From: Bacteroidetes bacterium 2013_40CM_41_45
GTDB lineage: Bacteria; Bacteroidota; Bacteroidia; AKYH767-A; 2013-40CM-41-45
Direction of reading: 5' to 3'
Assembly: GCA_002215675.1 (NCBI GenBank)
Contig: NGFH01000003.1
Span: forward strand, 80,957-144,956
DNA: 64,000 bases
Shown here: piece by piece, positions 1-64,000 of the stretch
Position numbering within the stretch: position 1 is the stretch's first letter
Layout of the letters: every line of letters starts with the position of its first letter
Notes under the pieces: generated by a model
What the model was told of the DNA's origin: nothing
Seen by the model: the letters and a program-made list of their open reading frames with translations, nothing else
Database searches by the model: none
Made by a program: the position numbers and the translations under genes

Positions 1-963
1 TCCCCAAGAAAGATTATTTGATTCACAATTTGTTTTATAGTTTTCTAAATTAGAATAAGAACTCCATAGCTTAAATTGAGAAGCTGTAAGTATGCAATCT
101 ATATCGTTCACATTATGTAAATTACCCCATACATCAATTATATTTTCCACATTATATTCTTTTGCAAATCCATGAATATCAAAAGATACACATTGACCCT
201 TTAAAAATGAACCTCGAATACAAAAAGAATTTGGAATATAATCTAATTCCATTTCACTTGACCATATCTTGGAAAATTCTAATGATATAATTCCCTGCCC
301 ATCAAATATATTTTGAACAATCGGAATATTCCTTTTTTCAACATGGTCTATTTTGTTTTCATCTTCATAAACAAAATCAACATTTCTATTTTTTGTTATT
401 TCATAATCTGGAACTACAACAAATCTAGGTGCTGTAACTTTATGTGTTGCACTGGCATATAAAGCAAAATATGAATTAAACTTATTAATATTTAATTCAA
501 TATCTTTATTTCTTCCATTGTCAAATATGTTTATTAATTTTTTACAAATAGACTCTTCTGCGAAAATAGATGTGTTACGCCTCGCATGTCCAGCCCCCGT
601 AAGTAGACGAATATACTTCTTATTATTTATAAATAATCCTTGTTTAATTATTTGTTTGTAATGTGCCACATTATTAAAATGAATAGATATAATATCAGGA
701 ACAAATAATATATCTTCTAATTCTTTATTTATTTCAAAGATTCTATTTCTATTTATTTTAGAATCTTTTTCTTTTTTTAATGTTCTTTTTTCTTGCAACA
801 ATTCATCAATATGATATTGTGAAAATTCTATATCGTTTATTCTTCGATAAGTTCTCAATAGTTCTGAATCAGCCAGTGAAATAATTTCATTATTTTTCAA
901 CGCTTCTTCATATGAAATTTGTATTGTATAGTTTGAATTTTTCAAACGCTCTGATGTAAATTT
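1..963 (-). CDS. hypothetical protein, partial (N-terminus at 963, C-terminus beyond window start)
   Basis: Manual reverse translation from ATG (complement of 961-963) is open for >320 codons to the window edge (MKFTSERLKNSNYTIQ...). It is not in the ORF track because it has no stop. It fills an otherwise empty 1 kb on the operon strand. Confidence 0.5.
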
Positions 964-998
964 CATGATGGAAAACTGTTGAAGTTTTTTCATTATCT

Positions 999-1187
999 TT
1001 ATTCATCAACTTCTTCGTCAACAAATTTTCTCTTGTCTTTCATTTTATTATAACTCATTTCATTCCAAATCACATTTCCATTTTTATCTTCTTTGTAATT
1101 TAAATTATTCCAATCTTCATAGCCAATTAAATCTTCATCTTCTTCATCAAAATCATCATCTATTTCATCAACATAATATTCATTCAT
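999..1187 (-). CDS. small highly acidic protein (D/E-rich)
   Basis: 62-aa ORF on the operon strand. Sequence is MNEYYVDEIDDDFDEEDEDLIGYEDW... Confidence 0.45.
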   Translation of the reverse strand: MNEYYVDEIDDDFDEEDEDLIGYEDWNNLNYKEDKNGNVIWNEMSYNKMKDKRKFVDEEVDE

Positions 1188-1198
1188 ATTAAAACCTC

Positions 1199-1624
1199 CT
1201 ACCTTGCAAAGTCATAAATAAAGGGACAGTTATCAGATTTTCTTACTCCCCAATTAACAGGAGTAGGAATCCATAAATCATTCAAATTATATTTTAGCAT
1301 CATTTCAATTATTATCTCTCGTTCTCTATCGGTTCTTCTTCCACGTTTAAGTTCTTCCTTGATAACAGCAACCCACCCATTTTTACTACTATCATAATTA
1401 ACAATAACACCAAAATATTTTTTATCTTTTTTATTTATTTTTTTATATAATCGAATTTCTTGTCGTGATTGATTGCCTTCATCATTCAATTTTACAATTA
1501 TCTTTCCGTCTGTATAACAATGTCTTCCTGATTGAATGCCTCCCGTATGAGACATGTGTTTTGCTTTTTTGCCATTTATAAATACATTATTAAAATCATC
1601 AACAATAATCTTTGGTTTTTTCAT
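1199..1624 (-). CDS. hypothetical protein; paralog of 2703..3137, with mini-kinase-like motifs (Gly-rich loop, QEI, DFA)
   Basis: 141-aa ORF that overlaps the next gene by 4 nt. Motifs are HTGGIQSG ... QEIRLY ... CPFIYDFA. Confidence 0.45.
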   Translation of the reverse strand: MKKPKIIVDDFNNVFINGKKAKHMSHTGGIQSGRHCYTDGKIIVKLNDEGNQSRQEIRLYKKINKKDKKYFGVIVNYDSSKNGWVAVIKEELKRGRRTDREREIIIEMMLKYNLNDLWIPTPVNWGVRKSDNCPFIYDFAR

Positions 1625-2097
1625 AATTTATCCATATTGTTTTTTATAATCTTATCAACCATTCCCATTTTTATAATGTGAACAAACAAAGGAACACTTC
1701 CTCTTTTTGCTATATCAATCATATCTTTAGTTCCTTTTGAATTGTTTTGCCAAAAAGCAATTAAAATTGGATTATCAAATCTTGCATAGTCGAACATTTT
1801 CATATTCCTATTTCTTCCGGCAAGAGCATTATAATCTCCAAAAAAATCATTATGCTTTACAAATACGGGAGGTTCAAAATTATGCCAATCAGCTTCAAAT
1901 ATTTTTTTCTTCAACTGGTATTCATCGGCGAACTTATTCCCCAATTTATCTGTTCCATATGCACCACCGTGAATTATTTCAAAATCATTTGGATTGATTT
2001 CTTTTTTATATTGTATCTCTGAAAATATATTCAATACATTTGTTTTGAAAATATGATAATTTTCAAACTCCCTAGAACCAGATATAATAATTCTCAT
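1621..2097 (-). CDS. SLOG/DUF2493-like Rossmann-fold protein (DprA/Smf-related)
   Basis: Motifs IISGSR and IIHGGAYGTDKLGNKFADE, in a 158-aa protein. Confidence 0.45.
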   Translation of the reverse strand: MRIIISGSREFENYHIFKTNVLNIFSEIQYKKEINPNDFEIIHGGAYGTDKLGNKFADEYQLKKKIFEADWHNFEPPVFVKHNDFFGDYNALAGRNRNMKMFDYARFDNPILIAFWQNNSKGTKDMIDIAKRGSVPLFVHIIKMGMVDKIIKNNMDKL

Positions 2098-2100
2098 ATT

Positions 2101-2694
2101 TTAATCCCATAAATCTAAATAATATTCTGAAAATTTTTGTAAACCTTTTTGTAATCTTTTATCAAGTTGTCTATGTTCTTCAATAGTCTTCCAACCATGT
2201 AATTCATCCATTTGTTTACGTGCTTTAAATCCATCAATCATTATGTCTAATTCTTGATTCCATAATTTGATTGCATCTTTTTCAATCTTCTTATCTTCAT
2301 CATTATATGGAGAATTAAGCATATAATCTTTTGGAAAACAAAGTTGTGGAATTCCATGACCTGATTTTTTATATTCCGGTAAAACTTCCAACATAATATT
2401 TGCTAACCAATAATCAATTCCCCATATAACTCTATCATCCCATCCTCTAAAAACTCTCTGCCAAGCAAACTTGACTTCATAATAAGAATCTGATATAATT
2501 CGTGATATAATCAATTGAGGTGCAGAATAGATAACATGATGAGCGCATGGAAAAGGCCACCACCAATCTCTTGTAATTTCATCAAACCAATAATGAACAG
2601 GATGGTCTTTTTTCCATTCTGCTTCCATATCATCAAACATTGTTCCTATAGAATTATAGTTTTTACTTATTTTAGATGTATCAAATTCTTCCAT
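2101..2694 (-). CDS. hypothetical protein (Trp-rich)
   Basis: 197-aa ORF on the operon strand in tight spacing. Confidence 0.5.
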   Translation of the reverse strand: MEEFDTSKISKNYNSIGTMFDDMEAEWKKDHPVHYWFDEITRDWWWPFPCAHHVIYSAPQLIISRIISDSYYEVKFAWQRVFRGWDDRVIWGIDYWLANIMLEVLPEYKKSGHGIPQLCFPKDYMLNSPYNDEDKKIEKDAIKLWNQELDIMIDGFKARKQMDELHGWKTIEEHRQLDKRLQKGLQKFSEYYLDLWD

Positions 2695-2702
2695 TTATTC
2701 TC

Positions 2703-3137
2703 CTAGACACCGTAATCCCAAATTTTTATATTATTGTTTATATCCAAACCAAAATTATCATCATTATAAGCACAATCACATAGAGAATACTTTCTTTCAA
2801 TATTTCTTACTTGTTTATAATCTTTGTGATATAAAACATCTTTTTTACTTATATGTCTTGTAGCAATCATGCGTTGTGAAACCCAATATATTTTTTTATT
2901 ATCTTCTAATATATAACCATAATCCAGAGGTTCAACAAAATATTTTTTTTCTTCATCTTTCATCATATTCCACAATTGTATTTCTTGATAAGATTGACCA
3001 CATTCATCCCAATCCATTTTTATGATAATATCACCATATCTATATAAATCCCTGCTATATCCACAAGCAGGATAAAAACTATTTACCTTATCGTTATTTA
3101 TGTAAATATACGCCCTACTGACTACACGAATTCTCAT
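2703..3137 (-). CDS. hypothetical protein; paralog of 1199..1624 (QEIQLW, NFG...IKIWDYG)
   Basis: 144 aa. Shares ordered motifs with 1199..1624. Confidence 0.45.
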   Translation of the reverse strand: MRIRVVSRAYIYINNDKVNSFYPACGYSRDLYRYGDIIIKMDWDECGQSYQEIQLWNMMKDEEKKYFVEPLDYGYILEDNKKIYWVSQRMIATRHISKKDVLYHKDYKQVRNIERKYSLCDCAYNDDNFGLDINNNIKIWDYGV

Positions 3138-3204
3138 AGATAAATCCTCATATTTTTATTCAAATATTCTACCATAAAACCTTAAAAATGTCAAGGGCTA
3201 CATA

Positions 3205-3233
3205 TTGACAGAATATAGGAAATGTGGTAGAAT
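3205..3233 (+). promoter_or_regulatory. sigma70-type promoter TTGACA-N17-TGgTAGAAT driving the 3369-5631 cassette
   Basis: TTGACA at 3205-3210 and TAGAAT at 3228-3233, with TG at 3225-3226. Confidence 0.5.
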
Positions 3234-3246
3234 AAATTTGTTTAAA

Positions 3247-3276
3247 ATTATAGAGATAGGTTCAATTTGGTTGCAA
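3247..3276 (-). promoter_or_regulatory. candidate leftward promoter (TTGCAA-N18-TATAAT on the minus strand) for the 3137..999 genes
   Basis: Reverse complement of 3247-3252 is TATAAT. TTGCAA sits at 3271-3276. Confidence 0.3.
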
Positions 3277-3368
3277 CTAAATTGTTTCTGATAAATGTCC
3301 CTTTCCATTTCTCTATAATCTTAAACATTATCATATAAATAAAAAAAGGGATTAATGAGAGGAGTGAA

Positions 3369-4298
3369 ATGACAAAAAAATTAACAATAGAATACTGTAA
3401 GAAAAAATCTAAAGAAAAAGAATATATATTGTTAGAAAATATTTATTTGAATGCTCATACGAAAATGAATTTTCAACATGTAAAATGTAAGTATATATTT
3501 TCGATGAAATGGAATAATTTTAATTCTGGAGATAGATGTCCGAATTGTCAACGCAAATCAGTTGGATTTAAAAAAAGATTAAAAATAGAAGATTGTAAAA
3601 AAATAGCTTTCAATAGAGGATTTAAATTATTGAACAATATTTATATCAACAATAAAACAAAAATGGAGTTCGTTCACATTGATTGTGGATTTAAATTTTT
3701 AAAAGGGTGGAGTAATTTTCAATCAGAAAAAGGTTGTCCAAAATGTTCTGGTAAAATTAAATTGAGCATTGAATTTTGTCAAAAAGAATCTTTCAATCGG
3801 GGTTATCAATTGCTTTCTAAAAAATATAAAAATAATAAAACAAAAATGAATTTTAAACATATTGAATGTCAATCTAATTTTTTGATGAATTGGACTAATT
3901 TCTATAATGGTAAAAGAGGTTGTCCAACATGTGATTCCAGTCTCGGAGAGTTAGAGATAAAAAAATATTTAAAAATATGGAAAATAAAAAATTATCATGA
4001 ATATTATGGATTTAAAGAATGTCGAGATAAAAAAGTTTTACCATTTGATTTCTATATAAAAAAATATAACATCTGTATTGAATATCAAGGAAAACAACAT
4101 TTTGAACCTATACAATACACATATTCAATAACTATAGAACAAGCTAAGAAAAATTTAAGAATACAAAAAAATCATGATAAAATAAAAAGAAAATTCTGTA
4201 AGAATAATAATATCATATTGCTTGAAATAAGATATAAAGATTTCAATAATATAGAAAATATTTTATATAATAAAATAGAGGAAATTAAAAATGGATAA
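3369..4298 (+). CDS. Zn-ribbon-repeat (DUF4379-like) protein with C-terminal nuclease-like module; putative homing-type endonuclease
   Basis: Three ~45-aa repeats, each ending in CPxC (CPNCQ, CPKCSG, CPTCDS). The C-terminal block FDFYIKKYNICIEYQGKQHFEP is shared with 22233 and 48931. Confidence 0.6.
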   Translation: MTKKLTIEYCKKKSKEKEYILLENIYLNAHTKMNFQHVKCKYIFSMKWNNFNSGDRCPNCQRKSVGFKKRLKIEDCKKIAFNRGFKLLNNIYINNKTKMEFVHIDCGFKFLKGWSNFQSEKGCPKCSGKIKLSIEFCQKESFNRGYQLLSKKYKNNKTKMNFKHIECQSNFLMNWTNFYNGKRGCPTCDSSLGELEIKKYLKIWKIKNYHEYYGFKECRDKKVLPFDFYIKKYNICIEYQGKQHFEPIQYTYSITIEQAKKNLRIQKNHDKIKRKFCKNNNIILLEIRYKDFNNIENILYNKIEEIKNG

Positions 4299-5631
4299 CA
4301 TCCCCCACATTGTTGTTATAGATAGTCCTACAGGTTCAGGAAAAACATCTTGGGCTATAGATATGATTAGCAAATTACCAGACGATAAAAATGTATTATA
4401 TATAACACCATATATATTAGAAGTAGATAGAATTATAGCTTCTTGTCCAAACAAACATTTAGTACAACCCAAAAAATGGTCTGGTGATGGAAGTAAAATG
4501 AATCATTTGGTTGAATTAGTATCACAAAAAAGAAATATTGTTTCTACTCATGCACTTTTGCAAAACATATCAGACGAACTAATAAATTTATTGCGTAACA
4601 ATGATTATATATTGGTTTTAGATGAAAGTTTTCAAGTAGTACAACAATATGACCTTTTTCCTGAACTAAAGAAGATGTCAAAGGAAGAAAGAGAAAATAT
4701 AACTAAATCAGATGTTCAATGGTTATTCGATGAAAAGTATATAGAAGTTACAGATAACTTTGCAATTAGATGGATAGACCAAAATAAAATGATTGGTAGT
4801 AAATATGATAAATTAAAATCTCTTATTGATAGGGATATGATTTATCTTGTAAATAATTCATTATTTTTATGGACATTTCCCTATGAGGTATTTGGAGAAG
4901 GAATATTCAAACAATGTTACATTATGACTTATTTATTTGAGAGTCAATTCCAACATTACTATTACCAATATTTTAATATCAAATATAAAAAATATCACAT
5001 TGAATCTAAAGCTAATAAATATAAAATGGTTGAAACAATAAATAATCAATATGATATTGATTTCAGAGAAAGAGCTAGTAAACTAATAACAATAATAGAT
5101 AATGACAAAATAAATAGAATAGGTTCTTTTTATCGTGATATTCATGGAAAAGTAAAGACAACTGATTTATCCATGAACTGGTATAAAAACAATGAACATT
5201 TACATAAACAATTAAGTTTAAATGTTTATAATTATTTTAAGAATATATCTAAATCAAAAGCTAATAAAAGATTATGGACTGTATTCAAAGATTTTAAGAA
5301 ATTAATAAAAAATCCTCTTACTACATCTCACGGTTTTTTGGAAATTACAGCTAGAGCTACTAATAATTACAACGATAGAAATGTACTCGCCTATCTTATT
5401 AACAGGTATCCCAATTCTTTTTATATTGCATTCTTTAGTAAAAGAGGAATAATAATAGACAGCGATTTATATGCCCTATCTGATTTGATTCAATGGGTAT
5501 GGAGAAGCGCAATCAGAAACGATAATCCAATTACCCTCTATATTCCTTCTGAGCGAATGAGAAATTTATTCTTGAACTTCCTTCAAAATAAAAAAATAAT
5601 AAATTATGAAGATTTTGATTATGAGGATTAG
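4291..5631 (+). CDS. P-loop NTPase, SF2 helicase-like (motif I SPTGSGKT, motif II VLDESF)
   Basis: 446 aa. Overlaps 3369..4298 by 8 nt. Walker A is DSPTGSGKTS and Walker B is ILVLDESF. Confidence 0.55.
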   Translation: MDNIPHIVVIDSPTGSGKTSWAIDMISKLPDDKNVLYITPYILEVDRIIASCPNKHLVQPKKWSGDGSKMNHLVELVSQKRNIVSTHALLQNISDELINLLRNNDYILVLDESFQVVQQYDLFPELKKMSKEERENITKSDVQWLFDEKYIEVTDNFAIRWIDQNKMIGSKYDKLKSLIDRDMIYLVNNSLFLWTFPYEVFGEGIFKQCYIMTYLFESQFQHYYYQYFNIKYKKYHIESKANKYKMVETINNQYDIDFRERASKLITIIDNDKINRIGSFYRDIHGKVKTTDLSMNWYKNNEHLHKQLSLNVYNYFKNISKSKANKRLWTVFKDFKKLIKNPLTTSHGFLEITARATNNYNDRNVLAYLINRYPNSFYIAFFSKRGIIIDSDLYALSDLIQWVWRSAIRNDNPITLYIPSERMRNLFLNFLQNKKIINYEDFDYED

Positions 5632-5812
5632 GGGATAAATCTATGCCTACACGCATTCGTATATCTTTAGACTTTTATAAACAACGAATTACCCGTGAAT
5701 CTGGTTTTAGCCAGTTTTAAAAAGTGATTTTGGCTAAAATAAAAAAAAAGACATATAGCACATAGTCATAAGTACCCCTTTCCCTTTTAAAAAAGATTTA
5801 TATATGTCTAAA

Positions 5813-5846
5813 ACCAAACCACCCGTAAAAAGGTGGTTTTTTTGTT
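5813..5846 (+). terminator. rho-independent terminator
   Basis: Stem AAACCACC / GGTGGTTT followed by TTTTTTTGTTT. Confidence 0.7.
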
Positions 5847-5859
5847 TAAGCTTATATTG

Positions 5860-5960
5860 ATATTTATTATTATTGTATATAGTTATTACTATTATTTATG
5901 TTGATTATTTTTAATTTTTATTTATTTTTATTATTATTGTATATAATGTTTTGTTGATTA
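5860..5960. repeat. ~100 bp almost pure A/T tract (candidate DNA unwinding element)
   Basis: No C and almost no G across tatattgatatttattattattgtatatagttattactattatttatg... Confidence 0.4.
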
Positions 5961-6540
5961 AATTGTGTGTTTAAAGGTGCTGATGACCGATTTTCAAATA
6001 CCAGTATGCTTAATTATGTAAAATACCCCTATACCTTATGATTATTACATATAATCATAAGCAATAACATACAATGAGCATGACCATATACCAGTATGAT
6101 TTTATAAATATTTGTATGATGATTCTTTGTCTCCCTACTATTGCAAGATTATTATTTTACAAAAAGATATGTACATAACACAATAACAATACATCATCAT
6201 CACATCATAATCAATATAACAATAACATAAATAAATATAATCAATACATCATAATAACAATATGATACCATAGCTCTATCACCTGCTATCATATACCACT
6301 ATGATTCAATAGGATATATAAACAGGTATACAATAACAATATCACACAATAAAATAATAAAAAAATATAACATATATACATCATAATCACATCATGATAT
6401 TATACCTATTCACCTATACATCATGCATTCATTCATCATATAACCATCTAATCATACACGATAGGATACCAGTACATCATACACGCTTCATCATACACTA
6501 GTCATATACCATATGAATATATAAATAATAAATATGTTAA

Positions 6541-6590
6541 ATAAAATAACACTCTCTTATAATCTGAGAGTGTTATTATTGTTATGTTAT
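6541..6590. terminator. bidirectional terminator hairpin (12-bp perfect inverted repeat AATAACACTCTC/GAGAGTGTTATT) flanked by T-rich runs on both strands
   Basis: Seen directly. It lies immediately downstream of the minus-strand gene 6606..7001. Confidence 0.6.
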
Positions 6591-6605
6591 TATATTTATT
6601 TATTC

Positions 6606-7001
6606 TTATTCGTAATCACTAGGATTAAACTTCTCCATACATGCATTGAATCCGTCTGAGTCATTTTCGCTATAACTCCAGTCTGAGATAATATCTTCTG
6701 CATCACCATTGCCTAGAGTGATTAAGATATTATGAAAATGTTTTTCACCATTCTTAATATAAATTCTTGACTCATCCAAATTGAATATAACTTCCATTGT
6801 AGATTTTATATTATTATCTTTTACTGTGTGACTCTCTTCACCGTCATATACCGAGTCAATTGTAAAGCCTGAGGTCACAATATGGTTAAGAAGATTCCCT
6901 ATAACTCTTCGCTCTACTTTGTTTTCTAATTTTAATTCGTGACCATATAACTTCTTCATTTCCTTATCAATATCGAGGGAGGGAGTTTTAAATTTTGTCA
7001 T
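6606..7001 (-). CDS. hypothetical protein
   Basis: 131-aa ORF at the start of the leftward block. Confidence 0.5.
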   Translation of the reverse strand: MTKFKTPSLDIDKEMKKLYGHELKLENKVERRVIGNLLNHIVTSGFTIDSVYDGEESHTVKDNNIKSTMEVIFNLDESRIYIKNGEKHFHNILITLGNGDAEDIISDWSYSENDSDGFNACMEKFNPSDYE

Positions 7002-7033
7002 GTTATATTTTTCCTTTTTTGTTTTGAATATGA

Positions 7034-8206
7034 TTATATCTTTTCAATTTTACCGCGTATTATAACGGTTTGTTTTTTACCATTAAAAGAATCTAATTTC
7101 TTTATTGTGGCAATAATAATATTAACGTTATCGCCTGCCTCAATATCGAATGATTTACTGGCAAAGTAAGTTATGATACTACCATCTGAATCGAATGTAT
7201 ATAAATGAGTTACTCCATTGTAATTATTTTCGATTTGATTATATCGGATGACCTTAGCATTAATATTATTTAATTTTGTGCCTACCTCTCCAAGATGATT
7301 TGATTCAGGTTGATTCTTTATTGTTAATTCTTTTTCCACCATACGATGATACATGGGAATAATTGAAACGATATAGCCTGAGTGCTTCTCACTCATATAA
7401 CCATATTCAATTAATTTCAATAGAGTTATATCGTATTCAGTTATACCGAACATATTATTATTTTTTGCATTAACCATCTTTTCATTTAATTTGTTTTGTA
7501 CATAGGATAAAATCTTTTTTGCCTCTTCAATTTCAAAGTCTGTTAATTTTTCTTTTGGTACAAAGTAACGATTTAATGAATCGTATTTTGTGGGATTATC
7601 TGAATCGCTTTTCTTATAACCTTGCTTGTTTATAGATTGAATCGCATAGGGTAAAAAGGATTCAATCTTCAAAAGAGTTTTACCAGTGTTAAATTTTTCG
7701 CTTGCATTCTCTTCATCTGAATATGATTTGATTAACTCGAATGAACCGCCATAAAATTTAGCTATATCTTCCGCGTTGGGAAGGTTTATATAATTAGCTA
7801 AACAATTACCACCCACTATTTTAACTTCACCTGATTCAGATTGAATCAAGTAGTAAAAATTTCGTGACCTATTTATTTTGCAATGCTCACAAATTAATTC
7901 GCATTCACGATAATTCGTAAAATCAAAAGTGGTATTGTGAGAATGAATCAAATTATCATTGCCCATTCTTTCAAGCTTTGCTAAAAATGTATAGCCTGCT
8001 ATAGTGGGAGATTCACCATATACAGAATAAATATAATCTGTACGATATGAATCCCATGCAGTAAGAGGGTCAATAACTTTTACAGTCTCTTTTGATTCAA
8101 GAGTAAAGCCAAAAGGTATATTCAATTTTTTAGCCTTATTAGTAAAGCGATTCATTTTTGATTCAAAGTCGCTTACGTTCCATGAAGGAATTCTATAGGT
8201 TGTCAT
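7034..8206 (-). CDS. hypothetical protein (390 aa) with Cys/His cluster ICEHCKINRSRNFYY
   Basis: Longest ORF of the leftward block. It is adjacent to the origin-like region. Confidence 0.55.
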   Translation of the reverse strand: MTTYRIPSWNVSDFESKMNRFTNKAKKLNIPFGFTLESKETVKVIDPLTAWDSYRTDYIYSVYGESPTIAGYTFLAKLERMGNDNLIHSHNTTFDFTNYRECELICEHCKINRSRNFYYLIQSESGEVKIVGGNCLANYINLPNAEDIAKFYGGSFELIKSYSDEENASEKFNTGKTLLKIESFLPYAIQSINKQGYKKSDSDNPTKYDSLNRYFVPKEKLTDFEIEEAKKILSYVQNKLNEKMVNAKNNNMFGITEYDITLLKLIEYGYMSEKHSGYIVSIIPMYHRMVEKELTIKNQPESNHLGEVGTKLNNINAKVIRYNQIENNYNGVTHLYTFDSDGSIITYFASKSFDIEAGDNVNIIIATIKKLDSFNGKKQTVIIRGKIEKI

Positions 8207-8220
8207 GTTATTTTACCTTT

Positions 8221-8445
8221 TTATATATTGTATGTTTCAAGATGTTTAACTATTTGTTTTGCCATGCGATAGGCTGAGTCTCCGCTTATACGAGTAAAGT
8301 ATAAAAAAGCGGTTGTTTGCACTAGAATATAAATGGATTTTTCATCACGTGCAAGTCTTACATTTTGCATGATACCATCTATATTAACTTGTTTTGTTTC
8401 AACAAGCTTATTGATAACAACGGTTTTTAATTCAGATTGTTTCAT
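8221..8445 (-). CDS. hypothetical protein
   Basis: 74-aa ORF in a packed operon. Confidence 0.45.
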   Translation of the reverse strand: MKQSELKTVVINKLVETKQVNIDGIMQNVRLARDEKSIYILVQTTAFLYFTRISGDSAYRMAKQIVKHLETYNI

Positions 8446-8627
8446 TATTTAATCTCCAATGATTTTACAATTTGTTTAGCGATATTATATTCAGAATGCA
8501 GATTCAAATTTTCGCGGTGTTGGATATTCTTGACCTCGTAATAAACGTTTACGAGGTTAACCGCTTGTTTACTTTTGTTAAGGTTATTTAAAACTTTTTC
8601 TGTGAGGGTCAATTGTTTTGTGTTCAT
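8445..8627 (-). CDS. hypothetical protein
   Basis: 60-aa ORF with stop/start overlap with its neighbours. Confidence 0.4.
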   Translation of the reverse strand: MNTKQLTLTEKVLNNLNKSKQAVNLVNVYYEVKNIQHRENLNLHSEYNIAKQIVKSLEIK

Positions 8628-8863
8628 TATTTGGATTCCTTTTTGATTGCCTGAGTGATAGTAAAACGGATTAAGAATGGAGCTATAACTTCATCATCAA
8701 GCTTGAATAAAACATAAGCACTGACAAGGGAGCAAGCGGTGTATACATCGAAAGATATGCTCATAACAAAAACCATCTGATAGCACAGATATAAACCCAT
8801 AGCAATAACCAAGAGAGCTATATCTTTCTCATCTTTCTGTAGGGCAGTAAAAAATTTGTTCAT
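8627..8863 (-). CDS. small membrane protein (2 predicted TM helices)
   Basis: Hydrophobic segments LLVIAMGLYLCYQMVFVM and VYTACSLVSAYVLF. Confidence 0.4.
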   Translation of the reverse strand: MNKFFTALQKDEKDIALLVIAMGLYLCYQMVFVMSISFDVYTACSLVSAYVLFKLDDEVIAPFLIRFTITQAIKKESK

Positions 8864-9050
8864 GTATATTCCTTTTGTCGGTTAGGTTAAACTTACTGCG
8901 TAAGTTTAACCGTTTACATGTCAATTGTCAATAGAAAATTTGTTCTAATTTTGCACCAGTTTGATACTGGCTGACGAGCGTTGACCATCTTTAAATAAAA
9001 AATCCGCCTGTGATACAAGCGAATTTTTTTTATTATGATTTAATTTATTT

Positions 9051-9296
9051 TTAGTTGTCTTTAAAAATAATCCCGTCCTCTTTTGCAGATAATAATTTTC
9101 TGTAATCGCCCATATATCTATTATTTATTTCCAACCGATAAGGAAAATTTTTATCGCTCCCGTGTCGATTATCTTTTGTTATGGTTATAGTCTCAAAACT
9201 CCAAATAGTTTGCACACCATTAAAAATAATGTTCTTAATCCATTTTATTTTATTCATTTTAATTTTATCCTTTTTTATTTTTCTGTAAACGTCCAT
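9051..9296 (-). CDS. hypothetical protein
   Basis: 81 aa. Shares the conserved upstream region AAAAGGATAAAATAAAAAAATG with the next three genes. Confidence 0.4.
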   Translation of the reverse strand: MDVYRKIKKDKIKMNKIKWIKNIIFNGVQTIWSFETITITKDNRHGSDKNFPYRLEINNRYMGDYRKLLSAKEDGIIFKDN

Positions 9297-9457
9297 TGAA
9301 AAGATTTTTTGATTAAAATTTGTGCAATCGGATGAAGACTAGAATATTTTTTTAAAACTTTTGCAAGATTAATCAAACCTCCATTCTCACAATGGTTTAT
9401 AACCGCTATTGAATAGCGTACATCCCGACATTGCTTACAATAACAAGTATTATCCAT
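9275..9457 (-). CDS. hypothetical protein (Cys-rich, CYCKQC)
   Basis: 60 aa on the operon strand. Confidence 0.4.
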   Translation of the reverse strand: MDNTCYCKQCRDVRYSIAVINHCENGGLINLAKVLKKYSSLHPIAQILIKKSFQWTFTEK

Positions 9458-9478
9458 TTTTTTTATTATCCTTTTTTG

Positions 9479-9787
9479 TTATATCAATTCGTAAGAGTTG
9501 CCAATAGAGTCAACGTAATAACCACCAAGCAAATTAGATGATTTTTTATAAATAAAGCCAGATGTTTTACCATAGGCGTTATATTTTCTTATAGCATTAT
9601 TAAAATCCGAATAATCCTTTACATCGTTATTGTATTTTTGAATAGGAAAATAAGTATAGTAAAATTTTCCGTATGCATAAGATAGAATTCTTACGTTCCA
9701 CCAACCGCTTAAAGGTTGATTCAAGGATTGTATATCGTCTGAGGATGTATAATTTTTAAATTGGATTGTATCAGTTGAATTATTCAT
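9479..9787 (-). CDS. hypothetical protein
   Basis: 102 aa on the operon strand. Confidence 0.45.
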   Translation of the reverse strand: MNNSTDTIQFKNYTSSDDIQSLNQPLSGWWNVRILSYAYGKFYYTYFPIQKYNNDVKDYSDFNNAIRKYNAYGKTSGFIYKKSSNLLGGYYVDSIGNSYELI

Positions 9788-9805
9788 TTTTTTATTTTAT
9801 CCTTT

Positions 9806-10087
9806 TTACCATTTTATAATTGATTCAAAATTTGAATTTTCACTAGATACCAAAAGATGAAAAATGATTCCTTCATCTGAAGATATACGGTTATATACAG
9901 CCCATTGTATATCTGAGGGCTTTACATTATTCATTAAACCGTGAGAGCGTGGATTGTTACAAATATTTTTCCTTAATTCTTTTGCAACCCTATACAATGA
10001 TTCATCATCTTTTATATAGGTTGACACGAGAGTTATTATATAATGAATTGAATTTTTTAACTTGAGTGATATAAATACGGTTTTCAT
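9806..10087 (-). CDS. hypothetical protein
   Basis: 93 aa on the operon strand. Confidence 0.45.
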   Translation of the reverse strand: MKTVFISLKLKNSIHYIITLVSTYIKDDESLYRVAKELRKNICNNPRSHGLMNNVKPSDIQWAVYNRISSDEGIIFHLLVSSENSNFESIIKW

Positions 10088-10096
10088 TTTTTTATT

Positions 10097-10672
10097 TTAT
10101 CCTTTATTATATAGATTTGTAAAAGGTTGCATAACCGAGTTACTAGAATAATCTTTAACATAATCCTTGCATAATTCCACCCATTCCTGAGGGGCGAAAA
10201 ATGCTCTTTGCGTATAACTAAAATCTTTATTCTGATAATATGCCGCTGTTTGTGCTGGAATCTCTGCGAATAAAACTCGGAATAAATAATCAGGATAATA
10301 TTTTGCTTGTGTTAAAAATGCATTATATTCACCTTGAAAAGTAAAGGGACATCCACAAACTAAATGAGCATAGACATCATGTACCGCTCTGCCTATATTG
10401 TTATCATCATAATTCAAAAATGGATGACCAGTTGACCCGGTGTATATATAGATTTTCTTTTCTGCTATAACACGCTCTCGCATGATTTTAGCGGATTCGT
10501 ATACGTCTGATTCAGTAAAGATAACTTCAAAAGGAATTTGGGCAAATAGATTTTTATTGACCTCAGTTATAACCTTAAAACAATCTGCTAGATAATTAGA
10601 ATTTTCATGAGGCAATTTTCCCTCATGCAAATATTGATAACCGATTAGATTCATAACTTGATTCATTTCCAT
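10097..10672 (-). CDS. hypothetical protein
   Basis: 191 aa on the operon strand. Confidence 0.5.
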   Translation of the reverse strand: MEMNQVMNLIGYQYLHEGKLPHENSNYLADCFKVITEVNKNLFAQIPFEVIFTESDVYESAKIMRERVIAEKKIYIYTGSTGHPFLNYDDNNIGRAVHDVYAHLVCGCPFTFQGEYNAFLTQAKYYPDYLFRVLFAEIPAQTAAYYQNKDFSYTQRAFFAPQEWVELCKDYVKDYSSNSVMQPFTNLYNKG

Positions 10673-10685
10673 TTTAATTCCTTTT

Positions 10686-10898
10686 TTAATGATTCATATA
10701 AGCAGGCTTATTTTCCCCGCTCATAAGTTTGTTAAGGTTGCGGATAACTCCGGGAGACACTTCGCCATGATTAGGTACGCTTAAGGTTGGCTTGCCATTG
10801 CACTTAAAAATACGATGACTCGAACCATTTCCGGGTTGCTCTATGTATCCTTGAGATTCAATCTGTTTTATAAAATCTTTTGTTCTAACCGGCTTCAT
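10686..10898 (-). CDS. hicA: HicA-like mRNA interferase toxin
   Basis: 70 aa. GSSHRIFKCNGKPTLSVPNHGEVSPGVIRNLNKL matches the HicA/YcfA core (GSHH...PHP-type motif). Confidence 0.55.
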   Translation of the reverse strand: MKPVRTKDFIKQIESQGYIEQPGNGSSHRIFKCNGKPTLSVPNHGEVSPGVIRNLNKLMSGENKPAYMNH

Positions 10899-11072
10899 TA
10901 TGTTTTATCCTTATTTGAATATAGATTTTAGATTGTTTCCATTATACCACTTTTAAAATTTTGGCAAGGTTTTTAACCTTAAAAAATCGCCCATAGATTC
11001 TATGCGAATGCGTATAACCATTTCACCTAGTAAAAAAATAGCCTCCCGAACGGGGAGGCTATTTCAAAAAAG

Positions 11073-11276
11073 TTATAAAATCTTTTTTGTTTTTTTATAT
11101 TGTCTTTCATCCACTTCGATTCCATAATGGCCGATTAATGGACTATAACCAGAGCGACAACGAATCCCGGACTCTTTCAATAGTTGCATGGCATAAGATT
11201 TGCTCATACCACCTTCCGATGATTTTAAGCAGTTAATCGTTATCCAATTTTTAACAATAACCTTTTTGTTTTTCAT
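11073..11276 (-). CDS. hypothetical protein
   Basis: 67 aa on the operon strand. Confidence 0.4.
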   Translation of the reverse strand: MKNKKVIVKNWITINCLKSSEGGMSKSYAMQLLKESGIRCRSGYSPLIGHYGIEVDERQYKKTKKIL

Positions 11277-11451
11277 CGGATTATTTTACCGCTTGATAAT
11301 TGTGCAATGCGTTAACGTATGCAATGCGATTCGATTCACTATGATTCTTACGATAGTTTTTTAGAGCATTGACCATTGCAGAATAATAGATTTGTTTTGT
11401 TGACATTTTTACCTTTTTATAAATGGCATGTAACGAACATGCAATCGGGAA

Positions 11452-11643
11452 TCAATCTTCGGTTATTTCATAACTAGATTTGAATTTCTCAGGATGTTTT
11501 GATTCCTTAAACATAAGCCTGAGTCCATCTTGCAAGCAGATTGTTTTTAGTTTTGGATTTGATTCTTTTGCTTGCTTGATTATTGTATCTGTTTTTATAT
11601 CAGTAAAAAACTTTTGCTTACAATCGGGGCAAATTCTTAACAC
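11452..11643 (-). CDS. hypothetical protein with CPDC zinc-finger-like start
   Basis: 63 aa. Preferred over the overlapping plus-strand ORF 11480..11683. Confidence 0.4.
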   Translation of the reverse strand: MLRICPDCKQKFFTDIKTDTIIKQAKESNPKLKTICLQDGLRLMFKESKHPEKFKSSYEITED

Positions 11644-11702
11644 TGGTTTTATACCTCCATTCTTTCTATATAAGTCTTATTAGTGGCAATAAATATTTTT
11701 TA

Positions 11703-11930
11703 TTATTCGTTATCCGCTGGTATCCATTTATTACCATTTTTTACTAACACTTGAAAAGAATGAAAATACCATCCTCGCCCGTTTTTATCACCCGCCCACC
11801 CTCTATTTTTTTCTTCATCCCATTGTGAAACTATAAAAATTTCGCCTGAGTTATCAGAATAATCAGAAGTAAATTTTATTTTACTTCCATTTTTAATTAT
11901 AACCATTTTATTATCTCCAGTTATTGCCAC
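11703..11930 (-). CDS. hypothetical protein
   Basis: 75 aa on the operon strand. Confidence 0.45.
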   Translation of the reverse strand: MAITGDNKMVIIKNGSKIKFTSDYSDNSGEIFIVSQWDEEKNRGWAGDKNGRGWYFHSFQVLVKNGNKWIPADNE

Positions 11931-11989
11931 TGGTAAAACTTATATAATTTTTTATTCATTCATTGTTAGAATAAACAAGCGATAGATTA

Positions 11990-12283
11990 TTATTTGCTTA
12001 AACGTTTTGCCATTGATTCTTTGATTGACTCGTAATTATCCCATGAATTAAACATAGAACATAGAGTCATTGCTTCAGATTCTTCGGGTTTGATTCCGAG
12101 TCTCTCTTCGTTATACCATTTAACCCATTCCTGAGATTGCAATCCGTAAGTAGTGGGGTAGTAACCAGTCTCACCAAATTTAACCACTCCAATTTCCGCA
12201 ACAAATTCACCATCATTATTTTTTGTTTGAGTCGAAATGTTATACATCATACATCTTTCGGGATTCATTTTTAACTTTTCCAT
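11990..12283 (-). CDS. hypothetical protein
   Basis: 97 aa on the operon strand. Confidence 0.45.
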   Translation of the reverse strand: MEKLKMNPERCMMYNISTQTKNNDGEFVAEIGVVKFGETGYYPTTYGLQSQEWVKWYNEERLGIKPEESEAMTLCSMFNSWDNYESIKESMAKRLSK

Positions 12284-12356
12284 TCTGCTTGTTTACTCTG
12301 GCAATGAATAAATAATATATTTTTACCGATTGTTAGAATAGACAAACTATATTTAT

Positions 12357-12728
12357 TTATTCTGCGATTAATTTTTGTAATGCTTTTAAAAATCTTTTAG
12401 ATACTCCGGACTTATTTAATTTCATTTCGCCATGTATCAAGGCTGAATAACCACCAACACTGTTTGAGTCTGTCCCCCATACACTCCCGGCTGAAGTTGT
12501 CGGAAGTTGTCGGATTATGTCAACGTCATATTCTGCTTTGATATAAGCCTCTTTATTGTTTGCCTCAAAAGTTTTTGTTAGAGTGATGATATTTTCGTGA
12601 ATGTTGATTCTCACGTTCGCCATTTTGCAATACATAAAAAAGGCTTTTACATCTACAATTATCATTATAGACTCTCTTTTCTTTTGTCTATTCTGGCAAT
12701 CGGTAAAAATATTATTGTAATCTTGCAA
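12357..12728 (-). CDS. hypothetical protein (first gene of leftward block)
   Basis: 123 aa. Confidence 0.5.
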   Translation of the reverse strand: MQDYNNIFTDCQNRQKKRESIMIIVDVKAFFMYCKMANVRINIHENIITLTKTFEANNKEAYIKAEYDVDIIRQLPTTSAGSVWGTDSNSVGGYSALIHGEMKLNKSGVSKRFLKALQKLIAE

Positions 12729-12783
12729 ATTCGCCCGCCGGGTCTACCGGACAATTCGTAAGATATTGTTATGTATACAGTTA

Positions 12784-12810
12784 TTATACAGATAACAAGC
12801 GAAGAGTCAA
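12784..12810 (-). promoter_or_regulatory. candidate leftward promoter (TTGACT-N15-TATAAT on the minus strand)
   Basis: Reverse complement of 12784-12789 is TATAAT. Reverse complement of 12805-12810 is TTGACT. Confidence 0.4.
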
Positions 12811-12979
12811 GGTCTGAGAGATAGCAATTTTAAAACTATGACTATGCGCTTTTCTCAAAATAAAGGGGTATAGAGCGAAGCAACCTCGATTCCATAGTCT
12901 GATACCTTTTTGATTTTTTAGAGGCATTATGCCACTTGAAAATTGAAGCAGTTTTTTAGTAGGAATCGGAAAATAAATC

Positions 12980-13009
12980 TTGACAAAATAAAAACAACTA
13001 TGATACAAT
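12980..13009 (+). promoter_or_regulatory. rightward promoter TTGACA-N18-TGaTACAAT
   Basis: TTGACA at 12980-12985 and TACAAT at 13004-13009. Confidence 0.5.
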
Positions 13010-13153
13010 TATATTCTTAAAATTTGAAAAATGATAGCTATACGCTTAATTGTATCAAATCGAAATTTTAATTGTGTGATTTTTTTAAATCTTAAAAAAT
13101 GTTTTTGCTATTGACAAATTTTATATTATGTGATGATGAATTTTTAAAATCAC

Positions 13154-13182
13154 TTGACCTCTTAATTGTAATGTGATACAAT
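13154..13182 (+). promoter_or_regulatory. rightward promoter TTGACC-N17-TGaTACAAT
   Basis: TTGACC at 13154-13159 and TACAAT at 13177-13182. A TAATTGTA repeat overlaps it. Confidence 0.5.
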
Positions 13183-13222
13183 TACGTCACGTATAAAAGT
13201 TTTTTACAAGTGAGGTCATACA

Positions 13223-13486
13223 ATGAAATTGAATGGGCGTTTTTATATTGAAGATGAAAAAGACTCTTCAGGTTATTGGAATCTTGTTGACACAATAGAT
13301 GGTACATTAATCGGATTCAAAAAGAAAAGCGACGCAAAAGAATCCTTAACGTTTGCTAGACAATATGTTAAACGTCATGGTGATATTGATTTTTTATCAT
13401 TCCCTTATTCAATAGATACTCCCCTCCATTATGAATCATATAATGGGCGGGAACGAATCCAAATAGAGGACAAAATAAAATCATGA
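13223..13486 (+). CDS. hypothetical protein
   Basis: 87 aa. The RBS is GTGAGG. Confidence 0.5.
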   Translation: MKLNGRFYIEDEKDSSGYWNLVDTIDGTLIGFKKKSDAKESLTFARQYVKRHGDIDFLSFPYSIDTPLHYESYNGRERIQIEDKIKS

Positions 13487-14001
13487 ATGAAACACAAAAT
13501 AAAAATAATCTATTACAACTAAAAATAATTGAAGAGACTCATAGGTGGTATGAAGAGGCTTGCACAATATATAATCTTAATATGAATCTTGTATCTGATT
13601 TGAAAATTGATTTTAATCTAAAAAATTCTACCGCTGGCATTGCATATTCTATCCAAAACAAAATAGAGTATAATTTAATTCTTGCCTCTCAAAATGAAGA
13701 CGCTTTTATTAAGCGAACGATTCCCCATGAGGTCATGCATTTAGTAGCAAATAAAATTTACAAAAGGAATGTCGGCCATAAAAAAGAATGGGCGCAAGTT
13801 ATGACAAGACTCGGGTTAACTCCCTCGCGTTGCCATACTTACGAATTAAAAAATTTAAGCAGAAAATTTTATAAATATAATTGTGGATGTAATGCGCCTC
13901 ATGAGGTTGGAATCAATCTTCACAAAAAAATGCAAGCGGGCGACATGAGAAAATGTTCTATCTGCAAGGAATATCTAAATTTTGATTCTGCTATAGATTA
14001 G
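13483..14001 (+). CDS. SprT-like zinc metalloprotease
   Basis: HEVMH...GHKKEW (HExxH plus a downstream His) and a C-terminal CGC...CSIC zinc ribbon. Confidence 0.65.
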   Translation: MNETQNKNNLLQLKIIEETHRWYEEACTIYNLNMNLVSDLKIDFNLKNSTAGIAYSIQNKIEYNLILASQNEDAFIKRTIPHEVMHLVANKIYKRNVGHKKEWAQVMTRLGLTPSRCHTYELKNLSRKFYKYNCGCNAPHEVGINLHKKMQAGDMRKCSICKEYLNFDSAID

Positions 14002-14042
14002 GAAACTCCCATTAAGGAATAATTGACATAATCCTTGACCCA

Positions 14043-14071
14043 TGATATAATCACTCAAACATAATCCAAAA
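14043..14071 (+). promoter_or_regulatory. sigma70-type promoter TTGACA-N17-TGaTATAAT
   Basis: TTGACA at 14043-14048 and TATAAT at 14066-14071. Confidence 0.6.
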
Positions 14072-14079
14072 AGGAAAAA

Positions 14080-14604
14080 ATGACAAATAAAACCCCACTT
14101 CCCCCAACCCATACAAGTTTTGATTCTGCTTATGTTATCGAATCCTATCCATACGGAAGACTCAGGACTCAAATGAAAGTATGGATAGAAACGAAAAAAA
14201 ATAAAGGTCAACGAGTCGTTTCTTGCACGTTGAATCCAAAAAACGGGCAATGGAATAAACCTCACGCTGGAACATATGATGATATGAAGGTTTTATATAT
14301 TGATAACTCAGATGGTCATATTCACAATGATGGTATTCACGAATATAACGCACTCGAAAAAGCAGAATCATTTTTAAATGAATATGAAGAGGTATTAACA
14401 TTGGCACAACGAGACAAATTAACACGCTGGTATGCCTCAAATATTGTACAAGAGATTAAGGGAATTCGCTTAATGACAGATGGTAGACAAAAATTTTATG
14501 AAGCTTTAATTTTGCAATTGAAAGAATTTAATAGAAGTGATTTAATTGACCCATATATGGAAATTATGGCAAGTGGTAAGGTCACAATTATCAGTCACGA
14601 ATAA
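14080..14604 (+). CDS. hypothetical protein
   Basis: 174 aa, immediately after the promoter. Confidence 0.55.
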   Translation: MTNKTPLPPTHTSFDSAYVIESYPYGRLRTQMKVWIETKKNKGQRVVSCTLNPKNGQWNKPHAGTYDDMKVLYIDNSDGHIHNDGIHEYNALEKAESFLNEYEEVLTLAQRDKLTRWYASNIVQEIKGIRLMTDGRQKFYEALILQLKEFNRSDLIDPYMEIMASGKVTIISHE

Positions 14605-14715
14605 ATGAATAAGGGGGGATTAATAAAAGCCTCTAATTTAATACTATTGGCGGCTTTTATTAATCTGAATATTAAATATTGGCGGTTTATACTGCCCACA
14701 ATTGGAGATAATAAA

Positions 14716-14922
14716 ATGTCTGACCTAAAATTTGTTACAATCCAAACAAAAAATCATGATGATAGAAATGTCACTCTCTCATATGGTGGCAATGGTGCAT
14801 GGAATGAAGTTAAATTACTTGGCGAATTGGCACATGGTACGCAAATTGTGATTAACCAAAAATTAGTGGATGACCTACAAAAAATTGTTGACTTTTATAA
14901 GGAATCAGAAAATGAATTATAA
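14716..14922 (+). CDS. hypothetical protein (start re-set to MSDLKF, RBS TGGAGA)
   Basis: The upstream part of ORF 14605 contains a hairpin and no RBS. Confidence 0.45.
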   Translation: MSDLKFVTIQTKNHDDRNVTLSYGGNGAWNEVKLLGELAHGTQIVINQKLVDDLQKIVDFYKESENEL

Positions 14923-15211
14923 TAATAACAAGTTTGCTTATGTGGTAAATTGGCAGGATGTAAACGGAAAATATTATAGTGATGAAATTGTAAGAATCGG
15001 ATTTTATGAATCAATGGGCGAACGTTCATGGGTGCATGAATGGAATAATATTGAAAATGGATTAGAGTATTTTTTGTATCATCTTCCAAAAATTAACACC
15101 ATAGTTTATAAATTAAGAGAATATTCTCTAGCAGTATTGAGAAGTGATTATATTATAATTCCTGATAGTAAGTTAATTGAAAATGCAATTGAAATTAAAA
15201 AAATACTATAA
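14912..15211 (+). CDS. hypothetical protein (start re-set to MNYNNNKF)
   Basis: RBS AAGGAA lies 7 nt upstream. Confidence 0.45.
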   Translation: MNYNNNKFAYVVNWQDVNGKYYSDEIVRIGFYESMGERSWVHEWNNIENGLEYFLYHLPKINTIVYKLREYSLAVLRSDYIIIPDSKLIENAIEIKKIL

Positions 15212-15249
15212 TAAAATCATCATTTCATTAAGCATTGGAGGCTTATACT

Positions 15250-15663
15250 ATGATAATAGTCAAGGTGGATGGTCAAGCACGTGCAAAACGTTTAAAAAAT
15301 AATGACCCTGTTTTATTTGGCAATAAATGGTATAATACAGAAGGGTTGGCGAAAGATATTAAGGCAGATGAATCCTTTTGTTATAATGGATACTGGTATA
15401 CGGCTGAAAAAATTATGTCATTACAAGATGAATTTATTAATACTAGTATTGAAGTAGAATATATCACATATATTTATCAAGGTAAAGGTAAAGATGAAGG
15501 TGAACAATTATCAATCTATTATGATGGTCGTGGACTTGGTTGGCATTCGTGGCTTTTTGGTAGAGGTGATATAACAGGCGGCATGAATGTCGACGATGTT
15601 AAGAATGAAACAGAAAAGAAACTCGGAATCAAAATAACTAACCTCGAATATTTTCAATATTAA
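15250..15663 (+). CDS. hypothetical protein
   Basis: RBS GGAGG 8 nt upstream of ATG 15250. The track start at 15235 is a TTG. Confidence 0.5.
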   Translation: MIIVKVDGQARAKRLKNNDPVLFGNKWYNTEGLAKDIKADESFCYNGYWYTAEKIMSLQDEFINTSIEVEYITYIYQGKGKDEGEQLSIYYDGRGLGWHSWLFGRGDITGGMNVDDVKNETEKKLGIKITNLEYFQY

Positions 15664-15681
15664 CGAATGGGAGATTATACC

Positions 15682-15906
15682 ATGATAGAATGGACTGAAG
15701 CTTATAATATTCATCGTGCCAAGATAGGCAGTACATTAACTCTTATTTGCGAATGGGAATCTGGCGGTTATAAAGTTATGGCGGCTGGCGGAGTGCGAAT
15801 AAATAAATTGATTAATCTCGTTCCAAATTTGGATGAAGCAAAAAGAAAGACAATAAAACTTGGCAAGAAAACTCTTGAAGAATCATTAAAAATAATTGAC
15901 TCTTAA
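15682..15906 (+). CDS. hypothetical small protein upstream of the Fic-like gene (possible antitoxin partner)
   Basis: RBS GGGAGA precedes it. 75 aa. Confidence 0.45.
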   Translation: MIEWTEAYNIHRAKIGSTLTLICEWESGGYKVMAAGGVRINKLINLVPNLDEAKRKTIKLGKKTLEESLKIIDS

Positions 15907-15924
15907 TCAATGGGAGATTTTAAA

Positions 15925-16347
15925 ATGTCAAAAGTTACAGAATTTTGTATTGCAGAATGCGAACGCCAAAATGATTTAACTACTGAAGCGGTTGCTGGAA
16001 TGGTAGAAGCATGGTATTATGCAATGCCAATGAATGAGAACAATATTAACGAAGTTGTTATTGAAATAATCGCCCATATGATTAAGCCTGAAAATAATGC
16101 GAAGGGTTATAGAAATACACCCGTTATTTTTTCTAATGGCGAGTCTGGATTATCTTATTTAATCATTGGCCGCGCTATGGAAAATCTTATTGATAATATT
16201 CGCTATATGACGCCTCTTAATTTTTATAAAGAATTTGAATTGATACATCCATTTGAGGATGGTAATGGAAGAATCGGAGCAATCCTTTATAATGTATTGA
16301 CTGGTACAATGGGTGACCCTCAGATTCCACCAAATATATTTGATTAA
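15925..16347 (+). CDS. Fic/Doc family protein (HPFxDGNGR motif)
   Basis: HPFEDGNGRIGAILY matches the Fic core HxFx(D/E)GNGRxxR. 141 aa. RBS GGGAGA. Confidence 0.7.
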   Translation: MSKVTEFCIAECERQNDLTTEAVAGMVEAWYYAMPMNENNINEVVIEIIAHMIKPENNAKGYRNTPVIFSNGESGLSYLIIGRAMENLIDNIRYMTPLNFYKEFELIHPFEDGNGRIGAILYNVLTGTMGDPQIPPNIFD

Positions 16348-16366
16348 TCAATGGGCGTTTTGGCTA

Positions 16367-16395
16367 TTGACAAATAAAAGAATTTAGTTTATAAT
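16367..16395 (+). promoter_or_regulatory. sigma70-type promoter TTGACA-N17-TATAAT
   Basis: TTGACA at 16367-16372 and TATAAT at 16390-16395. Confidence 0.55.
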
Positions 16396-16504
16396 TATAT
16401 TACGCTCGAATAAATAAACAATGTCGGATGCTAAAAAGATATGGCTTAAAATTGGATTGTCATAGTCCACCGAAGCGTAAAAAAATTTTTATCATGAGGT
16501 AAAA

Positions 16505-16606
16505 ATGGCAAAATTCAAGAATAAAGAAAAGCAAAAGACAATTCAACGTAAACAGGAACGCAAGCAAAAAGAGATTAAGCTTAATCCTAAAATGCCAAAA
16601 GAATAA
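16505..16606 (+). CDS. small lysine-rich peptide (33 aa, MAKFKNKEKQKTIQRKQERKQKEIKLNPKMPKE)
   Basis: RBS GAGGTAAAA precedes the ATG. Below the ORF-track length cutoff. Confidence 0.3.
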   Translation: MAKFKNKEKQKTIQRKQERKQKEIKLNPKMPKE

Positions 16607-16671
16607 TTATTTTTATTTTATTGAATAAAATTTATATAGGGGTTTGCAATTATTGAAAGTTTATTAAAGCA

Positions 16672-17028
16672 ATGGTCGCTCATACTGATTTGAAAAGGAT
16701 AAACAAAATGATTCAATCAATGCTTTTATCAAATAAAGAATTTAATAGTGATGGTTTTAATCATGGTGATTTTCACAGATTTTTACGTCAATATAAGTCA
16801 GTTGTTGATTCTGAATTGTTGGATACAACTTCAACCGGTGGAGACTGGTCTGGATTTATTCAACAAAAATTAAATGGAACATATTATATTATTACATTTT
16901 TTCAATATCATGCAAATGGTGGCTGGAATGCTCCCCTAGTTTGTGAAACTGGAAGTATTTTAGCAAGTGGAAAAGAAAAATTTACTCGTGAAGATGTATA
17001 CAGTATTTGGAATGAAACGCTAGAATAA
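16672..17028 (+). CDS. hypothetical protein
   Basis: 118 aa. Confidence 0.5.
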   Translation: MVAHTDLKRINKMIQSMLLSNKEFNSDGFNHGDFHRFLRQYKSVVDSELLDTTSTGGDWSGFIQQKLNGTYYIITFFQYHANGGWNAPLVCETGSILASGKEKFTREDVYSIWNETLE

Positions 17029-17081
17029 CATTGTAATTAATGGCGGCTCATGGTATAATAAAATTATGGAGATAAAATAAA

Positions 17082-17240
17082 ATGACAAGAGAAGATGCAT
17101 TGTATAAAGCTCGAAAAATTAAAAATCGTTTTGGTGGTTGGACAATTGACTGGTATTATAAACTATTGACAAAATATAATTTATGGCCTCAAGAAAATAC
17201 CGAAACAATTCGTAAAGAAAACATGTATCATCTTATCTAA
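17082..17240 (+). CDS. small hypothetical protein (52 aa)
   Basis: RBS TGGAGATAAAATAAAATG. Not in the ORF track. Confidence 0.35.
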   Translation: MTREDALYKARKIKNRFGGWTIDWYYKLLTKYNLWPQENTETIRKENMYHLI

Positions 17241-17272
17241 TAAAATGAACCTTTTATAAAGGAATGGTGAAA

Positions 17273-17470
17273 ATGATTACTACTCAAAAAGAAATACGTG
17301 AAAATTTTTGGCAAGAATATCCTGAAGCAGATAGGCGTAAGATTAAGAATTATGCTGGAGATGGTCTTATGTATAAAACTGATACTCGTGTTTTATTTGT
17401 TGACTATGTAGATTATTTACAAAAGTCCGGTGAAATTTCTGAAGCATTGGCGCAACGTGTAACATTATAA
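17273..17470 (+). CDS. hypothetical protein (start MITTQKE)
   Basis: Preceded by TTTTATAAAGGA. Confidence 0.45.
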   Translation: MITTQKEIRENFWQEYPEADRRKIKNYAGDGLMYKTDTRVLFVDYVDYLQKSGEISEALAQRVTL

Positions 17471-17487
17471 AAAGGATAAAAATAATA

Positions 17488-17808
17488 ATGGATAATCTCA
17501 CTCTCGGACAACAAAAAGATTTTAAGAAAAAATTGCGTGATGCATTTAGTGTATTAAGAAAACATGGTTATTTTGCTAGACAAAATTTTTGGTGTTGTCA
17601 ATCGTGTGCTTGTGCTGATATTCCTGAAGAAGCAGAAAACTATGTTTTTTATCATAATCAAGATAATCAAAATATTCCTTCAGGTAAAATTCATCTTGCA
17701 TGGGATGGAGATGGTAATAAAATTACTGCGGCCTTAACATTGGCTGGTCTTGAATGGGAGTGGGATTATAGCAAAGGTCAAAGAATCAAAGCAATATATG
17801 TAAATTAA
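17488..17808 (+). CDS. hypothetical protein (CCQSCAC motif)
   Basis: 106 aa. Confidence 0.5.
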   Translation: MDNLTLGQQKDFKKKLRDAFSVLRKHGYFARQNFWCCQSCACADIPEEAENYVFYHNQDNQNIPSGKIHLAWDGDGNKITAALTLAGLEWEWDYSKGQRIKAIYVN

Positions 17809-17941
17809 TCTACATGCATTATATAGAATCGCTCACAGAATGATTGTGGACGATTTTATATATTAATGGTTGCTCATGTTGGTTTGAAATTATGTGTTGA
17901 AATTTAGTGGTAAATATTGGCGAAATTGCCCATTGTAGGAC

Positions 17942-17970
17942 TTGACTCTTTTGTTATCATGATGTATAAT
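17942..17970 (+). promoter_or_regulatory. sigma70-type promoter TTGACT-N17-TATAAT
   Basis: TTGACT at 17942-17947 and TATAAT at 17965-17970. Confidence 0.55.
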
Positions 17971-17992
17971 TATTATATCAATGGAGATAAAA

Positions 17993-18241
17993 ATGAATTA
18001 CTATTTGTTTGACCGTCTTTCTAATCGTCACAAGTGGCAAATTATAGGCTCATGGAATGATGTTAAATTTTTAGAGCATTTCAAAAATGTTCAATTAAAT
18101 ATATTTGAAAGATGGGAAAAGAAAAATAAATTTCCCGATTATCAATTAGGAATAATTGAATCAGATGAAATAATTAATCATGATAGCACTTTGCCAGTCA
18201 ATTATAATATGACATATGTTTTATTATTCAAAAACAATTGA
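17993..18241 (+). CDS. hypothetical protein
   Basis: RBS TGGAGA. 82 aa. Confidence 0.45.
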   Translation: MNYYLFDRLSNRHKWQIIGSWNDVKFLEHFKNVQLNIFERWEKKNKFPDYQLGIIESDEIINHDSTLPVNYNMTYVLLFKNN

Positions 18242-18404
18242 GGAAAAATAAAATGTGGATAACAAAAGTATTTAAAACAAAAGTGGCAATGGAAAAGTTT
18301 ATTAATAAGAATGCTGGTAAAATTTAGTGGGTTGAAATTTTTATCAATAATGCTTATGGCATTGAATATCGTAAATTAATTCGTGTTTATTAATAAGGAA
18401 AATA

Positions 18405-18989
18405 ATGATTAAAAATTATACGATTATCAATCGCATGGATTCTAATAATTACTTAAATTCAGTATTGATTAAGGAAAAGTTGTCAGATGGTTTTTATGCT
18501 TATTTTGAAATTACTTTGAATACAACTCATGAAGATGGTAAACTCAAAAAGGGTGATGGCTATGGCAAGAATTATTTTTATCAAATAAGACGTTTTGAGA
18601 ATGACCATATTGCAAATTATATCTCTGACCCATTCAAATACATTACAGAACAAATGTTCAAAGATGCGAAAAAAATCTTGAACAAGAATTTTACATTACA
18701 AAAGAAAATTCATAGTGTTGGCGAAAAATTTATTCATTATTATTCTATGTTCAAAATTGTGGAACATAGCCTAAAATCTTATCATGATGATTTTTACTGG
18801 CATGATGTTTTCAATATTGGAATGAAGTTATCCAACAATGAAAAGATTGATTTTATTTGGATTGTTCGTGAACATGGCACAAATATTTGTCAATTGAATG
18901 ACATTGTTTATAATGCCACTATTCAAGCATACCCTAATGCAAAAATATACCATGTTACAGAAAAGACAATTCGCCCATATAAAAAATAA
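18405..18989 (+). CDS. hypothetical protein
   Basis: 194 aa. Confidence 0.55.
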   Translation: MIKNYTIINRMDSNNYLNSVLIKEKLSDGFYAYFEITLNTTHEDGKLKKGDGYGKNYFYQIRRFENDHIANYISDPFKYITEQMFKDAKKILNKNFTLQKKIHSVGEKFIHYYSMFKIVEHSLKSYHDDFYWHDVFNIGMKLSNNEKIDFIWIVREHGTNICQLNDIVYNATIQAYPNAKIYHVTEKTIRPYKK

Positions 18990-18997
18990 ATTTACTA

Positions 18998-19026
18998 TTG
19001 ACTTTTATAAATGGTTATGATATAAT
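18998..19026 (+). promoter_or_regulatory. sigma70-type promoter TTGACT-N17-TGaTATAAT
   Basis: TTGACT at 18998-19003 and TATAAT at 19021-19026. Confidence 0.55.
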
Positions 19027-19050
19027 TGTAATATGAATGGAGATAAAAAT

Positions 19051-19362
19051 ATGTCCGAACATCATGTAGGTCAGATTGCAGAATATGGTACAGAAGAATA
19101 TAATTCTAATAAGTCTGCTTATACCATTTTAGAAAAAGCGACTTATGTAAATCCTCATGGCATTGAACATCCGGCGGTTTTATATCATCGTTCGGCTGGT
19201 TATAAGCCTGCTGGCAGTTGTGCAACATATTGTAAGGAAATTTGGGGTTATAGTATTTTTTGGGAATCAGATGGTACAAATCATGGCCGCTATAGTGGCA
19301 ATGAAAATGATGCCCGTGAATGGTGGAATACTATGAGCAAAAAGAATTTGGAGATTATATAA
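19051..19362 (+). CDS. hypothetical protein
   Basis: RBS TGGAGA. 103 aa. Confidence 0.5.
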   Translation: MSEHHVGQIAEYGTEEYNSNKSAYTILEKATYVNPHGIEHPAVLYHRSAGYKPAGSCATYCKEIWGYSIFWESDGTNHGRYSGNENDAREWWNTMSKKNLEII

Positions 19363-19634
19363 TGAATAAACGAACATTCAATAAAATTCTTAAAGAAGTT
19401 TCAAATAAAAAAACTGGTTTGTTGGATAAAGATAAAATCAAACTATTAGATAATGAGACAAAAACTTCCTTAGTACATTTTATTGTTCGTAATCGTGCCG
19501 CAGTTATTGTAAATTTTATTCCTGAAAATTTTGATACTGCATGGTTACATTCAATGGGATATTTATATACTGGCAGTAATAAGCATTTTGATTTTGTTGG
19601 AACATCTGAAAATATTCAGAAAATTGGAGTATAA
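19362..19634 (+). CDS. hypothetical protein
   Basis: TAATG overlap with the upstream gene. RBS GGAGA. Confidence 0.45.
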   Translation: MNKRTFNKILKEVSNKKTGLLDKDKIKLLDNETKTSLVHFIVRNRAAVIVNFIPENFDTAWLHSMGYLYTGSNKHFDFVGTSENIQKIGV

Positions 19635-19637
19635 TCA

Positions 19638-19865
19638 ATGGCCTCATACAGTGTTTTACTTACAGATGGTTTTCGTGCAAATTGTCAAGGCAAAAAAATT
19701 TCAAACGCCATGAAAACATTGGCAGAAAAACGTCCCGATTTAATTCCTCTCATGATGCCAAGTTTTATAACATATATTAATGGTGTTTCTAGTTATGGTT
19801 TTCGTCAAAATGAGGAAAGTAGAAAAGCAATTAAGATTATTAGAAAACGTGCTGGCATTAATTAA
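19638..19865 (+). CDS. hypothetical protein
   Basis: 75 aa. Confidence 0.45.
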   Translation: MASYSVLLTDGFRANCQGKKISNAMKTLAEKRPDLIPLMMPSFITYINGVSSYGFRQNEESRKAIKIIRKRAGIN

Positions 19866-19896
19866 TAAAATCGGAATTTTATGAATAGGAAAATAA

Positions 19897-20109
19897 ATGA
19901 AAAAACAATATAATTTTATTGTACTTCCGTATTCAGAAAATCTTAATTTTGATTTACAAAACAATCCATTTTCTTCTATTGATGGAACACTCGAATTGGC
20001 TTGGCAATGGGCAAAAAACCTTATAAAATTTAATCCTGTTTGCACAAGAGTTATATTTCAGTCTGTGAATGGTAGAAAAATATATTATTTAGAAAATAAT
20101 GGAGAATAA
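19897..20109 (+). CDS. hypothetical protein
   Basis: 70 aa. Confidence 0.45.
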   Translation: MKKQYNFIVLPYSENLNFDLQNNPFSSIDGTLELAWQWAKNLIKFNPVCTRVIFQSVNGRKIYYLENNGE

Positions 20110-20117
20110 ATAATAAC

Positions 20118-20306
20118 ATGAAAATAAATTCTGCAATTGGAATATATACTTATAAGGCAGACTATACCGAATCCATTAAAGCAATGGTGGCCGATGGTAA
20201 ATTTGCAAACTTTGAAGAAATAGAAGATTATATTCGTGAACGTATAATTAAAGCTGTTTTAAATGATTATGATATTGCTGAAAATATTTTTACAGAAGTC
20301 TCATAA
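20118..20306 (+). CDS. hypothetical protein
   Basis: 62 aa. Confidence 0.4.
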   Translation: MKINSAIGIYTYKADYTESIKAMVADGKFANFEEIEDYIRERIIKAVLNDYDIAENIFTEVS

Positions 20307-20328
20307 CTATAAAATGGAGTATAATAAC

Positions 20329-20640
20329 ATGCGTGACATTAATCAATGGCCTTACAATGGTGAAGATGGCATGAGTGCAAATTTTCGTGCTGGTAATAAT
20401 TTATGGATTGAAACTAATCTTGAATCATATTGGAATCAATTGGAATGTCTACCTCCCATTAGGCAGAATAATACTGTTTTTATGGTTGGAGAATGCTACA
20501 CCCATAGAGAATCAGATGGTGCAAGTTGTTATGCCGCATTTATAGAATATGATGGTAGATATTTTGGTAAAATTAACGCATTGAAAGATTTTGATTATAA
20601 TAAGTATATTCAAGAGATAATCAAACAATTTGATTTATAA
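20329..20640 (+). CDS. hypothetical protein
   Basis: RBS TGGAGT. Start re-set to MRDINQ. Confidence 0.45.
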   Translation: MRDINQWPYNGEDGMSANFRAGNNLWIETNLESYWNQLECLPPIRQNNTVFMVGECYTHRESDGASCYAAFIEYDGRYFGKINALKDFDYNKYIQEIIKQFDL

Positions 20641-20644
20641 AAGC

Positions 20645-20674
20645 TTGACATTTATATTGTGTTGTGATATAATC
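20645..20674 (+). promoter_or_regulatory. sigma70-type promoter TTGACA-N18-TGaTATAAT
   Basis: TTGACA at 20645-20650 and TATAAT at 20669-20674. Confidence 0.55.
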
Positions 20675-20704
20675 ACTATATCAATGGTCACCATAGGAGA
20701 TTAC

Positions 20705-20935
20705 ATGAAAACAATTTTTTTACCTTATTCGGATGTGATTGAAATTCGTCAAGTAAATAGGCATGATGATAGGATTGCTGGAGCAAATGAAATTACTAAG
20801 ATTATTTTTTATTTGTTTGGCATGATAAATATTGAAGAAGTATTTAGACCTATTCTTGCTGAATTGAACATTGATTCCAAAGTATTTTTTGAAGTATTCT
20901 GGAAGCACGTACAAAAAAATTCCATTTATAGTTAA
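20705..20935 (+). CDS. hypothetical protein
   Basis: RBS AGGAGA. Confidence 0.45.
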   Translation: MKTIFLPYSDVIEIRQVNRHDDRIAGANEITKIIFYLFGMINIEEVFRPILAELNIDSKVFFEVFWKHVQKNSIYS

Positions 20936-20986
20936 TTATTGGCCGCATTTCAATAAATAAAATGTCAGTTTCATTAATGGAGTATT

Positions 20987-21253
20987 ATGAAAAGATTTTA
21001 TATAGAATATACTTTAATTGAACCTGTTCACGCAATGAATGGAGTAACTGTTCTATATAACAGAACAAGAAATTATAAAAGGACATTAAAGGCAAAAGAT
21101 TTTTGGAATGCTCTTTTTGTATTTGGAAAACAAGTTGATAAAAAATACATGAATGGCCGATTTACAATAAACAAGGCATGGGAATATCTTGAAGATGGCA
21201 CGTGGAAACAATTTTCAAATGACGAAATATTCTCTGCTCTTGCGCCATTTTGA
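20987..21253 (+). CDS. hypothetical protein
   Basis: 88 aa. Confidence 0.45.
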   Translation: MKRFYIEYTLIEPVHAMNGVTVLYNRTRNYKRTLKAKDFWNALFVFGKQVDKKYMNGRFTINKAWEYLEDGTWKQFSNDEIFSALAPF

Positions 21254-21291
21254 TATTAATAAAACTTGTATTTTATAAAGGATAAAATAAA

Positions 21292-21651
21292 ATGCCATAT
21301 AACATTGGAAAAGACGAATACGAATTCAATATTAAAAAATTAGAAAAACTTCACAGAGATATAGTTATTGCTCGTGATGAATATTCATATGGTAATGAAT
21401 GGAAATTGCTACATAATCTTCAGGGGTTTATTACAAAAGTGGATATTTATGAAAATAAAAATCCCATAGATGTTGATATTTTAAATATTTCAATATCTGC
21501 TTTAAGTGCCAAAATTCAATATGCTATGACACTAGTAGAAAATGCTCAAAATTCTTTGTTGGGATTTTTAACAATTAATGGTCGCAGGAAAAAAGAAATA
21601 ATCTTATTAGAATACAGAACATTTTTATTCAAGCCAGAGACACGCTATTAA
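21292..21651 (+). CDS. hypothetical protein
   Basis: Preceded by TTTTATAAAGGA. Confidence 0.5.
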   Translation: MPYNIGKDEYEFNIKKLEKLHRDIVIARDEYSYGNEWKLLHNLQGFITKVDIYENKNPIDVDILNISISALSAKIQYAMTLVENAQNSLLGFLTINGRRKKEIILLEYRTFLFKPETRY

Positions 21652-21676
21652 TCATTGGGCGAAAAGGATAAATAAA

Positions 21677-21862
21677 ATGGATAATATTGTAAAAATAATT
21701 TATGAAGATAAAACAGTTTATAGTATTGGCGAAAGTTTAAAAATTACTTCAATGGATGGGGGTGTTATAATCTTTGGTGTTTCTCAAAATAGGGGTATTG
21801 TTATAGTTCCTGAAGAATTTGAAAATTTACTAAGCGTTCTACAAGAGATATTAATAAAATAG
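21677..21862 (+). CDS. hypothetical protein
   Basis: 61 aa. Confidence 0.4.
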   Translation: MDNIVKIIYEDKTVYSIGESLKITSMDGGVIIFGVSQNRGIVIVPEEFENLLSVLQEILIK

Positions 21863-21883
21863 CCATTTCATAGGAGTCTAAAA

Positions 21884-22222
21884 TTGATTAAAAATATTCA
21901 TATAAATTTTTATATTGTAAAAGGTAAAGCACAAGAAATTATTTCCTGTGCTGAAGATAGCGAACAAAATAAAATTTTAGAATTGGCCGAATCGAATATT
22001 GCCAGTCTCATTATTCCTACATTGAAAATTGAAAAGAAGGCCGTATACTTTGTAATCTTTGAAGGTGATTATGTCGAATCTGGTCGCTTGAAGAATCAAA
22101 CAGAATGCAAGTGTGTTAAGACAGATTATACTCCTGCTACCTTTCGTAAGGCTCATAGAGACATGATTAAGGCTGATGCTAAAGCAATGAACAAAATAGA
22201 TTTAGAAAAAAACTATTCTTAA
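21884..22222 (+). CDS. hypothetical protein (TTG start)
   Basis: RBS TAGGAG 7 nt upstream. Confidence 0.4.
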   Translation: MIKNIHINFYIVKGKAQEIISCAEDSEQNKILELAESNIASLIIPTLKIEKKAVYFVIFEGDYVESGRLKNQTECKCVKTDYTPATFRKAHRDMIKADAKAMNKIDLEKNYS

Positions 22223-22232
22223 GGGAGAATTA

Positions 22233-23207
22233 ATGGGAAATATTATTGATTTGACAGGGCATAAATATGGAAGATTAACCGTTCTAGAATTAGATTATGT
22301 AAATAAAAAAGGAAAAACGTATTGGAGTTGTCTTTGCGAATGTGGAAATCATATTACTATTCAGTCAGGAAATTTGAGAAATGGAAATACTAAGTCTTGT
22401 GGTTGTTATAATAAAGAAAAAGTAAGTGAAAGAAGTAGAATAGATTTAACTGGAAAAATTTTCGGAAGATTAAAAGTTTTAAAAATAGAACATTTAAACA
22501 AAGAACTATATTGGTTGTGTGAATGTTTAAATGATGGAAATTTATTAATTGTTAGGGCGTCTCAATTAAAAAATGGTAAAACTAAATCCTGTGGATGTTT
22601 TCAAAAGGAAATAGTTAGCAAGAGAAGTTTTATAAATTTGATAGATAAAAAATTTGGATTTTTAACCATCATAGAACTTGCTTATATGGATAAAAATAGG
22701 GGAGCATTTTGGAAATGCCAATGTTCAAGAGATGGTAATTATATTATCACGAGTTCCAGTAGTTTAAAATCGGGAAATACGAAATCATGTGGATGTTTAT
22801 CGGAAAGTTGGATTGCTTCTGAACTTAAAAAATATTTCAAGAAAAAATATGGAGCAGAAATAGAATATAAGATTTTCAAAAATATAAAGACAAACAAATT
22901 TTTACCTTTTGATATATTTTTACCGAAAGAAAATATTTATATTGAAATTCATGGACAACATCATTACAAAATTCATCGTTGGCATTATCTACAAGCTAAA
23001 AAAAATAATACATCCGTTAATCAAGAATTTTATTATCAAAAAATTAAAGATTATATGAAAAAAATGTTTGCAAAAATAAATGGGATTTACATTGAGATTG
23101 ATTTAAGAAAAATTATTGTTCCCGAAGATGCAATTATGCAAATAAATAAAATTATTAAAAATAAAATCAAAACTAGAATATTTCACCTATTGACTTTTTG
23201 GGTGTAA
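22233..23207 (+). CDS. repeat-containing putative endonuclease (GRLTVL-type repeats plus Cys clusters, same C-terminal nuclease-like module as 3369 and 48931)
   Basis: Repeats HKYGRLTVLELDY, GKIFGRLKVLKIEH and KKFGFLTIIELAY. CxCxxG clusters. C-terminus is FLPFDIFLPKENIYIEIHGQHHYK. Confidence 0.55.
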   Translation: MGNIIDLTGHKYGRLTVLELDYVNKKGKTYWSCLCECGNHITIQSGNLRNGNTKSCGCYNKEKVSERSRIDLTGKIFGRLKVLKIEHLNKELYWLCECLNDGNLLIVRASQLKNGKTKSCGCFQKEIVSKRSFINLIDKKFGFLTIIELAYMDKNRGAFWKCQCSRDGNYIITSSSSLKSGNTKSCGCLSESWIASELKKYFKKKYGAEIEYKIFKNIKTNKFLPFDIFLPKENIYIEIHGQHHYKIHRWHYLQAKKNNTSVNQEFYYQKIKDYMKKMFAKINGIYIEIDLRKIIVPEDAIMQINKIIKNKIKTRIFHLLTFWV

Positions 23208-23219
23208 TTTGGTATAATT
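23190..23219 (+). promoter_or_regulatory. sigma70-type promoter TTGACT-N18-TATAAT (inside the 3' end of the previous gene)
   Basis: TTGACT at 23190-23195 and TATAAT at 23214-23219. Confidence 0.45.
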
Positions 23220-23254
23220 AATAAAAACAGTGATTTTATAAAGAGGAGTTTATA

Positions 23255-23455
23255 ATGGGCAGTAGATTTGGTATGTATTTTGCAAGCGTTTTTGAACAAT
23301 CAGAAACCGAAGAAAATTTTATTCAAATTATAAAAAACAATGGTTCATTATATATGTATTCAGATGAACAATTGAAAGACGTTTGGGAAGCATTATGTGT
23401 TCTTAATCGTAGTATAATTAATAAAATAATTCGAGAGGTTAAAGATGTCAAATAA
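23255..23455 (+). CDS. hypothetical protein
   Basis: Preceded by TTTTATAAAGAGGA. Confidence 0.45.
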   Translation: MGSRFGMYFASVFEQSETEENFIQIIKNNGSLYMYSDEQLKDVWEALCVLNRSIINKIIREVKDVK

Positions 23456-23696
23456 ACCTCGTATTATTACAAAATGTGTTGCTGGTACTTATGAAGCACC
23501 TAATGAAAAAATAATTGAATTTGATGGTGGATTAATTTCTTTTCGTAAGATGGAAAATGGTTGTATATCTGTAGATTTATACAGGTTTGATAATAACGTT
23601 AAGGTAGATGTAAGTTATGAAAATGGTTTATTTGAACATCACACTGGTGTTTATGGAAGTGTTACAACTAATCCATTGAAAAAATATAAAATTTAA
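23445..23696 (+). CDS. hypothetical protein
   Basis: 83 aa. Confidence 0.45.
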   Translation: MSNKPRIITKCVAGTYEAPNEKIIEFDGGLISFRKMENGCISVDLYRFDNNVKVDVSYENGLFEHHTGVYGSVTTNPLKKYKI

Positions 23697-23789
23697 CAAC
23701 CGGGTGAAACCAGTCTTAGGAGTGTTGCGGTTAGGGACTGGCAGACAATTTGATTGGGTTTAGGATTGTCAATTAATGAGAGAAAAATT

Positions 23790-23945
23790 ATGAAAAAGAA
23801 AAATGGACTAATACATAAATATAAATCATCTAATATTTGGGATATAACTTCTAAGTGTGGTATTCCTGCATGGAAAAATGGAAATAGATATTGGAAAAAT
23901 ACAACCTGTAAGGAATGTTTAAAATATAAAAAATTAGGAAAATAA
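23790..23945 (+). CDS. small Zn-ribbon protein (CG...CKEC)
   Basis: RBS GAGAGAAAA. Start re-set to MKKKNGL. Confidence 0.4.
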   Translation: MKKKNGLIHKYKSSNIWDITSKCGIPAWKNGNRYWKNTTCKECLKYKKLGK

Positions 23946-23947
23946 AT

Positions 23948-24631
23948 ATGATAAAAATTTATCGTGTGGGTGGTGCAGTAAGAGATTCTATTATGGGACT
24001 AAAATCAAAGGATATTGATTATTCTGTTGAAGCAGAATCTTTTGATGCTATGCGTGATTATATTGTTAGTATTGGCGGTCAGATATTTCTTGAAACTCCA
24101 AATTTTCTAACAATTCGTGCAAGAGTTGGTAGAGAATCGGCAGATTATGTTCTTGCACGTAAGGATAATGATTATAGTGATGGGCGCAGACCTGATTCCG
24201 TTGAACCCGGTACTCTCTATGATGACCTTGCAAGGCGTGATTTCACAATGAATGCTATCGCCATTGATTCTCAAGGATATTATATTGACCCTTTTTATGG
24301 AATCATAGATATAGGACAAAGGATTATCCGCTGTGTTGGAAAAGCAGAAGACCGTATTTCAGAAGATTGGCTTAGATTGCTTCGTGCCGCTAGATTTTCA
24401 ATCACCAAAGATATGAAAATTGATTCAACCATTACAAAATTTTTTGATGATAACTATGCAACTTCTCATCTAGCAAAATCTGTTTCTGAAGAAAGAATTC
24501 GTGAAGAAACTAGTAAAATGTTTCAAGCAGATACAAGAGTCTCAATTAAATTTTTTGGTCAATATCCTAAAATGTCATATGCTTGTTTTGGCGGTGGCAT
24601 TTGGTTAAAGCCAACAACTGAAGAGAGATAA
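23948..24631 (+). CDS. tRNA nucleotidyltransferase (CCA-adding enzyme / poly(A) polymerase head-domain family)
   Basis: GGAVRD...DIDY and RRDFTMNA motifs, typical of the class II CCA-adding head domain. Confidence 0.75.
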   Translation: MIKIYRVGGAVRDSIMGLKSKDIDYSVEAESFDAMRDYIVSIGGQIFLETPNFLTIRARVGRESADYVLARKDNDYSDGRRPDSVEPGTLYDDLARRDFTMNAIAIDSQGYYIDPFYGIIDIGQRIIRCVGKAEDRISEDWLRLLRAARFSITKDMKIDSTITKFFDDNYATSHLAKSVSEERIREETSKMFQADTRVSIKFFGQYPKMSYACFGGGIWLKPTTEER

Positions 24632-24662
24632 ATATGATTAATTATTTTACAACCACAAATAT

Positions 24663-24690
24663 TTGACTATCTCTTGAATCATATTATAAT
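24663..24690 (+). promoter_or_regulatory. sigma70-type promoter TTGACT-N16-TATAAT
   Basis: TTGACT at 24663-24668 and TATAAT at 24685-24690. Confidence 0.45.
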
Positions 24691-24696
24691 AAGGGT

Positions 24697-24906
24697 TTGA
24701 CATCAGAAAAAGCCAAAGAAATTATTCAATCAATGGCAGACCCTTATAGCGCAGGAAGCAAATTGAGATGTGAAGCAATGGGCTTGAATGGAAATTGGAT
24801 TGTTAGTACGTCTGCAAAACGCAAAGATGATATTGAATATGTTGTTCTTGCAATCCAATATAATTTAAATATAGAATTAGAAAATAATAAAGGAAAAATG
24901 AAATGA
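24697..24906 (+). CDS. hypothetical protein (TTG start)
   Basis: RBS AAGGG. Confidence 0.4.
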   Translation: MTSEKAKEIIQSMADPYSAGSKLRCEAMGLNGNWIVSTSAKRKDDIEYVVLAIQYNLNIELENNKGKMK

Positions 24907-25037
24907 AACTTTGGCAGGAAATAAAGAATATGTTGGAACAGTTTGTTATTCGTCTTGCGTTTTTAATTTTATGGTCTAGTTTTTTAATTGTTTTATTTTA
25001 TATTTTTCTCTTTTTATATATGTATTGGAGATAAAAA

Positions 25038-25181
25038 ATGATAACTATTATATTAATTATTGGCGGATTTTTAATTTTATGCTTGTTGATTCATTCTTGG
25101 TCTAAGATGCCAATAGAGAATGATACATTGGCTGATGATGATTTAAATAGTAGAAATAAAATTCATAATGGAGAATGGTAA
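25038..25181 (+). CDS. small single-TM membrane peptide (47 aa)
   Basis: Manual translation gives MITIILIIGGFLILCLLIHSW... A second hydrophobic small ORF sits at about 24903-25034. Confidence 0.3.
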   Translation: MITIILIIGGFLILCLLIHSWSKMPIENDTLADDDLNSRNKIHNGEW

Positions 25182-25185
25182 AACT

Positions 25186-25494
25186 ATGCAATTATCAAAT
25201 GATATTATAAAAAAAATACAAAATAACATATGGAAAACTGATTCTATTGATTATTGGGTTGGCAATATGAATGCTATTGATAATTTGGAAACCAATATTA
25301 TTGAACAATCAACCGGAAAGAATCATAAAATCAATTCAGAAACAATTCAAAAGGGTTATGATATTATCGCAATTCAAGCCACAAATGTTCCTGATTTTAT
25401 TTTACAACTTTTAGAGACAGAACAATTTGATGAAGAACAATTGGTTGATGCTATTATTCAAGTTGGCTTATTTGGAGAATTGAAATATCAATAA
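25186..25494 (+). CDS. hypothetical protein
   Basis: RBS GGAGAA. Confidence 0.45.
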   Translation: MQLSNDIIKKIQNNIWKTDSIDYWVGNMNAIDNLETNIIEQSTGKNHKINSETIQKGYDIIAIQATNVPDFILQLLETEQFDEEQLVDAIIQVGLFGELKYQ

Positions 25495-25498
25495 ATAA

Positions 25499-25527
25499 AA
25501 TGCCTCTTTTATCAAGAGGCTTTTTAG
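25499..25527 (+). terminator. rho-independent terminator (GCCTCTT...AAGAGGC + TTTTT)
   Basis: Seen directly. Confidence 0.65.
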
Positions 25528-25540
25528 TTTAAATTGGGGC

Positions 25541-25568
25541 TTGACAGGAATGTAATTTGTGGTATAAT
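25541..25568 (+). promoter_or_regulatory. sigma70-type promoter TTGACA-N16-TGgTATAAT
   Basis: TTGACA at 25541-25546 and TATAAT at 25563-25568. Confidence 0.6.
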
Positions 25569-25576
25569 CATCTTAT

Positions 25577-25783
25577 ATGAAAAAACAATTCTATCTATAT
25601 AATGACTTTACGGCGATGGAAACATATTGGTATTGTTTTCATGTAATAAAAAATAATTTTCATAAATTTATTGATTGGGAATGGGATTACTATTCTGGTC
25701 TATATGAAAATAGCGAACCTCACGGAATTTCCAATTTCTTTTGGGTGAAAGCAATGAATAATTTTAAAAAGGAAAATAAATGA
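25577..25783 (+). CDS. hypothetical protein
   Basis: 68 aa. Confidence 0.45.
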   Translation: MKKQFYLYNDFTAMETYWYCFHVIKNNFHKFIDWEWDYYSGLYENSEPHGISNFFWVKAMNNFKKENK

Positions 25784-26100
25784 AAATAAAAGAATTATTA
25801 AAACTCAAAAAATTTCAAGATAATGAAAATTTTTTAATAAGTCTTTGGTATGATTTAAGATATGGCATAAATATAGATAGCCAAAAATATCATAATATCG
25901 AAAATTTCTATAAAAAAGTAAATAATTCTAAAATTAATGTTCACGATTTAAAAAATAGAATATCTAGCAGATTGATTCAATGTGATTGGTTTATTGAAGA
26001 CATGATTAAAAATAATGAAAACGTAGAACAAGAATTGAATAAAAAATTAAAATATATTTATCTTTTAGAATTAATTAATAATGGAGAATTGAATGGCTAA
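25780..26100 (+). CDS. hypothetical protein
   Basis: 106 aa with 4-nt overlap. Confidence 0.45.
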   Translation: MKIKELLKLKKFQDNENFLISLWYDLRYGINIDSQKYHNIENFYKKVNNSKINVHDLKNRISSRLIQCDWFIEDMIKNNENVEQELNKKLKYIYLLELINNGELNG

Positions 26101-26866
26101 AATAAAATTTGATGGTGATGAAAAACCAATTAAGATATTGCCAGCGATTAAGGGTAATCATAGCAAATATCCTATCACCCTATTTTTAGGTGAACAAACA
26201 TGGGAAACTCATCGTGGAAAACGAATTGTATATGGTGGTAAACCTATTCAATATTATTCAGCCATTTCACGCCCTCGCAAGTATAAAAAATTTGAAGAAT
26301 ATAATGATAAAGAATGGCTATCACTTGGAGCATTAGAAACCGATGAACGTCCAGTATTGCAAATGGTTCATTCTAATTGGGCGGCAGATGGATTTAGAAT
26401 GCATATTTTGAAAAAAGAAAAAGAATGCAAATGTGAATATTGCAAAAATCGTGATGATGGTATTGGTTTGATGTCACCAGATTATACAAGCATTATTCCT
26501 ATTAAAAAAGACGGTGATATTGTTGTAAAAATTTCTAAAAAATCATTAGAATCAATATTAAATAGTATTCTTGCTTTTATTGGAAAAGAATATGGTACTT
26601 TGATATTTGAAATTTCTCCAGATGGATTTTCTTATGAAATAAATAATGATGATTTAGGTCGTTCTTATGGAACTGTTAGTTTAGATGATGATGAAAAATA
26701 TTCATCCACTGGTTCAATTAGAATGGGATTGAATAAATATTTTGTGTGGGATGCAATTAGTGGTATGGATGATATTGTTACGATGACATTTCAAAATCCT
26801 GTTACTCCAATGACTATTGAGTCAAAAACTCATAAAGCAATTCTTATGCCAATGTATATAGGATAA
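26093..26866 (+). CDS. hypothetical protein (257 aa)
   Basis: Long ORF. Confidence 0.55.
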   Translation: MAKIKFDGDEKPIKILPAIKGNHSKYPITLFLGEQTWETHRGKRIVYGGKPIQYYSAISRPRKYKKFEEYNDKEWLSLGALETDERPVLQMVHSNWAADGFRMHILKKEKECKCEYCKNRDDGIGLMSPDYTSIIPIKKDGDIVVKISKKSLESILNSILAFIGKEYGTLIFEISPDGFSYEINNDDLGRSYGTVSLDDDEKYSSTGSIRMGLNKYFVWDAISGMDDIVTMTFQNPVTPMTIESKTHKAILMPMYIG

Positions 26867-26870
26867 AAAT

Positions 26871-27209
26871 ATGATAAAGAAAATAAAATTATCATTTAAA
26901 CGTCATCCAAAAGAAACAGGATTAAGAGGAATTGGTCGCCCTTATTCTATTGTTGATATTAAAATCAATAAAAAAATTTGTGGTCATATTTTTCCTCCAA
27001 CATGGCAAGATGAAAATCATGTTTGGAAAATTATGATTTCTGTTATTAAAAATGATATTATGGAAGATGGAAATAAAAATTGTTCATGGAAATGGTTCAC
27101 CTTATCTTTTAGAGGCAATGATGAAAATGAATGTCGTGAACATATAAAACAAGAAATTCAAAAAATAGAAAGTAAATATAATATATATTATATAGAAGAA
27201 GAGGAATAA
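26871..27209 (+). CDS. hypothetical protein
   Basis: 112 aa. Confidence 0.5.
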   Translation: MIKKIKLSFKRHPKETGLRGIGRPYSIVDIKINKKICGHIFPPTWQDENHVWKIMISVIKNDIMEDGNKNCSWKWFTLSFRGNDENECREHIKQEIQKIESKYNIYYIEEEE

Positions 27210-27437
27210 ATGAAAATAAATTTTAAATATGTTGTTGAAAAATTTATGTTATATTTATTGATGGTGGTTGGAAGTTCATTAGAAATGTTCTTAATTAATT
27301 ATTTCTTTTTAACAAGACCAGAATATCCTTTGTTTTTTAGTTTATGTTTAGGGGTATTAAATTCAACCTTAATAAGTGCAATATCCCTTCCGGGAATAAG
27401 TCAAATGATTGATTCAATGAATAAATTTAAAAAATAA
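27210..27437 (+). CDS. small membrane protein
   Basis: Hydrophobic, 75 aa. Confidence 0.4.
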   Translation: MKINFKYVVEKFMLYLLMVVGSSLEMFLINYFFLTRPEYPLFFSLCLGVLNSTLISAISLPGISQMIDSMNKFKK

Positions 27438-27475
27438 AAATTAATAAAATTGTTGTTTTATGAATGGAGTTATTC

Positions 27476-27688
27476 ATGTGTAAGCATAGAAATATATCAA
27501 TAACAGAATTCGGGACAGCGTGGACAAATCATGCTTTACAAAATGGTACATGGTCGCATGTTAGTGATATTGGAGCATATATAGGTCAAATTGATATTCA
27601 TTGTTATGATTGTGGTATTGAAAAAACATATTATTATAAAAATCGTCCGAAATGGTTGATTAAATTATTAGAAGAAATGAACACTTGA
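27476..27688 (+). CDS. hypothetical protein
   Basis: RBS TGGAGT. Confidence 0.4.
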   Translation: MCKHRNISITEFGTAWTNHALQNGTWSHVSDIGAYIGQIDIHCYDCGIEKTYYYKNRPKWLIKLLEEMNT

Positions 27689-27713
27689 CAAATAGAATAA
27701 AATTTGTTATAAT
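27685..27713 (+). promoter_or_regulatory. sigma70-type promoter TTGACA-N17-TGtTATAAT
   Basis: TTGACA at 27685-27690 and TATAAT at 27708-27713. Confidence 0.55.
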
Positions 27714-27931
27714 ATAAATATTCAGGAGAAAAATATGGTTCTTTCTACAATATAAAAAAGAAAGGGATTATCCTTCAAAACCTTTTGAGGTCAAACAATT
27801 TTTTGATTTTGAAAAAATGAAAGAATATTCTGCTAATCAAGCTCATCTTTATAAAAATTCAAAAGACCCTTATTATTCAGAATATATTTCCACTTATTGT
27901 AAATCTGAAATTTAAAAATAGGAGAAAAAAA

Positions 27932-28135
27932 ATGAAAATTCAAATTGTAAATTCTACTAATACAAATTATATTGAAATTGGAACTACAGATGGATATTAT
28001 GCAAAACCCGTTCCTCGTGTTGGAGAAAGAATAAATTTAGGTTATCTTCCTGTGCCACAAGTGGATTCTGTTGTATATGATTATGAAAATAAAATTGTTT
28101 ATGTTCATATTGATTCCCCATTTTTAAAAGAATAA
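27932..28135 (+). CDS. hypothetical protein
   Basis: RBS AGGAGA. Confidence 0.45.
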   Translation: MKIQIVNSTNTNYIEIGTTDGYYAKPVPRVGERINLGYLPVPQVDSVVYDYENKIVYVHIDSPFLKE

Positions 28136-28139
28136 TAAA

Positions 28140-28355
28140 ATGACTGAAGAAAACCCACAACCACAAATTATTAATAAAATTAACGTTTCATTATGGAAAC
28201 CTTTATGGATTGCTGGATATATGTTTACGGTATCTTATCTTCCCATTGACCCATCATTTCACATCCTTGTTTGGTGGAAACAAATAGTTTATATTTTTAT
28301 AGAAATTATTTTATGGCCCGCGATTCTTGGTGGGCATTTGTCTGGAAAATGGTAA
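28140..28355 (+). CDS. small membrane protein
   Basis: 71 aa with 2 TM helices. Confidence 0.4.
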   Translation: MTEENPQPQIINKINVSLWKPLWIAGYMFTVSYLPIDPSFHILVWWKQIVYIFIEIILWPAILGGHLSGKW

Positions 28356-28396
28356 TTGATAATGGATAATAAAATGAAACATAGAAGGAATATTTT

Positions 28397-28654
28397 ATGA
28401 ATAAAAATTGGTCTAAAAAAATTCCACAAGAAATAGGATTATATTTTTTCATTGGCGACCCATTTGTTTTTCATGAACATATTGAACGTGGAGATATATT
28501 AGAAAGTAATTTATATGTTTGTCGTGTTCGTAAAACCTCAAATGGTTTTTCATATATTTTCGATGGTAATTTTGGAGAAAATAAAATTGGGTTATGGAAA
28601 AAAATTGATTTAGAAAGCTTTGATATTCCTGATGGTGTAAATTGGAGAATTTAA
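28397..28654 (+). CDS. hypothetical protein
   Basis: 85 aa. Confidence 0.45.
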   Translation: MNKNWSKKIPQEIGLYFFIGDPFVFHEHIERGDILESNLYVCRVRKTSNGFSYIFDGNFGENKIGLWKKIDLESFDIPDGVNWRI

Positions 28655-28878
28655 TGGATAAAACATATCGAATTGAATTTTCAACTAGGCAATTAATTGG
28701 CATTACATTATATGAATTGATTTGTCAAGGTTGGATGCCAGATAAAGATTATATTGTTTCAAAAGGAAATATGTTGCTCGGTGCTTATCCTGAAGTCGTT
28801 TCTGTAGTTGAACATCTATTCGGAGATATGCCAAAGCCTATTGGTCAATATATGAAATATTATGAAGAGGCTTATTAA
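28654..28878 (+). CDS. hypothetical protein
   Basis: TAATG overlap. RBS TGGAGA. Confidence 0.45.
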   Translation: MDKTYRIEFSTRQLIGITLYELICQGWMPDKDYIVSKGNMLLGAYPEVVSVVEHLFGDMPKPIGQYMKYYEEAY

Positions 28879-28904
28879 TAAAATACTTCTTTTATAGAGG
28901 TTTT

Positions 28905-29168
28905 ATGTTTGAAAAAAGTGAATTTAAACTTGGAGAATATAGATATTATGTTGATTGCAGAATTGGTTGTTGTGCTATAATTGATACAAAATTACCAATG
29001 ACCCAAAATGGAAGACTATTTCCAGAAAATAAAAATGTTGTAAAATATTGGGAAGGTTTATGGGATGATAATAAAGAAATATGGTATCTTCCTGTTTCGA
29101 TTGAAAATGAAGCTATGGAATTATGTAAAAAAATGAACACAGAATTCAAAAAAACAGGAGAACAATAA
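28905..29168 (+). CDS. hypothetical protein
   Basis: 87 aa. Confidence 0.45.
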   Translation: MFEKSEFKLGEYRYYVDCRIGCCAIIDTKLPMTQNGRLFPENKNVVKYWEGLWDDNKEIWYLPVSIENEAMELCKKMNTEFKKTGEQ

Positions 29169-29431
29169 TGTTTGATGACAATGATGAATTTGAAGATGGA
29201 TATTTCGATGACGATAATGAAAACGATTTAGAAGGTTATGAAATTGAAGGTGATGATTTGGTAGATTATGAATTAATGGATGATAAAATCTCTTTAGAAA
29301 CTGAAGAAATTGAAGAAGATGATGAATTATTTTCTATTCCCTGCTCAGTATGTGGTGAAATAATTGATATGCGAGAAGCTAAATATGTAGATGGTGAAGC
29401 ACAACATATGAATGGATGCAACAATGGATAA
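29168..29431 (+). CDS. highly acidic small protein with C-terminal CxxC...C motif (DNA-mimic candidate)
   Basis: MFDDNDEFEDGYFDDDNENDLEGYEIEGDDLVDYELMDD... Confidence 0.45.
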   Translation: MFDDNDEFEDGYFDDDNENDLEGYEIEGDDLVDYELMDDKISLETEEIEEDDELFSIPCSVCGEIIDMREAKYVDGEAQHMNGCNNG

Positions 29432-29666
29432 AATTTATATTGCTGTTTTTGCTGGAAAATATTTGGAACGTTATAATAAAATTTCTAATATTGGACTACA
29501 ATCTTATATTAGAATTCAACCTGAAATTGAAAAAAGTATTGCTATTGAAGATATTGATGAGGTTTTGAATTTATTAGTTGATGCCGGATTTATTGAACAA
29601 GTTGATGCATTAGGGGATGGAATGGCAACCTATAAAAGATTTATTCCAAAACAAAGACATCATTAA
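29424..29666 (+). CDS. hypothetical protein
   Basis: Overlapping start. Confidence 0.4.
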   Translation: MDKIYIAVFAGKYLERYNKISNIGLQSYIRIQPEIEKSIAIEDIDEVLNLLVDAGFIEQVDALGDGMATYKRFIPKQRHH

Positions 29667-29671
29667 AACCT

Positions 29672-29700
29672 TGACATTTTTAGGATAATGTGGTATGCTA
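29672..29700 (+). promoter_or_regulatory. sigma70-type promoter TTGACA-N17-TGgTATGCT
   Basis: TTGACA at 29672-29677 and an extended -10. Confidence 0.5.
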
Positions 29701-29761
29701 CAATTCTCTGGCAGAAATGTCAGAGATTATACCGTTAAAATGGGTGGAGAAAGGCAGTTTT

Positions 29762-30319
29762 ATGTCACCAGATGGTGTTACTCATGTAAAAATATGGAAA
29801 ACATTTTTTCCTCTCACATTGATTGTAGCTCTAGGCATAGGATTGCTTTGGAGTTGGTATATAGCAATGTTCGTTATAATAGGATGGGGATTTCATGGAT
29901 TTGGAATAGACCCGGATTTAGACCTGAGTGGTTTTAATAGGTCTGAGGCTTTATGGAGTAAATTAATTATAACTATTCCATTGATAGGTTGGTCAACATT
30001 TTATGCAAGAATATTTCAAAAATGGGGAGGACATCGAAGCATATGGACTCATGGTTTTATTATTTCTACTTTTATAAGATTAATGTTTTTTGGACTTCCT
30101 TTTTTATGGTGGTTTCGTCAACATTGGATTGATGATTTAACTAGAGAATTTTTTGGTATGTACATAGGAATGTCCATATCAGATAATTTACATATAATTG
30201 CAGATATGATTACTGGTGAAATGAATTTTTTTAGTAGAATTGGTGGAAAAAATATTTTTTTGAAAAGAATAATGAAGATTTGGTTCGATTACCCTCCAAC
30301 AAAAAAGAATGATTATTAA
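29762..30319 (+). CDS. integral membrane protein (multiple TM helices)
   Basis: Start re-set downstream of the promoter, with RBS GGAGAAAGG. Confidence 0.5.
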   Translation: MSPDGVTHVKIWKTFFPLTLIVALGIGLLWSWYIAMFVIIGWGFHGFGIDPDLDLSGFNRSEALWSKLIITIPLIGWSTFYARIFQKWGGHRSIWTHGFIISTFIRLMFFGLPFLWWFRQHWIDDLTREFFGMYIGMSISDNLHIIADMITGEMNFFSRIGGKNIFLKRIMKIWFDYPPTKKNDY

Positions 30320-30345
30320 AAATAAATTTATAAGGATAATAAATA

Positions 30346-31236
30346 ATGAATCAAAATTTTGGAAACAATAAACAAAACATGTCCGTAAGTGAAAAAATTG
30401 AACAAGATAAAGTTATAAAAAAAATAAAAGATGATAAGGGTTTGATTGGTGATTTTAAACGTTTTCCTTTATTATATCTTTCTTTAGGTGTAGCTGGAAT
30501 TTTAACATTTTTTGATGCTGTATGGATTGCATGGACAGCAACAGCACCAGTATCAAACACAATTGTAAGGCTTTTATTGGTTTCAGGATTAGGAAGTTTG
30601 ATTGGCACAGGATTTGTTTCGTTTGGGGAATTCGCTACAGCAAATTGGGAGCGCAAATTTTTTCACAGAGAAAAAGATAATAAAACTCAATATTTTGTTT
30701 CAATTTCAATGTTAGTTCTTAGTGGAATTTTTTCTGCTGTAACAGCCTATGCTTCAACAAATATTTTGGCAGTTATTTTTGGTGTTTTCTCAGAACATTT
30801 ACAAATTCCTGATTGGGCGCAAAATTGGCTTATTGGATATGTGCCTCTCGCAATTTTTGCGAATGTAATTTCAACTTTTGTTTATAGAAATAAAAGTAGA
30901 AGTTCTGAAATTAGAAGACAATTAAGCATGATAGAAATGGAAAAAACAGCCGATGCCGATGAAAGAATTTTAAAAGCTGAAATGAATGCAAGAGCTAGCA
31001 TAGCAGAACATCAAGCATTAGCATTTGAACAAGAAATGGAAGAAAGAGCTAAACATATTGGTAGAACTATGGGTGTTCATAGAGCAAAAGAAGCATCTAA
31101 AGGATTTGACTTTCCTCAACAAAATGAATCTTCTGAGCAAGAAAAAGTTTATCCAATAAATACAGAAGATTCTAAATTAAAATTAAACGAAATAAAAGAG
31201 GATTCAAAAAGAAGTCCAAATTTTCCGAACAGCTAA
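30346..31236 (+). CDS. membrane protein with C-terminal coiled-coil/charged region
   Basis: 296 aa. Confidence 0.55.
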   Translation: MNQNFGNNKQNMSVSEKIEQDKVIKKIKDDKGLIGDFKRFPLLYLSLGVAGILTFFDAVWIAWTATAPVSNTIVRLLLVSGLGSLIGTGFVSFGEFATANWERKFFHREKDNKTQYFVSISMLVLSGIFSAVTAYASTNILAVIFGVFSEHLQIPDWAQNWLIGYVPLAIFANVISTFVYRNKSRSSEIRRQLSMIEMEKTADADERILKAEMNARASIAEHQALAFEQEMEERAKHIGRTMGVHRAKEASKGFDFPQQNESSEQEKVYPINTEDSKLKLNEIKEDSKRSPNFPNS

Positions 31237-31268
31237 CACAAAAAGATATAACGTTTGACAATGAAAAT

Positions 31269-31523
31269 GTGTTAGCGTTATTTATGGACGCTTTCAAAGA
31301 AAAACATTTAATTCCTGAAAAATCTAATTTTATAGAAATAAAATCAACAAAAAAGAAAATTGGTGATAGATTAGAATGGCGAAAAAACAAAAAAGGTGAT
31401 TTAATAGGAGTTTGTTGGAGAAAAAGAAATTCAGAAAGAAAGGCTACTAGATACGTTGGAAAAAGAAAATCCCCAATTGATTTTCAACGTTTTCAAAAGG
31501 TGTATAATGAAAAAAATAGATGA
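31269..31523 (+). CDS. basic hypothetical protein
   Basis: 84 aa. Confidence 0.4.
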   Translation: MLALFMDAFKEKHLIPEKSNFIEIKSTKKKIGDRLEWRKNKKGDLIGVCWRKRNSERKATRYVGKRKSPIDFQRFQKVYNEKNR

Positions 31524-31788
31524 AGATAATATCGAATTGGAGGTTGAAGTGCCAGAAACAGACCAGATGTTATTTACGGCACTATTTTCTCCTGCCGAAG
31601 AACTGTTGGCAAGAGGGAGAATGAAAATAGTAACCATTGGCGATAATATTGTTGGAATGGTTATTCTTAATGCCAAATATGATGAATCTGTTGGCTTTGT
31701 TGACCTTCTAAACAAAGATAAAAAAACTGTTGGCAATGAGTTGGTAGAAAAAAATCAAATAAATGCCAATGAAAGAAGTCAAATATGA
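31507..31788 (+). CDS. hypothetical protein (coding sequence carries TTGGCAAT-type motifs)
   Basis: Start re-set to MKKIDED. Confidence 0.4.
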   Translation: MKKIDEDNIELEVEVPETDQMLFTALFSPAEELLARGRMKIVTIGDNIVGMVILNAKYDESVGFVDLLNKDKKTVGNELVEKNQINANERSQI

Positions 31789-32144
31789 TGAATAAAAAAG
31801 TTATTTTATGTTTATTTTTAGTGTTGGCAATAGTGTTGGCATGTCAAGTACCAGATATTAGCCTAAATAATACTGCCAATGGTCAAAACAATGGTCAAAA
31901 TATTGCCAAAACAACCCCTGAAATCATTGGCAACCCATTTAATCTAAGTGTTGGCAATGCCACAGTCCGGGCTTTTCCCGTTGGCCTAAATATAAGAGAT
32001 GATGCTAGTGCCAATGCTACAGTGTTGGCAACTGCACCAGATAATTCAACCGTAAAAATTACTGGAATTTTAGCCAATGGTTGGGTTTCTCTTTGTTGGC
32101 AAAAAATTTGCGGATTTGCCAATGCTAGGTATCTTAGCCAATAG
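31785..32144 (+). CDS. predicted lipoprotein (signal peptide with lipobox LACQ)
   Basis: MMNKKVILCLFLVLAIVLACQ. The gene is saturated with TTGGCAAT/ATTGCCAA motifs. Confidence 0.5.
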   Translation: MMNKKVILCLFLVLAIVLACQVPDISLNNTANGQNNGQNIAKTTPEIIGNPFNLSVGNATVRAFPVGLNIRDDASANATVLATAPDNSTVKITGILANGWVSLCWQKICGFANARYLSQ

Positions 32145-32151
32145 ATTGAAA

Positions 32152-32190
32152 AAGAGATAACTAAAGCCAATAGTTATCTCTTTTTATTTT
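32152..32190 (+). terminator. rho-independent terminator (AGAGATAACT...AGTTATCTCT + T-run)
   Basis: Seen directly. Confidence 0.65.
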
Positions 32191-32194
32191 AACC

Positions 32195-32223
32195 TTGACA
32201 TTTAGGTTTTAATGTGGTAATAT
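32195..32223 (+). promoter_or_regulatory. sigma70-type promoter TTGACA-N17-TGgTAATAT
   Basis: TTGACA at 32195-32200 and TAATAT at 32218-32223. Confidence 0.55.
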
Positions 32224-32253
32224 TGTTGAAAATTTGAAAAGAGGTAATTGTCA

Positions 32254-32664
32254 ATGACCAATATTTCCACCATAAGAAGTTTAAAATCACAATCAAAAAA
32301 TTGTTATTATTGTGGATATTATATTGTATTCAAAGAAGATTTGACCGTTGACCATAAACTTCCTATTTCTAAAGGTGGAAAAACAAATAGAAAAAATTTA
32401 GTAGTTTGCTGTAAAGGCTGTAATGAAGAAAAAGGTTCAATGACAGAAATTGAATTCTTCAATTATATGAAATATAAAGAAAATTTAAAATATAAATATG
32501 ATTACGATGAATTGACAAATCAAATGCTAAAAATTAAAGATATTTTTAAAATTATTGGACGCGGTTCATTCAAATTGATTGACAGTGAATCTGGAATTCA
32601 TCTTCATAGAAAAATTAGAGCGATAAAGATTGTGAGAAAATTTTATGCACTTCAAATGTATTAA
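32254..32664 (+). CDS. HNH endonuclease
   Basis: CYYCGYYIVFKEDLTVDHKLPISKGGKTNRKNLVVCCKGCNEEK carries the HNH core (DH...N...C..CN.K). Confidence 0.65.
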   Translation: MTNISTIRSLKSQSKNCYYCGYYIVFKEDLTVDHKLPISKGGKTNRKNLVVCCKGCNEEKGSMTEIEFFNYMKYKENLKYKYDYDELTNQMLKIKDIFKIIGRGSFKLIDSESGIHLHRKIRAIKIVRKFYALQMY

Positions 32665-32807
32665 TAATTCAGAACGTGAAGATATATTAACCTTGAATAA
32701 AATATATTTAGGATATTTTGATGACCAAAATATTGATTCAATTTATATTGATGAATGTGATAATGGTATTCGTGGATACTTTAGTTTAAATAGATTTGAG
32801 GTGATTG

Positions 32808-33254
32808 ATGAAGAATAAAATACTTGTTTTATCAAGAAAAGTTGCTGAAGGTTATGATTGGTATGGTAGAGATATTGCAATCATATCTGTAACAGACCCA
32901 AATCAACCATCGGCTAAATTAAATTATTTTGAGGATAAGATTCTAAGACTTCAATTTCATGATGTAGACAAAGATATGAAAATGTGGACTCCAAATGGAA
33001 CTGTACGCATATTTACAATAAATGATAGTCAAGTAAAAGATATTGTTCAATTTGTTGATAAATATTTTTATAATGTTGATGAATTTGTTATTCACTGTGA
33101 AGCTGGAATATCGAGGAGTGCAGGAATAGCCGCCGCCATTGCAAAATATATTTATCTTGATGATACAGAATATTTCAAGAAGTATATTCCAAATAGAACT
33201 GTTCACCGTTTAGTATTGAATGAATTTTATAAGCTAAAAGAAACGATAATTTAG
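32808..33254 (+). CDS. Cys-based phosphatase of the PTP/DSP superfamily (CX5R P-loop)
   Basis: HCEAGISRSAGIAAAIAKY. Confidence 0.65.
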   Translation: MKNKILVLSRKVAEGYDWYGRDIAIISVTDPNQPSAKLNYFEDKILRLQFHDVDKDMKMWTPNGTVRIFTINDSQVKDIVQFVDKYFYNVDEFVIHCEAGISRSAGIAAAIAKYIYLDDTEYFKKYIPNRTVHRLVLNEFYKLKETII

Positions 33255-33264
33255 GAGAATGAAA

Positions 33265-34356
33265 ATGACCGATAGGCCAATGGCAACACTTAGAACTGTA
33301 AATAATAAATATCCTATTCCTGAAAAGGATAGGATTGAATTGATTCAGGTAGATGGATGGCAAGTAATTTCAAAAAAGGATGAATTTGAAATTGGTGATA
33401 TGTGCATATATGCTGAACCAGATTCTATTTTTCCTGAAATACCAGATTTTGAATTTCTTCGTCCTAAAAAATTTCGTATTAAAACTATGAAGATGGCTGG
33501 AGTTATTAGTCAAGGCATTGTTTTTCCATTATCAATTCTCCCCCTCCGCAACAAGAAATATGTTCTTGGCGAAGATGTTACGGAATTGATTGGTATCACA
33601 AAATATAAAAGTGAACCAGATAATTCAATTCCACAACCAACATGGATGAAAAATCCAATTGTTAAAAAACTTTTGAGATATAAAATTTTTAGAACAATTC
33701 TTTTGCCAAATAAAGAATATAAAGGATTTCCAAAATTCATTTCTAAAACAGATGAAGAAAATGTTCAAAATTTACCATATTTATTTTCTGAAGAATTTAA
33801 AAACGTTCCATTTGCTGTTCGTGAAAAAATAGAAGGTCAATCAGGAACGTGGTTTCTTCAAAGAAAAAAGAATTGGTTTGGAAAAGAAATTTTTGAATTT
33901 GGAGTTTGTTCAAGAAATATTCGTAAATTCAAAAAAGATAATTCATCATTTTGGAAAGTTGCCATAAAATATAATATTGAAAATATTCTAAAAGAATTAA
34001 TTGGTGATAAAAATGAATGGATTGCCATTCAGGGTGAATGTGTTGGCCCCGGCATTCAAGGCAATATCTATAAATTAAATGATGTTGATGTTTATATGTT
34101 TAATTATATAGAACCAAAAGGAAAAATGGATGATAAAATAGCTGAAGTTGTTATGAATTCATATAGCATTAGATGGTGTCCTTTAATTGATAATGAATAT
34201 TATCTTCCATCAACAGCAAATGATGTTCTTGAATATTCAAATGGTACATCGCTTTTATATAATACTGACCGTGAAGGATTGGTATTTCGCAATTACGAAA
34301 AAAATATTAGCTTCAAAGCACGTTCACCTAAATATTTATTAAAATCTGATACATAG
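33265..34356 (+). CDS. ATP-dependent RNA-ligase-like nucleotidyltransferase
   Basis: KIEGQSG (motif I-like K-x-E/D-G), EGLVFRN (motif IV-like) and FKARSPKYLLK (motif V-like). Confidence 0.5.
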   Translation: MTDRPMATLRTVNNKYPIPEKDRIELIQVDGWQVISKKDEFEIGDMCIYAEPDSIFPEIPDFEFLRPKKFRIKTMKMAGVISQGIVFPLSILPLRNKKYVLGEDVTELIGITKYKSEPDNSIPQPTWMKNPIVKKLLRYKIFRTILLPNKEYKGFPKFISKTDEENVQNLPYLFSEEFKNVPFAVREKIEGQSGTWFLQRKKNWFGKEIFEFGVCSRNIRKFKKDNSSFWKVAIKYNIENILKELIGDKNEWIAIQGECVGPGIQGNIYKLNDVDVYMFNYIEPKGKMDDKIAEVVMNSYSIRWCPLIDNEYYLPSTANDVLEYSNGTSLLYNTDREGLVFRNYEKNISFKARSPKYLLKSDT

Positions 34357-34365
34357 GATAAAAAA

Positions 34366-34713
34366 ATGGAAACTTTTATAATTGATAGAAATACTTGGTT
34401 ACGAGGACAATTCAATAGCATGTTGTTTCGTGCTAAAGATGGGAAAATGTGTTGTCTTGGGCAAATTGGATTACAATGTGGCTTAAATGAAAAAGATATG
34501 TCTAATAAAATAAGTCCTACTAATGCAATAGAACATTTAATAGAATTTCATAATGTCAATCCATTTTTTATATCATTGATGAATAAAAATTATTTTCTTA
34601 GCATGAAAGCAATGGGAATAAATGATAATATATATACCAATGATAAATATAAAGAAATACAATTAAAATCATTATTTGCAAAATATGATGTTGAATTAAA
34701 ATTTATAAATTAA
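34366..34713 (+). CDS. hypothetical protein
   Basis: 115 aa. Confidence 0.45.
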   Translation: METFIIDRNTWLRGQFNSMLFRAKDGKMCCLGQIGLQCGLNEKDMSNKISPTNAIEHLIEFHNVNPFFISLMNKNYFLSMKAMGINDNIYTNDKYKEIQLKSLFAKYDVELKFIN

Positions 34714-34729
34714 AAAGGAAAAATAAAAA

Positions 34730-35173
34730 ATGAATAAGAAAAATAATACAAATTTTGTACAAGTTGAAGGAAATGTAAATAAGGCAATTCAAGGAAATAT
34801 TACGACTACAACTACTTGGCCTCCTGTTACTGGTCAAGTTTGGCCTATGGATATTTCAGGAATTAGTAATCAACCAGAAGTTGCAGACCAAATTAAACAA
34901 GTTATTATAAATGATAGGACTGTAATTATCAACTGGAAAGATGGAACAAAAAGTCGTTCTACCTGTGATGTTGAAGATATTTTTAATCCAGAATTAGGAT
35001 TTGCAATTGCTGTAATTAAAAAATTAATTGGTAAAAAACGTTATACTGGTTTTGTTGAAAAAGCTTTGCGCCAACAAAAAAATCGTATTAGAAAAATTGG
35101 TCGTTCTGCATTAAAATCGCTTGCTAATGATACATCAGAAGAATTTAATATAACAATATCCCTTCTTCCATAG
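34730..35173 (+). CDS. hypothetical protein
   Basis: 147 aa. Confidence 0.5.
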   Translation: MNKKNNTNFVQVEGNVNKAIQGNITTTTTWPPVTGQVWPMDISGISNQPEVADQIKQVIINDRTVIINWKDGTKSRSTCDVEDIFNPELGFAIAVIKKLIGKKRYTGFVEKALRQQKNRIRKIGRSALKSLANDTSEEFNITISLLP

Positions 35174-35191
35174 CAACTATCAGGAAAATAA

Positions 35192-35668
35192 ATGACAATC
35201 ATTCATAAATCAGGAAATATTTTAGATGCAACAGAAAACATAATTATTCACCAAGTAAATTGTGAAGGTGTAATGGGTGCGGGTTTAGCAAAACAATTAA
35301 GAAATAAATGGCCTATAATATATACAGAATATAAAAAATTATGTGATGAAAATCGTATAAAATTTATGTTGCTCGGAAAAGTTCAATATATTAAAGTTGA
35401 TGAAAAAAAATATGTTGCAAATATGTTTTCACAATTAGGAATTGGAACTGACAAAATTCAAACAATTTATTCTGATATGAAAAAAGGTCTTAAACGTATT
35501 GAACAAGGAGCAAGATTTGATGGTCTTTCAATAGCTCTCCCTTTTCAACTAGGATGTAATCGTGCTGGTGGAGATTGGGATGGCGTAGTATATCCAATGA
35601 TTCAAGAAATTTTTAATATATCAGATGTGGATGTTGCAATTTATACATATGAATCAGAGGTCAAATGA
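35192..35668 (+). CDS. macro domain protein (ADP-ribose binding/processing)
   Basis: IIHQVNCEGVMGAGLAKQL matches the macro-domain N-terminal motif (V/I-N-x-x-N...GGG(V/L)xxA). Confidence 0.65.
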   Translation: MTIIHKSGNILDATENIIIHQVNCEGVMGAGLAKQLRNKWPIIYTEYKKLCDENRIKFMLLGKVQYIKVDEKKYVANMFSQLGIGTDKIQTIYSDMKKGLKRIEQGARFDGLSIALPFQLGCNRAGGDWDGVVYPMIQEIFNISDVDVAIYTYESEVK

Positions 35669-35928
35669 CAATTGCTATAACAAATAAACAACATACATAT
35701 ATAAAAATAGTTCAATTTATGCAAGCAGACTCTAACAAAGAAATGTATAATAAATTAAATCTATTAATTGATATAATAAAAGTAGACGCAGATTTATCTC
35801 CATCGTCTGCCAGCCTTGATGTTTTTGGATTTAATTTATTTATATTCTCTTATGAACAATATATTAAATTGTGTGAGGAATTGGATAATGACCCAAGATA
35901 TTATTCAAAAAGTCACATTAGAAATTGA
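35665..35928 (+). CDS. hypothetical protein
   Basis: 87 aa. Confidence 0.4.
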   Translation: MTIAITNKQHTYIKIVQFMQADSNKEMYNKLNLLIDIIKVDADLSPSSASLDVFGFNLFIFSYEQYIKLCEELDNDPRYYSKSHIRN

Positions 35929-36085
35929 AAATCTGAAATCTAAAAATAAAAAATATTGGTATGATTTCAATGTAAATAAACAAGATTCTAAAAAATTAAA
36001 AGAATATTTTGAAAACATTGGATATAAAGTTGAATTGAAAGAATGTCGGGCTTGTAAATTATTTGATATTATTATTGAATTTTAG
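35888..36085 (+). CDS. hypothetical protein
   Basis: RBS GAGGAA. Start re-set to MTQDII. Confidence 0.35.
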   Translation: MTQDIIQKVTLEIENLKSKNKKYWYDFNVNKQDSKKLKEYFENIGYKVELKECRACKLFDIIIEF

Positions 36086-36093
36086 GAGTAATT

Positions 36094-36618
36094 ATGTATG
36101 TCGTACTCGACCTAGAAACAGGTTCTTTAAATCCAAATACCGGAGCAATTTGTTCAATAGCTTGTCTTGCTCTTGATGAAGATTTGAATGAAACTCATCG
36201 TTATTACACACTGGTGAATGAACCCGGCAAACTCGTAGAAGATGCCGCTCTTGCTATAAATAAATTGACAAGAGAAGAAATTTCAAAAGGAAAACCTATT
36301 GAAAAAGTATTATCTGACTTGAAAATAATTATGAGAAATAGAATACCGATTGCTCACAATGGAAGGTTTGATTTTGGATTTCTTGCCGCAAGAGGATTTG
36401 AATTTGATGTTGCAATTGATACTTTAATGATTGCTAAAAAACTTTTTCCAAAACAAAAAAATAATTTAACAGAACTTTGCCAAAGATTAAATATACAAGT
36501 TGAAAATACTCATAACTCATTAGGTGACTGTTTATTAACTGCTGAAGCACTTAGAAAAATGTCAAAGACTCAATGGCTGAACGCATTAGAACCTAGACCG
36601 ATAGGAAAGAAAATATAA
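36094..36618 (+). CDS. DEDD-family (DnaQ-like) 3'-5' exonuclease
   Basis: LDLETGS (Exo I), AHNGRFDFGFL (Exo II) and HNSLGDCLLTAEA (Exo III, H-x4-D). Confidence 0.65.
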   Translation: MYVVLDLETGSLNPNTGAICSIACLALDEDLNETHRYYTLVNEPGKLVEDAALAINKLTREEISKGKPIEKVLSDLKIIMRNRIPIAHNGRFDFGFLAARGFEFDVAIDTLMIAKKLFPKQKNNLTELCQRLNIQVENTHNSLGDCLLTAEALRKMSKTQWLNALEPRPIGKKI

Positions 36619-37928
36619 TGGATTATCTTTTTCTGACTGGAATATTTGCCGCAATAGCAACATTATGGAATCAAATAAAAAATATATTAATTCAATTAAG
36701 AAGTATTTTTATTGTAACTATGCTTATACAATATGATGGTGCAAAAAGTGTTGGTTTATATCTTTCTGAAAATGCAAAAATGTATGGTTTAGGTTTAAAA
36801 CAATATACAACGCATAGTTTTATAATAAAATCAGTTGGAGAATTTAGAACAATACCATTTGAACTTGTTGGAAAAAATGGAACTATTTTTATTCTTGATA
36901 AAAAACCGTTGTTTGTTACTCGTGGCACAGACAACCAGCAGGGTACTGATAAATCCGATACTGTTACTCAAGATTTAATATCATTAAAAATATCTTTTAT
37001 TCGTGGACATTTTAATGCTGATGAAATTATGAAAAAATCAGCAGAATTTATGGATAAAAAAAATAGAAGTAATGGAAATAATAACAGAAGATTTGTCAGA
37101 AGAGTTTTTGGAATTAGTCAAAAACGTGCAATGATGTCAAAAGATTCTAATTCTGGTGAATCTCCTGCAATTGCGTCAAGTAAAGGTTGGGATATTTCTG
37201 CAACATATGGAACTCGTATAATAGGATATAATTTTGAAGATATTGGTTCTGTGATGCCTTATTTTGGAATCAAAGATATGTTTCTTTCTGATGATGCAGA
37301 AAATGCTATTCAAGAAATTAGACATTGGTTTAATAGTAAACAATGGTATAAAGAACATGGTATTTCTTGGAAACGTGGATGGTTATTGCATGGTCAACCC
37401 GGAAATGGAAAAACAGTATTGGGAAGAGTTTTATCTGACGAATTAAATATGCCAATATTTTCATATGACCTTTCAAGTTTGAGTAATGATGAAATGGAAT
37501 CTGGTTGGAGAGATATGATGTCTCATACACCATGCATTGCTATCATAGAAGATATTGATTCGGTATTTGATAAAAGGAAAAATTTAACTGGTGATTTAAC
37601 TTTTGATTGTTTGCTTAATTGTATTGATGGAGTTGAACGTAGTGATGGAGTTTTTCTAATTATTACAACAAATTATTTGGAAAAAATTGATTCTGCATTA
37701 GCTCAAATTGATAATGGAAAAGCTACTCGTCCATCAAGAATAGATAGAGTTATAGAAATGACAAATCCAGATAAGAATGGGTTATATAAAATTGCAAATA
37801 GAATTTTAAAAGAATATCCTGATATGATTAATAATGTTGTTATAGATGGATATAATGATACTGGCGCACAATTTCAAGAACGATGTGTAAAATTTGCATT
37901 AGATAGATTTTGGAAGGAAAAACAATAA
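36618..37928 (+). CDS. membrane-anchored AAA+ ATPase (Bcs1-like architecture)
   Basis: N-terminal TM MDYLFLTGIFAAIATLW. Walker A HGQPGNGKT and Walker B IAIIEDID. Confidence 0.7.
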   Translation: MDYLFLTGIFAAIATLWNQIKNILIQLRSIFIVTMLIQYDGAKSVGLYLSENAKMYGLGLKQYTTHSFIIKSVGEFRTIPFELVGKNGTIFILDKKPLFVTRGTDNQQGTDKSDTVTQDLISLKISFIRGHFNADEIMKKSAEFMDKKNRSNGNNNRRFVRRVFGISQKRAMMSKDSNSGESPAIASSKGWDISATYGTRIIGYNFEDIGSVMPYFGIKDMFLSDDAENAIQEIRHWFNSKQWYKEHGISWKRGWLLHGQPGNGKTVLGRVLSDELNMPIFSYDLSSLSNDEMESGWRDMMSHTPCIAIIEDIDSVFDKRKNLTGDLTFDCLLNCIDGVERSDGVFLIITTNYLEKIDSALAQIDNGKATRPSRIDRVIEMTNPDKNGLYKIANRILKEYPDMINNVVIDGYNDTGAQFQERCVKFALDRFWKEKQ

Positions 37929-38452
37929 TGAATTGGGAAGAAACATCAAAACTAAGAAGTGATGCTGGACTTTATTCGGAAAATATTGATAAAGATAAAT
38001 TATTGGTTCTTATAAAAAATGCTTGTAATAAAAATGATAATGATGAAGAATTAAAGGATTTAATTCATCATTGGACATCTGACCATTATATGTGGTTTAA
38101 GACAGATAAATATGTTTATGAAATTTTCGGAAAAATTGGTAGAGATATAAGCCTTGAATTAAGTGAAAGCGGTAGTCAAAGTTGGTGGACTTGGTTCACA
38201 GAATGCATGGAAAAAATAACAAAAGAATTAAATTCTGATATTTTGAAAGAAAAATCAGAAGAAAAATTAAAATCAATAACAAGAGATTATGCCTTTATTA
38301 TTGAAGGTTGGTTGGGGAATTCTTGGAATGTTTCTTTGGAAAACATGAAACCTACCGAAGAAAAAAATATTCAATTTATTCAAAGTCAACTTGTATTTAT
38401 TCTTAGACATTTGAATTCAGTAAATCAAGATTATCCATATGATTATGATTAA
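37928..38452 (+). CDS. hypothetical protein
   Basis: TAATG overlap. Confidence 0.45.
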   Translation: MNWEETSKLRSDAGLYSENIDKDKLLVLIKNACNKNDNDEELKDLIHHWTSDHYMWFKTDKYVYEIFGKIGRDISLELSESGSQSWWTWFTECMEKITKELNSDILKEKSEEKLKSITRDYAFIIEGWLGNSWNVSLENMKPTEEKNIQFIQSQLVFILRHLNSVNQDYPYDYD

Positions 38453-38481
38453 TAAAATTTTAGAAAGATTGGAATTAAAAA

Positions 38482-38766
38482 ATGAATAAAAAATTACAAG
38501 AAAAAATTATAGAAAATTATGAATTTGCATTCAATAATTTTAATTTTTATAAAGTAAAAATTGCAATGAATGCTTTAGATTGGCATTGGTCAACTGGCAA
38601 AGCCCCAACAATTAATGAAATGGAAGAGAATGTATATAGATTATTTCTACATGCTTTAAATGGAAATTCCGGGTATTGTTCTTCCGGGGGTTTTGTTGTA
38701 GAAATTGAAGATGAACAAGTTTCAATTTATTTCAATATTGAAGAATCAATAAGTGTAGATAGTTAA
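38482..38766 (+). CDS. hypothetical protein
   Basis: 94 aa. Confidence 0.45.
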   Translation: MNKKLQEKIIENYEFAFNNFNFYKVKIAMNALDWHWSTGKAPTINEMEENVYRLFLHALNGNSGYCSSGGFVVEIEDEQVSIYFNIEESISVDS

Positions 38767-38795
38767 TAAAATGACAATTTTATAAAGGAATATAA

Positions 38796-39092
38796 ATGGA
38801 AAAATTTCCAAGATATGAGATAGTAAAAATTGTGATGCTGGAAAGAAGGGGAGAACAATATTTTAATTCGTGGAAAAATAAAGAGGACTTTGGCAGTTTA
38901 TGGATTAGTGGAAGTGGTCTATATGAATTGATGGAAAATTGTAAAACTGATAGAGAAGCAGAAATTTTATTACACTATATTTTTTCTTTATCTGATAGTA
39001 AAGATGAACATGCTCATCAAACTTTAAATAACTTGTTGCTTATGCATTATCATTTACAAAACAATGAAGATTTAGGATATAAAATAACATAA
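38796..39092 (+). CDS. hypothetical protein
   Basis: Preceded by TTTTATAAAGGA. Confidence 0.45.
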   Translation: MEKFPRYEIVKIVMLERRGEQYFNSWKNKEDFGSLWISGSGLYELMENCKTDREAEILLHYIFSLSDSKDEHAHQTLNNLLLMHYHLQNNEDLGYKIT

Positions 39093-39104
39093 AGGAAAAG
39101 AATA

Positions 39105-39530
39105 ATGGATATTGAATACATAATCAAAGAACCATGTCCAGAATGTAGGGGCGAATTAAAATATTGGAATTCCAACTCTAATTATAGAGTTTTTTCTGGA
39201 ATACAATGTACAAATTGTAATTATGCAACTAATAAAATTTCTATAAAAATTGAAGAAAAATATTCTAAAAAGAAACCTGTTAAAAATAAATCATCTAAAA
39301 AAATTGAAAAGGATGTTGTTATTCAATTGGTTGAATTGAGAATGTTTTTATCTGGCTATTTTATGGGTTTTATTCGAGATAAAAATTTTGATGACTTATC
39401 ATTTGAATCAAAATACTTAAAGTTTTTAAATAAATTACCAAAAAAATTAATATACACAGAAAAAGAACTTGGTGATTTTGTTAAAAAACTAGATAAAATT
39501 TTATCAAGTGAAAAATATTTTATAAAATGA
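39105..39530 (+). CDS. Zn-ribbon protein (CPEC...CTNC)
   Basis: 141 aa. Confidence 0.45.
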   Translation: MDIEYIIKEPCPECRGELKYWNSNSNYRVFSGIQCTNCNYATNKISIKIEEKYSKKKPVKNKSSKKIEKDVVIQLVELRMFLSGYFMGFIRDKNFDDLSFESKYLKFLNKLPKKLIYTEKELGDFVKKLDKILSSEKYFIK

Positions 39531-39910
39531 CAAATAAAAAATTTCCTCAAAATTTTGTAGGTATGCCCGCCGCTATTATGTTAGAAGAATTCGGTTCACA
39601 AGTTTGGAGTGCGTTTGGTACACCCCCATATTTAACCGGGTCGAGTCTTTATACTAAAAAATGGAGAGATGTTGATGTGCGCCTCATATTATCAGACGAA
39701 GAATATGAACAATGGGGATTTGGTAATCCAATTCAATGTCATCAGAATGGTAAATGGGTTTCTTTATGTTTGGCATTTTCTGCATTAGGAAAACAAATAA
39801 CATCATTGCCCATTGATTTTCAGATTCAACAAAGAAGTAAAGCTAATAGAGATTTTAAAAATGCTAGATTTTCATTAGGAAATATTGATTTGAGGATAAT
39901 AAAAAAATGA
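39527..39910 (+). CDS. minimal nucleotidyltransferase (MNT, Pol-beta superfamily; GS-x10-DVDV)
   Basis: GSSLYTKKWRDVDVRLI. 127 aa. Confidence 0.5.
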   Translation: MTNKKFPQNFVGMPAAIMLEEFGSQVWSAFGTPPYLTGSSLYTKKWRDVDVRLILSDEEYEQWGFGNPIQCHQNGKWVSLCLAFSALGKQITSLPIDFQIQQRSKANRDFKNARFSLGNIDLRIIKK

Positions 39911-40296
39911 AAAATAAAAAAATTGACCCAAAATATATTGGTGTTCCAAATATTCAATTTTCTTTAATTTCTAAAAATGATGATAGAGAAAAAGAGTTTT
40001 CCAAACAAAGAATAGAGCGTGGCTTTGATAGTAGTGAAATATGGAGTCTGAGAGATACAATTGCAAATTTTATTATTCCCCGATTGTCTTTTTATATTGA
40101 AAACATAGAAAGACTTGGTTCATCTCATGGAAATGCAAGCAATAAAGAAGAAGTGATAGCCTTGAAAAAAATTCTTAGAATGTTTGAATTAACCGCTAGA
40201 AATAATGGTTCTTTTATTCTAACCAAAGATGAAGAAAAAGAATTTGAAGAAGGAATTCTTTTGTTTCCTGAATGGTATTTATCAATGTGGACATAG
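39907..40296 (+). CDS. candidate HEPN-domain protein (Rx4H motif ERLGSSH); partner of the MNT
   Basis: 4-nt overlap with the MNT gene. The motif is weak. Confidence 0.3.
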   Translation: MKNKKIDPKYIGVPNIQFSLISKNDDREKEFSKQRIERGFDSSEIWSLRDTIANFIIPRLSFYIENIERLGSSHGNASNKEEVIALKKILRMFELTARNNGSFILTKDEEKEFEEGILLFPEWYLSMWT

Positions 40297-40317
40297 TTTT
40301 ATAAAAGGAAAATATAA

Positions 40318-41070
40318 ATGCTAATTAAAGATGATGTTTTACATATTTTAAAAAATTCAATAGTTGATGAAGTTGAAAATATTTTATATCTCCCCAAAAT
40401 TCAATTAGATAGAAAACTCTATGTAGATGTAAATAAAGTTCTTGAATCTATTGGTGGGGCATGGAATAAAAAAATAAAAGGCCATGTTTTTGATAGTAAT
40501 CCATCGGATATATTGGATGAAATAATTAATACGGGAAATTGGACTGATAAGAAAAAAGAATATCAATTTTTCAGAACACCAAAACATATTGTAAAACAAA
40601 TGATTAAACTTTCTAATATTAATAAAACTGATGTTTTATTAGAACCATCTGCTGGTGATGGTGCAATTTTAGAAGAATTTCCAAAAGAAAATTCTTATTG
40701 GGCTTTTGAGTTGATGCCAGAAAATTGTGAAATTTTAAAATCAAAAGGATTTGTTGTTCATGGAAATGATTTTATTGAAGCAGAAGAATTAAATGCAAAA
40801 AGTTTTGATAAAATTATTATGAATCCTCCTTTTACCAGACAACAAGATGTTCAACATATTTTTCATGCTTGGAAATATTATTTAAAAACTGGTGGTCGTT
40901 TAGTTTCGATTGTTTCTGAATCTCCATTTTTTAGAGAAAATAAACTAAGTCAAGAATTTAGAAAATGGCTTGATGATAACAATTCTAAGGTAATTGATTT
41001 AAATCCCGGAGATTTTAAAGAATCTGGAACAATGGTTAAAACAAGAATTATTATTGTGGATAAATTATAA
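40318..41070 (+). CDS. N6-adenine DNA methyltransferase
   Basis: SAM motif LEPSAGDGA and catalytic NPPF. Preceded by TTTTATAAAAGGA. Confidence 0.75.
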   Translation: MLIKDDVLHILKNSIVDEVENILYLPKIQLDRKLYVDVNKVLESIGGAWNKKIKGHVFDSNPSDILDEIINTGNWTDKKKEYQFFRTPKHIVKQMIKLSNINKTDVLLEPSAGDGAILEEFPKENSYWAFELMPENCEILKSKGFVVHGNDFIEAEELNAKSFDKIIMNPPFTRQQDVQHIFHAWKYYLKTGGRLVSIVSESPFFRENKLSQEFRKWLDDNNSKVIDLNPGDFKESGTMVKTRIIIVDKL

Positions 41071-41071
41071 T

Positions 41072-41248
41072 ATGTTAATTATAACAGTTTTATTTATTTT
41101 ATTTTGGGGTTTATTTGGAATAGGAGTTGGTTGGGCTTTATGGGAGAATTTCAAAAGAGATACAGCCATATTTGCCGGTATTTTGATGTGGCCTTTTTAT
41201 TTAGCATACTATTTGATGAAGCATTTATTTTATGGGAAACATTATTAA
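41072..41248 (+). CDS. small membrane protein
   Basis: Hydrophobic, 58 aa. Confidence 0.35.
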   Translation: MLIITVLFILFWGLFGIGVGWALWENFKRDTAIFAGILMWPFYLAYYLMKHLFYGKHY

Positions 41249-41249
41249 T

Positions 41250-41549
41250 ATGAAACTTGAAATCCCACAAGATACAATTGTAATTCGTAAAATCAATTTA
41301 CGTGATAAAACAAAGGGTCAATGGCATATATTTACAAAATCAAATAGTAATGGATTTACTGAAAAAAATGTTCCAGATTATCCGAATTGGTGGAATTCCA
41401 AGAGTCATCATACTTTATGCGGAAAATATTTTGATGACCGTAAATCAGAATATGGATTTTTATTTGATTATAGTATTGAATTTGCTACTGTTACAGAAAT
41501 TAAGAAAATTTGTCCCTCTTGCTGGCCTTATCAAAAGACCCAAAAATAA
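41250..41549 (+). CDS. hypothetical protein (CPSC motif)
   Basis: 99 aa. Confidence 0.4.
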   Translation: MKLEIPQDTIVIRKINLRDKTKGQWHIFTKSNSNGFTEKNVPDYPNWWNSKSHHTLCGKYFDDRKSEYGFLFDYSIEFATVTEIKKICPSCWPYQKTQK

Positions 41550-41563
41550 GTATAAAATAACCC

Positions 41564-41592
41564 TTGACAAAATGCTCCTCTTATGATAAAAT
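41564..41592 (+). promoter_or_regulatory. sigma70-type promoter TTGACA-N17-TGaTAAAAT
   Basis: TTGACA at 41564-41569 and TAAAAT at 41587-41592. Confidence 0.5.
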
Positions 41593-41659
41593 ACCTATTA
41601 AATAAGGTATTCATAAAAGGAGTGTTTTATTTACTCCACCATATAAAAAGGAGAAAATT

Positions 41660-42697
41660 ATGCCCGCTAATATAATGGATAATGATAAGGTTGTTCTTTC
41701 AGGTGATGAACCAGCTTGGCATGGATTGGGTGAATATTTTGAAATTCCAATTTCTGCCGAAAAGGCTCATGATGAAATGGGTGGAAGTTTTACTCTCTAT
41801 CAAAAGCCAGTTGGTGTACAATTTGATGATGGAGAATTTATTGAAGTTCCAAAGTCATTTGCAATTGTGCGTGGTGAAACAAATAAGGATAACCGTAAGT
41901 TGGTTTTTGGATATACAACTGACCATTATACAGTCATTCAACCAATTGATATTATAAAAAAGTTTGATGAACGTGTTGGGGTTTCAATTTCAAGTTTAGG
42001 TTTTATTCAAGATGGTCGTAAAATGTTTTTGTCTTGGAAACTTCCTTCTTTTGAAGTTGTAAAGGGTGATGAAATAAAATTGTACGGTTGTTTGTTAGTT
42101 GGATATGATAAGATATTTTCAAGTCGTATCAATATTGGAACAATTCGTATTGTCTGTGAAAATACTTTTATGGCTAATATGAATGAAGCTGAACAAGAAA
42201 ATAAAAGTAATCGTGGTCGTGGAACAATCTATTCCGGCAAGCATTCTAATTCAAAATTACTTTTTGAATTGGGAGAATGGATGAATCATATTCAAGGAAA
42301 TGCTGAAAAAGAACAAGCTTTACTACAATCATTTTTTAAGAATTTGGTCAATAAACCAATTAAACATGAAAAGCAAGCGCAAGATTTAATTTATACTGCA
42401 TGGCCTGACCCTGCTCCATTTAATCCAGATTCAATTCCTTTGGCTTTACATGATAAGGAACAAGGTAAAATTGATTTAAAGGCCGCAAGAGTTGAAAAAA
42501 TTCGTAATGGTGTATATGATTTATACACTGGTAGCGAAGGAATTGCTATTGATGAAAATTATTATGGACTCTTCAATGCTTGCACACAATATTTCAACCA
42601 TAAAATGATTTCAAAAAAGGATGATGCATTTTCAATTTCATGGGGTGGTCGTTCGGCTGAAATGAATATGTTTGCTGAAGTATTAAAGAATAATTAA
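41660..42697 (+). CDS. hypothetical protein (345 aa)
   Basis: Strong RBS AAAAGGAGAAAA. Long ORF. Confidence 0.6.
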   Translation: MPANIMDNDKVVLSGDEPAWHGLGEYFEIPISAEKAHDEMGGSFTLYQKPVGVQFDDGEFIEVPKSFAIVRGETNKDNRKLVFGYTTDHYTVIQPIDIIKKFDERVGVSISSLGFIQDGRKMFLSWKLPSFEVVKGDEIKLYGCLLVGYDKIFSSRINIGTIRIVCENTFMANMNEAEQENKSNRGRGTIYSGKHSNSKLLFELGEWMNHIQGNAEKEQALLQSFFKNLVNKPIKHEKQAQDLIYTAWPDPAPFNPDSIPLALHDKEQGKIDLKAARVEKIRNGVYDLYTGSEGIAIDENYYGLFNACTQYFNHKMISKKDDAFSISWGGRSAEMNMFAEVLKNN

Positions 42698-42699
42698 TT

Positions 42700-42738
42700 A
42701 TAGATTTAGAGCCTGTTGAGACATACAGGCTCTAAATT
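42700..42738 (+). terminator. terminator-like hairpin (TTTAGAGCCTG...CAGGCTCTAAA)
   Basis: 11-bp perfect stem immediately before the next promoter. Confidence 0.5.
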
Positions 42739-42743
42739 GCCTC

Positions 42744-42772
42744 TTGACAAAATAATCATAATCTGCTATAAT
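42744..42772 (+). promoter_or_regulatory. sigma70-type promoter TTGACA-N17-TGcTATAAT
   Basis: TTGACA at 42744-42749 and TATAAT at 42767-42772. Confidence 0.6.
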
Positions 42773-42803
42773 GTATATATCAATCTAAGAAAGGATGATA
42801 AAC

Positions 42804-43643
42804 ATGTTTCCAGAATATCAAGAATTTTTTAATTCAAAATCAGATAAAAGTATTCACACTCTACGCTCATATCATCAAAACATTGATTCTTTTATTAGTG
42901 CTTTGAAAATTAAGAAAGTAAAAGATTTGGAAAAAGTATCTGCTGGTACATTGCGTACTTATCGTGATTCTTTGAAAATTTCAAATGCTTCAAAAAATAC
43001 TTGGACTCGTGTTTTATCATCTTTCTTTAGTTTTATGAATGAACAAGAATATATTGATTTCAATGTTTTTGATAAGGTAAAATATCTTTCTCTTACTGAA
43101 AAAGAAAAAACAATCAATATGCCAACACAAGATGAAATTAAAATGATTATTGAATCTTGTGAAAACAAAACTACAAAATTGATGTTGAATATTATGTCAC
43201 GTATTGCTTTACGTCGTGATGAATTATCAAAAATCCAAATTAAAGATATTGACGCTGATGGTCGTATTATTATTCATGGAAAAGGAAGCAAAATTAGAAT
43301 GGTGAAACTTCCTTTGGATATTTTTGAAACAATTAAGGCTCATATTAAAAATAAACGTGTAAAGTCAGAATATCTATTTAGCTATGATGGTCATAAAATT
43401 ACGGGCGATGCAATTTATATCCGTATTAATGGATTTATTGAAACCTTGAATATTTCTGATGAACGTAAAAAGGCAATTGCACATCCTCATGCTCTACGTC
43501 ATCGTGCATTGACCACCACTTACAACGTAACTAAAGACCCATATGCTGTAAAGAATTTGGCTGGTCATTCCAATTTAGCTATTGGCGAAAGATATATTCA
43601 TGCTGAATCAAATATTTATGATGATGTTACGGAGAATTTGTAG
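42804..43643 (+). CDS. tyrosine site-specific recombinase (integrase/XerC-D family)
   Basis: Box motifs ALRRDEL (Arg I), HALRHRALT (H-x-x-R) and LAGHSNLAIGERYIH (catalytic Tyr). Confidence 0.75.
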   Translation: MFPEYQEFFNSKSDKSIHTLRSYHQNIDSFISALKIKKVKDLEKVSAGTLRTYRDSLKISNASKNTWTRVLSSFFSFMNEQEYIDFNVFDKVKYLSLTEKEKTINMPTQDEIKMIIESCENKTTKLMLNIMSRIALRRDELSKIQIKDIDADGRIIIHGKGSKIRMVKLPLDIFETIKAHIKNKRVKSEYLFSYDGHKITGDAIYIRINGFIETLNISDERKKAIAHPHALRHRALTTTYNVTKDPYAVKNLAGHSNLAIGERYIHAESNIYDDVTENL

Positions 43644-43649
43644 AAACAA

Positions 43650-43964
43650 ATGAAATATAATATTGAAATAAATCACTATACAGTAGCTTTTACTTTGATA
43701 ACAATTTATGATTTTGTTTCTACATATTTATTTGTTCATTATCATACCAGTGTTGAATCAAATCTTCTCGTTAATGCTTTTGGTTGGATACCAGCAATTA
43801 CAATAAAAGTAATTTTAAGTATTGTTGTTTTGGCTTTATTGTCCAATAATAAAATAATGAGATATGAAAAATTAGGTTTTGTATATGGCTTAGGATTTTT
43901 AATTGTCTTTTTTAATTCAGTTCCAGCCATGCAAGCAATAAAAATTATTCTTGGTTATGGATAA
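43650..43964 (+). CDS. membrane protein
   Basis: 104 aa with 3 TM helices. Confidence 0.45.
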   Translation: MKYNIEINHYTVAFTLITIYDFVSTYLFVHYHTSVESNLLVNAFGWIPAITIKVILSIVVLALLSNNKIMRYEKLGFVYGLGFLIVFFNSVPAMQAIKIILGYG

Positions 43965-43991
43965 AATAGTAATTTTATAAAGAGGAACAAA

Positions 43992-44228
43992 ATGGATATA
44001 AATATTTATTCTTGGCATCCAGAACCAACAAATATATTAACTAAAAATGGTTATATAAAAATAGATAATTCTTCAGTAGGTTGTATCTTTGTGTCGCCTT
44101 TTGAAAATAAAAATCTTCAAATACTCATTGAAGATTTGACAGAAATTGGATTATATGTTATGATATTTCCTGAATATAAAAAAACAAATACTATTCATGT
44201 TGATACAAGAATGTTTAAACAGAGATAA
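43992..44228 (+). CDS. hypothetical protein
   Basis: Preceded by TTTTATAAAGAGGA. Confidence 0.45.
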   Translation: MDINIYSWHPEPTNILTKNGYIKIDNSSVGCIFVSPFENKNLQILIEDLTEIGLYVMIFPEYKKTNTIHVDTRMFKQR

Positions 44229-44253
44229 AAATTATAAACAAGAGGAGTCTAAA

Positions 44254-44553
44254 ATGGGACGAAAAGCAGGAAGTAAAAATAAGGTCAAAGAACCAATTTC
44301 TGTTGAAAAATCTTATGAAGAACTTACTGAAAAAAAGACAAAAGAAAAAGAAGTTTACACTTTCAAGTTAGATATTCCAAAGGTAAGAAATATCTCTGCT
44401 CTATCTGGTTACATTGAAAACTTCAATGGAAAAACCTATTCTAGTGCTATGCAAAATGCTTTTGATTGGGCAAAGCAATATGATATTACATTGATTAATT
44501 ATTTTGAACAAGAATATCCCGGTGGTTCTATTCTTGTAGGATATGAAAGATAA
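44254..44553 (+). CDS. hypothetical protein
   Basis: RBS AGAGGAG. Confidence 0.45.
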   Translation: MGRKAGSKNKVKEPISVEKSYEELTEKKTKEKEVYTFKLDIPKVRNISALSGYIENFNGKTYSSAMQNAFDWAKQYDITLINYFEQEYPGGSILVGYER

Positions 44554-44564
44554 AAGAGGAAAAA

Positions 44565-44879
44565 TTGAAAGACCCAAAAGAAAATAAAATCGAAATTGAT
44601 ATAAATTGTTATTGTGGATGTGGAGTATTGGAAATCGGACAATGGATTGATGAAGATGGTGATTTTGGGGATGTGACAATTTCACATAAAACTCGTTCTT
44701 GGGAAGCATATTCTTGGAGTCCATTAAATATTATTAAAAGACGTTTCAATATGATTTGGAATATTTTAATTGGAAAAGAATATTATTTTTATGAAGTTTT
44801 AATTCAAAACAAATCAGAACTTAGAAAATTAAAAGAATTTGTAAATAGTCTTCATGAAGATAAACTACCATATGATTAG
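44565..44879 (+). CDS. hypothetical protein
   Basis: 104 aa. Confidence 0.45.
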   Translation: MKDPKENKIEIDINCYCGCGVLEIGQWIDEDGDFGDVTISHKTRSWEAYSWSPLNIIKRRFNMIWNILIGKEYYFYEVLIQNKSELRKLKEFVNSLHEDKLPYD

Positions 44880-44886
44880 GTGAAAA

Positions 44887-45327
44887 ATGAATGAAAAAGA
44901 ATTACTTGAACAAGCTTGGTCAATTGCAGAACAATGTCACAATGGACAGCTATATGGAACTGAACCATATTTGTATCATATTCAGAGGGTTTATAATCGT
45001 GTTGATAAATTGAAGTGGTCTATGTTTGGAGACAGAATTGTTTCTGTGTTGCATGACGTTGTTGAGGATTCAAATTATTCATTCAAAGAAATTGAAAGAA
45101 TATTTGGAAATCAAATTTATGTTGCTGTTTTTGCAATCACGAGAAGCCCTGAATTAGAAACCTATGAAGAATATATTTATAGAGTTTCAAGAAATATGAT
45201 TGCAAGAAATGTAAAGGCTTGTGATTTATTGGATAACTTATCTAATTGTTATCGTCAACCTAATCAATATGGTCATTTAATAAATAGATATGAAAATGCA
45301 TTGATTGAATTAGCATCAGGAGGTTGA
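44887..45327 (+). CDS. small alarmone hydrolase (RelA/SpoT-type HD domain (p)ppGpp hydrolase)
   Basis: AEQCHNGQLYGTEPYLYHIQRV and VLHDVVEDS match the SpoT hydrolase signature (H...H...HDVVED). Confidence 0.7.
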   Translation: MNEKELLEQAWSIAEQCHNGQLYGTEPYLYHIQRVYNRVDKLKWSMFGDRIVSVLHDVVEDSNYSFKEIERIFGNQIYVAVFAITRSPELETYEEYIYRVSRNMIARNVKACDLLDNLSNCYRQPNQYGHLINRYENALIELASGG

Positions 45328-45328
45328 T

Positions 45329-45505
45329 ATGATACCAGTTGGTCATATATCAACATTACAGTTGATGGAAAATGATTGGATGATATATCAATATTTCTTG
45401 AAAAATAAAAAGAAAATTCGTATTGTAGGATTTGGAAGAAATAAAAAAGAAGCACTTGATGATTTCAATTATGAATTACAATTAGAAAAGGAAAATATAA
45501 CATGA
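45329..45505 (+). CDS. small hypothetical protein (58 aa)
   Basis: Strong RBS GGAGGTTGAT. The stop overlaps the next ATG. Not in the ORF track. Confidence 0.4.
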   Translation: MIPVGHISTLQLMENDWMIYQYFLKNKKKIRIVGFGRNKKEALDDFNYELQLEKENIT

Positions 45506-45708
45506 CAAAAATGACTAAGAAAGAATTTCTAAAATTTTTTGAAATTGATATTCCAGTTATTGAAGGCAATCCAAATGAACATACTCATGCAACCAGAAAG
45601 AATCATGTTCATAAAATTGGAAAAAGTCCTCGTCCTCGTTTTCCAAAATTGATTGCTCATCCACAACCAAAAGTTCTTGGAAAAAATATTAATAAATCAA
45701 TTGAATAA
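45502..45708 (+). CDS. hypothetical protein
   Basis: 68 aa. Confidence 0.45.
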   Translation: MTKMTKKEFLKFFEIDIPVIEGNPNEHTHATRKNHVHKIGKSPRPRFPKLIAHPQPKVLGKNINKSIE

Positions 45709-45711
45709 AAT

Positions 45712-45906
45712 ATGATTTTAGCTAAATGTATGGGATGTGGAAATATTCATCAATATTATAGATTTTCATGTAAACAAATGAAGTTAATGCAAGCACCCAT
45801 GTATGTTTTATGGTGTGAAAATTGTGGAACACGAATGCATGAACCATTTCAAACAGGATTAATAGAAAGTATTAAAATTTGGTTTAAAAATTTAAGGATA
45901 ATATGA
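45712..45906 (+). CDS. Cys-rich small protein (CMGCGN...CENCGT)
   Basis: 64 aa. Confidence 0.4.
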   Translation: MILAKCMGCGNIHQYYRFSCKQMKLMQAPMYVLWCENCGTRMHEPFQTGLIESIKIWFKNLRII

Positions 45907-46181
45907 AAAGTTATTTTCAAGAAATTATTGATGGTGAAATAGTTTGGCAAGAGGAATATAAAGGATATACTTTATATGTTATAAAAACAGATAGTTATGA
46001 TTATGTTTCTAGCTATTATACAGAAATTTATGGTGGTGGTTGGGGAAAAAATCAGGATGGTATTAAAAGCATTGAAAAGGCAAAAAGGATATGTTTTAAT
46101 ATGGCTGATTGGGATATTAAATTTCAATACAAATTAAAATTTGCTCGTGCGGCACATGATGCAATTATGGATGTCGAATAA
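45903..46181 (+). CDS. hypothetical protein
   Basis: 92 aa. Confidence 0.45.
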   Translation: MKSYFQEIIDGEIVWQEEYKGYTLYVIKTDSYDYVSSYYTEIYGGGWGKNQDGIKSIEKAKRICFNMADWDIKFQYKLKFARAAHDAIMDVE

Positions 46182-46182
46182 T

Positions 46183-46455
46183 ATGGGAAAAAGAATTTTT
46201 GATTTTAGTTTCAATGTATATGGTAAAATTGAAGTAGATGATGATGTAATTAATGTTGTAGATGATGCATGGCGTAAAGAATTATATGACCTAGAAACTC
46301 CAGAAGAAATAATTGAAATGATTGCACGTTGTATGTTACAAGGCGCGGATTTATCAAGTCTTGATGGATGGGCTAATCAACCAGATAAAAACGCAAGAAT
46401 TATTGATAAAAATTGGGAGTTGGATGAGATTAATGAATTAAATCCAGAAGATTAA
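46183..46455 (+). CDS. hypothetical protein
   Basis: Start re-set to MGKRIF. Confidence 0.4.
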   Translation: MGKRIFDFSFNVYGKIEVDDDVINVVDDAWRKELYDLETPEEIIEMIARCMLQGADLSSLDGWANQPDKNARIIDKNWELDEINELNPED

Positions 46456-46487
46456 TAAAATAAAAGAAAAATTTGAAAGGAATAAAT

Positions 46488-46658
46488 ATGAATCACTTGG
46501 ATATTTTTGGAATTTTTATAGCTGGTATTGGTTTTGGAATTGGAGTTTTTAATATAATTAATTCCTATATTTTAAATATAAAAAAGAATTTTTTACATGA
46601 ATTTTCATTGATTATTGTATGTGGTTTTGTTTTTGCTGTTGTTTTTATGTCAAATTAA
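46488..46658 (+). CDS. small membrane protein
   Basis: RBS AAAGGAA. Confidence 0.35.
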   Translation: MNHLDIFGIFIAGIGFGIGVFNIINSYILNIKKNFLHEFSLIIVCGFVFAVVFMSN

Positions 46659-46867
46659 TAAAACAATAGTTTTATAAAGGAAAAAAATATGGCAACAACT
46701 TTTGATAATAAAAATACAGAATCCCTAATATTAATGCTACAATATCTTGTTGAACTTTTGGATAATCAATTGCATGGCGGTAGTTTTAATATGGAAGAAA
46801 AAGAAGTTAAAATTTTAAGAAACAAAGTAATTGCAAGCATAGAAAATTTACAAGAATAATAACAAAA

Positions 46868-46895
46868 ACCGTCAAAATTTACCCCTTGACGGTTT
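46868..46895 (+). terminator. terminator hairpin (ACCGTCAA...TTGACGGT + T-rich tail) whose 3' arm is the -35 of the next promoter
   Basis: Seen directly. Confidence 0.45.
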
Positions 46896-46914
46896 ATTAT
46901 TTTAATGGTATAAT
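46886..46914 (+). promoter_or_regulatory. sigma70-type promoter TTGACG-N17-TGgTATAAT
   Basis: TTGACG at 46886-46891 and TATAAT at 46909-46914. Confidence 0.55.
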
Positions 46915-46935
46915 CAATGAAAATAAGGAGAGAAT

Positions 46936-48030
46936 ATGGAACTAGAATTACTTGCTTTTATCAAACATAATCCTGATTGGAAAACAATTCTTCAGGAAAA
47001 ACCATATGGAATAACTATCAAAGAAAAAAATGGTTATATTCTCTTTATGTACAGTCAAATTGAAAGTGATTTCAAATTATCTTTAGTACGTGAATGTCGT
47101 GGTTTGATTTTACGTGAAAAAGATTTAAAACCTGTTTGTATGGCTTTCAAAAAATTCGGAAATTATGGTGAAAGTTATGTTCCCGATATTGACTGGTCAA
47201 ATGTTAAAGTACAAGAAAAAGCTGACGGTTCGATAATTAAATTGTGGTTTGATAATAATGAATGGCATGTTTCTACAAATGGAACAATTGATGCATCTGA
47301 TGCTTCACTATCAGAAAATTCAATGTTAATAGATGGATGTATTTATAAAAATTATTCTGAATTATTTCATAGTGTTTTTCCACAAAATTTATATTATGAT
47401 GTTTTGAATATTGATTTATGCTATATCTTTGAATTAGTTTCAAATTTTAATAGAGTTGTGATTCCTTATAATGAAACAGCATTGTACCATATTGGCACTA
47501 GAAATATGAAAACCCTAGAAGAATTAGACATTGACATTGGAATTAAAAAACCAAAATTATATAATTTAACTTCATTAGAAGAAATTTTAGAAATAGTAAA
47601 AAAATTACCATTCAATGATGAAGGATATGTTATTTTAGACAAATTTTGGAATAGATTAAAAATAAAATCATTAGCATATATTTCTGCTCATCATTTAAAA
47701 AATAATGGTGTTGTTACAAAGAATCGTGTTCTTGATATGATTAGAACCGGCGAACAATCTGAGTTTCTTAATTATTATCCAGAATATCAAGAAATTTTTA
47801 ATGAAGTCCAAAATAAAATTAATAAACTTTTGGTATCCATTGAACATGATTATATTCTTTTCAAAAACAGAAAATTTGAAGATAGAAAAGAAATGGCATT
47901 ATGGGTAAATCAAACTGTTTGTCCGTCTGCTATATATAGTTTATATGATAAAAAAGTATCAGATGTAAATAGTTTTGTTTTCGGATTAACTAATGAGCGT
48001 TTATTGAAAATGATTGGAGAAAAAGAATGA
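46936..48030 (+). CDS. ATP-dependent RNA ligase, T4 Rnl1-like
   Basis: Motif I VQEKADGS (K at ~aa 95), motif IV DEGYVILDK, motif V RLKIKSLAY. 364 aa. Confidence 0.65.
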   Translation: MELELLAFIKHNPDWKTILQEKPYGITIKEKNGYILFMYSQIESDFKLSLVRECRGLILREKDLKPVCMAFKKFGNYGESYVPDIDWSNVKVQEKADGSIIKLWFDNNEWHVSTNGTIDASDASLSENSMLIDGCIYKNYSELFHSVFPQNLYYDVLNIDLCYIFELVSNFNRVVIPYNETALYHIGTRNMKTLEELDIDIGIKKPKLYNLTSLEEILEIVKKLPFNDEGYVILDKFWNRLKIKSLAYISAHHLKNNGVVTKNRVLDMIRTGEQSEFLNYYPEYQEIFNEVQNKINKLLVSIEHDYILFKNRKFEDRKEMALWVNQTVCPSAIYSLYDKKVSDVNSFVFGLTNERLLKMIGEKE

Positions 48031-48941
48031 CTGAACTAAGATTTCTTGTTGGAATTCCTGCAAGTGGAAAATCTACTTTTGCAAAAGAGATTTTAAAAGA
48101 TAATAATTATGTTCTTGTTTCATCGGATTCATATCGTGAAAAAATTTATGGTTCGGAAGAAATTCAAGGAAATAAAAATGAACTTTTTGAAATTATCAAT
48201 AAAGATATTATTCAATATCTTATGGATGGTAAATCTGTAATTTTTGATGCGACAAATATAGATTTAAAAAAGAGAATGGAATTAATAAAAAAAATAAATT
48301 CAAAAGTTTCAGATATTTATATAACAGCACAAGTTGTTGCAACCCAATATAAAATCTGCTTGGAAAACAACAGGAAACGGACACGTTTCGTCCCCGAATT
48401 CGTTATTAAGCGCATGTATGAAAATTTTACTTTTCCTCAAAATTTTGAAGGTATTCACAATGTCTTTATTCGGTATGATTATGATAAATATGATTATCGT
48501 CAAGAATGGCTTGAAGAACTAATGGATGATTTCAACCAAGATAATCCCCATCATAGTTCTACGCTTGGTCAGCACACACTTAAGGTTTTTGAAAATATTT
48601 TGACTGTTGCTCCCGATAATCATAGATTGCAATTGGCCGCTAAATTTCACGATATAGGAAAATTATATACAAAGACTTATAAAGATTCAAAAGGAAATCA
48701 GAAAGATTTTGCCAGTTATTATAATCATGAGCAAGTTTCGACATATGAATCTATGTTTTATCTTAAAGAAAAAAATATTCAAAATTTTGATATGTTCTAT
48801 ATTCTTGGATTGATTCAATTTCATATGAGGTTATATGGAATCAATTCTGATAAAAGCAGAGATAAACTTATAAATCTCATTGGTAGACAAATGTATGAAG
48901 ATTTAATTTTATTAAATGATGCAGATAAAAATGGAAAATAA
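48027..48941 (+). CDS. P-loop polynucleotide kinase fused to HD-domain phosphohydrolase (RNA end-healing enzyme)
   Basis: Walker A GIPASGKST. HD motifs HHSSTLGQH...KFHDIGK. 4-nt overlap with the ligase gene. Confidence 0.65.
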   Translation: MTELRFLVGIPASGKSTFAKEILKDNNYVLVSSDSYREKIYGSEEIQGNKNELFEIINKDIIQYLMDGKSVIFDATNIDLKKRMELIKKINSKVSDIYITAQVVATQYKICLENNRKRTRFVPEFVIKRMYENFTFPQNFEGIHNVFIRYDYDKYDYRQEWLEELMDDFNQDNPHHSSTLGQHTLKVFENILTVAPDNHRLQLAAKFHDIGKLYTKTYKDSKGNQKDFASYYNHEQVSTYESMFYLKEKNIQNFDMFYILGLIQFHMRLYGINSDKSRDKLINLIGRQMYEDLILLNDADKNGK

Positions 48942-50061
48942 TATAGAAAAAATAATAAAATTTTTAAATATAAAAAATTATATTTTCATTGATAATTACC
49001 ATAAAAATAATCAAATAAGAGTTATTATCCAAGACAAACTTGGCTATAAATATGATGTTCAATTTGGAAATTTAAGTGTTCAAAAGCCAAAAATTGTCCA
49101 TAAATTCAATCCCTTTAGTTTAGAAAATATAGGAATATGGATAAAGATAAATAAAAAGAATTTTTTATTATTGAAAAATAATATTTATCTAAATGCCAAT
49201 GAAAAGTTAAGATTTAAATGTTTGGATAATAAATGTAAAGAAATTTTTTTCGCAAGTTGGCATTCAATTTTTAGTGGTAGAGGATGCACATTTTGTTCTG
49301 GTTTTGAAGTTGGCAGACATAATAATTTAGAATATTTATTTCCTGAAATTGCAAAAGAATGGGATAAATCAAATTTTATAAAAGCATTTGAAATTACCTG
49401 TGGTTCAACAGAAAATATTTTATGGAAATGTAAAAAATGTGGTTATAAGTGGAATGCTTCTCCGAATCAAAGAACTTATTATAAAACGGGTTGTCCTTCT
49501 TGTTCTGGATTAATTGTTTCGGATAGTAATAGATTGTCTATTTTATTTCCAGAAATATCAAAGGAATGGCATCCAATAAAAAATGGGAATTTGACTCCAA
49601 ATGATATTAGTTATGGAAGCAATAAGAAATTTTGGTGGCTATGCCCAAAAGGACATGAATATTATTCTGCTGTTAATAATAGAATAAATGGAAGGAATTG
49701 TAAAAAATGCAAAATTAAAAAAGGTGAAAAAGAAATTATTAAAATTCTTGATATTTATAATGTAAAATATAAATTTCAATGTAATGATTTTAAAGATTGC
49801 AGAGACAAAATTGTTTTATATTTTGATTTTTATTTACCTGACTATAATATTTGTATTGAATATCAGGGAATTCAACATTATGAACCAATTGATTTTGCTG
49901 GTCGCGGTAAGAAATGGGCAAAAGAAGAATTTAAGAAAAATAAAAGAAGAGATAAAATCAAGATAAAATATTGTCAGAAAAATAATATTAAATTGATTAT
50001 TATACCTTATTGGAATTTTGATGAAATTGAAAATATTTTAAAAAGGAATTTGAAAATATGA
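48931..50061 (+). CDS. Zn-ribbon-repeat (DUF4379-like) protein with C-terminal nuclease-like module
   Basis: Repeats LFPEIAKEW...CPSCSG and LFPEISKEWHP...W.CPKGHEY. C-terminus is FDFYLPDYNICIEYQGIQHYEP. The start is uncertain (48916 or 48931). Confidence 0.6.
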   Translation: MENNIEKIIKFLNIKNYIFIDNYHKNNQIRVIIQDKLGYKYDVQFGNLSVQKPKIVHKFNPFSLENIGIWIKINKKNFLLLKNNIYLNANEKLRFKCLDNKCKEIFFASWHSIFSGRGCTFCSGFEVGRHNNLEYLFPEIAKEWDKSNFIKAFEITCGSTENILWKCKKCGYKWNASPNQRTYYKTGCPSCSGLIVSDSNRLSILFPEISKEWHPIKNGNLTPNDISYGSNKKFWWLCPKGHEYYSAVNNRINGRNCKKCKIKKGEKEIIKILDIYNVKYKFQCNDFKDCRDKIVLYFDFYLPDYNICIEYQGIQHYEPIDFAGRGKKWAKEEFKKNKRRDKIKIKYCQKNNIKLIIIPYWNFDEIENILKRNLKI

Positions 50062-50222
50062 ATGTTTATCATGTCAAAATAAATATAATCATATTAATAA
50101 TGTGTACAATTCTAGTCTTTTTTGTTGACAATCTATATCATAAACATTATTTAGATTGTGCATATAACTTAATGGGTGTTTTGGGATTACTTATAATGTA
50201 TAATCTAACAAAAGGAAAATAA

Positions 50223-50447
50223 ATGGAGGTAGCAATGAATAGAGAAACTGTTAAATTTCACTTGGAAAATATTAGAAATAATAAAAGTAAAGATGGTCAC
50301 ATTCAAGATTTAAAATTAGAGATTAGTTCATTGCGAATTATGGCCTTTAAATATAAAGGAAGTGGTTTGGCTAAGGTTGCAGAAAAAAGAGCAAACGATA
50401 TTGAAAAGGAATTAACATTAGCTATTTTGGACGCAAAAAGAAAATGA
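50223..50447 (+). CDS. hypothetical protein
   Basis: RBS AAAGGAAAA. Confidence 0.45.
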   Translation: MEVAMNRETVKFHLENIRNNKSKDGHIQDLKLEISSLRIMAFKYKGSGLAKVAEKRANDIEKELTLAILDAKRK

Positions 50448-50965
50448 ATTATAATCCAAAAAATCAAGGTGGTCTTGATAGTTTATGTTCAGTATATAGT
50501 ATTATCAATGCTTATGGAATAACGATGAATGCCACCGATAATGAACAACAAAAATTATTTAATGATATTATTGCATATCTTTCTAAAAAAAGAATTTTGA
50601 AAGACGTAATTATTGGTGGTGTTTATCATAAGCATATGGTAATGATGTTGGAAGATGTTGTTGGAGATAGAATACCAGTAAAAAATCTAATATGGAAAAG
50701 TTTTCCAACACCAACAAAAAGAATTTTCTGGAATTCAATTGTAGAACATTTATCAAATGAAAATAATGCTGTAATTTTAAGTATGGGTGGTAGGCGTGAC
50801 CATCTATCATCAGCATATCAAGCAACAGATAAATCAATAAAATTATTGGATTCTAATGGAATGAAATCAATTAGATATAAAGATTCAACTACTGATACAA
50901 GTGTTCACACAATAAAAAAATTCATGCTTTATCCAAGTCAATGTTGGTTTTTATCTAAGGAATAA
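50444..50965 (+). CDS. hypothetical protein with candidate Cys...His peptidase-like arrangement (DSLCSVYS ... GGVYHKH)
   Basis: 173 aa. The functional call is speculative. Confidence 0.4.
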   Translation: MNYNPKNQGGLDSLCSVYSIINAYGITMNATDNEQQKLFNDIIAYLSKKRILKDVIIGGVYHKHMVMMLEDVVGDRIPVKNLIWKSFPTPTKRIFWNSIVEHLSNENNAVILSMGGRRDHLSSAYQATDKSIKLLDSNGMKSIRYKDSTTDTSVHTIKKFMLYPSQCWFLSKE

Positions 50966-50966
50966 A

Positions 50967-51857
50967 ATGAAAAATTTAAAAATAATTTTTGAAACTAAAG
51001 CAGGTTCACATCTTTATGGAACAAACACTATATCTAGCGATATGGATTATCGTGGTGTTGGCGTTGTTCCAATTAAAGATATGCTTGACCCCTTCCAAGA
51101 ATTCAATCAATTTGAAGATAATGAATCTGATGATAGAATTATTTATGGATTGAAAAAATTTATGAAATTGGCAAGCGATATGAACCCCAATGTTTGTGAA
51201 TTGTTATATGCAAACGAAAATTCTATTATTAAATTAACAAAACAAGGTAAAATTCTTTTAGATAATAGAAACTTATTTCTATCACAACTTGCACGAAAAA
51301 CATTTTTTGGATATGCAGTTGCACAATTGAAAAGAATTGAATTACATAAGAATTATCTTTTAAATCCTCCAAAAAATAAACCTAATCGTGAAGATTATGG
51401 TTTGCCAGCTATGCCAAATTTTGGATTGGAAAAAATTGTCAACATGATTCATTCTCCACAAGAAACTATTGCACCTGAATGGCGTGAATATGCATTAAAA
51501 GAAAAATCATATCGTGATGCTTCAGACAATTATCAAAAATATGAACAGTGGAAAAATAATAGAAATCCAAAACGTGCATTACTAGAAGAAAAATGGGGGT
51601 ATGATTTAAAGCATTCTAATCATTTATATAGACTTTTGACTGAAGGAAGAGAATTATTAGAAACAGGAAATATTGTATTTCCTTTAAGAAATGTTGATAA
51701 ATTAAAATTTATTTTAAATGGTGGTATGACTTACAATGATTTGATGGAAGAAGTAAATGAATTAAATAAACTTTTTGAAAATTGTAAATCTAATTTACCA
51801 AATAAACCAAATATCAATAAATTAAAAGAATTATATTATAAAATTCTAGGAATATAA
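50967..51857 (+). CDS. predicted nucleotidyltransferase (Pol-beta superfamily, GS-x10-DMD)
   Basis: AGSHLYGTNTISSDMDYRGVGV. 296 aa. Confidence 0.55.
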   Translation: MKNLKIIFETKAGSHLYGTNTISSDMDYRGVGVVPIKDMLDPFQEFNQFEDNESDDRIIYGLKKFMKLASDMNPNVCELLYANENSIIKLTKQGKILLDNRNLFLSQLARKTFFGYAVAQLKRIELHKNYLLNPPKNKPNREDYGLPAMPNFGLEKIVNMIHSPQETIAPEWREYALKEKSYRDASDNYQKYEQWKNNRNPKRALLEEKWGYDLKHSNHLYRLLTEGRELLETGNIVFPLRNVDKLKFILNGGMTYNDLMEEVNELNKLFENCKSNLPNKPNINKLKELYYKILGI

Positions 51858-51858
51858 A

Positions 51859-52098
51859 ATGGAAAGAGAAAAAACAAAATTTGTTATACAGGTTAATGGT
51901 TATGGCACATTTGAATTTATTGGCAATCTTGAACAAGCAAAATCTTTGCGTGAAAATAAAGCAAGATGGGAAAAGGCAGTTGCTCATTTGTGGGATGCTC
52001 TTCAAGAATGCCAAAAATGTAATCACTTAAACTGGTGGCAATCATCAAAATGTGATTTTTGTGATGCAGAAATGGGCGACCCAATTTTAATTTGGTAA
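51859..52098 (+). CDS. hypothetical protein (C-terminal CxxC...CxxC)
   Basis: 79 aa. Confidence 0.45.
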   Translation: MEREKTKFVIQVNGYGTFEFIGNLEQAKSLRENKARWEKAVAHLWDALQECQKCNHLNWWQSSKCDFCDAEMGDPILIW

Positions 52099-52131
52099 TT
52101 CATAAAACATAATTTTATTTAGGAATATAAA

Positions 52132-52602
52132 ATGGAAAAATCTACAAAAACTATTGATGTTTATAAAACAAAAACCGTGAAAAAGAAAACGGGAGAAAAA
52201 CAAGTTGAAATTTTTACAGCCAGAGATGGTCGTGAATTTACAACAGAATCAGGTTGTCTAAAACATGAAACAGAATTAAATAGAATTGATAAATTTAATT
52301 CTATTAAAAAGATACAGGACGGTAGCACTTATAGATTTCCTGAAACATGGTATTTTATATCAGATGAAGAAGAACTTGAAATGATTAAAAATATGGTTGG
52401 TTTTTATGATAATTATAATTATGTTCATATTAATGATGAAGATAAAAATAAAGATAGTGATATATTAAAAATTGGTGATTGGATTGGTTCATATAATTTT
52501 GATGGTGGAGATTATAGAGGAGATGTATATATTTATACTTTAGAATATCTTTCAAAAAAATTTATGAAAATATTAAAAGAAGCAAAATTGATGAAAGTAT
52601 AA
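52132..52602 (+). CDS. hypothetical protein
   Basis: 156 aa. Confidence 0.5.
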   Translation: MEKSTKTIDVYKTKTVKKKTGEKQVEIFTARDGREFTTESGCLKHETELNRIDKFNSIKKIQDGSTYRFPETWYFISDEEELEMIKNMVGFYDNYNYVHINDEDKNKDSDILKIGDWIGSYNFDGGDYRGDVYIYTLEYLSKKFMKILKEAKLMKV

Positions 52603-52623
52603 TTTTATCAACTAGGAGAAAAA

Positions 52624-52830
52624 ATGAAGGAAATATTTATAATAGATAGTTCAAATAATACTGAAGTTGTTGGTATCAATGTCAATGATATTAAAGAAGT
52701 TTCATTAATGATTGATATGTTTATTGGTCATGGTTTTGAATATAATAATTTATCTTATGAATATAGCCATACTATTATGAAAAATTATGGTTGTGATATT
52801 TATGTTACAAAAAAAAGAAAAAGAGAATAG
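52624..52830 (+). CDS. hypothetical protein
   Basis: RBS AGGAGAAAAA. Confidence 0.45.
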   Translation: MKEIFIIDSSNNTEVVGINVNDIKEVSLMIDMFIGHGFEYNNLSYEYSHTIMKNYGCDIYVTKKRKRE

Positions 52831-52831
52831 A

Positions 52832-53311
52832 ATGAATTTAGAATTACGAATGTATTTTTTCGTCCCTTACAATATTTCAGAAATTCAAAAAGGAATACAG
52901 GCTGGTCATGCGGCTTTAGAATATGCTTATAAATATGGTCAAACAGAATTATATCAGGATTTCATTAAAAATCATAAAACTTTTATTATCTTGAATGGTG
53001 GAACAACAAGAGATATAATTAATGATGAAGATGATGGTGGAACACTTCAATCCATTCAAAGATTGCTTGGCATCAATAAAATTGAACATTCATCTTTTAA
53101 AGAACCTGATTTAAATTATGCTACTACAGCACTTTGTTTTATCGCAGATGAAAGAGTTTTTAATAAAGAAAAATATCCTGATTGGATTCCCGGAGAAAAA
53201 TGGATTAATATAGATATGCATATTTGGAATTATGATGAATGGATTAATTTTATTGGTGGAGAAAAAAATCTTTTTCTTAGAGAATTGTTGAAAGATAAAA
53301 GGTTGGCCTAA
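52832..53311 (+). CDS. Pth2-like peptidyl-tRNA hydrolase candidate
   Basis: QKGIQAGHAALEYAY resembles the Pth2 signature (K-G-K-I-A-A-Q-C-x-H-A). Confidence 0.35.
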   Translation: MNLELRMYFFVPYNISEIQKGIQAGHAALEYAYKYGQTELYQDFIKNHKTFIILNGGTTRDIINDEDDGGTLQSIQRLLGINKIEHSSFKEPDLNYATTALCFIADERVFNKEKYPDWIPGEKWINIDMHIWNYDEWINFIGGEKNLFLRELLKDKRLA

Positions 53312-53604
53312 TGAAAATATTTGATGGATTATTTTTAACAAATATGATTGGTTTTCAAGGTGAAAATATTTTTGAAATAAAAACAAAAGATAAACATTAT
53401 CTTATTGTTTATACAAATAATTGGGACAAACTTATAAAAGATGGTCATATTGAATTCGATGATTATCCCACATCTTTACTTGGTTTTCCGGTAAATACTT
53501 TCCAATTATACACTGGAATTCCAGTTATTGAAAATGATGAATTGTTATTGGAAATATTAAAAGAAATATTCCCAATTAAACCAGTGGAATTCAGATATGC
53601 TTAG
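53311..53604 (+). CDS. hypothetical protein
   Basis: 97 aa. Confidence 0.45.
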   Translation: MKIFDGLFLTNMIGFQGENIFEIKTKDKHYLIVYTNNWDKLIKDGHIEFDDYPTSLLGFPVNTFQLYTGIPVIENDELLLEILKEIFPIKPVEFRYA

Positions 53605-53839
53605 AATAAAAATTGAATTAATTCCTTTTGGTATTTTGCCTGTAAAAAATAGTTGGAATGCTGAAATATGGAATGATGCAACAGGTGATAGGTCTATTGG
53701 AAATTATCAATTTAAAATATTTAGAAAAAATTCAAATTCAACCATTTGGAAAGGCGGAGAAATAAAGAATTTTCAAAGACTCCGATGGAATGTCTGGTAT
53801 TTATTATATCTCTGTTTAAAAAATGTTTACGATGATTAG
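53597..53839 (+). CDS. hypothetical protein
   Basis: 80 aa. Confidence 0.4.
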   Translation: MLRIKIELIPFGILPVKNSWNAEIWNDATGDRSIGNYQFKIFRKNSNSTIWKGGEIKNFQRLRWNVWYLLYLCLKNVYDD

Positions 53840-53850
53840 GAGTAATTTAA

Positions 53851-54087
53851 ATGAAAATTAAATTCAATATAGAATGTGAAATGGAAACAAGATGGATTCC
53901 ATATTTTTTAGCAATGCTTGCTCATATGGAATTTTTAGGAAAAATTGGTTCAAGTAAACTTGTTACATTATATTCAGATGGTGATGGTGATTTTAGACCA
54001 TCATTTATTTGGGATACTAATTTGCCAGAACCAACTCTCAATTACGAAGTTGATGAACATGGTAATACAATTTTTGATGCAGGTTAA
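53851..54087 (+). CDS. hypothetical protein
   Basis: RBS AGGAG. Confidence 0.45.
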   Translation: MKIKFNIECEMETRWIPYFLAMLAHMEFLGKIGSSKLVTLYSDGDGDFRPSFIWDTNLPEPTLNYEVDEHGNTIFDAG

Positions 54088-54106
54088 AAATTTATAAAGG
54101 ATAATC

Positions 54107-54511
54107 ATGTGGCAAATAAAACAAAAAATATTTGAAAAAGGTCGTGGCGATTGTGTTAAATGTTGTATCTGTTCTTTATTTGAACTAGATTATGATATTG
54201 TTCCAAATTTTATAGAAGAAGAAAATAATGATTGGTTATTGGGATTATATAAATTTCTCGAACCTTATAACCTAGAACCAATTTATATAAAATATCCACA
54301 TCCTCTTTATCAAGGAATTGATTATATTGCAACAGGTAAAAGTCCTCGTTCTAATAATAATTATAAAACAAATCATGCAGTTATTTATCATGCAAGAAAT
54401 ATGATTTTTGACCCACATCCTGATAATTTAGGAATTGGAATTTTTGAAAATATTATATTGTTTCATCCAATTTCATTAAATAAATCTTTGAGGAATATAA
54501 ATGAAAAATAA
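54107..54511 (+). CDS. hypothetical protein (Cys...His arrangement)
   Basis: 134 aa. Preceded by TTTATAAAGGA. Confidence 0.45.
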   Translation: MWQIKQKIFEKGRGDCVKCCICSLFELDYDIVPNFIEEENNDWLLGLYKFLEPYNLEPIYIKYPHPLYQGIDYIATGKSPRSNNNYKTNHAVIYHARNMIFDPHPDNLGIGIFENIILFHPISLNKSLRNINEK

Positions 54512-54812
54512 AAAGAAAGAAATATATTTAATAGTAATATTATCACCATTTGGACTTAGACAGGTCACATTTAAATTGGTGGATGAAAAGCCAGAACCAT
54601 TTCATTATACAAAAGGAGAGGGCAGTTGTATGATTTTTAAATTAGTTGATGGAGATTTTTCAACAAATTTTAATAAAGCCATCGAAAATGGAACAATTAT
54701 GAATGAGTTTGGTAATTTTTCAATTGATACCGATTTGTCAAATATTCCTGAAAAGAAAAAGAAATTTGATAAAGAAGTTGAAAAAATGAAAAAAGAAAAT
54801 AAATGGAGTTAA
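54501..54812 (+). CDS. hypothetical protein
   Basis: 103 aa. Confidence 0.45.
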   Translation: MKNKKKEIYLIVILSPFGLRQVTFKLVDEKPEPFHYTKGEGSCMIFKLVDGDFSTNFNKAIENGTIMNEFGNFSIDTDLSNIPEKKKKFDKEVEKMKKENKWS

Positions 54813-54814
54813 TA

Positions 54815-55009
54815 ATGCAAATATCATTAAGAAATTTATATTTTATTATCAAAGAACAATATATTCATGATGGATTAACGGGATTTCCAGATATGGCATT
54901 TACATCCATAACCGAAGCGATGAGAGCATGTCCTAGAGATTGTAAAGTTATGAATTATGAACAAATTTTATTAGAAATATCTCGAAATATAAAGGAAATT
55001 GAAAAATGA
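54815..55009 (+). CDS. hypothetical protein
   Basis: RBS TGGAGT. Confidence 0.4.
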   Translation: MQISLRNLYFIIKEQYIHDGLTGFPDMAFTSITEAMRACPRDCKVMNYEQILLEISRNIKEIEK

Positions 55010-55230
55010 ATAAATATTTTAATAGAATTAAATGTTTAACTTTTCACAGAAAGTATCATCTTAGTAGTTTTCCAATGGAGTTCTCTCTTTTACAAGAAAA
55101 AGATTGTTTAAAATGTGGCTTACATTGGGATGACCAAATGGGAAAATTGACCTATTATGAAACAGATGACTATGATGGTATTCCTGTTCAGTATTCAATA
55201 ATATTGAAACAAATTAGAGGAAAAATATAA
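55006..55230 (+). CDS. hypothetical protein
   Basis: 74 aa. Confidence 0.4.
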   Translation: MNKYFNRIKCLTFHRKYHLSSFPMEFSLLQEKDCLKCGLHWDDQMGKLTYYETDDYDGIPVQYSIILKQIRGKI

Positions 55231-55410
55231 ATGAATAAAATAGAAGAAGAATTTTTATCAAGCTTGAAAGCATTATGTGTTAGATATAATGTTGAAGTTA
55301 AGTATATTGATTATGATAAAGTTTATTATTTTCATGGAATTAATCTTCAAGATTCAGAAGATGATTTCTTTGTGAGTATAGATGATATTATAGAATTTAT
55401 GGATAAATAA
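55231..55410 (+). CDS. small acidic hypothetical protein (59 aa)
   Basis: Manual translation gives MNKIEEEFLSSLKAL... Fills a gap in the ORF track. Confidence 0.35.
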   Translation: MNKIEEEFLSSLKALCVRYNVEVKYIDYDKVYYFHGINLQDSEDDFFVSIDDIIEFMDK

Positions 55411-55415
55411 ACCAT

Positions 55416-55658
55416 ATGAAACAAAAAAAAACTTGTAAACATAATGGCAAAATATTAATTACAAAATATTTTAAAACATCAACTCAAATTTCCATTGAAA
55501 ATAATGAACACGAAGAATTTTATGATGAAGATTATCATGAAGGAAAATATTATAAGGTTGAAGGATATTGTTGTCAATGTAAAAAAAATTGGTCTGCAAA
55601 AAGTATTTCAAAACTTCCAAAATTTTTTGAAAATAGATTGGAAGAATCATCTTACTAG
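55416..55658 (+). CDS. hypothetical protein (CKHNG...CCQCKK)
   Basis: 80 aa. Confidence 0.4.
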   Translation: MKQKKTCKHNGKILITKYFKTSTQISIENNEHEEFYDEDYHEGKYYKVEGYCCQCKKNWSAKSISKLPKFFENRLEESSY

Positions 55659-55669
55659 AGGTTTATAAT

Positions 55670-56119
55670 ATGGACATTGGAAGTGGTAAAGGATTTCCAG
55701 CATCAAATTTATCTAATTTTTCACCACACCCTTTTGAAATTGATGGTGTTATGTGTAATAGCATGGAGGGATTTCTTCAATCTTTAAAATTTAAAGATGT
55801 TGCCATGCAAGAATATGTTTGCACATTAGTTGGATTAAAGGCAAAATTTAAAGGCAAAGATAAAAAATGGTGGAAGACTCAAACTCTCTGGTGGAGAGGT
55901 GTTGAAATTGATAGGCATTCAAATGAATATCAATTACTTTTAGATAGAGCATATAATGAATTGTCCAAAAATGAATCTTTCAAAAGAGCATTGTTGGCAA
56001 CAGGAAATTCATCTTTGAAACATTCCATTGGAAAAAATGATGCTCATAAAACCATTTTGACTGTGAATGAATTTTGCGGTAGATTATTAAAAATCAGAGA
56101 AGGATTGAAAAATGAATGA
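55670..56119 (+). CDS. NADAR (YbiA/DUF1768) domain protein
   Basis: SNFSPHPFEIDGVMCNSMEGFLQSLKF matches the NADAR core (SNF...PF..DG......E..fQ..KF). Confidence 0.65.
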   Translation: MDIGSGKGFPASNLSNFSPHPFEIDGVMCNSMEGFLQSLKFKDVAMQEYVCTLVGLKAKFKGKDKKWWKTQTLWWRGVEIDRHSNEYQLLLDRAYNELSKNESFKRALLATGNSSLKHSIGKNDAHKTILTVNEFCGRLLKIREGLKNE

Positions 56120-56477
56120 AAATATAGTTAAAATTTTTTGTGATTTATCGGATTATAAACTTCCAAGAAATGAAAAAAATCTTGATAAGATTAATTTTGA
56201 ACTTAAAATTGGACAAAAAATTTATTGGTATTATAAAGAAGATTTAGAATTTTTTGAAAATGAAGGTGAAGATATAAAAGAAAATCTTGATTATATTTTT
56301 AGTGGAATAATTATTCCTATTCCCGGAACGGATAGTAATGCAGAACTTTATATCGAAAACTGTATTTTAGTTATTACCGATTATCCTACAGAAAAACAAT
56401 CTCCAGAGATTGATTGGGTATCATTAAACAGATTATTGGACAACGATAGTTTGATTGAAGTATTTACTAATGAATAA
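56112..56477 (+). CDS. hypothetical protein
   Basis: 121 aa. Confidence 0.45.
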   Translation: MNENIVKIFCDLSDYKLPRNEKNLDKINFELKIGQKIYWYYKEDLEFFENEGEDIKENLDYIFSGIIIPIPGTDSNAELYIENCILVITDYPTEKQSPEIDWVSLNRLLDNDSLIEVFTNE

Positions 56478-56649
56478 AAGGATGCTTTTATGAATAAATA
56501 TAAAAATTTTATAAAAACAATGCCTAATAATACTAAATTATTAGATGTTGTAAAATATTTAGATGAAGTTGGATTGAAAGGATGGATTCTTTCTGTTGTT
56601 ATAGTTGGTGATACTGAATCTATTTATTTTTTTCATAGAAAGATTGAAA

Positions 56650-56946
56650 ATGAATAAATATAAATGTTCTTGTGGTTGTATTTGGTATGCTAATGAATTC
56701 AATTCGGAATGTGAAGATAGTACAGATGATTATACAGGTGCAAGAAATCATATTGTAAAAAAAACTAAAGCTTTGTTCTCAGAAGATTATATAATATTTT
56801 GGGAATCTAATTTAGAAAATGCAAATCGTTATTCTATGTCAAATATGCCAAAAGAAATTTTAAAAATATTAAATAAAAATATAGAAGACCATAACATTAT
56901 TAAAAACATTATGAAAGATTGTTATCACAAAGGAATTGGTGTATGA
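56650..56946 (+). CDS. hypothetical protein (CSCGC)
   Basis: Start re-set to MNKYKC. Confidence 0.4.
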   Translation: MNKYKCSCGCIWYANEFNSECEDSTDDYTGARNHIVKKTKALFSEDYIIFWESNLENANRYSMSNMPKEILKILNKNIEDHNIIKNIMKDCYHKGIGV

Positions 56947-57281
56947 ATAATAATTATTGTCCAATGCATGAAGGTAAAATAGTTCTTCTAAAACTTATGC
57001 CAGAATATTCTTCAAGCGGTATTTGGTGTGAATGTGGCCTTAGTTTCGGAAATCCTGAAATATTAGATTTATCAAAAGGATTGATTGATTTAGTTGAGGG
57101 CTGGAATTTAATGTGGGAAATGGCGCAAGATGATAAAAATTTAAATAAAGAATATTTTGAAAGAATATTTGTTGATATGGGCAATGAACTTTGTTCACAA
57201 GTTAGTAAAATTATTCCATGTTATTTTGACTCAAATATTATAAATGAAAAATGGTTTTGGGATGAAAAAAATGAATATTAA
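56943..57281 (+). CDS. hypothetical protein
   Basis: RBS AAGGAA. ATGA overlap. Confidence 0.45.
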   Translation: MNNNYCPMHEGKIVLLKLMPEYSSSGIWCECGLSFGNPEILDLSKGLIDLVEGWNLMWEMAQDDKNLNKEYFERIFVDMGNELCSQVSKIIPCYFDSNIINEKWFWDEKNEY

Positions 57282-57861
57282 TCAACAAAAAGAAATCACT
57301 AATGAAGTAATGGAACAAATATTTCCAATAGATTTATATAGTATTGTTGCTGGTGGCGCACCTAGAGACTGGTATTTCCATCGTGAAGCTTCAGATATTG
57401 ATATATTTCTTCATCGTCCAGATTTACAAACATCTTGGAGTTTCGTTGAAACATTTAAATCTATTGGATTATCAGTATCACAACTTGGAAGCAATTTAAC
57501 AAATCATCCAATATATGCTAAAAATATGTTGATTGATAAAGTGTTTGAATGTGAATATAAAAAATTAAAATTTCAATTTATTAATATGAAAGAAAAAACA
57601 TTCACATCGGTTGTTCCACAATTTCCATTAACTATTTGTAAAGCTTGGTATAAAAATGGAGAAATAAATACTTATCCTGATTTTGATGCCACCGTAAAAA
57701 ATAATGTCATAGTAAAAGTAAATGATTTATATGCAGATGGAGATAAGTATATAGAAAAAATAAGAAATAAATTTCCTTATTTTCAATATTTTGATAGTTA
57801 TGAATCTTATGGAAAATATGCTTTGAATCATATTGATTATCATAATAATATACCATTTTAA
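57271..57861 (+). CDS. nucleotidyltransferase with CCA-adding/poly(A)-polymerase-type head motif (GGAPRD...DIDIF)
   Basis: IVAGGAPRDWYFHREASDIDIFL. Confidence 0.45.
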   Translation: MNINQQKEITNEVMEQIFPIDLYSIVAGGAPRDWYFHREASDIDIFLHRPDLQTSWSFVETFKSIGLSVSQLGSNLTNHPIYAKNMLIDKVFECEYKKLKFQFINMKEKTFTSVVPQFPLTICKAWYKNGEINTYPDFDATVKNNVIVKVNDLYADGDKYIEKIRNKFPYFQYFDSYESYGKYALNHIDYHNNIPF

Positions 57862-57872
57862 AGGAAATAGAT

Positions 57873-58214
57873 ATGGCTATTTATGTAAAAAATGAAAAGA
57901 AAGATGGAGACAAATCTTTTCCGGGTAGAATGGTATATATCGGAAGACCATCAATACTTGGAAATCCATATTCTCATTTGTCAAATACTTTGGCTGAATT
58001 CAAGGTAAAAAATAGAAAAGAAGCCATTGACAAATATAAGGAAATGTTTTATAATAGGATATTGTACGATGTTGAATTTAGAACGGCAATTGATTCTATT
58101 GTAAAAGATGCTTTTATTGGTCATAATATTTATTTGTTCTGCTGGTGTAAACCATTTGCTTGTCATGGTGATATTATAAAAGAATATATTGAAAGTAAAT
58201 TGAGGAATAAATGA
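57873..58214 (+). CDS. hypothetical protein (GNPY motif, DUF4326-like)
   Basis: 113 aa. Confidence 0.4.
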   Translation: MAIYVKNEKKDGDKSFPGRMVYIGRPSILGNPYSHLSNTLAEFKVKNRKEAIDKYKEMFYNRILYDVEFRTAIDSIVKDAFIGHNIYLFCWCKPFACHGDIIKEYIESKLRNK

Positions 58215-58783
58215 CCATATTTTTTACGGCTGATACACATTTTGGACATAAGAATATCATAAAACTTTGTAATCGTCCATTCAATGATGTTGACGAGATG
58301 AATAGAGAAATGATTTCAAGATGGAATTCCAAAGTTACAAAAAATGATATTATCTATCATTTGGGAGATTTTTCTTTTGGTGGATGGAATTTTGCATCAT
58401 CTATATTTCAACAGCTTCATGGCTCAACTATGGTATTGCAAGGTAATCATGATGATTGGTATAGAAATGCTACCAATATCAATGTTCACACAATACCAAA
58501 TTTGAGTGAAATCAACATTCCTGAATTAAAAATTGATGGTCATGAACAAAAAATAATTTTATGTCATTATCCAATGCGTTCATGGAATAAATCTTTTCAT
58601 GGTTCATGGCATTTATTTGGTCATGTTCATGGAACTTTAGAACCATATGGACTTTCATTTGATTGTGGTGTAGATACCAATAATTTTTATCCTTATTCTT
58701 TGAATGATGTAAAAGATAAAATGATTATTTTACAATCTGAGATAGATAACAATAAAAAGGATTATCATGTGCCTATTGTGTAA
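58211..58783 (+). CDS. calcineurin-like metallophosphoesterase
   Basis: Motifs DTHFGH, GDFSF and GNHD. Confidence 0.7.
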   Translation: MTIFFTADTHFGHKNIIKLCNRPFNDVDEMNREMISRWNSKVTKNDIIYHLGDFSFGGWNFASSIFQQLHGSTMVLQGNHDDWYRNATNINVHTIPNLSEINIPELKIDGHEQKIILCHYPMRSWNKSFHGSWHLFGHVHGTLEPYGLSFDCGVDTNNFYPYSLNDVKDKMIILQSEIDNNKKDYHVPIV

Positions 58784-59177
58784 CACCGATGAACCAACCA
58801 GATATTTTGATTTATATATAGTTGGAAGTGAAGGTCTAAATGTTTGCCATGATTGTGAAATGAAAATTGTTGAATTTTGCAGAGATTTGAAAAGTGAAAA
58901 TTCTTCTAAATTATTGAAGAAGGCAAAAAATGATAAATATTGGAAAGAAATTGGGTGGAAAAAATTTGGAATTGATTTGGATTGGAATGATTTAATTGGT
59001 GAACGAATTTTGGTACAAATGAGTCCATATGCCACCGAAGCATTGGATAGAATTGTTGAAAGAGTTCATCTTGATTTTGTATATTTTAAATATGATAATA
59101 ACGGTTATGCAAAATTATCATTGAAACTTATACGAATTCATCGAAGTGATAAATTTTTTTATGGATATAATTGGTAA
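58767..59177 (+). CDS. hypothetical protein (CLLC...CHDC)
   Basis: 136 aa. Confidence 0.45.
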   Translation: MCLLCNTDEPTRYFDLYIVGSEGLNVCHDCEMKIVEFCRDLKSENSSKLLKKAKNDKYWKEIGWKKFGIDLDWNDLIGERILVQMSPYATEALDRIVERVHLDFVYFKYDNNGYAKLSLKLIRIHRSDKFFYGYNW

Positions 59178-59194
59178 TAAATGGAGAATAAAAA

Positions 59195-59428
59195 TTGAAA
59201 ATAGTTGAAAAAGAAAATATAGAAATAGAAAAGTTGATTGCTATTCAATGCGATAAATGTAAGGTTAGATATAATGATGTAATGGAAACTCAAGAATTTT
59301 TATTTATAAATTTTGTTGGTGGGTATAATTCTATTTTTGGAGATGGAGATAAAATTGAAGGTGATATTTGTCAACATTGTTTCAAAGAAGTTCTAGGAGA
59401 ATATCTTACAGTAACTTCAGATGATTGA
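59195..59428 (+). CDS. hypothetical protein (TTG start, CDKC...CQHC)
   Basis: RBS GGAGA. Confidence 0.4.
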   Translation: MKIVEKENIEIEKLIAIQCDKCKVRYNDVMETQEFLFINFVGGYNSIFGDGDKIEGDICQHCFKEVLGEYLTVTSDD

Positions 59429-59472
59429 AATCATAAATAAAAAAATTGTTTTATTAATAGGAGAAAAAACAT

Positions 59473-59670
59473 ATGATTATAAATATTCCAGAAAAAATAG
59501 AGTATGATATTAACAATAGAGAAGCATATCTTCAATGGAAATCTGATTGCTGGAGAAATGTGGCAATTTCCCTAAAAGAATCTATTGAAAATAAAAATTC
59601 AGATAGTATTCAGAACTCTCTTGATATGTTTGAAACTGTAAAAACTATGTTTCCTTATGTTGAAATTTAG
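59473..59670 (+). CDS. hypothetical protein
   Basis: RBS AGGAGAAAAA. Confidence 0.45.
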   Translation: MIINIPEKIEYDINNREAYLQWKSDCWRNVAISLKESIENKNSDSIQNSLDMFETVKTMFPYVEI

Positions 59671-59689
59671 TTTATAAAATGGAGGTTTC

Positions 59690-59893
59690 ATGAATGACTT
59701 GCAAATTGCCTTAACTCATTATAATAAGAAACATGAAAAAGAATTTGAAGATTATGGAAATTGCCATATTGAAATATATGAGAATTGTTCTATGATTAGA
59801 CATGAATATATATATTTAGATAAGATTTTTAGAAAAGAATTTTCAATGATTAATGGTGTCAATGGACTATTAAATTATTTATTAAACAATTAA
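59690..59893 (+). CDS. hypothetical protein
   Basis: RBS GGAGG. Confidence 0.45.
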   Translation: MNDLQIALTHYNKKHEKEFEDYGNCHIEIYENCSMIRHEYIYLDKIFRKEFSMINGVNGLLNYLLNN

Positions 59894-59906
59894 TAAAGGA
59901 AAACAT

Positions 59907-60131
59907 ATGACAACTAAAAGACGTTTTTTCTATCATTATAATAAGCCATATTCACAAAAAATGGGTGAGACTTATTGGAGTGTTCATTTTAAAGATGTTT
60001 GTTATTTTGTCAAGGGAATTGATTGTCGTGTTCCAACACAAAGCAAAAATCAAAAAATACAACCTCGTGCTATTATGATTGGGTTTGCCAATAAGGTTGA
60101 ACTTCAAAATAATATAGCAATTATTAGTTGA
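59907..60131 (+). CDS. hypothetical protein
   Basis: 74 aa. Confidence 0.45.
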   Translation: MTTKRRFFYHYNKPYSQKMGETYWSVHFKDVCYFVKGIDCRVPTQSKNQKIQPRAIMIGFANKVELQNNIAIIS

Positions 60132-60137
60132 AAAACC

Positions 60138-60166
60138 TTGACAAAATTGAAAAAGTGTGGTAATAT
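60138..60166 (+). promoter_or_regulatory. sigma70-type promoter TTGACA-N17-TGgTAATAT for the tRNA cluster
   Basis: TTGACA at 60138-60143 and TAATAT at 60161-60166. Confidence 0.55.
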
Positions 60167-60424
60167 TATTTATATATTGGTTGTGAAATTGGCACAATAA
60201 ATTCGTGGGTGTATGGTCTACGATAATTGAATGTTGACTACATTCTCTGAAAAGGTTGTCATCCAGTCAACAAATTTGTTTTCGTTGGATGGTGCAGAAA
60301 TGCAGTTATCGCACAACATGACAAATAGGAAAAGGTTAGCCAATATATAATAAATTATCGTCTTACATATTATTTATTTCTCAATAATGAAATCAATAAC
60401 ACAAGCCGATAATTTATATAAAAT

Positions 60425-60506
60425 GAGAATATGATGGAATGCAGACATGCCAACCTTAGAAGTTGGTGCTAGAAATAGCATACTGGTTCAAATCCAGTTA
60501 TTCTCA
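60425..60506 (+). tRNA. tRNA-Leu(TAG), type II
   Basis: Hand fold gives acceptor GAGAATA/TATTCTC, anticodon stem CCAAC/GTTGG with loop CTTAGAA, a long variable arm, and T-arm ACTGG-TTCAAAT-CCAGT. Confidence 0.7.
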
Positions 60507-60510
60507 CTAT

Positions 60511-60585
60511 GCTGATATGAAGGGAATTGGCATACCTATTTCGCTTAAAACGAAATGTTTACAGGTTCGACTCCTGTTATCAGCA
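60511..60585 (+). tRNA. tRNA with anticodon TAA (reads UUA; Leu by anticodon) but short variable loop (type I-like)
   Basis: Acceptor GCTGATA/TATCAGC. Anticodon stem TTTCG/CGAAA with loop CTTAAAA. T-arm ACAGG-TTCGACT-CCTGT. 75 nt. Confidence 0.5.
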
Positions 60586-60599
60586 CAAACAATCACTAT

Positions 60600-60685
60600 G
60601 TTCATGTGGCTGGAATTTGGTAGACGCGGCAGTTTCAAAAACTGTTATCTGAAAAGATGTGTGAGTTCGATTCTCTCCATGAACA
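60600..60685 (+). tRNA. tRNA-Leu(CAA), type II
   Basis: Acceptor GTTCATG/CATGAAC. Anticodon loop TTCAAAA. Variable arm ATCT-GAAA-AGAT. 86 nt. Confidence 0.6.
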
Positions 60686-60689
60686 CTAT

Positions 60690-60761
60690 GTCCCATTATT
60701 TCAATGGATAGAATAAAACGCTACGAACGTTTTGGTGCGAGTTCGACTCTTGCATGGGACT
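60690..60761 (+). tRNA. tRNA-Arg(ACG)
   Basis: Acceptor GTCCCAT/ATGGGAC. Anticodon stem AAACG/CGTTT with loop CTACGAA. T-arm GCGAG-TTCGACT-CTTGC. Confidence 0.65.
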
Positions 60762-60787
60762 CAAAAATTAAATGAAAAGGATGTTTT

Positions 60788-61102
60788 ATGAATAAATTTT
60801 GGTGTATATTTAGAATATTTTTTAAGAATACACTAGGAGAACTTTATGCTATTATGATAGGTGTGCCATTAGTTATAATAGTTTTTTTATTGATTTCTCA
60901 TTGGATAAGTAATTATGGAATTTATATAAAATCTTTTCTTTATAATATTCTTTATCAAATTTGTTTATTTTTATATTTATATAAAGATTTTATTATTTAT
61001 TTTCTATTTTCAATTTTCAATTTATTTTATATTTATGGATTTTATTCTGCATTGAAATATCAATGGAATAAAGCCAAAAAAGAATACAGTGGTATATTAT
61101 GA
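60788..61102 (+). CDS. small membrane protein
   Basis: 104 aa, hydrophobic. Lies between tRNA groups. Confidence 0.4.
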   Translation: MNKFWCIFRIFFKNTLGELYAIMIGVPLVIIVFLLISHWISNYGIYIKSFLYNILYQICLFLYLYKDFIIYFLFSIFNLFYIYGFYSALKYQWNKAKKEYSGIL

Positions 61103-61455
61103 GATTTCAAATTGCACAAAAAGGTGAAAAAAGAGATGTGGAAGGATTTCTTTGGCTTCCAAGAGGCTTTGATGGCAATGAAATAAGATGGTTAGAACAT
61201 GCTAAATGGAGAGAATATTATGATGGTATTAATTGGATATTTTACTATTGGAATGATTAAACGCAGTTAATAAAGGAAATATTTTATTAATAAAAAAATA
61301 GAGTTGGGCATATTCGTATGGATTGTAGTAAGTTTATTGTATTTTATAATTCTAGGATTTACTTTACGTCATATAATGTTACTATCATTTGGCTTTATTT
61401 ATGGGATTTTAAAAATAATTTCATCAATTGATGAAACGTGAATTTTATCAATAAT

Positions 61456-61536
61456 GAGTTTGTAGCCTATTGGGATGGCATCTGCCTCTTAAGCAGACAG
61501 AGTAATCTAGAACAGGTTCGATTCCTGTCAGACTCA
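61456..61536 (+). tRNA. atypical tRNA, anticodon CTT (Lys by anticodon) with 3-bp D-stem and 14-nt variable region
   Basis: Acceptor GAGTTTG/CAGACTC (one G-U pair). Anticodon stem TCTGC/GCAGA with loop CTCTTAA. T-arm ACAGG-TTCGATT-CCTGT. Confidence 0.45.
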
Positions 61537-61549
61537 CAGAAATAAAAAT

Positions 61550-61635
61550 GGAAGAATGCATTCATGGGAATAACTAGTCTTGAAAACTAGGCTACCGAGT
61601 AGCCCTCGATAACGGTTCGATTCCGTATCCTTCCT
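61550..61635 (+). tRNA. tRNA-Ser(TGA), type II (boundaries approximate)
   Basis: Anticodon stem CTAGT/ACTAG with loop CTTGAAA. Variable arm GCTAC-CGA-GTAGC. T-loop TTCGATT. Confidence 0.5.
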
Positions 61636-61672
61636 CTAGTAAGAAAAATTCATTTTCAAAAGGATATTAAAA

Positions 61673-61804
61673 ATGTCGCCAAAGAATGAAGTTACTAAAA
61701 AATATTTGATTACAAGAGATGAAGAAGTTTTCACTGATTGGCTTTTCAAAAGTCAGGTGAGCGATTATATTCGCAGAGGATATATCGTTGAAGAAATAAA
61801 GTAA
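61673..61804 (+). CDS. small hypothetical protein (43 aa) between tRNAs
   Basis: Manual translation gives MSPKNEVTKKYLITRDEEVF... Confidence 0.3.
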   Translation: MSPKNEVTKKYLITRDEEVFTDWLFKSQVSDYIRRGYIVEEIK

Positions 61805-61810
61805 TGAATT

Positions 61811-61900
61811 GGAATCATGACAGAGTAGCAATGTGTATGTTTGCTAAACATAAGCCACCAGTAACATGATGCGTAGGTGCAAATCCTACTGATTCCGCCA
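61811..61900 (+). tRNA. tRNA-Ser(GCT), type II, with encoded 3' CCA
   Basis: Acceptor GGAATCA/TGATTCC. Anticodon stem TATGT/ACATA with loop TTGCTAA. T-arm GTAGG-TGCAAAT-CCTAC. CCA at 61898-61900. Confidence 0.55.
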
Positions 61901-61903
61901 AAT

Positions 61904-61974
61904 GACACCTATTCCTACCGGGTGGGGAATTGTCTGCAAAACAATTAATAGAGATTCGACTTCTCTAGGTGTCT
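61904..61974 (+). tRNA. tRNA-Cys(GCA)
   Basis: Acceptor GACACCT/AGGTGTC. Anticodon stem ATTGT/ACAAT with loop CTGCAAA. T-arm AGAGA-TTCGACT-TCTCT. Confidence 0.65.
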
Positions 61975-62005
61975 CTTTCAGCATTTGTTGAAACAGGAGC
62001 AAATA

Positions 62006-62143
62006 ATGAAAATTGAAAAAGCAAACAAAAGAGATAAAAAACGCTTCAAAAAGAAGAATGGAATGATTGTTGGAAATAAAAGTATTTTTATAATACAAGA
62101 AATACAAATAAAGAAATCGAATAAATTAAAGAAAAATAAATAA
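62006..62143 (+). CDS. small basic peptide (45 aa) between tRNAs
   Basis: RBS CAGGAG. Sequence is MKIEKANKRDKKRFKKKNGM... Confidence 0.3.
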   Translation: MKIEKANKRDKKRFKKKNGMIVGNKSIFIIQEIQIKKSNKLKKNK

Positions 62144-62147
62144 TTAT

Positions 62148-62220
62148 GTGTTTGTAGTGTAGTTAGTCTGCACGTTTGCCTGAAGAGCAGAAAGTGCTAG
62201 TGCAATTCTAGCCGGACACA
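62148..62220 (+). tRNA. tRNA-Phe(GAA)
   Basis: Acceptor GTGTTTG/CGGACAC (two G-U pairs). D-stem GTGT/GCAC. Anticodon loop CTGAAGA. T-arm GCTAG-TGCAATT-CTAGC. Confidence 0.6.
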
Positions 62221-62224
62221 CTAT

Positions 62225-62301
62225 CCTCCAATATACCCTCGTTCTTATAAAGCGCAGAAAGGTTAATTGGTGACATGATGGTTCGAGTCCATCTTGGAGG
62301 A
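62225..62301 (+). ncRNA. tRNA-like element: perfect 7-bp acceptor stem and canonical T-arm, but no anticodon arm found by hand
   Basis: CCTCCAA...GATGG-TTCGAGT-CCATC-TTGGAGG-A. No 5-bp/7-nt-loop pairing fits in the intervening 45 nt. Confidence 0.35.
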
Positions 62302-62305
62302 CTCT

Positions 62306-62378
62306 ATTCCTATAACTCAATAGTAGAGTGTCCGTTTTACATGCGGAATGTTGGGGGTGCAAGTCCCTCTAGGAATAC
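62306..62378 (+). tRNA. tRNA-Val(TAC)
   Basis: Acceptor ATTCCTA/TAGGAAT. D-stem ACTC/GAGT. Anticodon stem TCCGT/GCGGA with loop TTTACAT. T-arm GGGGG-TGCAAGT-CCCTC. Confidence 0.65.
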
Positions 62379-62399
62379 TAAAATTTAAGGAGAATAAAA

Positions 62400-62648
62400 A
62401 TGAATGAAAATGATATAGAACACATTATTAATCAAATGAAATATATTCCTATTAGAAATTTTTATCATGCAGATAGATATGATACAGATAATGAATATGT
62501 TATTCATCTTTGGACTGAAATAGGTCAAAAAAATTTTGACATTAGAATTAAAAAAGAAAAAATTAAATGTCCATATTGTGACGATTTTTATTATGAGGGT
62601 GGTTGGGCAAATCATTTATTAATGAAACATCATCAACATGCTGGATAA
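62400..62648 (+). CDS. hypothetical protein (CPYC ... HLLMKHHQH zinc-finger-like)
   Basis: RBS AAGGAGAA. Confidence 0.5.
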   Translation: MNENDIEHIINQMKYIPIRNFYHADRYDTDNEYVIHLWTEIGQKNFDIRIKKEKIKCPYCDDFYYEGGWANHLLMKHHQHAG

Positions 62649-62656
62649 ATTATAAA

Positions 62657-62911
62657 ATGAGACAAGTTAAACTTTTATATTTCAAATCATATGGTAAATA
62701 TTATTCTGAAGGTTCGTATGCTACTCAAAAAGAATATGATTTTGATGTTTATACCGAAGTAGAAAATATGTTTTTAATTGGTAGTTATCCGGGACTATAT
62801 AACACTGGAAAACCTCATGAATTTGATTGTGTTATTTTCCCTGAAAATGGTGTTCCCGGAATTCTTTATGCAAAAGAAATACAAAATTTATTTAAGATGA
62901 TTAATGGCTAA
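62657..62911 (+). CDS. hypothetical protein
   Basis: Start re-set to MRQVKL. Confidence 0.45.
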   Translation: MRQVKLLYFKSYGKYYSEGSYATQKEYDFDVYTEVENMFLIGSYPGLYNTGKPHEFDCVIFPENGVPGILYAKEIQNLFKMING

Positions 62912-63149
62912 ATTTGATTTAAGACCGATAATGGAATTTCAAGTAAAAGTTGTTTTGACCGAAGAAGAAGCTAGGGCGTTGCAATATATTTGTAAATATG
63001 GTGCAGATACTTTAATCAAAGGCTTGGATACTGTCATGACCACAAAAGAAATTAGCAAGGGAATCAGAAGTCTTGTTCGTGATACACAAGATTCTATAAA
63101 TAAACAAATTAGTAAAATTGATGAAGCTAGAAAAGTAGTTGAAGAATAA
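62904..63149 (+). CDS. hypothetical protein
   Basis: 81 aa. Confidence 0.45.
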   Translation: MAKFDLRPIMEFQVKVVLTEEEARALQYICKYGADTLIKGLDTVMTTKEISKGIRSLVRDTQDSINKQISKIDEARKVVEE

Positions 63150-63152
63150 TTG

Positions 63153-63446
63153 ATGAAATTTATGTTTTATGGAAATAATATAATTATGTTCAAACAAAAA
63201 TGTCCAATATGTGATTCAAAATTAGAATATGATATTGATAATTTAGATTTTTATCTAATGGAAGAGCATTATAATTGCCCCAATAAAGATTATTCTTATT
63301 CATATGAATATGGAATGACAAACATAACAATAGGAAATAAAGAATTTAATTATACTTATTTGGATAGCAATGTAAAAAAAGCTTTAATTTTAAAAGAAAT
63401 CAAATTAGAGACTGAAAGATTGAAGTCCTTGACAAGATTAGAATAA
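63153..63446 (+). CDS. hypothetical protein (CPICD...CPNKD)
   Basis: 97 aa. Confidence 0.4.
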   Translation: MKFMFYGNNIIMFKQKCPICDSKLEYDIDNLDFYLMEEHYNCPNKDYSYSYEYGMTNITIGNKEFNYTYLDSNVKKALILKEIKLETERLKSLTRLE

Positions 63447-63483
63447 TATGGTATAATTATATTAAATTAGAAAGGAATTATTT

Positions 63484-63708
63484 ATGAAATCATATCATAT
63501 TGTTTTATTGTCTGCTTTGGCAACTTTGTGTGCTTTATTTTCTTTTGTTAATTCTGTTCGAGATATGGAAATTGATAATAATGCTTTCATTCTCGAAACA
63601 AATAACTATGACTTAATTATTGCTCATAATGATAATCATGTTGAATTTAATTTGAATTATTTTTATGGTAATAAAGCATATCAAATAGAAAAAATTTTTA
63701 TTTTTTAG
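63484..63708 (+). CDS. secreted/membrane small protein (N-terminal signal-like helix)
   Basis: RBS AGGAA. 74 aa. Confidence 0.45.
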   Translation: MKSYHIVLLSALATLCALFSFVNSVRDMEIDNNAFILETNNYDLIIAHNDNHVEFNLNYFYGNKAYQIEKIFIF

Positions 63709-63819
63709 TTATTTATTGACTGTTTTTGGTGCATAGTCAAATTTATATCGTAATGATATAAGGGACGCTTGGCGACCTACATAGAAAAGCATAGTAACCA
63801 TATTTATTAAAAATTAAAT

Positions 63820-63891
63820 GCTGTTTTGGTCTATTGGCTAAGACAATTCTTTCTCAAAGAATTATGATGGGTTCGATTCCCATAAACAGCA
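63820..63891 (+). tRNA. tRNA-Glu(CTC)
   Basis: Acceptor GCTGTTT/AAACAGC. D-stem GTCT/AGAC. Anticodon stem ATTCT/AGAAT with loop TTCTCAA. T-arm ATGGG-TTCGATT-CCCAT. Confidence 0.6.
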
Positions 63892-64000
63892 CAAATATAA
63901 AAGACACGCACAGTAATCAAACCCAATTCAACCGTTAATTGAAAAATAAGTGTCTTGAAAAATAATTTATATATGTACAGATAGACTCTCACAGCAAATA

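What the first reader, a model, noticed from the sequence alone, without database searches (positions are those of the whole stretch)
62225..62301. tRNA-like element lacking a recognisable anticodon arm, sandwiched between tRNA-Phe and tRNA-Val
There is a perfect 7-bp acceptor pairing (CCTCCAA / TTGGAGG), a discriminator A, and a textbook T-arm (GATGG-TTCGAGT-CCATC). I could not find any 5-bp stem with a 7-nt loop in the 45 intervening nucleotides, even allowing G-U pairs. It could be a degenerate tRNA pseudogene. It could be a tRNA-like regulatory or processing element recognised by RNase P or the CCA enzyme. It could be a tRNA-mimic decoy for an anticodon nuclease or a tRNA-like primer. It is also possible that I have the fold wrong.
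Basis: seen in the sequence. Interest (0 to 1): 0.55.

Follow-up and report, generated by a model that had tools for sequence, protein, structure and literature searches.

The report
Phage tRNA with a relocated D-arm
The 77-base element is most likely a working isoleucine tRNA (anticodon UAU) in which one half of the D-arm sits after the anticodon arm instead of before it; this layout recurs in over a hundred phage tRNAs, standard tRNA finders miss it, and I found no description of it in the literature.

Summary
Window 62225-62301 (+) has a perfect 7-bp acceptor stem, discriminator A and a textbook T-arm. ARAGORN and the Rfam tRNA model do not call it.

It is a 4-bp stem CGUU/AGCG closed by a U·C mismatch, with the loop CUUAUAA and anticodon UAU. 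What is out of place is the D-arm.

- **Layout.** The 3' strand of the D-stem (UACC) directly follows U8-A9. The 5' strand plus a D-loop-like strand (GGUU-A14-A15-UU-G18G19-U20...U48) lies between the anticodon arm and the T-arm.
- **Family.** More than 110 distinct homologues occur in phage tRNA clusters.
- **Pairing.** Compensatory changes support every helix, including the relocated D-stem. The 15-48 positions covary.
- **Identity.** Anticodons are only Ile (GAU/UAU/CAU) or Arg (ACG/UCU/UCG/GCG/CCU). Position 20 is A in Arg members and U in Ile members. All Ile members have A73.
- **Cut-and-paste test.** Moving the block back makes ARAGORN of 108 with the expected anticodon, against 0 of 108 before.

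Best reading: a translation-competent tRNA-Ile(UAU) with a non-circularly permuted core. Expression and charging are untested. The reason for the permutation is unknown.

The parts
62225..62231 (+). Acceptor stem, 5' strand (CCTCCAA; tRNA positions 1-7)
   Evidence: Pairs perfectly with 62294-62300. In the family all 7 pairs show compensatory changes and 99.3% of cells are paired.
62232..62233 (+). U8-A9 connector (TA)
   Evidence: Invariant in 108 of 108 family members. U8 is the partner of A14 in canonical tRNA (established knowledge).
62234..62237 (+). TACC, the equivalent of the D-stem 3' strand (positions 22-25); pairs with GGTT at 62261-62264
   Evidence: Pairs 23-12, 24-11 and 25-10 all show compensatory double changes and no one-sided changes on alignment A2. 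In 20 divergent members, 23-12 and 24-11 are Watson-Crick in 20 of 20, using AU, CG, GC and UA.
62238..62238 (+). C, the equivalent of position 26
   Evidence: Invariant in the core family. Placement is by analogy with the canonical layout (inference).
62239..62243 (+). Anticodon stem, 5' strand (T + CGTT; positions 27-31; 27·43 is a U·C mismatch here)
   Evidence: The four inner pairs covary strongly. Position 27·43 is U·U in 102 of 108 members.
62244..62250 (+). Anticodon loop CTTATAA (positions 32-38); anticodon TAT at 62246-62248, reading AUA (Ile)
   Evidence: U33 is present in 108 of 108 and a purine at 37 in 108 of 108. Anticodons in the family are restricted to Ile and Arg.
62251..62255 (+). 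Anticodon stem, 3' strand (AGCG + C; positions 39-43)
62256..62260 (+). Linker AGAAA (occupies the 44/45 positions plus extra A's) that leads the chain back to the bottom of the D-stem
   Evidence: GAAA is invariant in the core family. The linker is 3-11 nt and different in sequence in divergent members. Its role is inferred.
62261..62264 (+). GGTT, the equivalent of the D-stem 5' strand (positions 10-13)
   Evidence: Pairs with 62234-62237; covariation.
62265..62276 (+). D-loop-like strand fused to the end of the variable loop: A14 A15 T16 T17 G18 G19 T20 G A C A T48
   Evidence: A14 is invariant and the G18 and G19 columns are >=90% G. The base after A14 covaries with the base just before the T-stem (AU 77, GC 18, UG 4, GU 2, UA 1, other 6), as the 15-48 Levitt pair does. 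Position 20 is U in about 65 of 68 Ile members and A in about 40 of 40 Arg members.
62277..62293 (+). T-arm: GATGG / TTCGAGT / CCATC (positions 49-65)
   Evidence: 98.3% of cells are paired and 4 of 5 pairs show compensatory changes.
62294..62301 (+). Acceptor stem, 3' strand (TTGGAGG, positions 66-72) and discriminator A73; no encoded CCA (CTCT follows)
   Evidence: A73 is present in 68 of 68 Ile-type members.

Best explanation
The element is a gene for a structurally non-canonical but functional elongator tRNA, tRNA-Ile(UAU). It belongs to a widespread phage family of tRNAs with a permuted D-arm.

**Layout.** In a normal tRNA the order is acceptor, 8-9, D-stem 5' strand, D-loop, D-stem 3' strand, 26, anticodon arm, variable loop, T-arm, acceptor. 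Here the block 'D-stem 5' strand + D-loop' (positions 10-21) has been moved behind the anticodon arm. The D-stem therefore closes around the anticodon arm. The secondary structure becomes a three-way junction: the acceptor stem, one long D/anticodon helix of about 10 layers, and the T-arm.

**Why it can still fold as an L.** All nucleotides that build the L-shaped core are still present: U8, A14, R15-Y48, G18G19, a 13·22 mismatch and U12-A23. Each new chain junction (9 to 22, 45 to 10, 21 to 46-48) joins residues that are tertiary neighbours in the known tRNA fold. The same 3D shape is therefore plausible.

**Inferred mode of action.** The element is co-transcribed with the flanking tRNA-Phe and tRNA-Val. 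RNase P and 3' processing enzymes, which read the intact acceptor/T-arm, cut it out. It receives CCA, is charged by the host IleRS (A73, A35-U36, A37-A38, U12-A23), and reads AUA, a codon that is common in this 28%-GC phage.

**Shown:** the family, the pairing scheme, the restriction of anticodons to Ile and Arg, and the identity marks.
**Inferred:** the 3D fold, processing, charging and decoding.
**Unknown:** why the core is permuted.
For: - **Independent homologues.** 40 Streptomyces phages and a 462-kb uncultured phage match the element itself. There are 108 distinct core members, and a leave-one-out CM scores the window at 85.2 bits.
- **Pairing.** The acceptor, anticodon and T helices are full of compensatory changes. 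All three Watson-Crick pairs of the relocated D-stem show double changes and no single changes. They stay paired in 20 of 20 divergent members with quite different sequences, such as UCCG/CGGU, UCAC/GUGU, CCAG/CUGU and UCUC/GAGU.
- **15-48 covariation.** AU 77, GC 18.
- **Anticodons.** A scan that did not fix the anticodon gave GAT 43, ACG 36, TAT 22, TCT 5, CAT 4. A search that required only the layout and not the core sequence found only Ile and Arg anticodons among the true members.
- **Identity marks follow the anticodon.** Position 20 is A in Arg members and U in Ile members. A73 is present in 68 of 68 Ile members, U33 in 108 of 108 and R37 in 108 of 108.
- **Cut-and-paste test.** ARAGORN of 108 native sequences and 108 of 108 after the 10-21 block is moved back, always with the expected anticodon.
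- **Context.** 3- and 4-nt spacers separate the element from tRNA-Phe and tRNA-Val. Family members sit in tRNA clusters (median 7 canonical tRNAs per locus) and usually replace the canonical tRNA of that anticodon: a same-anticodon canonical tRNA is present in 0 of 42 TAT, 0 of 41 ACG, 0 of 10 TCT and 13 of 80 GAT loci.
- **Codon demand.** ATA makes up 29 per 1000 codons and 30% of Ile codons in the window.
Against: - There are no expression, processing, aminoacylation or decoding data of any kind.
- The anticodon stem is only 4 bp plus a U·C mismatch.
- Nearest-neighbour energies do not favour the model: MFE -17.9, proposed fold -15.1, rival register -16.2 kcal/mol. RNAalifold on the core alignment picks the rival CCU/AGG register.
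- In the core subfamily the D-stem is nearly invariant, so its covariation rests on about 30 variant sequences.
- 13 of 80 GAU members sit beside a canonical tRNA-Ile(GAU). That could mean the permuted form does something a normal tRNA does not.
- An unmodified U34 in a UAU anticodon could misread AUG.
- The 3D argument comes from textbook tertiary contacts, not from modelling.
Confidence: 0.78

Rival explanations
1. It is a tRNA mimic or decoy, not a decoder. The RNA copies tRNA-Ile (or tRNA-Arg in relatives) in order to soak up or trigger a tRNA-directed factor, such as a host anticodon nuclease, a toxin acting on Ile-tRNA or Arg-tRNA, or a synthetase. It is not used on the ribosome.
For: The core differs from every tRNA the ribosome normally sees. 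Some phages carry a permuted and a canonical tRNA-Ile(GAU) side by side (L008). The unpaired C26, U27 and GAAA are invariant in the core family, more than a passive linker would need. The window phage carries two RNA ligase genes of the kind used in tRNA repair. tRNA-targeting defences and phage counter-tRNAs are well documented (PMC10264068, PMC11555353, PMC11464382). The only known permuted tRNA look-alikes are mimics, namely YrlA and the TYMV and BMV tRNA-like structures (PMC11472068).
Against: A decoy for an anticodon nuclease needs only the anticodon stem-loop. Here the whole set of translation features is conserved: the 7/5 acceptor/T branch, U8-A14, 15-48, G18G19, the helix length, A73, and A20 versus U20 tracking the anticodon. 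In most loci the permuted gene is the only tRNA with that anticodon. Many Arg members encode CCA.
Confidence: 0.13
2. It is a decaying tRNA pseudogene or a chance tRNA-like fragment left in the cluster.
For: ARAGORN and Rfam do not call it. The single-sequence fold is not better than shuffles (z = -0.87).
Against: More than 110 distinct sequences come from phages with 23-63% GC. They keep every helix through compensatory changes and keep an exact 7-nt anticodon loop. The window copy scores 85 bits against a model that excludes it. One probable true pseudogene (L203:912-987, 34 bits) looks quite different.
Confidence: 0.02
3. It is a canonical-order tRNA after RNA-level rearrangement: the transcript is cut and religated, for example by the phage RNA ligases, so that the mature tRNA has the normal order, as happens for circularly permuted tRNA genes in algae and archaea.
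For: The window encodes two RNA ligases. Moving one block restores a perfect cloverleaf in 108 of 108 members.
Against: It would need two cuts and two ligations inside a folded core. There is no bulge-helix-bulge or other processing motif at the block borders. The 5' and 3' acceptor strands are already at the gene ends. The native order already satisfies every pairing. I did not check whether the other carrier phages encode RNA ligases.
Confidence: 0.03
4. The fold is instead an extended anticodon hairpin in which CCU pairs with AGG across a 5-nt bulge. On this view the RNA is a D-arm-less tRNA with a long unstructured variable region.
For: RNAalifold chooses this register on the core alignment. 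It is about 1 kcal/mol better for the window sequence. It is 100% paired in A1.
Against: Those three pairs never covary in A1, because the search patterns fixed them. Wherever the columns do vary, the pairs break (3 unpaired cells, 0 compensatory), while the ACC/GGU register is rescued each time. It would give a 7-bp helix, too short for the anticodon-to-elbow distance. It also leaves the 15-48 covariation and the position-20 identity mark unexplained.
Confidence: 0.04

Closest known systems
Canonical bacterial or phage elongator tRNA-Ile (Rfam RF00005 cloverleaf)
   Same: 7-bp acceptor stem, A73, 5-bp T-stem with a TTCRANY loop, and a 7-nt anticodon loop identical in form to bacterial tRNA-Ile (CUNAUAA). 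U8, A14, R15-Y48, G18G19 and U12-A23 are present. The combined D/anticodon helix has about 10 layers. It sits in a tRNA cluster.
   Different: The chain order of the core differs: positions 10-21 follow the anticodon arm instead of preceding it. The cloverleaf becomes a three-way junction. The anticodon stem is 4 bp plus a mismatch in the core subfamily. The Rfam tRNA model gives no hit for the window copy and 29-33 bits for 6 relatives, against 40-74 for normal tRNAs. ARAGORN finds none.
Circularly permuted tRNA genes (Cyanidioschyzon merolae and other algae; some archaea; PMC3978253, PMC3218864)
   Same: The gene order of tRNA segments differs from the canonical order.
   Different: In those genes the 3' half precedes the 5' half, and the transcript is circularised and recut to give a normal tRNA. 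Here the ends are in the normal place, the swap is internal (non-circular), and nothing suggests or requires rearrangement of the RNA.
Non-circularly permuted self-cleaving ribozymes (PMC10085705, NAR 2023)
   Same: An internal block swap keeps the paired elements and, presumably, the 3D positions of key nucleotides.
   Different: A different RNA class. That paper states that no non-circular permutation was known in any natural RNA before it. A permuted tRNA is not reported there.
Permuted tRNA mimics: bacterial Y RNA (YrlA) tRNA-like domain and the TYMV and BMV tRNA-like structures (PMC11472068)
   Same: A tRNA-shaped fold built with a different backbone connectivity. The TYMV structure is aminoacylated.
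   Different: Those are not decoders. YrlA carries a Ro-binding helix. The viral structures sit at the 3' end of a genomic RNA and have a pseudoknotted acceptor. The window element has a normal acceptor/T branch and an anticodon loop. YrlA gives only a 20-bit partial hit over the T-arm.
D-arm-lacking mitochondrial tRNAs (e.g. metazoan mt tRNA-Ser(AGY); PMC7609411)
   Same: A short connector lies between the acceptor stem and the anticodon stem.
   Different: In those tRNAs the D-stem, G18G19 and the elbow contact are lost. Here all are retained, only relocated.
allo-tRNAs with 8/4 or 9/3 acceptor/T branches (PMC5389517)
   Same: Non-canonical tRNAs found in metagenomes and phages, including UAU and Arg anticodons.
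   Different: The acceptor/T branch lengths are altered and a long variable arm is present, but the segment order is normal. The window element has a standard 7/5 branch.

Membership tests
Canonical cloverleaf tRNA (RF00005) | 7-bp acceptor stem plus an unpaired discriminator | tested here: met
   CCTCCAA/TTGGAGG plus A. 99.3% of cells are paired across the family.
Canonical cloverleaf tRNA (RF00005) | T-arm: 5-bp stem, 7-nt loop T54-T55-C56-R57-A58, G53-C61 | tested here: met
   GATGG-TTCGAGT-CCATC. G53-C61 is invariant in 108 of 108.
Canonical cloverleaf tRNA (RF00005) | Anticodon arm: 5-bp stem and a 7-nt loop with U33 and purine 37 | tested here: inconclusive
   The loop is canonical (CUUAUAA; U33 and R37 in 108 of 108). 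The stem is 4 bp plus a U·C (family: U·U) mismatch at 27·43. Divergent members have a full 5 bp.
Canonical cloverleaf tRNA (RF00005) | D-arm hairpin between position 9 and position 26 | tested here: not met
   Only 8 nt (TATACCCT) separate the acceptor and anticodon stems. The D-stem 5' strand and the D-loop lie 3' of the anticodon arm.
Canonical cloverleaf tRNA (RF00005) | Scores above the Rfam gathering threshold (29 bits) or is found by a tRNA finder | tested here: not met
   No RF00005 hit at E<=10. ARAGORN gives no call. 6 of the permuted relatives in 15 test loci reach 29-33 bits. tRNAscan-SE was not available.
Canonical cloverleaf tRNA (RF00005) | Core tertiary nucleotides: U8, A14, R15-Y48, G18G19, 13·22 | tested here: met
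   All are present and conserved, in permuted sequence positions. After de-permutation ARAGORN draws a normal cloverleaf for 108 of 108.
Canonical cloverleaf tRNA (RF00005) | Aminoacylated and used by the ribosome | not testable with these tools
   Indirect evidence only: identity marks follow the anticodon, and the element replaces the canonical isoacceptor in clusters.
Phage permuted-D-arm tRNA family (defined here) | Segment order: acceptor, U8A9, [22-25], 26, anticodon arm, linker, [10-13], A14..G18G19..Y48, T-arm, acceptor | tested here: met
   The window aligns end to end to the leave-one-out model with no gaps, at 85.2 bits.
Phage permuted-D-arm tRNA family (defined here) | Ile or Arg anticodon with the matching position-20 and position-73 marks | tested here: met
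   The window has TAT, U20 and A73.
Circularly permuted tRNA gene | The 3' half is encoded upstream of the 5' half, with acceptor strands internal and a processing (BHB) junction | tested here: not met
   The acceptor strands are at the two ends of the gene in normal order.
D-arm-less (mitochondrial-type) tRNA | D-stem and the G18G19 elbow contact are absent | tested here: not met
   The D-stem is present with covariation. The G18 and G19 columns are >=90% G.
YrlA / viral tRNA-like structure (mimics) | Ro-binding helix (YrlA), or a pseudoknotted acceptor at the 3' end of a viral genome (TLS) | tested here: not met
   YrlA gives only a 20.4-bit partial hit over the T-arm against a threshold of 69. 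The Tymo_tRNA-like hit lies on the neighbouring tRNA-Val, not on the element. The acceptor is a plain 7-bp helix.

The most novel reading that the evidence does not exclude
Phages have evolved and spread a translation-competent tRNA whose core is non-circularly permuted. The permutation would be adaptive: it keeps the surfaces read by RNase P, the CCA enzyme, IleRS or ArgRS, EF-Tu and the ribosome, but alters the D-arm/variable-loop face and its backbone path. The phage's Ile and Arg tRNAs would then escape a host (or phage-encoded) tRNA-directed nuclease or toxin that inactivates the normal ones.
Probability: 0.25. Interest if true: 0.92.

Novelty: new variant of a known kind. Interest (0 to 1): 0.86.

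Why it matters
[quoted passage not shown] A 2023 paper states that non-circular permutations were unknown in natural RNAs until permuted ribozymes were found (PMC10085705). A natural, widespread tRNA family with a block-swapped core would show that the L-shape, not the cloverleaf connectivity, is what translation requires.
- **It would be a natural test case.** It shows which enzymes tolerate a changed backbone path.
- **It could serve as a scaffold** for orthogonal or engineered tRNAs.
- **It exposes a blind spot in annotation.** Annotators left these genes unannotated or labelled them tRNA-Leu, tRNA-Phe or tRNA-OTHER. ARAGORN misses them, and some only scrape past the Rfam threshold. Phage tRNA repertoires, especially for AUA, AUY, CGN and AGR codons, are therefore under-counted.
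- **It is testable now.** Cultured carriers exist (Streptomyces, Microbacterium and Rhodococcus phages).

Tried and rejected
1. **Standard detection.** ARAGORN and Rfam at E<=10 gave nothing on the + strand. The antisense 'Plastid-ycf2' hits also fall on ordinary tRNAs, so I read them as a generic tRNA-antisense artefact.
2. **Single-sequence folding** was uninformative (z = -0.87). Energies do not separate the two registers.
3. **Hammerhead-like reading.** I considered CUGAUA...GAAA as a hammerhead-like core. I rejected it because the G is the wobble base of the anticodon and varies (G, U, C, A).
4. **D-like hairpin in the 3' region.** I considered GUU-AAUUGGU-NAC. I rejected it because the proposed third pair does not covary (N = U, C, G or A).
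5. **K-turn at the internal loop.** I rejected it because the 5' strand has no G·A partners.
6. **Rival CCU/AGG register.** I tested it and rejected it on covariation.
7. **A wasted scan.** One search used 18 N's instead of 17 and returned only chance hits.
8. **Genome-collection scan**. Most of the 102 hits were chance matches. About 11 were real, all on MAG contigs and none in isolate genomes.
9. **Literature.** Eight searches, including the conserved motifs as text, plus reading five papers, found no description of this architecture. The library covers open-access papers and bioRxiv only.
10. **Known defence against tRNA-Ile or tRNA-Arg.** I looked for a link and found nothing specific.
11. 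**Metagenome scan.** Not used, because the viral and genome collections already gave enough.
Full report
**1. The observation.**
Window 62225-62301 (+) reads CCTCCAA-TATACCCTCGTTCTTATAAAGCGCAGAAAGGTTAATTGGTGACAT-GATGG-TTCGAGT-CCATC-TTGGAGG-A.
- The element lies 3 nt after tRNA-Phe (62148-62221) and 4 nt before tRNA-Val (62306-62378), inside an 11-gene tRNA cluster.
- ARAGORN does not call it.
- Scanning 60000-64000 against all of Rfam at E<=10 gives no tRNA hit on its + strand. It gives only an antisense 'Plastid-ycf2' match, which the neighbouring true tRNAs also get, and a 20-bit partial YrlA match over the T-arm.
- Single-sequence folding is unremarkable: -17.9 kcal/mol, z = -0.87.

**2. 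It is conserved in unrelated phages.**
A blastn search with the element plus its flanks matched 41 phage records, and the matches fell on the element itself, not on the flanking tRNAs. These were 40 Streptomyces BE-cluster phages and a 462-kb uncultured phage.

Comparing three copies showed a clear pattern:
- The acceptor stems are completely different, yet each one pairs.
- An internal 4-bp hairpin differs but pairs in each (CGTT/AGCG, CACT/AGTG, CCGG/CCGG).
- Two single-stranded blocks are nearly identical: TATACCCT and GAAAGGTTAATYGGTNACAT.

The hairpin loop is CTNATAA/C, which is the anticodon loop of bacterial tRNA-Ile.

Exact-pattern scans of IMG/VR then returned many more copies:
- One scan gave 35 loci, of which 30 were real.
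- After requiring a paired acceptor stem, 108 distinct sequences remained (alignment A1).

A model built from 43 of them, with the window excluded, scores 62225-62301 end to end at 85.2 bits, E = 5.7e-28. The nearest relative is only 79% identical, and the carrier loci span 23-63% GC.

**3. Anatomy.**
In tRNA numbering the window element reads as follows.

| Segment | Sequence |
|---|---|
| Acceptor 1-7 | CCUCCAA |
| 8-9 | U8 A9 |
| 22-25 (D-stem 3' strand) | UACC |
| 26 | C |
| 27-31 | U + CGUU |
| 32-38 (anticodon loop) | CUUAUAA |
| 39-43 | AGCG + C |
| Linker | AGAAA |
| 10-13 (D-stem 5' strand) | GGUU |
| D-loop-like strand | A14 A15 U U G18 G19 U20 G A C A U48 |
| T-arm 49-65 | GAUGG-UUCGAGU-CCAUC |
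| Acceptor 66-72 | UUGGAGG |
| Discriminator | A73 |

The 5' strand of the D-stem and the D-loop have moved from in front of the anticodon arm to behind it. The evidence is as follows.

(a) *Helices.* On A1 the acceptor, anticodon and T helices are 99.3%, 99.5% (inner four pairs) and 98.3% paired. Nearly every pair shows compensatory changes. No shuffle reached the observed covariation score, and sliding the partners drops pairing to 36-48%.

(b) *The relocated D-stem.* In the core family it is almost invariant, because the search patterns fixed part of it. Every variant is nonetheless compensated. On the MAFFT alignment A2:
- pair 23-12 is AU 36, CG 5, GC 1, other 1;
- pair 24-11 is CG 42, UA 1;
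- pair 25-10 is CG 42, GC 1;
- no change is one-sided.

A CM search of the held loci found a tier of divergent paralogues at 30-84 bits. Their D-stem strands have quite different sequences: UCCG/CGGU, UCAC/GUGU, UCCC/GGGU, CCAG/CUGU, UCCA/UGGU, GCCG/UGGU, UGCC/GGCU, UCUC/GAGU and AUGG/GCAU. In all 20 of them, pairs 23-12 and 24-11 are Watson-Crick.

(c) *The 15-48 pair.* The base after A14 covaries with the base immediately before the T-stem (AU 77, GC 18, UG 4, GU 2, UA 1, other 6). This is the behaviour of the 15-48 Levitt pair.

(d) *Core nucleotides.* U8 and A14 are invariant, the G18 and G19 columns are >=90% G, and 13·22 is a mismatch, as it often is in tRNAs.

(e) *The cut-and-paste test.* I moved the block [10-21] back in front of [22-45] and dropped the three extra linker A's. 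ARAGORN's calls went from 0 of 108 to 108 of 108, each drawn as a normal cloverleaf with the expected anticodon.

**4. The rival register.**
RNAalifold on A1 prefers CCU (13-15) paired with AGG across a 5-nt bulge. That register is about 1 kcal/mol better for the window sequence.

I reject it for four reasons:
- Those pairs never covary.
- Wherever the columns vary, the pairs break.
- The register fails in the divergent members.
- It would give a helix too short to span anticodon to elbow.

The adopted register gives 4 + 1 + 1 + 4 = 10 layers, as in a normal tRNA. Thermodynamics alone does not decide between them. Covariation does.

**5. It behaves like a real tRNA of defined identity.**
- *Anticodons.* A scan that did not constrain the anticodon gave GAT 43, ACG 36, TAT 22, TCT 5 and CAT 4 among 110 distinct members. 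A descriptor search that required only the layout, with no core sequence, gave 119 molecules over all held loci. The true ones were Ile (GAT 42, TAT 24, CAT 3) or Arg (ACG 33, TCT 9, TCG 2, GCG 1, CCT 1). The few others were mis-parsed canonical tRNAs. The same loci contain many canonical tRNAs of all kinds.
- *Anticodon loop.* U33 is present in 108 of 108 and a purine at 37 in 108 of 108.
- *Identity marks outside the anticodon.* The base after G18G19 (position 20) is A in about 40 of 40 Arg members and U in about 65 of 68 Ile members. A20 is the classical ArgRS determinant (established knowledge). The discriminator is A in 68 of 68 Ile members and G, A or U in Arg members. Many Arg members also encode CCA. 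U12-A23, an E. coli IleRS determinant (my recollection of Nureki et al. 1994), is present in the window copy.
- *A mutational path.* The anticodons are linked by single-base steps (GAU-UAU-UCU-UCG-ACG; UAU-CAU). The family could therefore have diversified by anticodon shifts plus the U20/A20 switch (inference).

**6. Context.**
- 174 held loci carry at least one member. The median is 7 canonical tRNAs per locus, and 140 of 174 loci have at least 3.
- The permuted gene is usually the only tRNA with its anticodon in the locus. A same-anticodon canonical tRNA is present in 0 of 42 TAT, 0 of 41 ACG, 0 of 10 TCT and 13 of 80 GAT cases (loci are partial).
- In bacterial and archaeal genomes only about 11 true copies were found, all on MAG contigs. 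The family is therefore essentially phage-borne.
- Cultured carriers are the Streptomyces BE-cluster phages (up to 3 places per genome), Microbacterium phage A3Wally and Rhodococcus phage Trina. Annotators left the gene unannotated or called it tRNA-Leu, tRNA-Phe or tRNA-OTHER.
- With Rfam, 6 permuted relatives scrape past the threshold at 29-33 bits, while canonical neighbours score 40-74.
- The window is 26-32% GC and uses ATA for 30% of Ile codons, 29 per 1000.
- No other tRNA-Ile was found in the 64 kb.
- The window encodes two RNA ligases.

**7. How it most likely works.**
*Shown:* the pairing scheme, the conserved core nucleotides, the restriction to Ile and Arg with matching identity marks, and the location in tRNA clusters.

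*Inferred from the established tRNA fold* (tertiary contacts 8-14-21, 9-23-12, 45-10-25, 46-22-13, 15-48, 18-55, 19-56): each new chain junction joins residues that are neighbours in the L-shape.
- A9 contacts pair 12-23, next to residue 22.
- Residue 45 contacts pair 10-25.
- Residue 21 lies beside 46-48.

The permuted chain can therefore trace the same 3D structure. The D-stem would stack on the anticodon stem, and G18G19 would reach the T-loop.

The acceptor/T branch is untouched. That is the part read by RNase P, 3' processing enzymes, the CCA enzyme and EF-Tu. I therefore expect normal maturation, charging by host IleRS and decoding of AUA. My confidence that it is a functional decoding tRNA is 0.78. 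My confidence in the architecture itself is about 0.9.

Why the core is permuted is unknown. The most interesting possibility is escape from a tRNA-directed nuclease or toxin. It fits the current picture of phage tRNAs as counter-defence (PMC10264068, PMC11555353, PMC11464382). Nothing here tests it, and I give it about 0.25.

A plausible origin is tandem duplication of the internal segment followed by loss of the outer copies (inference).

**8. Comparison with what is known, and novelty.**
It works like a tRNA, but it fails the defining connectivity of the cloverleaf.
- It is not a circularly permuted tRNA gene, because its ends are normal and no rearrangement is needed.
- It is not a D-arm-less mitochondrial type, because the D-stem and G18G19 are retained.
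- It is not an allo-tRNA, because it has a 7/5 branch and only the internal order differs.
- It is not a YrlA or viral tRNA-like mimic.

I found no description of this architecture.
- A 2020 review of non-canonical tRNAs does not mention it.
- A 2023 paper says non-circular permutations were unknown in natural RNAs before permuted ribozymes.
- A 2024 survey lists permuted tRNA mimics only.

The library covers open-access papers and preprints only, so prior description elsewhere cannot be excluded.

I rate it a new variant of a known kind, with interest 0.86.

Noticed in passing
window 33259-34356 (+) and 46936-48030 (+): There are two RNA ligase genes: phrog_968 'RNA ligase' (E = 7.7e-62) and phrog_562 'RNA ligase and tail fiber protein attachment catalyst', which is T4 Rnl1-like (E = 6.8e-42). 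In T4, Rnl1 repairs tRNA cut by an anticodon nuclease, so this phage may be equipped for conflict over tRNAs.
   Followed up: partly
window 61456-61537 (+): tRNA-Lys(CTT) is 82 nt with an 11-nt insertion in the variable region (Rfam alignment). A long variable arm on a Lys tRNA is unusual, since class II tRNAs in bacteria are normally Leu, Ser and Tyr.
   Followed up: no
L039:2508-2591 (-) and L037:9482-9566 (+): These are 84-85-nt tRNA-Ile(GAT) genes with a normal D-arm plus a stem-loop in the variable region (class II-like Ile). They lie in phages that also carry permuted members. They may be relevant to how the permuted form arose.
   Followed up: partly
window 61904-61975 (+) and 61550-61636 (+): ARAGORN's tRNA-Cys(GCA) gets no Rfam tRNA hit at E<=10. 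tRNA-Ser(TGA) is matched only as a sub-threshold tRNA-Sec (31.9 bits against 47). Several tRNAs of this cluster are atypical.
   Followed up: no
L149:6432-6889 (-) and L140:6036-6505 (-); L037:516-872 (+) and L011:8156-8519 (+): GOLLD RNAs (200 and 160 bits) and tmRNAs lie beside the tRNA clusters of phages that carry permuted tRNAs.
   Followed up: no
L001:959-1480 (+) (Streptomyces phage EGole gene 107): A 'nucleotidyltransferase' CDS ends 13 nt upstream of the permuted tRNA, which EGole annotates as tRNA-Leu(UUA). The 39 related genomes leave it unannotated. Elsewhere it is labelled tRNA-Phe (Mildred21) or tRNA-OTHER (Trina).
   Followed up: partly
window 62006-62143 (+) and 62400-62648 (+): Small ORFs are interleaved with the tRNA genes. 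One is a 45-aa lysine-rich peptide with a Shine-Dalgarno-like AGGAG upstream, lying between tRNA-Cys and tRNA-Phe. The other is an 82-aa protein with a CPYC...H..LMKHH zinc-finger-like motif, just after tRNA-Val.
   Followed up: no
window 62225-62302 (-), 62306-62378 (-), 61811-61898 (-): The Rfam family Plastid-ycf2 5'UTR (RF04354) gives sub-threshold hits antisense to tRNA genes and to the permuted element. The model apparently contains an antisense tRNA.
   Followed up: no
window 48916-50061 (+): An HNH or homing endonuclease gene (phrog_559, E = 3.7e-53).
   Followed up: no
L203:912-987 (-): A degraded-looking copy of the permuted architecture (34 bits, poor T-arm) lies next to an intact member at L203:727-803. 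It is probably a true pseudogene of the family.
   Followed up: no
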